Of a stretch of 26,910 bases of DNA, positions 1 through 26,910 are shown piece by piece. Each line of letters begins with the position of its first letter. Positions within the stretch are counted from its first letter, which is position 1. The position numbers were made by a program, and so were the translations under genes. Below the pieces are notes generated by a model that did not search any database, was not told the DNA's origin, and was given only the letters and a program-made list of their open reading frames with translations. Origin of the DNA: Patellaria atrata CBS 101060 (taxonomy: Eukaryota); the NCBI GenBank assembly GCA_010093705.1, contig MU006090.1, positions 2,286,022 through 2,312,931 on the forward strand, read 5' to 3'.

Positions 1-2
1 TT

Positions 3-3000
3 AAATCACGGAACTTAGAGACAAGAGCGATCGGATTACACATGGATCTCTTCGGTGATGGGAACGAGAGCCAGCAGAAAGGACTACAGCATCTTATTGG
101 ACCCGAACAGCCGAAACTCATGCAAATTGTGCAAGTTCCAGGGAGTGCGATGGGATCACAGTACTATGTTGTTGTCTATTCGCCGTTGAAGCATCAATTT
201 AAGTTCTGGCAGGTGACGGACGCCGATGACCCTATTTCTGGAATCACTGAACTTCAGCCTAATGTTTCTTTTGTGCCTCCAATGGACGAGCTCATGGATA
301 CAACTGTGTGGAATTTGGAAGAATTCCACCTCACTTTAAAACACTCGTTCATGGAAATGGAGTTGTGGATAAGGGTGCGATCAGGACCGAATTGTAGGAT
401 CTTCGGTCTCAGATTTGACCTCTCTGATACCGCAAAGTTGCTCAAATTGATTTGGAGGAACAACTGGCTCAGTGTTGACCAGGGAAATAACACCATAGAT
501 GCATTAGAAGCGCATCCTACTTATCCCGGCGAAACAGACCAATATAACTCGGAAATGCACAGACTTTCAGCATCTGAACTGTGGTTGGACTTTCTCTTTT
601 ATCCCGGACGATTTACCATAGCTACTTTGGAAACCTCTCTGGTTGTCTACCGAAGAAGCGTAGAGTCCGTCTTGAATGGTGCTCAGAGTAGCTCAGGCAA
701 TCTTCCGCTGAAAGAGAGGTTGGTCAACGCTATTCAAACCAAAGCTCAGGCAGGTCGGACACATACTGGAGAGATAGATCACGACCGCCTTGATCTGGAT
801 ATCTCATCACAATGGCATGTATACTATGGTATAGTAAGGGATCTGCACATACGACGCGCCGAGCCACTGGCTTTGGCCTATGACGAACAAGAAGAGCTCC
901 CTGTGGTTCTAGAAGCAGACTCCATCACTCTTGTCAGAACGTCTAGTGAAGTCGAACTTCTGGTTGACAATGTGGAGGAGCTCATCTCACAAGAAGAACT
1001 TCCAGCAAGCCATCCGCTAATCAGAGCTTTACAAGATAACTCATCAATAGACGTTGCGGCTTTATTCCATGCGGCGTCATGTTTTCGAAAGTCCCTACCT
1101 AAAGGGTTTGGATTTACTCTTTCTCAAGCTATTAATGCCGAGATACTGCAGAATCCCCTTTTCTCCATCTCTGAACGCATTCAAACTTTTGATGACAGAA
1201 GCAACCTATGCATTTCAGTCACAGATGACGATTTCAATAAACTCAGTACCGCTATTGACAATATGGGAGGCTTTCAATCCCTTGACAACGACATATTATT
1301 TGGTGCGATTATGCGGTTAGGTGCAAAACAGCAGGGTCGCCACCAGACTATAAACATTCCCGTAAGATTTGGCCGGACGGCGCTAATCTGCGGAGCACAG
1401 GAGACAGTAGAACTCAGCAGACAGGTTCTAAGGGACCTTCTTGTCCTTGTTGTATTTCTAGCTCTCGAGATAGAACCTGCGGAACTCTCGGCAGGATTTG
1501 ACGCTGCAGAGCTCTTCACCGAATTATTAGACGTTCTCAAAGGGTACGAAATGATCTGGTGGATGACTTCTCGTTCTCGGAGGGAGACTGCGGGACACAC
1601 ACTGCCCAAATTAGCGGTAGATGGAAAGACCGATACAGTGATGACTGTGGAGGACGTATCAGTAACGCAGACATTAGTCTCAACTTCCTCATCCTATTCT
1701 TCATCTCACCTTATAGGAACATTGACGATTGCCGAAGATCTTTTTCTGGGAGATTTCGACAACTTGATGACACCCTCAGACATGGCCTTTCCAGCTTTAT
1801 TGACCTATTGGATTCGTGCTTGGACTTTCCAACCGCTTTTGCATTCGCGTGAAGCTTTTGGACAATTAGTACTAGGAGATCTAATAAAGAACGAGAACTG
1901 GGATGCGGCAGAGCAATGGATATCCTATGCCGTTGATACGCCATGGACAACCTACTTGAGAGCTCGAGTAGATCTGGGAAGAGGAAGGTTGGAGTTGGCA
2001 GCAAGGAATTTCAGGAGAGCGGGTTTTGGGTTAGGTAAGCAATCCTTTAGGCGTGATTTTCGTATCCAAGATTGAACGTGAGCTGATAGCTATCTTAGCA
2101 ATAGGGTTCTTTGATTTGAATGACGCCGATATTCCTGGCTTGTTACATCCGGATGAGCACGTCCATTTCTCCGGTGGCATGGCCAGCTATTTTCAACATA
2201 TTATCGCTTTATTTGAACGTTTACGAGCACATGCTTACGTGATTGACTTTGCAAACATGGCTCTAGAGAATATTGGAAGTTATGGATCTGGTTCGCACGA
2301 AGAGGTATCAACCTTTCTAGTTCGCTAAACCCTTAGATGAATCTGCATGACTAATATAAGAATCCAGAACACCAAGACGGACCTGCTATCGCGCCTATTT
2401 ACCGCCTTGATATACACGGAGCGCTTTGAAGAAGCGTATGCGACTCTTTGCCGATTCACCAACTCCGCACTCCGCTACAGCTCACTCCGAACCTTAATCT
2501 CATCCATCTGTACTTCTCAGCTAGACTCATCTTTACTGCTTCGACTTCCCCTAGGTACCCTCCACCAAGATGTGGACGTCACACTTCTCTCGCTCGCTCG
2601 CAAAGCATCTAGTCCTATAGCGACCGGCCCCGATTACTATAAGATCCTTTATGCTTACCGGATCTCTCGCAACGACTTTCGGGGCGCGGCAAGCTGTCTG
2701 TGGGAGCGCTTAGGAGCTCTAAAAGCTAGTAAAGGCGGGGGTGCTATGGTCTTGTTGGATGAGAGCATCACTGACGGGTATATTCTGGTTATCAATACGC
2801 TTCGTTGTGTAGATCCTACACAAGCATGGATTCTTGCGGATCCACTCAGCGAAACACAGCAGCATACGACATTAGGAAGTGTAGCTAGAAAGATTGACTT
2901 GTCGCTGCTAGGCAAGGTGAAGAAGGAAGAGAGAAGGAAAGTGGTCACGCTAGAAGATGTGCAGAATGAGCTAGCCCGTCAGTTGGATCAGAGGAGTGGT

Positions 3001-3054
3001 GTTGAGAGAGGCAGGTTCGCGTTCGTCAGTGGAGAAGATGAGATGGTGGGTTGA
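3..3054 (+). CDS. NUP120: Nucleoporin Nup120/Nup160 family, 5'-partial. Exons <3-2034, 2099-2304 and 2368-3054.
   Basis: Three ORFs join in frame through introns 2035-2098 (GTAAGC..GCTGAT..TTAG, phase 1) and 2305-2367 (GTATCA..GACTAAT..CCAG, phase 0). Recalled Nup160-family segments include WLDFLFYPGRFTIATLETSL, YYKILYAYRISRNDFRGAA and RKVVTLEDV. The frame is open to the window edge, so the start probably lies upstream. Confidence 0.85.
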
Positions 3055-4466
3055 AAGAATAAGTTGAGTGAAGAATAGGCATATCAATGAACTCAGTAAG
3101 TAAAGATTTATGGAGAGTGCACCTAAAATGACTACATTTGATGACACCGCTCTGCTCTCCGCTTTACCGGTTTCACTCGACCGTGACGATTATCAATATA
3201 CGTTACCAACCTTTATCCCCTTCTAGGTTGATATGAAGAACGAAACGACGCGAGGATAATAGAAAACATCTGTTCACTTCTCTCCCTTAAAGTTCTTAGT
3301 GGGATACAGTAAATCTTTTTGTACTGTAAACTTATCAGTGCATTCTACAATCTGAGTGTCGTAATTTTTCAAGGTATACATGGTTCAGGCAATCGTACGC
3401 GCTTACAAAAGTTTATGTAGTCAGTTAGTTATGTACATCGATAGGAATTCGCTCAGGCGTTACTACTCGATAGACCTACGTACGTCCTAGTTCAACATAT
3501 GTAGTGAAGTCGGACGAATTGTCGAGCTACTGTAGAGCTATAGCAAGCTGGGAGTCGCTCATTGAGATACGCCTACTATAATTCTATATATTTGATAGTT
3601 GAGGATCTCCTTGTCCTCTTTCCATAGGAAGGTGTTATGAAGTGTTCAATGCAACCATTTCCTGCGGAGCAAGTCCAGTGTTCTTCAGCCCACTTTTCGA
3701 AACGTTTAAGTTGGCCGTTCGTGTGGTATCCCTTTCCTATCCTCGAGTTGCAGGAGGTGAACGCGCTCAAGGAGCGTACCTAAGTTAATATTAAATTCAA
3801 GTGGATCGTGATGTCACTTAGTTTTAATACTATCAATACGCTGACATGAAGCTGAGGTGGACGCAAAATTGGAAGGACAAAAGAAGCAAGAATGTCGGAG
3901 TGGGCTAAATGGTTAATCGAAAAACTGATTATAGTGTACTGTATTCCATTCGCTTATTGCACTCCATGTATTGATCCCGTAATAAAACTTAATGTTGATT
4001 AATCTCCTTGATCATGTATTTCAAAATGTTTGCATGGTATGTATAGAGCTAAGTTAGCGCACGGATTCAGTCATTTATATGTGATTTCTGTTAGATCTGC
4101 ACCCATCTCCTGTATACTTGCTCTAAACATATGAGCACTGTCGCAACTTGGAGATAACAATGATTGAGTATACTGTTCTAGCATATCATTGTTGATGTCT
4201 TTTTGTACAGAATTGTTTGGCTCATACGTGAAAGGAGAACGGAGAACTTCAAGAGCACCCCAACAATAAACCAAGAAGGAATACGGGCTAGGGACTTGTA
4301 TAGCTTGTAGTCACTTGTACAATAAGTACGTTACGTTCAACGAAACAAAACGAAGCATAGAAACGGAAACTTGTAATCAATCACCATTGCCGCAACCTAA
4401 CGACGAAGATGGAACTCTTTCGTACATACAATTCATGGTCACACGCAATAGCGACGTGTTGTTATA

Positions 4467-5417
4467 TTAGGCCATAAAGGTCCTCCTAAAAACCGTCCCA
4501 TTTCCTCCTCCTGGCCTAGAGAAGCAGTCGCCCGTTGTACATCTTAGATCGAACCAGGCCATAACGATGCTCTCTTGATTTGGGATATTGTGCGGGACAC
4601 CCGCGGCACTATACGCTTGGAATCTGTCCTCCCCGTACACATACTTGGTCCATCCCTGTAAAGGTGTGTTCTGGGTGGTGGAAGTTGGGAGTTCACTTAA
4701 CCCGAGAACGGCGGTCCACTGTTTCACAGCTTCTTTGTAGTTGGTGTAATTGATAATTTCGTCGCGGGTACCATGGAGAATCTGCATTTTAGGTCTCCAA
4801 CCAGTGTATGAAGGATAAGCTGTCTTAACCATTGCAGCCCAATCCTCCCTAGACTTCGTGATCCTTCCCTCGGCACAGTCGGCGTTCCAATAGTTGAAAC
4901 TGGGTCCTGAGTAGCATCCGAAAGGAACACCGGCGAAGGCGCTACCGGCGGCAAATACGTCAGGATATGCTCCGATCAGGACATTCGTCATCATCGCCCC
5001 TGAACTGATGCCTGAGACAAAAACGCGGTTCGGGTCACCGTTGTATTTATCGAGCGTATACCGGACCATGCTGACGATGCCCAAGGAGTCACCACCTCCA
5101 TTATGTGTGAGGGTTTGCTTCGAGGATACATCCCAACATTTATCTTCTTGATTAGGCGAATCGGGATAAATCACGATGAAGCCATAGGTGTTTGCCAAAT
5201 TCGAATATTGGGAGCCTGAATATGCGGCTTGAGCAGAACCGTGACACCAGTGAGGAAACAGGAGGATTGGAGGCTTCATTGCTAATTTATCAGGAACGTA
5301 TATATACATAGAGACATTAGTAGGATTTTCTCCGAAGTTTGTCACTTGTCGCAGCGAGGCAGCAATTGCGACAGCAGATAGCGTTGCAACCAAAAGAATT
5401 ATTGCACGAACGAACAT
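4467..5417 (-). CDS. Secreted acetylxylan esterase (CE1, PHB-depolymerase-like esterase family), intronless
   Basis: Hydrophobic signal peptide, AXE1-like N-terminus SLRQVTNFGENPTNVSMYIYVPD, nucleophile elbow GISSG (VSGISSGAMMTN), HGTRD acid motif and C-terminal His (GVPH). Confidence 0.92.
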   Translation of the reverse strand: MFVRAIILLVATLSAVAIAASLRQVTNFGENPTNVSMYIYVPDKLAMKPPILLFPHWCHGSAQAAYSGSQYSNLANTYGFIVIYPDSPNQEDKCWDVSSKQTLTHNGGGDSLGIVSMVRYTLDKYNGDPNRVFVSGISSGAMMTNVLIGAYPDVFAAGSAFAGVPFGCYSGPSFNYWNADCAEGRITKSREDWAAMVKTAYPSYTGWRPKMQILHGTRDEIINYTNYKEAVKQWTAVLGLSELPTSTTQNTPLQGWTKYVYGEDRFQAYSAAGVPHNIPNQESIVMAWFDLRCTTGDCFSRPGGGNGTVFRRTFMA

Positions 5418-5496
5418 GATGCCAGAGGTGGTAGATCCGAATGTTGATCAAAGAAAATGAAAGAGAGGAACTGACCAAAGAGAAGCTAAACAAATC

Positions 5497-5505
5497 TTAT
5501 ATATA
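5497..5505 (-). promoter_or_regulatory. Putative TATA box of the esterase gene
   Basis: TATATATAA on the minus strand about 80 nt upstream of the ATG at 5417, followed by pyrimidine-rich sequence. Confidence 0.45.
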
Positions 5506-6203
5506 CTTACTGACCTACTCTGGATTCTGTTAATAGACATTATAAATGCAACAACAAAAGTACGGAGCACACACTCCGTATATTTAAATAAGTTTCAAAG
5601 CATGTAAATCGCTAGCTAAAAGGATAAAGGGGAAGACTTTGATCAATCCCTGGGTTTTAAATATCGGTATAGATTAATTATACCGGCCCGCTCCTCCCAG
5701 AGAGTTTGATTTTGACTTTTGAGAATTTCATCCATTACTCCATGGAATAAGTAAATGGACAGCTTTGAATGACCGAGAATCTATATAGAATATACGGTGG
5801 AATACAAAGGCAAGTCTCTGAACTTGTACAGGATCTAAATCCCTTTCATTGTGCTATGTGAGAAAGATCAATTTATCGAAGAGGAAGAGAGGAAGATGGA
5901 ATGGAGAGATTCAAACACAGTGTTCGAGTTTTGGACTTCATGTGCGCTTTCGATATCAATTGGAGAATCAGAAACAACTTGTAGTAGGGGACAGTGAGTA
6001 CAAGGTTTCAAGAGGGAAGTACCGTATATGGGTTTACATTTGGTGATGAGAAAAATTGACCATCACGTGTTCGCTTGGGCGTACATTCCTTCCGCTCCTC
6101 CGGGCTACCGTAGCCAAAAAAGATGATCATTTCGAACTCTGACTCAACTACATCCGTATAACGTGCGTTTACACTCACAGCTGCTGCTCTTGTCATAGGA
6201 AAA

Positions 6204-7566
6204 ATGTCTGTGGATGTACCACGCGTGATGGTCTCTATCACACCCCTCCTCAAACGGCTGTGGCCTTCTCCAGCATCTGAAAATGTCACGGCTAGCGAAA
6301 TTGCTTTGGCAATCTCCCATATCTTTAGCAATAGCTTGTCCCCTGTCCAAACTGGAGCTTTACTGACAGCACTTCACTTTACGGGTTGGGATAGTCGAGC
6401 TGAGGTGATCGCGAAATGTGCAGAGGTAATGCGAGAAGCTGCCGCACCGGTGGACGTAAATACATTGAACCAGATTGCGAACAAGAAAGGCCGAAAAGAA
6501 GGTAACTATGGAGGTGGATTGGTATGGTATGCGTGTTCGCTAGCTGGCTGTGCCACAAGGCTGACGTATACTCTCTGGTATGAAGTGTGATATTGTAGGC
6601 ACAGGTGGTGATTCCCACAGCACGTTCAACATCAGTACCACTTCCTCAATCATCGCATCGTCATTATTGCTGCTCAGCAAGCATGGCAACAGAGCTTCAA
6701 CGTCAAAGTCAGGTTCTGCTGACCTCCTATCCTCAACCACTCCCAGATCACCAGTGATAACATCCGTAACACCGCAAACCATCAATGAAGTCTACAAAGC
6801 GACAAACTACGCTTTTCTCTTCGCGCCTGTATTCCATCCAGGCATGAAATACGTCGCGCCAATACGCAAGGAACTGGGCTGGCGTACGATATTCAATCTT
6901 CTCGGCCCTCTCACTAATCCAGTCGAAGGTGCTATCGAAGCTCGTGTAATAGGAGTAGCTCGTCGCGATCTTGCACCCGTCTTCGCCAATGCGCTTCGGC
7001 TGACTGGAGTCAAGAAGGCCATGGTAATATGTGGCGAAGAAGAATTAGACGAGTTAAGCTGCGCGGGCAGGTCTTTCTGCTATCAACTTGTCGAGAAAAC
7101 GAACCCGACCAGAACGGCGCGCAGATCTGGACCGGACGAAAATGAGCAGGAGGCTGACGATTCTGATTCGGAGTCAGGAAACATCGTTGAAATAAACGCC
7201 TTCAGCCTTACCCCAGAAGACTTTGGTTTGCCTGCACACCCGCTTAGTGAAGTTAGTCCAGGGAAAGAGCCGCGTGAAAATGCAGCCATACTAATGCGAA
7301 TTCTACGCGGAGAGATGGCAGCTGATGATCCCATTTTACATTTCGTTCTTATGAATACGGCTGCATTATTTGTTGTTTCCGGCATTTGTGAGTCCGACAC
7401 AAGCGACATGGGTCCTGGAGATGATGGAAAGGTAGTCAAGGAGCGCGGACCTGGAGGTGGAAGATGGAAAGAAGGGGTGAGAAGAGCAAGATGGGCTGTC
7501 GATCATGGTGCAGCACTGAAGGAATGGGAAGCTTTTGTTGACATTACGAATAACTTGGTCCAATGA
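6204..7566 (+). CDS. TRP4: Anthranilate phosphoribosyltransferase. Exons 6204-6521 and 6586-7566.
   Basis: Intron 6522-6585 (GTATGG..GCTGAC..AAG) restores GGGL-CDIVGTGGDSHSTFNIST. Family motifs KHGNRASTSKSGSAD, RTIFNLLGPL and LDELS are present. Confidence 0.95.
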
Positions 7567-8338
7567 AAGTATTTTGCTATGGTGCCTGTTGACGGTACAC
7601 ATGCAGCATACCTCAGAGCTCTGACGTTCGTTTATCATTGACAGCATACGAAAACCAGATGCTGCTGAATTCGGAAGTTGAATGCTTTTATTATCTAGTA
7701 ACCAGCAAATTCTGTGCCACGCTGGGATGATTCAAAGACAATAAAAATTCTTTTGGCTTGCCATCTCTCAAGCTGTAATTTTCAGTCCGGATTTGGGTCC
7801 ATTTACTTTTCTTTTGTCACGGTTTGCATCCATCCGTTTCTTTGCGCTGTGCGCAACACACCGGATTACTGGATTCAGCTCCGCTGTGGATATTACCAGT
7901 CTGAAGAGTAGGTGTCGAAAATTCTTCTTATGCAGGCGTACGGCTAATCAAGCCTGAAGGGAGACATAGGTTTTTCTCTTCACAACGACTTCAATGGCCT
8001 GATAAGGAAACTGGAACCCCCTAGTAAGGCTGTAATACCCGTAAAGATAATAAGGGAGCCGAATCCAGAACCGTAGGCCCAACTTGCAGAGTCTCGCCAC
8101 GGAAATCTATCAACGAGTGCTTCGCTAAGGGGTCCACTTACCACATTGCCGATCCCCTTCCAGCAGCGAGAAATGCGAATACCATACCGACATCAGCGAA
8201 GTGATCCTGCTTTTGAGTTTCTGTTAGATTTTGGGACTGTGCAAATTAGAAGAGAGATGTCGCTTTATTCTCTAAAACTAGTTTCCTAGATACAGTATTT
8301 ATACTTCAACAGAATTGCCACTTATATCACTCTTTAGA

Positions 8339-8607
8339 TGTTAGATAAACTAGATCTGCAGGTGCACTGAATATATCGCTTGATTTGCAACTACTGAGAG
8401 AGATACGGACTATATACTGAACAGTTGACAATGATACTGGGTCAGAAAGAGAACAGATAAAACACCACAGATCCGTGCTCTTCTCAGAGATCTGTTTTAA
8501 TACGGTTTGACGCTCTGTCTCAAGCTACCGTTCTATACCATTGTTTTCACCACTGTTTTGAACTAGTAAGCATCCATTTACCCGGTAGCGAGCCTCACCA
8601 TCTAACA
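8339..8607 (+). mobile_element. Putative solo LTR of a short (~270-285 bp) TGTTAGAT...ATCTAACA family
   Basis: 8-bp inverted termini. The first ~45 nt match 11776 onward and the reverse complement of the element ending at 14865. The last 24 nt match the reverse complement of 14974-14997. No TSD (TTAGA vs CCGGC). Confidence 0.65.
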
Positions 8608-8649
8608 CCGGCGGTAGGACCAATACTCCAACAGCTCCACCATCTAACA
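8608..8649 (+). repeat. Terminal fragment of a second short-LTR variant
   Basis: CGGTAGGACCAATACTCCAACAGCTCCACCATCTAACA is nearly identical to the reverse complement of 14582-14619. Confidence 0.7.
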
Positions 8650-9126
8650 GAACTAGATAAGTCTAGAAACGCGCCTGGCTTCTCACTTAACGTGGTCAAC
8701 CACTAGGGTAGGTTTTGCAAAGTGATAGGATACGTATAACAAAGGCACTTCAAGTTGACGATACAACTTGCTGACTCCTTGACTTCGGGTAATGCTCAAA
8801 ATGAGACAAGACGTACTGTATGGAAACAGCGTAACAAGTGAAGTCAAGTTCAAAACCGTAACATCCAAATCTATGGGTAAGATTGATGGTAAGAATAACT
8901 ATGAAGAATCTAAATACATGAGGGAAAGACCGTCCTTAAATATTCCTCTTCCTTCGTGGTTCAATTTGGTGGTCGTTTGGTCGCATGGTCGTCTCCTACG
9001 ACCGAACGTCCAAACGTCCATGTTACGTGACCCTGCTCACTTGAGTCACCCGCAGTTTCCCCGAGTGGTCCCTCTTTCTTCCCCTCACTCGATAACTGCA
9101 TGTCCTTACAACTTGTGGCCGTAACA
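8650..9126 (-). mobile_element. Solo LTR of the Ty3/gypsy family (U3 type A), missing ~30 nt of its 3' end
   Basis: The reverse complement starts TGTTACGGCCACAAGTTGTAAG, like the LTR at 23152. R-U5 is nearly identical to the other copies. The 3' end is replaced by the short-LTR terminus. Confidence 0.92.
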
Positions 9127-9348
9127 GTGTGCCTGATAAATATAACCGGCTTTTTCGGTACTAGACCACGGAGGCTAGGCCCGTTTAACGCCTTCGCGTA
9201 CACTGCCTCGACAGCTGATTTCATAGCCCACCCCTAGCCATTATAATACATCAACCGCTTCTATTATCCCTCGCAATTCGTAGTTACTATCTTTGCACCG
9301 AGCCGTTTAGTTCTCCTGCTATCCCATGCTAGAACCAATGTTATAGCG

Positions 9349-11516
9349 ATGCGACTTCTTCACTTTCATCATTCTGGAGGACTAATCTTGACGGACTTCG
9401 GCAGGAAGAGCATTCCGCCATATGCTATTCTTTCAATAGATGGCGAGATGACGAGGTTTTCTTCGAAGATCTAGGAAGCGACACCTATAAAGAGAAGGGT
9501 GGTTTTCAAAAGATTGAGTTCTGCGCTAAACAGGCGGCCCAGGATCAGCTACAGTACTTCTGGGTCGACACATGTTGCATTGATAAATGAAACCTCCGTG
9601 AGCGCTCGAAAGCGATTAACTCGATGTTTCATTGGTATAGAAATGCAACAAAATGCTACGTATACCTATCGGATGTCTCGGTATCTACTACGAAGGAGAT
9701 ACCCCAACAAAGTACCTGGGAGGCATCCTTCCGGAAAAGCGAATGGTTTACTCGAGGCTGGACACTTCAAGAACTTATTGCTCCAGTATCAGTCGAGTTC
9801 TTTTCCAATGAAGGACGGCGGATAGGCGATAAAATATCTCTTAAACAGCTGGTATGTGATATTACTAGCGTTCCACTTAAAGCGATATCGGGTTGTCCCT
9901 TAGACGAATTCACTATATCCGAGCGAATGGAATGGGCCAAAAATCGCAAAACAACTGAAAAAGAAGATAATATATACTGCCTTCTTGGAATTCTCGATAT
10001 CTCCATGCAAACCTCCTATGGCGAAGGAAAGGAGAAAGCATTGAGAAGACTCCAGATAGAAGTGGAAGCAGCTACTAGCGCACCATCTATCATTCCATTT
10101 TCCCGAAACGATCATTTCGTGGGTCGAGAGTCACAGCTTGCGGAACTGGAAGCAAATCTCCTCAGAGACAAGCAAGCTACAATATTAGCGATAGTAGGAC
10201 CCGAAGGAGTAGGTAAATCACAGTTAGCACTCGAGCTTGCGTATAAAATAAGAGAAACAAATAAGAATTACTCCATTTTCTGGATTGATGCAAGCGATAT
10301 AGATCGTCTCTATCAATCGTACGTAAGTATTGCCCAAAAGCTCGATATTCCTGGCTGGGACGATGAGAATGCAGACATTAAGCAGTTGGTGAAATTTCAA
10401 CTAAGTAGAAAGGGTGCAAGGCAGTGTTTACTAATTTTTGATAACACGGAGGATATAATCCTAGGGTCCAGCGGGTTCTCCACGGCACGAGCTACAAACT
10501 TAATAGACTACCTCCCACGGTCGGAACTATGTTCTATCATCTTCATAACAATTAACAGTGACACAGCCAAGAATTTATCACCGCTAAATGTTGTAGAGCT
10601 AAGGGAAATGACACTAGATACTGCCTAAAGGATGTTAGAAAACTATTTAAATACTCCGGTTTCAAGAAGTGAGCAGCAGGAGGCGAAATTATTACTATAA
10701 GAGCTATTATATCTCCCCCTAGGAATTGTCCAAGCAGCAGCCTATATTAATACTAGAAATACCACGTTACAGGAATACCGATCACAATTAGTCAAGCGAA
10801 AGAAAGAAGCTCTCGAGCGTGATAGCGAATTGTCTAAGGACAAGCTACAAGAGTACGGTATCAAAAGTTCTATAGCTACCACACTACTTATCTCCATGGA
10901 CCAGATCCGCCGTAGCGATACGCTAGCAGCAGACTACCTTTTTCTTGCCACCTGCGTAGACCGAAAAGAAATCCCGCTGGGTTTTCTAGAAGCATCGTTG
11001 CCTCGTGAAAGGGAAGATGTAATAAAAGTTCTCAGTAGCTACGCGCTTATTATAAGGCGGCCTGCTGAATCCGCACTCGATCTTCATCAACTGGTGCATC
11101 GCACTCTACGGGAGTGGCTTCGAAAGCAGGAGAAGCTAGACCAATGGACCCGAAATGCTATCAAACAGCTACTCAGGGTGTTCCCAGACCTTAATCATGG
11201 TAATAGAAGTAAGTGGAGACGATTACTTCCGCATGTTAAATACGCTTTATCACATAGTCTCGTTGAACAAGAGATCGGGAATAGATCAACCTTGGCATGG
11301 AAGTATGCTATAACGCTATATAGTGATGGACGGTACAACGAGTCTGAAGAGTTATTGTGCAAGCAATGGCGATGAGGAAGAGGGTGCTTGGGGAGGAGCA
11401 TCCAGACACGCTGACCAGCATGGCCAACCTGGCGTCGACATACAGGAATCAGGGGCGGTGGAAGGAAGCTGAAAAGCTGGACGTGGAAGTGATGGAGACG
11501 AGGAAGAGGGTGCTTG
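9349..11516 (+). pseudogene. NLR-like HET + NB-ARC + TPR gene, disrupted and 3'-truncated
   Basis: ATG at 9349 gives MRLL..PPYAILS(H)RW with a 1-nt deletion near 9436. Other motifs: FWVDTCCIDK followed by TGA at 9588, AINSMFHWY, WFTRGWTLQELIAP, P-loop GPEGVGKS and LLIFDN. TAA stops at 10626 and 10698. After a frameshift near 11355 there is a TPR (VLGEEHPDTLTSMANLASTYRNQGRWKEAEKL), and homology ends near 11516. Confidence 0.92.
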
Positions 11517-11775
11517 AAGCGCTATGAAGAAGCGTTACCGGGTGAAGCATGGTTAGGTCAACAAACAAGGACGAGCTGGTTCCTTAGTGCAGCGGCGGAA
11601 GGCACACAGTTCCAGTCAACTATAGTAAAAGGATATGCCATGCCAGAGGTTGTTCAAGACCGGACGCAGGTAGAGTATTTTATTAGACGGCTAAATCCCG
11701 ACAGTCTTATTTTGTATCTAATTTAGTTAGTATCTATCACTAAAAATCCTAGTAAAAAGGATAAATAGGTATATC

Positions 11776-12089
11776 TGTTGGATAAACGTGATCTGCAGGT
11801 GCACTGAATATATCGCTTGATTCTCAAAAGAGTTGTTCTATCAAACTGTCATATACTGCAGGTGTGTACCAAAACGGACGAAACCGTATGAAATCTATGT
11901 CTTAGAAAACACCAAATATGGATATCAACAGTAAGTACTAAAAGATAACGTTACCGTTATCTTGTAGTTCTTACTGTTGGTACTATTTTCGTTATTTTCT
12001 AAGACACAGATCTCATACTGTTCCGTCCTTTTTATTGCACACTTGCAGTATATAACAGCTAGATAGAACCACTCTTTAGAGAATCAAGC
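11776..12089. repeat. Foldback (imperfect palindrome) formed from two inverted partial copies of the short LTR family
   Basis: 11815-11950 is the imperfect reverse complement of 11955-12089 around a 4-nt loop. Both arms match about 14694-14826. Confidence 0.85.
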
Positions 12090-12478
12090 ACATGCATCTT
12101 TTCAGCTACCGCAGCAATCCGACATGCTTTGACCCTTCCCGCAATCTCGGCACGATATTTCCAGAAAGTAAATAAGAGAATCTACTGTACTCTCTTTCGC
12201 AGGGCCCTCCAACGGATGGCCCCCAGCCAGTCCCGACTGGCACGACTTGGCAACCAAAACCCAGACGACAACTGTAGCTGAACAGTGCTTCGCCCTGCAG
12301 CAGAGAGCTCACAACAGCCCCATAACCAGGGCATATTTGGTCCTCACCTGTATACTTATACAAAGAGGTCGATTAGCAATATCATTTTTGGGCCTCATTC
12401 TGTCAAAGTCCGATTGTCTAGCGTCATCTCCACCTTTTTCAAGCTCCTTACAACAGATTTTCGAAAGCGAGCACAGTC

Positions 12479-14440
12479 ATGGAGCAATTTTCTTATGCCT
12501 CTGCACCGCTTTCTGCTGAAGAGATTCGACTCTTCTCCATTCTTCCCAGCTCAAATCCTGAATTACCAGAACGCCTGGACATCGAGTTGACCAAGGCTGC
12601 CATCAACGATCTGCCAGATTTCTATGCGATTTCATATCTCTGGGGTCGTCCCAACAGCAGCTCCCAAGACCCACAGAACATTTTCGTAGACAACAAGTTT
12701 CTAAGCGTGACGAGGAGCATCCAGGAAGTGCTACTAGCTCTCCGAACGCCCGAAAAGCTCTGGTTTTGGGCCGACCAGATATGCATCAACCAAAAGGATG
12801 ACAAGGAAAAGGATTTACAGCTCCCTTATATGGCTACGATATATGGGAAGTCTACTCGCACTATTGCGTGGCTTGGCGCGGAGACTCGGAACTCAGCAGC
12901 TGCTATGGCATTCCTTAGTAAACTTGCCTGCAAAGGGTCTAAACTGGGCATTACACATGTGGATCATGAGCAGCTTCGCAAACTCTTCACTGATGAAGAC
13001 GACGATTTCGGGACGGTGAATGCCATGGATACTGATTCCGCCACTCGCAGGACTGAAGTTCACAGTTTTGTTTCTGAGATGGGGAACATTCTGCATCTGT
13101 CCGATCTCGACGCTGTTCTAGAGTTTTGTGCTCTGCCATACTTCACCAGAGGATGGGTCAGAGAAGAGATTGCACTGCCCAAAAATCTGCTTTTGAGATG
13201 GGGCAACCAGTTCATCGACGGCGACACTTTGGCCGATGCGATCCACCTCCTAAAACTCTATGTTCATCACTCCATTGGCAGACTGAGGAAGAGTCCAATA
13301 GACTCAGAGACCGCAATAACCATCCAATTGATAGAAGATAGGACCTCACCATTGTATGACTCAATCCAACCTACTGCTGTAGCCCGGCGCCAATACCAGA
13401 TGAATCCAGCGGTGCGATTTTTTAATATGGCATACATCCTGAGAAATTACCGACACCTAGAGTTCACTAATCCGCGCGATCGAGTGCATGGCGTTCTGGG
13501 ATTGGCGAACGATTGGAGAGACCTCGGGATTCCAATTCGATCCTCAAAATCCGTGCCTGATGAGGTTGTGTTGACACAGACGGCGAAGAAAATCATTCAG
13601 AAAAGGGTTGAAGACGATGACAACTGGGGAGGGATCAACTTCATGTTGCTTTGCGGAGACTTTCCTCCCATGACCGCTGAGTCGAAGTCGAACAGACTTC
13701 CGTCTTGGGTACCCCGACTTGAACGACAAGATCCCTTTACTTTATCAGACGAGACGACATTTGTTTCGTCACACCCTTTTAACGCCTCTAGGGGCTTTCG
13801 TCATCCAATCACGAAGGAGGAACAAGATGACGCTGATCCAAATATTTTCCTCTGCAGCATTATGGTGGTGGACAGCGTGAAGAACACCGGCAAACCAGAG
13901 GCGGATCTACGAGACGCTCTGGTAGCTATTTGGAACTTTGCTGGTGAATCAGATGTCATAGTTAAGTCTGATCCAGAATCGAAGCATCCATATTGCAAAC
14001 CTACGGCCCAGGAGAAGTTGTTAACCGCTAGATGGCGCGTGCCTATTCTGGATCACGAATTCTTGAGCAATCCAACATCATTACGGCGGGCCACGACCTT
14101 GAGTAGAGAAGGATTCTGTGCACTATGGGGAATGAAGGGTGCAGATGCAATCCAAAACAGCAAAATCAAGGCGGAAAACTATGAAGAATCATGCCATCCG
14201 CTAAGGTCCAGAGTCCCTTTCCTTGGGGAAAAGGGGTTCGTTGGCATCGGACCACGCAATGTACAAAAAGGAGATTTGGTTTGCGTAATCCTGGGAGGAC
14301 GTTTTCCCTTTATTTTGCGCAGAAGATCTGCTCCGGAGTTAGCACGCTACGAATTGGTCGGAGAGGCTTATTGTGATGGAATTATGGACGGAGAGGCTTT
14401 TCACATGGGTATCGCGACTCGAACAGTTGAATTGATATGA
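12479..14440 (+). CDS. HET-domain protein, HET-6-like architecture, 653 aa, intact and intronless
   Basis: Motifs IRL, YAISYLWG, WADQICINQKD..EK..Q...M..IY, YFTRGWVREE, NPRDRVHGVLGL, LPSWVP, and a C-terminal GIGP...KGDLVCVILGG..PFILR...YELVGEAYCDGIMDGE. Confidence 0.92.
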   Translation: MEQFSYASAPLSAEEIRLFSILPSSNPELPERLDIELTKAAINDLPDFYAISYLWGRPNSSSQDPQNIFVDNKFLSVTRSIQEVLLALRTPEKLWFWADQICINQKDDKEKDLQLPYMATIYGKSTRTIAWLGAETRNSAAAMAFLSKLACKGSKLGITHVDHEQLRKLFTDEDDDFGTVNAMDTDSATRRTEVHSFVSEMGNILHLSDLDAVLEFCALPYFTRGWVREEIALPKNLLLRWGNQFIDGDTLADAIHLLKLYVHHSIGRLRKSPIDSETAITIQLIEDRTSPLYDSIQPTAVARRQYQMNPAVRFFNMAYILRNYRHLEFTNPRDRVHGVLGLANDWRDLGIPIRSSKSVPDEVVLTQTAKKIIQKRVEDDDNWGGINFMLLCGDFPPMTAESKSNRLPSWVPRLERQDPFTLSDETTFVSSHPFNASRGFRHPITKEEQDDADPNIFLCSIMVVDSVKNTGKPEADLRDALVAIWNFAGESDVIVKSDPESKHPYCKPTAQEKLLTARWRVPILDHEFLSNPTSLRRATTLSREGFCALWGMKGADAIQNSKIKAENYEESCHPLRSRVPFLGEKGFVGIGPRNVQKGDLVCVILGGRFPFILRRRSAPELARYELVGEAYCDGIMDGEAFHMGIATRTVELI

Positions 14441-14581
14441 TTCTAATATGATGTGATGATATCAACAATGCAGCAACGAGTGCGAGTCGACCTCAATGGC
14501 CAGTGCGCCGCGCTACGCCTGATCTTAATGGCGGAAGGATAAAGTCGATCCTAATGGGGTTCCAGACATTCAGGAACCTAG

Positions 14582-14865
14582 TGTTAGATGGTAGAGCTGT
14601 TGGAGTATTGGTCCTACCGGCGGCGACCAGGGCTAACGAGCTACTCGCTTATGTGGTATCAGCGTAACCAGGGTTACTAATCTGATACAGTACTATCTTT
14701 TAGTACTTACTGTTGGTATCCATATTTGCTGTTTTCTAAGACATAGATTTCATACGGTTCTGTCCGGTTTGGTACACACCTGCAGTATATAACAGCTAGA
14801 TAGAGCCACTCTTTTGAGAAGCAAGCGATATATTTAGTGCACCTGCAGATCCAGTTTATCTAACA
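14582..14865 (-). mobile_element. Putative solo LTR, short TGTTAGAT...ATCTAACA family, 284 bp
   Basis: 8-bp inverted termini, with similarity to 8339, 8608-8649 and 11776-12089. No TSD (CCTAG vs AATGC). Strand is given relative to the 8339 copy. Confidence 0.75.
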
Positions 14866-14878
14866 AATGCAATGGATT

Positions 14879-14942
14879 AAAAAAAAAAAAAACCGTCTTC
14901 TACTATCTTCTACTATCTTCTACTGTCTTCTACTATCTTCTA
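14879..14942. repeat. A14 tract followed by a 10-bp minisatellite (TCTTCTACTA) x ~4.5
   Basis: Read directly from the sequence. Confidence 0.85.
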
Positions 14943-14973
14943 TGATTATATATCCAGTTCTAATCACTTCTAA

Positions 14974-14997
14974 TGTTAGATAGTGAGGCTCGCTACC
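14974..14997 (-). repeat. 24-nt terminal remnant of the short LTR
   Basis: TGTTAGATAGTGAGGCTCGCTACC is the reverse complement of 8584-8607 with one mismatch. Confidence 0.65.
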
Positions 14998-15463
14998 TAA
15001 CTGCAATCCCTAATCAGTAAACGTATTACTGATTTGAATGTGGACCGTGCGCACCTGAAGAGCAGGGGTATTACTGATTTAAAAAACTTGCTGCAAATCA
15101 GTAAAGGGTAAATCTTCCAGTAAATATAGATATGATTCGATAGAAAGGTAAAATAAACCTTACGCAATCAGCCGGTCAAATTAGATTTTTTATATCGCTT
15201 TTGGTTCCTTTAATGCAGCCTGCGATATAAATTGCCGGTCAGGAATTGTTGATGGAGTCACTTTCAACTAGCGCTATCCCTCCAGCCAGTTAGAAGAAGA
15301 AGAAGAAGAAGCGAAGAAGCGAAGAAAGTCCGAATAGAAATGGAATATCTCCCTCTCTTTTCTCCCTCTCCTTTGTTGTAACTCCCTTTTCATTAGGCTT
15401 TAAATAGTTAAAGATAACTATAAGTATCTCTCTCTCCTTTCGGTCTTATTACTATCAATATCA

Positions 15464-15836
15464 ATGGATCAATTTAATACCCTTTTTGTTCATATTTCAT
15501 GCTACCGTGTCGCCGTTTGCAAAGAATGTCACGTTGGTATAGTAAAGGCCAATATCGCCCGCCACCTAGATACTCGACACGCGAATTTGACGAGGAGCAC
15601 ACTGCAGGAAATCGCCCGGGCGGCTAGAGCGATCGAGGAGCTGGCGGAAGGTGAGGACCAGGTGGTATACCCGGGCCCGGACTCCGAGCCCGTGCCCCAC
15701 CTTACTGTGTGGCGCGACGGGCTAAAGTGCACGCGGTGCGGTTACATCCGCCGAACTATACAGGACTGCCGCGAGCAGCACGGCTGGGCGAACCCGCGGA
15801 AGAGGGGCCGCATGGCCAAGGGCTACCGGGCCGAGG
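15464..15836 (+). pseudogene. N-terminal fragment of a DUF3505/OrsD-like zinc-finger protein (a family often linked to fungal telomere-linked RecQ helicases)
   Basis: VAVCKEC..IARHLDTRH, then P.P.L...DGLKC..CGY...HGW, a pattern recalled for this family. The GC-rich segment stops abruptly at 15836, where a repeat begins. Confidence 0.65.
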
Positions 15837-16117
15837 TGTCAAGGCTCAACCTCAGATGGAAGCTGAAAGGTATATTGCTATATATACATGAAGCTTAAAC
15901 TTAAGGAAAGAAAGTAAAAGAGAGTATCAGAACAGCGTGAGCTGTTCTATTAAAGTACAACATGACTAAGCTACTGGATCATGCATGGAGCTTAAACTTA
16001 AGGAAAGAATATAAGAGAAAGTGCCAGAACAGCGTAAGTTTGTTCTATTAAAGTATAGCATAGCTAAGCCGCTGGATCATCCAAGGCACTTATACCTATC
16101 GGGTCTAACCCGTGACA
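15837..16117. mobile_element. Putative solo LTR (TGTCA...TGACA) with an internal ~97-bp tandem duplication
   Basis: 5-bp inverted termini, with diverged units starting at 15887 and 15984 (CATGRAGCTTAAACTTAAGGAAAGAA...CTGGATCAT). The flanks differ (CGAGG vs ACAGT) and belong to unrelated elements. Confidence 0.55.
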
Positions 16118-16341
16118 ACAGTGATCTGGACGAAGAAGTCTACTGCAGATATCCGGACGGATTCTACAAGCAGGGACTTGTTATGAAGCTTCACAAAGCT
16201 TCGTACGGACTGAAGAGATCACCTCGGCTCTGGTATCAGTTGTTTCCAACGGCTTTAGAAGAGCTGGGGATGATGCCGGTTCCTAGTGTCAATTGCTTGT
16301 TTACTGATGGTACCATATTAGTGCTTTTCTACGTGAACGAC
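16118..16341 (+). mobile_element. Ty1/copia reverse transcriptase fragment
   Basis: SDLDEEVYCRYPDGF..KLHKASYGLKRSPRLWY..LFYVND (YVDD motif), cut off by the gypsy LTR. Confidence 0.9.
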
Positions 16342-16901
16342 TGTTACGGCCACAGGACAGAAGGACAGCATCACCAGTAGAACGGTAGCACAAGGTGCCG
16401 GAACGGAACAACTAACGCGGAGGTCACGTGACGTGATCAATGGTCAACGGTGCTCGAAGGGTATTGAGCATAGAGCAGACTCGAGCAAACGTGATCGATG
16501 GTCAACGGTGCTCGAAGGGTATTGAGCATAGAGCNNNNNNNNNNNNNNNNNNNNNNNNNNNNNNNNNNNNNNNNNNNNNNNNNNNNNNNNNNNNNNNNNN
16601 NNNNNNNNNNNNNNNNNNNNNNNNNNNNNNNNNNAATCTTACCTATAGATTTGGATGTTACGGTTTTGAACTTGACTTCATTTGTCACGCTGTTTCCATA
16701 CAGTACGTCTTGTCTCATTGTGAGCATTACCCGAAGTCAAGGAGTCAGCAAGTTGTATCGACAACTTGAAGTGCCTTTATTATACGTATCCTATCACTTT
16801 GCCAAACCTACCTTGGTGGTTGACCACGTTAAGTGAGAAGCCAGGCGCGTTTCTAGACTTATCCAGCTCCGTCTTGATAAGTATAGACTCCCGTTGTAAC
16901 A
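16342..16901 (+). repeat. 5' LTR (U3 type B), spanning the N gap 16535-16634
   Basis: Starts TGTTACGGCCACAGG and ends CCCGTTGTAACA. 16635-16901 is nearly identical to 23411-23677. A 58-bp tandem duplication starts at 16431 and 16489. Confidence 0.85.
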
Positions 16902-16903
16902 TT

Positions 16904-16911
16904 ATAACTAC
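16904..16911 (+). promoter_or_regulatory. Putative self-priming PBS (Tf1/sushi type)
   Basis: There is no TGG-type tRNA PBS. ATAACTAC is complementary to GTAGTTAT in the LTR (23393-23400 in the 3' copy), about 40 nt downstream of a TATTTRAG element. Confidence 0.55.
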
Positions 16912-16947
16912 CACGCAGTAGGAAAGCGTATAACAGACCTAGACACG

Positions 16948-18990
16948 ATGTCGTCAGCCGCAGCCAACACGAAGACGGATAAAGAACATATCCAAGCGTT
17001 GTACAAACGCATCAGCGAACTCGAAAATGAAGGGACAGTCCAAGAACTTAGGGATCAGCTCGAACAACTTACCGTACAGTTGCTCTCACCATAGAAGCGA
17101 ACCGCGAAAGTCAAAGAACCCGCACCATACGATGGCAAACGAGACGAGCTAAGAGGATTCTTAACCCAGGTGAGGATCTATCATAAGAGAATAGGGCTAA
17201 CGGACGACAGTGAACGTGTACTCGATGCATCAGCGTACCTTAAAGGAGACGCTTTGGAATGGTTCGAACCCATTGCACGAGACTATCTTGAGAACAGTGA
17301 AGAACACCAGGAAGACGAAACAGTTAAGATCTTCAAGTCGTTTCCAAAATTCGAAGAAACGCTCAAGAACGTCTTTGGGGAAGTCGACGAACAACAGGCA
17401 GCTGAAAGGAAGCTTCAAGGACTCAGACAGAAGGGGTCAGCTTCGAAGTATGCAACTACATTCCAACAGGCAGCATCAACATTGGGTTGGCCTGATGAAC
17501 CACTGATGATCGCTTTCTATCAAGGTTTGAAGGAAGAAGTAAAGGACGAGTGGGTTCATTATGAGAGACCAACGACCATGCAGGACGCAGTGACCTTAGC
17601 AGTTAGAATAGATAACAGGTTATATGAGCGTAGACAGGAAAAGGGAGGACGGAAGAATGTTGTGGTTGGGTATAGAAAGAAGGCAACAAGGGCCACGAGT
17701 AGACAAGATCAGGGAGACCCAATGGACCTCGACCGACTACAACAGACAAAACAAAAGAAGTCGAAGAAACAACGACAGTTCACCCAAGAAGAAAAAGAAC
17801 GCTTTGCGAACAGGGCATGTCTACAATGCGGAGAAGTGGGACATTTCAAGAGAGACTGTCCACAGAAGACGCAACCACCCTCGCGACACAACCGACGTAT
17901 GCAACTCAGAGTCATGCACCTGACACCACCGTCACCAGTCTCATCGCTAGAAGAGGAAGAGATCGAAGAAACGCCGCTACCCTACCAGACGGGGGTGAGC
18001 AGGCCACCGACGCCGTTCCCAACAGCAGGAAACTGGCTAGAGGAGGAGACACTCCGACAACGTTTAGACAACCAACAATGTTGGGCGTGTGGAAACTTAT
18101 GTACGCACACAGCATCAGAATGCCCAGCACAGAATCAAGGTCAGAGGATTAGAGTACAAACATCTAACGGACCAAGCCTCACATACCGGATTATGGAACA
18201 ACAACGTTAGCTTGAACAAGAATTCCAAGACTGGGAGCCAATTGAACCCGAATCCGATGCCGATGTGATCGTCGAAGAACAACAATTGAACCTTGCACCA
18301 AGGGCAAAAGACTGCTTAGCCTTTCGATGGATGCAATGTAAAGAGGATGACTGCTTATACCATAAACAGCAGAAGGCCACAGCAAAGTTTAGGGACCGAG
18401 ACCCCACATACGTACACTTACCTGAAAGCCAATGCCAGGTAAAAGGGTGCAAAACCCACGAAGACGAAACAAAAGTACTCGAGAAGAACCAAGGACTCGA
18501 GCCACCAGCAGGCGACTGCGGAAAATATGACAGTTTCAATTGCATAGACAAACTTAGGTGCAGACGACATTACTGGACACTAATCCATACGGGATGCGTA
18601 GCAGCAACGTGGGAAGATTGCGAACATGGCACGGATTGCTGGTACCATAGAGGATTAGAGGAAGAGTTCTATAAAACAAAAGTGTTTCCGTGGGAAACGG
18701 AAGTGCTCAGAAACGGTGGAGAGACCACCGAGCAAGCCACTAAATGCGACGCGACAGACTTTGGACAGTGCGCGATTAGAGGAATGTGGTGCGATTACCA
18801 CACCGCGCAGAGATGGAGAGCAGGAATCAAAAGCAATCCAAGTCACAACGCAGTTATCAAACGAGAATGTCGAGAATCGGAGTGCGAAGAACATCGCAAA
18901 GGTCCATACTATGACCGACATGACAAACTACACTGGACCGTGTGCGTAGAATCCGGTTGCCCGGTACACGGCTATGCAAAAAACTACTAA
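16948..18990 (+). pseudogene. gag: gag with a CCHC knuckle and a long Cys/His-rich C-terminal extension; in-frame TAG stops at 17092 and 18208
   Basis: Single frame from ATG 16948, containing KEPAPYDGKR, YLKGDALEWF, FYQGLKEEVKD, GDPMDLD and CLQCGEVGHFKRDC. Confidence 0.88.
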
Positions 18991-19036
18991 GCCACTCGAG
19001 ACAGGAACGATCGAGAAGTATAGCTCCTAAGTTCCT
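18978..19036 (+). promoter_or_regulatory. -1 ribosomal frameshift signal (A AAA AAC) with a candidate pseudoknot
   Basis: The heptamer is in the gag frame, just before the gag stop, and pol lies in the -1 frame. Candidate stems are CTCGA/TCGAG and AGGAAC/GTTCCT. Confidence 0.75.
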
Positions 19037-22000
19037 TAGAACCCTACGAAGCAACGATAGAACGCTTTGGGTAGATGTCACCGTACACGGCAAGAGAACG
19101 ATAGCGCTAGTCGATAGCGGCGCCACCGATTCGTTCATCTCACCCCGATGGGTAGAGAAGAAGAGTATACCTTACACGAAACTTGAGAACCCAGTCCCGT
19201 TGCGACTAGGAAACGGCGAAGGCATAGGCTATGGACGAGGTCTGATCAACTTTAGGACCATACCGGTAGAAGTCGACGTACAAGGCAAGGTAGTTACTTA
19301 ACGCATCCCCATAACCGACCTTGGAGATGTAGATGTGATTCTAGGGATGGACTGGTTACAAATAGTGAACCCAGATATTGACTGGAAGACAAGAAGTATC
19401 CAGATTGACCAAGACACCTCACGAAAGGATAGAGTCAAGCGAACGAAACGTACTAGGCAGACGGACGCTAGTATACCCGTAGGACGTATTTCGCACTGCA
19501 AGATGATGAAGATCTGCAGAAACAAACCCAAGAGCGTAGGAGCAGTATGGCTCAGGAAAGTAAACGCCGAGAAGGTTTCCGAAGAACCCAAGATACCCGA
19601 AGAGTATAACGAGTTCAAAGAATTGTTTGAGGAAGATATAGCGACTATGCTTCCAGATCACCAGACGTGGGATCATGAAATAGTGCTAAAGGAGGGTGCG
19701 AAACTACGACCCGGCCCAATTTACCCGTTGACAAGAGAACAACATAAAGCACTCGAAGAATATATCCGCACCAACTTAGAAAAGGGATATATACGACCTA
19801 GCGAAAGCCCGATGGCTTCACCGATTCTATTNNNNNNNNNNNNNNNNNNNNNNNNNNNNNNNNNNNNNNNNNNNNNNNNNNNNNNNNNNNNNNNNNNNNN
19901 NNNNNNNNNNNNNNNNNNNNNNNNNNNNNNNNNNNNNNNNNNNNNNNNNNNNNNNNNNNNNNNNNNNNNNNNNNNNNNNNNNNNNNNNNNNNNNNNNNNN
20001 NNNNNNNNNNNNNNNNNNNNNAAGGCGAAGAATGGAAGACAGCCATGAGAACGAGGTTCGGACTGTACGAATACACAGTAATGCCGTTCGGCTTGACCAA
20101 CGCCCCAGCAACGTTCCAAGCAGTGATCAATCATGCACTGAGAGAATATTTGGACGTATTTGTAACTGCTTACCTAGATGATGTGCTAGTGTACACGAAC
20201 GGAACGCTCGAAGAGCACAGGGAGCATGTAAAGAAAGTATTGACGAAACTACGAGAAAAGAGACTCCTAGTACACCCAGACAAGTGTGAATTCCATATTA
20301 AAGAAACGGAATTCCTAGGCTTCATCGTTACCACTGAAGGAGTACAAGCAGACCCAAAAAAGATAGAAACAGTAGTGGAATGGCCCACACCAAGAAGTGT
20401 GAAGGATATACAATCATTCCTAGGTTTCGCGAACTACTATAGGAAGTTCATATAGGGGTACTCAAAGGTAACATCGCCACTATCAGAACTAACAAAGAAG
20501 GACAATACCTTTGTTTGGATAGAGAAGGCGCAAGAAGCATTCGACGAACTCAAGAAAAGGTTCACCACAGCACCAATCTTGGTCACGTTTGACCCGGAGA
20601 AAGAGATTGTACTCGAAACTGACGCATCAGACTATGCACTGGGCGCATGCATCAGTCAACCAGACGAGAAAGGACGGTTACACCCCGTTGCCTTCCATTC
20701 ACGGAAGTTCACAGCCGCAGAGCTGAACTACGACGTATACGACAAAGAACTATTAGCAATTGTCGACGCATTTGAACAGTGGAGGTCATATTTAGAAGGA
20801 CCCAAGTACACTGTAAAGGTTTGGTCAGACCACCAGAACCTAACCAGTTTTCTCACCACAAAGAAACTAAATCGAAGACAAGTAAGATGGGCGGAGACGC
20901 TCGCATCTTATAACTTCAAGGTATTCCATAGACCAGGAGTCGAGAACAAACTAGCCGACGCTATAAGCAGAAGATCCGACTACTTAGAAGGAACTAAGCC
21001 GGTACACGACGCAGTACTAAAGAGAGAAAACGACGCGATCACTTATAACCAGCCAAGATTAGCCGCTATGTTAATCATTGAATCCACGAGGGAACAACAG
21101 ATTCGTGATGCCTATCAGAAGGATAGTATGATAGAGGAATTTCAAAAGGGTAACGACCCCAGAGCGACGAAAACAGCTCACGGAACATGGTTATACGACG
21201 GACTCGTATACGTACCAACAACACTGCGAAAGACTCTTACCAAAGAGATCCACGAAGCACCAGCACATGGTCATCAAGGCATTGACAAAACCTTGGAAAG
21301 GATCTTAAGAAATTACTATTTCCCAGGGGTAAGGAGTACAGTAAAGCAAGTCATCTTAGAGTGCAATGACTGTGCACGGAACAAGAGTGCAAGACACGCA
21401 CCTTATAGACAGATGCAACATATTGAGCCACCAAAGCGAGCATGGGACTCAATCACGATGGACTTCATCACCGGTCTACCAGGATCCACAGACCCAGCAA
21501 CAGGAGTAGAGTATGATTCGATACTAGTAATCGCTAAACGACTAACAAAGTTCACCTACTTCATACCAGCAAAGACGACGATGACAGCACCACAAGTAGC
21601 AGCACTGATATCAAAAGTAGTGCTAGCCAATCACCAAATGCCTAGAGAAATCATTTCGGACCGAGACAAGCTATTCACATCAGCATTTTGGCAAACTCTA
21701 GTACAAAGTTTAGGGGTAAACCATAAGCTATCGACAAGCTTTCACCCATAAACGGATGGCCAGACTGAGAGAATGAACCAATCTCTAGAGCAATACTTAC
21801 GCAACTATGTGAATTACCAGCAGAACAACTGGGTAGAGCTGCTACCAATGGCACAATTCGCACATAATAGCGCGAAATCCGATACTACGAAGGTTTCACC
21901 CTTCTATGCGAATTACGGTTTCGAACCAGAAGCATATCGTGAGCCAAGAACAGTTTAGAGCATTTCACAAAAAGCAGCGTTGAAAGTCGAGCAAATCAAG

Positions 22001-22439
22001 GAATTGCACGCACAGCTATCTCGAGACATAGCTTTCCAGACGACAAAGGCTGCAAAGTATAGCAATCAGCATAGGTCGCTGGAACCGACCTTTAAAAAGG
22101 GGGACAAAGTTTACTTGTTACAAAAAAACCTCAAAACAAAACGACCCAACAAGAAACTAGACCACAAGAAAATTGGACCTTTCAAAGTCAAACAGGTCAA
22201 AGGAAAAGTCAATTACGAGTTGGAACTACCTAAAGGAATGAGGATACACCCAGTTTTCCATGTATCACTCCTAGAACCAGCACATGCTAACGCTAAACTC
22301 CAAACACGACCCACAGAACTCGAAGAAGAAGACGTCTACGAGGTAGAACGTGTTCTAGACCTACAACAGGTAGACGGTCAGTGGAAGTACTTAGTAAAAT
22401 GGAAGGGCTACGGACACGCAGACAACACGTGGGAACCAC

Positions 22440-23036
22440 TCAAACACTTTGCGAACCACCATCAGGGCCTTGAACAGTTTCATCGACGAAACCAGGGAAT
22501 TCCAGACCCTCGAGGGCAGAGAAATCCAAATCAGACCAGCCAGGAGGAGAAGCGACAGAGGAAGAGGCGACCGAAGAAGCTTGCTGCTTTCCGGCTCCTC
22601 GCTCCAAAGCCTCAAGCTCCTCAATGGAACCAAGCTCACGACGAGACATCTCGACCTCCTTATCCTCAAGGGAACGGAGCTGTCGACGAAGGCGACGGGC
22701 GCGGGCACGAGCAGTCCTCACTTGAGCGCTCGCCTCAGCACGAACTCGCTCCTCGTGATCCAGAGCAAGCTCTTCATCGTGCTCAGCAGCAGCTAACTCA
22801 GAACGAGTCCTGGCCTTTAAAACATCGAGTTTATCCCAATCCTTTTGTGTCACCACGAGATCGCACTTCGTACCACGGGCAAGACATTCAGAACAGAAAC
22901 CTGAAGGGATATCGACAATACAAGAACGAGAAGAACGACGACAAGCAGAACAAGGAGTCGGCATGGGACGACCGTGTAGAGCAACACGGGCAGCGTAGCG
23001 TCGACGACGGACTGGACGAGGTTCAGCTTTTGGCAT
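22440..23036 (-). CDS. Antisense ORF of the retrotransposon: 198-aa Zn(II)2Cys6-type protein with a coiled-coil-like segment and an acidic C-terminus (putative transcription regulator)
   Basis: ATG at 23036 and a basic RRRRY segment. CSACRRSSRSCIVDIPSGFCSECLARGTKC fits C-x2-C-x6-C-x8-C-x2-C-x6-C (22863-22952). An E/R/A/L-rich helical region follows, then the tail WSDLDFSALEGLEFPGFVDE. There are no internal stops. Confidence 0.8.
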   Translation of the reverse strand: MPKAEPRPVRRRRYAARVALHGRPMPTPCSACRRSSRSCIVDIPSGFCSECLARGTKCDLVVTQKDWDKLDVLKARTRSELAAAEHDEELALDHEERVRAEASAQVRTARARARRLRRQLRSLEDKEVEMSRRELGSIEELEALERGAGKQQASSVASSSVASPPGWSDLDFSALEGLEFPGFVDETVQGPDGGSQSV

Positions 23037-23039
23037 CTC

Positions 23040-23098
23040 GAAAGAAAGGGAAGAGAGGTGCGTACGACTTGACAGATGGGCGACACGTCTATTATATA
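23040..23098 (-). promoter_or_regulatory. Putative core promoter of the antisense ORF (TATA plus CT-rich tract)
   Basis: Minus-strand TATATAAT at 23091-23098, then CCTCTCTTCCCTTTCTTTC (23040-23058) just before the ATG. Confidence 0.55.
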
Positions 23099-23130
23099 CC
23101 CAAGCAAAAGAAACAAACTCTTGGGACAAG

Positions 23131-23151
23131 AGTTGAGAAGGGGGAGGATAG
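23131..23151 (+). other. Polypurine tract
   Basis: AGTTGAGAAGGGGGAGGATAG directly abuts the 3' LTR. Confidence 0.85.
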
Positions 23152-23677
23152 TGTTACGGCCACAAGTTGTAAGAACATGCAGACAACGAGTGAGGGGAAG
23201 GAAGGAACACCACTCGGGGGAACTGCGGGTGAAACGAGTGATAGAGAATCACGTGACCAGACAGTGGTCGCCGGTCGCGCTGGTCGCTGTGAACGACCAA
23301 CGACCAAAACGACCAGAGTATAAGCAACCAAATTGACTATGGAGGATAGGAATATTTGAGGACGGTCTTTCCCTCATGTATTTAGATTCTTCGTAGTTAT
23401 TCTTACCATCAATCTTACCTATAGATTTGGATGTTACGGTTTTGAACTTGACTTCGTTTGTCACGCTGTTTCCATACAGTACGTCTTGTCTCATTGTGAG
23501 CATTACCCGAAGTCAAGGAGTCAGCAAGTTGTATCGACAACTTGAAGTGCCTTTGTTATACGTATCCTATCACTTTGCCAAACCTACCTTTGTGGTTGAC
23601 CACGTTAAGTGAGAAGCCAGGCGCGTTTCTAGACTTATCCAGTTCTGTCTCGATAAGTATAGACTCCCGTTGTAACA
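23152..23677 (+). repeat. 3' LTR, 526 bp (U3 type A)
   Basis: TGTTAC...GTAACA termini, preceded by the PPT and gap-free. Confidence 0.95.
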
Positions 23678-24345
23678 CCATACTTCAACAACTTCCAAAA
23701 TAGTTTGGATCTTTATTGATAGCCAAGCAGCAATCAAAAGACTCCAGAAGAACTGCCTTGAAGGAGGACAAGAATTGGTTACACTGATAAGCAATCAGTA
23801 TGATATCCTGACAACAGAATGGGGCATGAATGTCAATTTCAGCTGGGTTCCAAGCCACAGAGGTATCTTTAGCAATGAGCTGGCAGACAAACTGGCCAAA
23901 CTTGGACTGGCAAGGAAATCTGTATAAGCATCATTCACCTCACTAAGCCACCTCAAATGTATAAGCAGAGAAAAGATCATAACAGGTTGGAAAAGGGAAT
24001 GGGAAATAAATCCTAAAAGACAGGGGAAGCACTACACCCAAGTTTGCAGAGCAGCAACCTCATTCTCTACCAAATCATCGATGCCAAAATATCCAAAAAG
24101 GACTCAAGCAGCATTCTTTCAACTAAAGAGTGGAGCAGGCTTCTTCAAATCATACTCCAAGAGAATTGGAATGGATATTAAAGGGAAATGTTTTGGAGAC
24201 TGCAAGTTTATCCAGAGCCCAAGGCACCTAGTTCTTCACTGCAAACATTACTCCAAGGAACACAAAATCATGGAGAAGCAGCTAAAGTCAAGAATGACAT
24301 TAACAAAGCTCTTTTGTACAGAGAAGGGGAAAGAATTACTCTTCC
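23678..24345 (+). mobile_element. Tad1-like LINE fragment 1: C-terminal RNase H and zinc knuckle
   Basis: WIFIDSQAAIKRL..FSWVPSHRGIFSNELADKLAK, then FQLKSGAGFF and CFGDC..PRHLVLHC. Contains stops; the right junction is approximate. Confidence 0.85.
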
Positions 24346-26910
24346 TACGCTGGAACAGCAAGACTGGATAGACAAGATGGAAAATCTAGCAGTAGACCTT
24401 ACACATTGCATCACAGCTGCAGCAAACAAAGCCATACCAAAAGCTAGGATCTGCGAATACTCTAAGCCATGGTGGAATAAAGACATACTTGATAAGAGAA
24501 AGAGGATGACCCAACTAAGAAGAAGGATCAAGACCTGTCATTTAAGGATACAGGAACAGCAGAATTATGCATTTAAAGCTGCAAGAAATGAGTACTTCCA
24601 CACCATCAGAAAGGCAAAAACTGATCACTGGAACAGCTTTCTTGAGAATGCTAGAGGGAAGGAAGTATTCACCGCACTGAAATACACTAAGGACAAGACA
24701 CTGCGAAATATTCCTACACTACAGTACTCCAGCAATGGTATACTGATACAAGCAGAAAACTTTGAAGACAAATGCACAGCTCTCACCACCACCTTATTCC
24801 CCAAGCCACCAAGCACAGCAGCCTGCCAATGGGAAAGCTACTCACAGGACCCAAGATGGGACTGGCCACAACTGGAGAGTATAGAAGTGGAGGCAGCAGT
24901 TAACTCAAGCTCACACAGGAAAACCCCAGGAGATCAGCTCTCGTTCGCCATTATCCAGAAGCGTACCCAATAAACTCAGACATTTTCAATAGGTTATATA
25001 AGCTTCTATTTCAAGTTGGCTATCATCCCAGGATATGGAGGGAGGCGGTAGGAGTTGTGTTACCAAAGCCTAATAAAGAAGACTACTCCATGCCAAAGTC
25101 ATATAGGATTATTTCCTTACTCAACTGTTTAGGCAAGACTTTGGAAAAGATCATGGCAACAAGACTAGGATATCTAGCAAACACAACACACCTACTTCAG
25201 CACTCACAGATGGGAGGAAGGCAATAACGCTCTGTTATTGATGCAACGCTCTTACTACTAGAGTATATCCAAAGACAGAAGGCTGGCAAGTCAGGAAGTA
25301 GGAAGGTTGCCTCAACATTACTATTAGATATGAAAGGAGCTTTTGATCATGTATCAAAGAATCAACTACTGTCCACCTGCAAGCAACTAGGACTCCCATA
25401 TAGCCTCTGCCAATGGATCTCATGCTTCTTAACTAATAGAAAGATGCAGCTACAGGAACAGCCAGAAAGTTGAAAGATATCAAACGTTGCAGAACAAAGC
25501 ACTGAGGATGATCTTGGGTGCCTTCAAGACTTCCCTAAGCATGGCCATGGAGATTGAAGCAGGCCTGCCTCCTCCAGCTGTCAGATTTGAGAAGCTGTGC
25601 AACTCTTATGCCCTTAGGGCTTTGAAGTTCCACAAAACCCATCCGGTCAAGAGAGTGCTCTGGGAAGAGCTTGAAAGAGATAACTTAGATGCATCCTTAG
25701 ACTCTGACTCAGAAACAGGCAGTACTTCAATCAAGTATATCGCTAGACCAAACACTCAGCTCCTATCCTTATTGAAGAGAACCTAGGAGTTTATCACCAA
25801 CTGGAAGGTAGAAAAGATTTCTGTACATAATGCTCAACCTTGGAGGCCAAAGTTAAAGGCATCATTCATCATCTCCAGCAAGGATAAAGAAAAAGCATCG
25901 AAGCAACATGATAAATTAATTAGAGACCTAGAGTCAGGTATGAAGGACGGACTGGTCAATGTTTACTACACTGATGGGTCTAAAGGGCAACAGAAATGCT
26001 GCAGGGGCATGCCAGATAGGAAATAATCAGCGCATTTTGTTTGCCAGTAACTGGAACTTAGGAGATAGCGTTGAGATTATGGATGTAGAGCTATTTGCCA
26101 TTCTTAAAGCACTTGAAAGAGAAAAGTGTTACAACGGGAGTCTATACTTATCGAGACAGAACAGGATAAGTCTAGAAACGCGCCTGGCTTCTCACTTANN
26201 NNNNNNNNNNNNNNNNNNNNNNNNNNNNNNNNNNNNNNNNNNNNNNNNNNNNNNNNNNNNNNNNNNNNNNNNNNNNNNNNNNNNNNNNNNNNNNNNNNNN
26301 NNNNNNNNNNNNNNNNNNNNNNNNNNNNNNNNNNNNNNNNNNNNNNNNNNNNNNNNNNNNNNNNNNNNNNNNNNNNNNNNNNNNNNNNNNNNNNNNNNNN
26401 NNNNNNNNNNNNNACCGTAACATCCAAATCTATGGGTAAGATTGATGGTAAGAATAACTACGAAGAATCTAAATACATGAGGGGAAGACCGTCCTTAAAT
26501 ATTCCTATCCTTCGTAGTTCAATTTGGTGGTGTTCGCCCTGCTCACTTTGCTCGCCCCTCGAGCACGTCGAGCACATCGATCACATCACGTGATCTCCTA
26601 CCCGTGATGGTTGTTCCGTTCCGACACTTCTGCGCTACCGCTCTATGGGTAATGCCGCTTCTTCGTCCTGTGGCCGTAACAAAAAGACCCAGTGTGAGAA
26701 GGGACAATCCATTGCCAAAACCCTGTGGGTTTTTGTGGACAGCCAGGCGGCACTTAAGAGGCTACAAAAGAACAGCCTTGATGGAGGACAAGAATTAAGT
26801 GTGCTGATAACTGACCTATGCAATACTCTCACTAATGAATGGGAAATGAAAATTACCTTTAGCTGGGTTCCTGGCCATAAGAACATCTTTGGGAATGATA
26901 TAGCAGATAA
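24346..26910 (+). mobile_element. Tad1-like LINE fragment 2: partial RT with a central deletion, plus RNase H, interrupted by a solo LTR
   Basis: SKPWWN, LPKPNKEDYSMPKSYRIISLLNCLGKTLEK and LDMKGAFDHV. After about 25452 it jumps to QNKALRMILGAFKT, so the YADD region is missing. Then YTDGS, ELFAILKAL, VDSQAAL and WVPGH..GND.AD. Contains frameshifts and a TAA at 25225. Confidence 0.9.
26127..26681 (-). mobile_element. Solo LTR of the gypsy family (U3 type B) with 5-bp TSD AAAAG; spans the N gap 26199-26413
   Basis: Both LTR termini are intact. AAAAG lies at 26122-26126 and 26682-26686. Removing the LTR and one TSD restores the RNase H frame (ALEREK-TQCEKGQSIAKTLWVFVDSQ). Confidence 0.92.

Follow-up and report, generated by a model that had tools for sequence, protein, structure and literature searches.

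All coordinates refer to the window, the whole stretch of 26,910 nt of Patellaria atrata CBS 101060 DNA that we analysed (contig MU006090.1 of assembly GCA_010093705.1). At ~16635–23682 the window holds a Ty3/gypsy chromovirus (Table 1). Between its LTRs we observed, on the plus strand and in the Pfam order expected of a chromovirus, gag, PR, RT, RNase H, IN and a C-terminal chromodomain. The matches in pol were RVP_2/gag-asp_proteas, RVT_1 (4.4e-23), RT_RNaseH (4.1e-38), Integrase_H2C2 (5.1e-18), rve, SH3_Tf2-1 (4.4e-18) and Chromo (2.7e-14). The LTR copies are 97–98% identical over 267–272 nt (97% as a direct repeat and 97.8% over 267 nt by blastn). Because a run of N cuts the 5′ LTR, the exact LTR ends, the PBS and the PPT cannot be fixed; the 3′ LTR may really start upstream of 23411, and the common sequence stops at ~23677. 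Contig depth, summed from two contig sets of one sample (X1 and X2, probably DNA), was very high over 23384–23667, and by this measure, which is silent on expression, both the LTR and internal parts of the element are multi-copy. Of the sequencing runs recorded as RNA, none was found to contain this stretch.

The gag-pol region of this copy carries six premature in-frame stops (TAA/TAG; positions 18208, 18988, 19299, 20453, 21749 and 21956). Its frame also changes at least once, and 190 N mark an assembly gap at 19832–20021. With its six stops the window element is dead, so the antisense gene of this copy may be a relic.

Downstream of pol and inside the LTR pair (the Chromo match ends at 22489 and the 3′ LTR begins at 23411 or earlier), a reading frame of 198 codons lies on the opposite strand, where an earlier note on this DNA had placed it. 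This is the position of the antisense genes known as aORF-3R. The earlier note had the ORF fill the space after the chromodomain; it is indeed located there, but its last 50 nt (22440–22489) overlap the end of the Chromo match. The two therefore overlap tail to tail, and the last 16 codons of the ORF also code for chromodomain on the other strand. The genome's own gene model begins at M25 of the ORF; the upstream 'MPK...RR.RLA' N-terminus is common to its relatives.

Table 1. Features of the element and its antisense gene in the window
Feature	Position	Strand	Basis or detail
5′ LTR, visible part	16635..16906	+	Direct repeat with 23411–23682; start lost in the 100-N assembly gap 16535–16634
gag: capsid and CCHC knuckle	17095..18210	+	Pfam Retrotrans_gag 1.7e-11, Ty3_capsid 3.5e-9, zf-CCHC 3.5e-5; ends at TAG 18208
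pol: protease, RT, RNase H, integrase, SH3, chromodomain	18211..22489	+	Pfam domains
Chromodomain	22337..22489	+	Pfam Chromo, residues 127–177 of the frame starting at 21959
Antisense accessory gene, 198 aa (198 codons), ATG to stop	22440..23036	-	Direct reading of the ORF
Acidic/aromatic tail, residues 157–198, low confidence	22443..22568	-	pLDDT 60–78; direct reading
Continuation of the pol frame without stops, spanning the entire antisense gene and reaching 285 nt past its ATG	22490..23323	+	Stop-to-stop frame 21959..23323
Long helix, residues 64–156, predicted homodimer interface	22569..22847	-	AlphaFold2 pLDDT 92–98 over the stretch
Six-Cys Zn2Cys6-like cluster, residues 29–58	22863..22952	-	Pfam Zn_clus 21.7 bits; family pattern
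Putative core promoter of the antisense gene	23041..23098	-	TATATAA 23098->23092; CT tract 23058->23041
Five exact TGGTCG motifs (two +, three -)	23265..23315	both	229–279 nt upstream of the antisense ATG
3′ LTR, part repeated at the 5′ end	23411..23682	+	Repeat, blastn, alignment

The two promoter signals that had been pointed out upstream of the ORF are present, the TATATAA lying 56–62 nt before the ATG and being followed by the CT tract. CT-rich stretches also precede the ATG in three of the related metagenome loci described below (L001, L003 and L004). The clustering of the TGGTCG motifs corresponds to a Poisson P(≥5 in 51 nt) of ~7e-11, a post hoc figure. A decayed copy of this array lies at 8970–9020, and comparable arrays, of TGCGATCAC, are found in L003 and L004. 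These motifs may be regarded as candidate upstream regulatory or binding sites.

The intactness of the ORF had been set against the six stops of gag/pol. The counts hold, but they are worthless as evidence: when the gag-pol stop rate is applied to 597 nt, only 0.69 stops are expected and P(0) = 0.50. We therefore rejected the contrast between an intact ORF and a broken gag/pol as proof of a gene.

A zinc-cluster-like module and a long predicted helix

The window protein has the exact six-Cys spacing of a binuclear cluster, C29-X2-C32-X6-C39-X8-C48-X2-C51-X6-C58, just as had been read from the letters, and the acidic/aromatic tail was likewise confirmed by direct reading. Pfam Zn_clus (PF00172) matches residues 27–61 with E=2.1e-4, a marginal pass at 21.7 bits, the gathering score being 21.0. 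Membership of Zn_clus is borderline, and only 4/32 aligned family members reach Zn_clus at E≤0.01. When the family profile was compared with PDB sequences, LAC9 (E=0.33) and PUT3 (E=0.69) were matched.

An AlphaFold2 model of the 198-aa protein had a mean pLDDT of 89.1. It consists of a helix at residues 7–21, a cluster region with short helices at 30–34 and 49–54, one long helix of ~93 residues and a low-confidence tail; the long helix agrees with the coiled-coil-like segment noticed earlier. We compared the model with 350,542 chains by Foldseek and found no row at E≤1e-3. Ranks 1–10, as well as most of the listed rows, were all Zn2Cys6 domains, the best being Pho7, Put3, Gal4, Hap1, Leu3, Ppr1, AlcR and LAC9, each of them a weak match (E≥0.33). 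LAC9 superposes on the metal-free model with an rmsd of 1.9 Å over 32 columns and a TM of 0.69 by target.

The homodimer model passed its controls, with an ipSAE of 0.54 compared with 0.00 for the best control. Among reference proteins, the mark was attained by 21/30 whose solved structure is a pair of one chain and by 0/23 of those solved as single chains. At least 54% of the contacts were in agreement between runs, and the partner pLDDT was at least 71. The predicted contacts are antiparallel (i+j ~197), and residues 23–46 of one chain contact the distal end of the partner's helix. Such pairing would place the two clusters at the opposite ends of a rod, whereas in Gal4 they stand side by side.

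Gal4, Put3 and Ppr1 dimerise by short parallel coiled coils. In Gal4-type domains the loop between Cys2 and Cys3 is strongly basic, and in Gal4 itself Lys17, Lys18 and Lys20 of this loop contact DNA. The antisense protein resembles the Gal4-type factors (Gal4, Ppr1, Put3, Hap1, Leu3, Pho7, AlcR and LAC9) in its CX2CX6CX8CX2CX6C spacing and in the order of its parts, a cluster followed by a helical dimerisation element and then by an acidic tail. It differs from them in standing at the Pfam threshold, in lacking the Fungal_trans middle domain and in that its gene belongs to a mobile element. Its helix of ~90 residues, with antiparallel predicted pairing, is also unlike those of Gal4, Put3 and Ppr1. 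The family, moreover, has no conserved basic DNA-contact positions: K/R was counted 42, 61, 30, 13, 47 and 25 times at the six positions of 115 six-residue C2-C3 loops, so that no conserved basic position was found among these loops, and the position of the Gal4-type Lys is the one with 13/115. Since the basic residues of the loop are not conserved, sequence-specific DNA binding in the manner of Gal4 is doubtful. The few Zn_clus matches in the family, the 13/115 at the Lys position and the antiparallel predicted dimer together weaken the Gal4 analogy.

Family, position and selection

Searching with a profile recovered 561 cluster representatives when the cut-off was E≤1e-3 and 151 when it was E≤1e-10. 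The median length of the 149 listed representatives that we examined was 186 aa. Among them, 122/149 have the six-Cys pattern CX2CX6CX5-12CX2CX6-8C, with the exact 2/6/8/2/6 spacing in 82–84; the remaining 27/149 are mostly N-terminally short models or have one Cys replaced. Six Cys, a Trp and a helix motif are conserved across the family. The named members come from Patellaria atrata, Zopfia rhizophila and Paraphaeosphaeria minitans, all named matches being Dothideomycetes, and the ESM Atlas neighbours are Ascomycota 'hypothetical protein' clusters. At least seven copies are present in one named genome, the closest to the query. Some paralogues are decayed (P0007, for example, has Tyr for the first Cys). 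A scan of viral contigs gave 341 pattern matches, with no relative among them.

By a search with a 6-sequence alignment we found relatives at four metagenome loci, L001–L004, with 43–49% identity. In L001, L002 and L003, SH3_Tf2-1 and/or Chromo lies on the opposite strand, directly 3′ of the antisense gene. L004 is nearly the same as L003, with gag on the pol strand, but its contig ends before the point where SH3/chromodomain would be reached. A recurrent position antisense to IN-SH3/chromodomain, which the earlier note had named as a check, was thus observed at 3/4 loci, this evidence being four short contigs of which L003 and L004 represent one lineage. In L002, both the zinc-cluster ORF and the sense frame are broken.

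Selection was measured on one close pair, L003 versus L004. The differences at codon positions 1, 2 and 3 were 1/162, 3/161 and 13/161, while the intron had 7/49; 13 of the 17 coding differences are therefore at position 3 (P=3.4e-4). The comparison of dN/dS in both frames that had been suggested gave NG86 values of 0.126 for the antisense frame and 1.03 for the sense frame. The sense-frame value is confounded by the overlap and is no proof that the pol tail is functionless. In alignments of the zinc-cluster protein, 79–82 of 165–178 aligned residues are identical (z 30–37), compared with 35–49 of 170–185 for the sense (pol) tail (z -1.3 to 7.9). From the codon-position pattern, the dN/dS and the low tail identity, we rejected sense-frame coding as the source of the conservation.

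The L003 gene contains a 49-nt stretch in the antisense orientation (472–520) with the form of an intron, GTTCGT...CTAAC...TAG, and L004 has GTCCGT...CTGAC...TAG at the same place. Once it is removed, the frame is restored, the product is an intact protein of 181 aa and the codon for the conserved family Trp is re-formed. The signals are those of a canonical intron, which would be spliced out of the antisense transcript.

The pol frame is also open across the antisense gene. In the window, we counted 0 stops in this frame against shuffle means of 7.28 and 5.94, a result matched by 0/3000 shuffles. The open sense frame was matched by 1 and 4 of 3000 shuffles for L001 and by 0.27% and 0.33% for L003, where the codon phase differs between exon 1 and exon 2. 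In three lineages, then, the pol frame is stop-free over the whole antisense gene, where 4–7 stops are expected; the other two opposite-strand frames hold 4+4, 5+1 and 5+6 stops. General TpA avoidance was considered as the cause and rejected, because five T|A codon junctions are present, none of them of the stop-making kind, and the other two opposite frames have 4 and 4 stops. The pattern suggests that the tail frame of pol is selected to stay open although it is not conserved as protein, so that ~600 nt would be open on both strands. Translation of the genomic RNA would then have to run on nearly to the PPT, and the open tail could keep the 3′ UTR from being long or provide pol with a disordered tail.

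The layout of L001–L003, the dN/dS of the antisense frame and the copies in one genome indicate conservation in related elements, as in aORF-3R genes. The large family, its conserved Cys, the recurring position, the purifying selection on the antisense frame and the upstream TATA and CT tract bear out the claim that the ORF is encoded by the element and is neither a one-off capture nor a chance ORF. We are confident that it is a conserved gene carried by the element. The opposite view, that a fragment of a host Zn2Cys6 gene was captured once or that a chance ORF arose opposite the open pol tail, is hardly credible: the intact window copy is uninformative, the opposite strand is itself open and opposite frames can fool ESM-type searches, but the same gene stands at the same place in elements whose proteins are as little as 43–49% identical, the selection acts on its frame and not on that of the pol tail, and the closest named genome holds it repeatedly.

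Antisense genes of other retroelements

The earlier note knew of no described case in fungal chromoviruses. This is contradicted by brtn of the Boty-like elements of Botrytis, a published antisense gene at the same position in a fungal chromovirus (Zhao et al. 2011, Virology 417:248, as cited in PMC8365987, PMC7264820, PMC4227169 and PMC5987419). According to these citing texts, brtn too is an extra, antisense-encoded gene, placed between pol and the 3′ LTR of an ascomycete gypsy element with a chromodomain in pol, and it recurs in related elements of two species. A Monilinia transcript is described there as matching a truncated Pol together with BRTN, which fits an overlap with the 3′ end of pol as in the window element. 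The hosts differ in class, being Dothideomycetes for the window family and Leotiomycetes for Boty. The accessible descriptions of brtn and aORF-3R apparently do not mention a Zn2Cys6-like cluster, a coiled-coil dimer, an intron or an open pol frame; the window family is set beside brtn by description only. The supplements of PMC8365987, in the form available, do not mention brtn, and the text of Muszewska 2011 (PMC3248453) contains neither 'antisense' nor 'Boty'. No paper connecting an antisense gene of an LTR element with a zinc or binuclear cluster came up in our literature searches.

A 2020 review (PMC7264820), in its accessible parts, describes such antisense genes, lying between pol and the 3′ LTR, for plant gypsy elements and Boty. 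The plant aORF-3R examples given there are Grande gene23, RIRE2, Retand ORF4 and PvRetro13 ORF2; gene23 of Grande was shown to have its own promoter, and its product is nuclear. In the same parts the function of the antisense accessory genes of LTR retrotransposons is called unknown, and no clear database similarity is described for any aORF-3R protein. The plant genes share with the window family their place, their orientation and their conservation within families. They differ in belonging to non-chromovirus lineages with long 3′ internal regions, whereas the window gene is packed into ~0.9 kb and overlaps the chromodomain and the extended pol frame. The window family has no sequence relation to them, and the accessible parts of PMC7264820 report no zinc-cluster domain for theirs. 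The antisense zinc-cluster gene is a little-studied kind of accessory gene, of a kind already known, by these partial accounts, from brtn and the plant elements.

HBZ of HTLV-1 is an antisense-encoded bZIP factor whose function has been shown experimentally. Like HBZ, the window protein would be made from the antisense strand of a retroelement and combine a nucleic-acid-binding module, putative here, with a dimerising helix; this is an analogy of layout only. HBZ has an unrelated fold (bZIP), belongs to an animal retrovirus and is expressed from a promoter in the 3′ LTR. The presence of an antisense promoter in the HTLV 3′ LTR is stated in the accessible text of PMC7264820.

Candidate functions of the antisense protein

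Taken as a whole, the best explanation is probably a genuine third gene of an ascomycete Ty3/gypsy chromovirus lineage, which lies antisense to gag-pol and whose product may be a regulator. Judging by the layout, Pol II would transcribe the integrated copies from an internal promoter (the TATA and CT tract here). An antisense transcript is required, because the genomic RNA of the element cannot encode the antisense protein, and a spliceosomal intron of the L003/L004 type could be removed only from such a transcript. The product of ~180–200 aa would have a basic N-terminal helix, a divergent Zn2Cys6-type cluster, a helix of ~90 residues predicted to pair two chains antiparallel, and an acidic/aromatic tail. 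Its most likely function would be that of a regulator that acts in trans on the copies of its own element, as a nuclear dimer that binds nucleic acid. Such a regulator could target sense or antisense transcription, or copy number, and short motifs that are repeated in the LTR or immediately before the gene may mediate its action. A role as a transcriptional regulator of the element is possible but tentative. More doubtful still is the full form of the proposal, in which an old and widespread ascomycete chromovirus lineage would carry three genes, the antisense dimeric zinc-cluster protein would bind motifs at the 3′ end and set transcription or copy number, and ~600 nt would be selected to be translatable on both strands since pol translation must nearly reach the PPT.

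The protein might instead be a cofactor of retrotransposition and not a transcription factor, namely an antiparallel dimer in the form of a rod, whose zinc modules, one per end, would connect two partners. The two cDNA ends could be bridged in this way, or the preintegration complex could be linked to chromatin, or integrase/chromodomain to a host factor; the protein might also assist nuclear import. The predicted antiparallel dimer, in which residues 23–46 touch the far end of the partner helix, would suit such a bridge, as would the unconserved Gal4-type DNA-contact residues and the physical coupling of the gene to the chromodomain end of pol; section 7 of PMC7264820, in its accessible part, also raises PIC and nuclear roles for the products of plant antisense aORFs. 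We nevertheless think a cofactor unlikely, as an acidic/aromatic tail with a zinc cluster is at least as typical of transcription factors, and translation from an antisense mRNA is separate from that of Gag-Pol, which makes a stoichiometric role in the particle less natural.

Improbable is a counter-defence factor that blunts host heterochromatin, RNA silencing or RIP-type mutation. We found nothing in it that resembles a known silencing suppressor, and the gag-pol of the window copy still took its six TAA/TAG stops. What speaks for it, and only indirectly, is that the gene has long been kept despite the cost of antisense RNA, which risks forming dsRNA by pairing with the genomic RNA (PMC7264820, section 8, in its accessible part). 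The antisense-gene region of the window copy also has a RIP-type TpA/ApT of 0.45 against 1.02 in gag-pol, but the low TpA is equally explained by the avoidance of stops on two strands.

It is very improbable that the antisense RNA itself is the working product, pairing or interfering with the sense transcript, and that the ORF is incidental. Antisense non-coding transcripts do regulate other retroelements, as the accessible part of section 8 of PMC7264820 describes; against this stand the dN/dS of 0.126, the concentration of changes at third codon positions and in the intron, the conservation of six Cys, Trp and helix motif in the family of 561 representatives, and the high confidence of the predicted fold.

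If the antisense protein does regulate its own element, trans-acting regulators would have evolved in simple retrotransposons and not in complex retroviruses alone. The full three-gene proposal, if true, would give the first sequence-specific regulator known from a fungal retrotransposon, a fungal counterpart of HBZ. Compared with the plant cases, the family offers further handles, namely a recognisable zinc-cluster module, a confidently predicted dimer, and hosts amenable to culture and transformation. The stop-free pol frame over the antisense gene would make a clean natural two-strand overlap under selection, and it bears on retroelement RNAs with long 3′ regions. Finally, hundreds of fungal proteins annotated as 'Zn(2)-C6 fungal-type domain' or 'hypothetical' are probably transposon genes, which inflate the counts of transcription factors.

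The antisense ORF and its host element

The comparisons described here, made at the sequence level, show a real antisense gene of a chromovirus lineage that is conserved, under selection and sometimes intron-bearing. We confirmed the antisense ORF of 198 aa in the window with the exact six-cysteine spacing that the earlier note had described, CX2CX6CX8CX2CX6C, as well as the TATA and CT tract that it had placed 5' of the ORF (see the table). The ORF lies between the chromodomain and the 3' LTR; however, it does more than fill this space, as its final 50 nt are shared, on opposite strands, with the end of the chromodomain. The expected match to the Pfam Zn_clus profile was also observed (residues 27-61), but at 21.7 bits it barely passed the threshold of 21.0, and Pfam recognised the domain in only 4 of 32 relatives. 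In the AlphaFold2 model, built from a 32-sequence alignment (mean pLDDT 89.1), the long helical segment and the acidic/aromatic tail of the earlier note reappeared as a single long helix (64-156) and an ill-defined tail, preceded by a helix at 7-21 and the cluster region. The start at ATG 23036 is likelier than M25 of the deposited model, because the family alignment shows a common N-terminus (MPK..., then an Arg-rich helix).

The Pfam domains and the LTR pair identify the host element as a Ty3/gypsy chromovirus on the plus strand. The window copy is dead and its assembly imperfect. Its gag-pol has six premature in-frame stops, every one TAA or TAG, and at least one frame change. The intactness of the antisense ORF had been set against these six stops; the counts are right, but they are no evidence, as the gag-pol stop density predicts just 0.69 stops per 597 nt (P(0)=0.50). 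The stop types in gag-pol (17095-22439) are consistent with CpA-to-TpA (RIP-type) mutation. The TpA/ApT ratio is 1.02 in gag-pol versus 0.45 in the antisense-gene region, a contrast that may merely reflect two-strand stop avoidance.

Features of the element and its surroundings in the window
Feature	Position	Strand	Remark
Antisense ORF	22440..23036	-	198 aa
TATATAA	23098->23092	-	precedes antisense ATG
CT tract	23058->23041	-	precedes antisense ATG
TGGTCG array	23265-23315		51 nt, just upstream of antisense gene
Decayed TGGTCG array	8970-9020		in partial element
LTR pair	16635-16906 and 23411-23682	+	identity 97-98%
Internal domains, 5'->3'		+	gag with CCHC knuckle, protease, RT, RNase H, integrase, SH3_Tf2-1, chromodomain (Pfam)
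Open sense frame	21959..23323	+	stop-free over whole antisense ORF
Palindrome	23525-23544		within LTR
N run	16535-16634		cuts 5' LTR
N run	19832-20021		within RT
Same-family fragment	8647-9126	-	85.6% identity
Same-family fragment	26126-26528	-	interrupted by N run 26199-26413
STAND/NB-ARC-type NTPase ORF	9591-10628		between the two element copies
HET-domain ORF	12422-14440		between the two element copies

Position, intron and selection in related elements

The context sample comprised four short contigs (L001-L004) from one metagenome scan, carrying relatives at 43-49% identity; L003 and L004 are one lineage, and the sample, which thus adds three lineages to the window, is small. On all four contigs the gene is opposite in strand to the retroelement genes, as the earlier note had suggested looking for. 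Pfam detected SH3_Tf2-1 (2.3e-9) and a partial Chromo (24.0 bits, slightly below threshold) on L001, Chromo (3.5e-16) on L002, and SH3_Tf2-1 and Chromo (6.5e-19) on L003, always on the strand opposite the antisense gene. L004, near-identical to L003, stops short of the SH3/Chromo position and, farther on, encodes gag with CCHC on the strand of pol. The L002 copy is decayed, its antisense gene being interrupted by a stop and a frameshift. All sampled loci and the window share one layout, and the antisense gene belongs to the element. In L004 (1-2537) the pol tail is followed on one strand by about 500 nt of LTR-like sequence and then by gag with a CCHC knuckle; the contig represents either two tandem elements with a common LTR or a circular assembly of a repeat.

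In L003 and L004 the antisense frame shifts at one identical point, where 49 nt intervene that start with GTTCGT (GTCCGT in L004), carry CTAAC (CTGAC in L004) 8 nt from the end and terminate in TAG. Excising them yields an intact 181-aa product and restores the conserved Trp codon of the family across the junction. This putative intron is absent from the window copy and L001. Exactly at its position, P0037, a family protein from a different lineage, has a 16-residue insert (residues about 66-81), which is probably the same intron left unspliced in the gene model and hints at the same position in a third lineage. Only the antisense transcript could lose the putative intron; on genomic RNA it is not a splice substrate and would therefore survive retrotransposition unspliced. 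From its orientation we infer that the antisense gene would be expressed from integrated DNA via its own promoter.

We then compared the two strands for selection. In the gap-free alignment of L003 and L004, differences numbered 1/162, 3/161 and 13/161 at antisense-frame codon positions 1, 2 and 3, respectively (13 of 17 at the third, P=3.4e-4), and 7/49 in the putative intron. For this one pair, the NG86 dN/dS on the same DNA was 0.126 in the antisense frame versus 1.03 in the sense frame, the purifying selection that the proposal had called for. The antisense proteins of the window, L001 and L003 share 79-82 identical among 165-178 aligned residues (z 30-37 against shuffles), whereas their sense-strand tails, the pol reading beyond the chromodomain, share 35-49 among 170-185 (z -1.3 to 7.9). 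Third-position bias, dN/dS and protein identities together show that the conserved product is the antisense protein rather than the sense tail.

The sense frame is nevertheless stop-free opposite the antisense ORF in the window, L001, L003 and L004 (in L004 as far as it extends), ending 285, about 3, about 59 and about 59 nt past the antisense ATG, respectively. We shuffled the antisense gene in two ways, permuting the order of its codons or permuting synonymous codons under a constant protein. For the window the mean was 7.28 and 5.94 stops, with zero stops in 0/3000; stop-free shuffles amounted to 1/3000 and 4/3000 for L001, and to 0.27% and 0.33% for L003. The L003 intron changes the relative codon phase of the exons, and hence the open-frame effect is not bound to one phase. 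The remaining two opposite-strand frames have stops as expected. General TpA avoidance was rejected as a cause: five T|A codon junctions exist, with none after nTT, nCT or nTC, though 66 of 199 codons are such. Pol translation may have to reach nearly to the PPT, which would spare the genomic RNA a ~0.9 kb 3' UTR; alternatively, a disordered pol tail, loose in sequence, may be useful.

The protein family and its possible role

A word-indexed search matched the window's own gene model, six paralogues (51-73% identity; named in the source records as Patellaria atrata CBS 101060 proteins) and one metagenome protein at 39%. When 1.84 billion cluster representatives were searched with a profile, 561 proteins matched at E<=1e-3, 151 of them at E<=1e-10. 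The matching proteins are small, and the matched part mostly starts around residue 25-30. Among the 149 representatives listed, excluding the window's own set, median length was 186 aa and the six-Cys pattern was present in 122, with exact spacing in 82-84, so the cysteines, whose loss from relatives would have told against the proposal, are conserved. The alignment also shows a Trp soon after the sixth Cys, a RELASIEELE-type motif toward the helix end and a C-terminus rich in Ser/Gly. Zopfia rhizophila and Paraphaeosphaeria minitans supply further named members, and in the ESM Atlas the neighbours are clusters of Ascomycota proteins labelled 'hypothetical protein', with 140, 122 and 62 members. 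Every named member belongs to the Dothideomycetes, names being known for only part of the family.

A fungal antisense gene of this kind was already known. The earlier note knew of no described case in fungal chromoviruses, but Zhao et al. 2011 already report in their title an additional antisense gene, brtn, in Boty-like retrotransposons of Botrytis cinerea. According to passages in PMC8365987, PMC7264820 and PMC4227169, brtn lies between pol and the 3' LTR of elements with a pol chromodomain, in Sclerotinia too; a Monilinia transcript is described as matching truncated Pol and BRTN alike. The chance that the present family is homologous to BRTN is about even or slightly better. The 2020 review PMC7264820 gives the products of antisense ORFs between pol and the 3' LTR (aORF-3R) no clear database similarity and an unknown function. 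Full-text literature, with most subscription journals outside coverage, yielded no link between a zinc or binuclear cluster and any antisense gene in LTR retrotransposons. Possible novelties are that the protein is of zinc-cluster type, the family size, the antiparallel dimer model and the open two-strand overlap.

Foldseek against the PDB gave no rows at E<=1e-3; its best rows were nearly all Zn2Cys6 DNA-binding domains (Pho7, Put3, Gal4, Hap1, Leu3, Ppr1, AlcR, Cep3-containing CBF3 and LAC9). The homodimer prediction passed with a score of 0.54 (best control 0.00; contact agreement between runs at least 54%, partner pLDDT at least 71). Of 30 proteins with structures solved as one-chain pairs, 21 reach the pass mark, as against 0 of 23 single-chain structures; the pass supports pairing, short of proof. 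The best predicted contacts (116 with 81, 113 with 84, 123 with 74) each total about 197, placing the helices antiparallel and the two clusters at opposite ends.

Upstream of the antisense gene we observed five exact TGGTCG motifs (TGGTCG(C)) in two orientations. About eight TGCGATCAC/GTGATCGCA motifs lie at a similar distance from the antisense ATG in L003 (14-113) and L004 (1704-1835). The arrays, in both orientations 160-300 nt upstream of the ATG with the common core TGRTCGC, may be regulatory or binding sites, a lead noticed post hoc.

Our preferred reading, held tentatively, is that the antisense protein is a dimeric nuclear nucleic-acid-binding regulator of its own element. Second in rank, and rather unlikely, is a cofactor with a bridging function in integration or import, and a counter-defence or an RNA-only role follows behind both. 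The role of a Gal4-like transactivator is unproven, and the sequence in part speaks against it: in Gal4 the DNA-contacting lysines sit in the Cys2-Cys3 loop, whereas this loop shows no conserved basic character in the family. Unlike Gal4, the predicted dimer is also antiparallel, and its clusters would lie far apart.

Genomic surroundings of the element

Genes near the element are ordinary fungal ones (Nup120, an esterase, a STAND NTPase, a HET-domain gene and an OrsD-like gene), together with more repeat fragments. As the STAND/NB-ARC-type and HET ORFs lie between element copies, the retrotransposons sit amid NLR-like and heterokaryon-incompatibility-type genes. Both same-family fragments, opposite in orientation to the element, consist of LTR and the internal sequence just upstream; the first ends at the equivalent of 23152, before reaching the antisense gene.

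In runs X1 and X2 (window 16000-24500), summed contig depth over LTR 23384-23667 exceeded the single-contig level by a factor of a few hundred (about 260-560), and over internal parts few-fold to about twenty-fold; the element family is therefore multi-copy, and many solo LTRs are likely. Several joints in these runs jump from near 16117-16731 to 23327-23726. Both LTR copies contain a perfect 8+4+8 palindrome, CAAGTTGT-ATCG-ACAACTTG.
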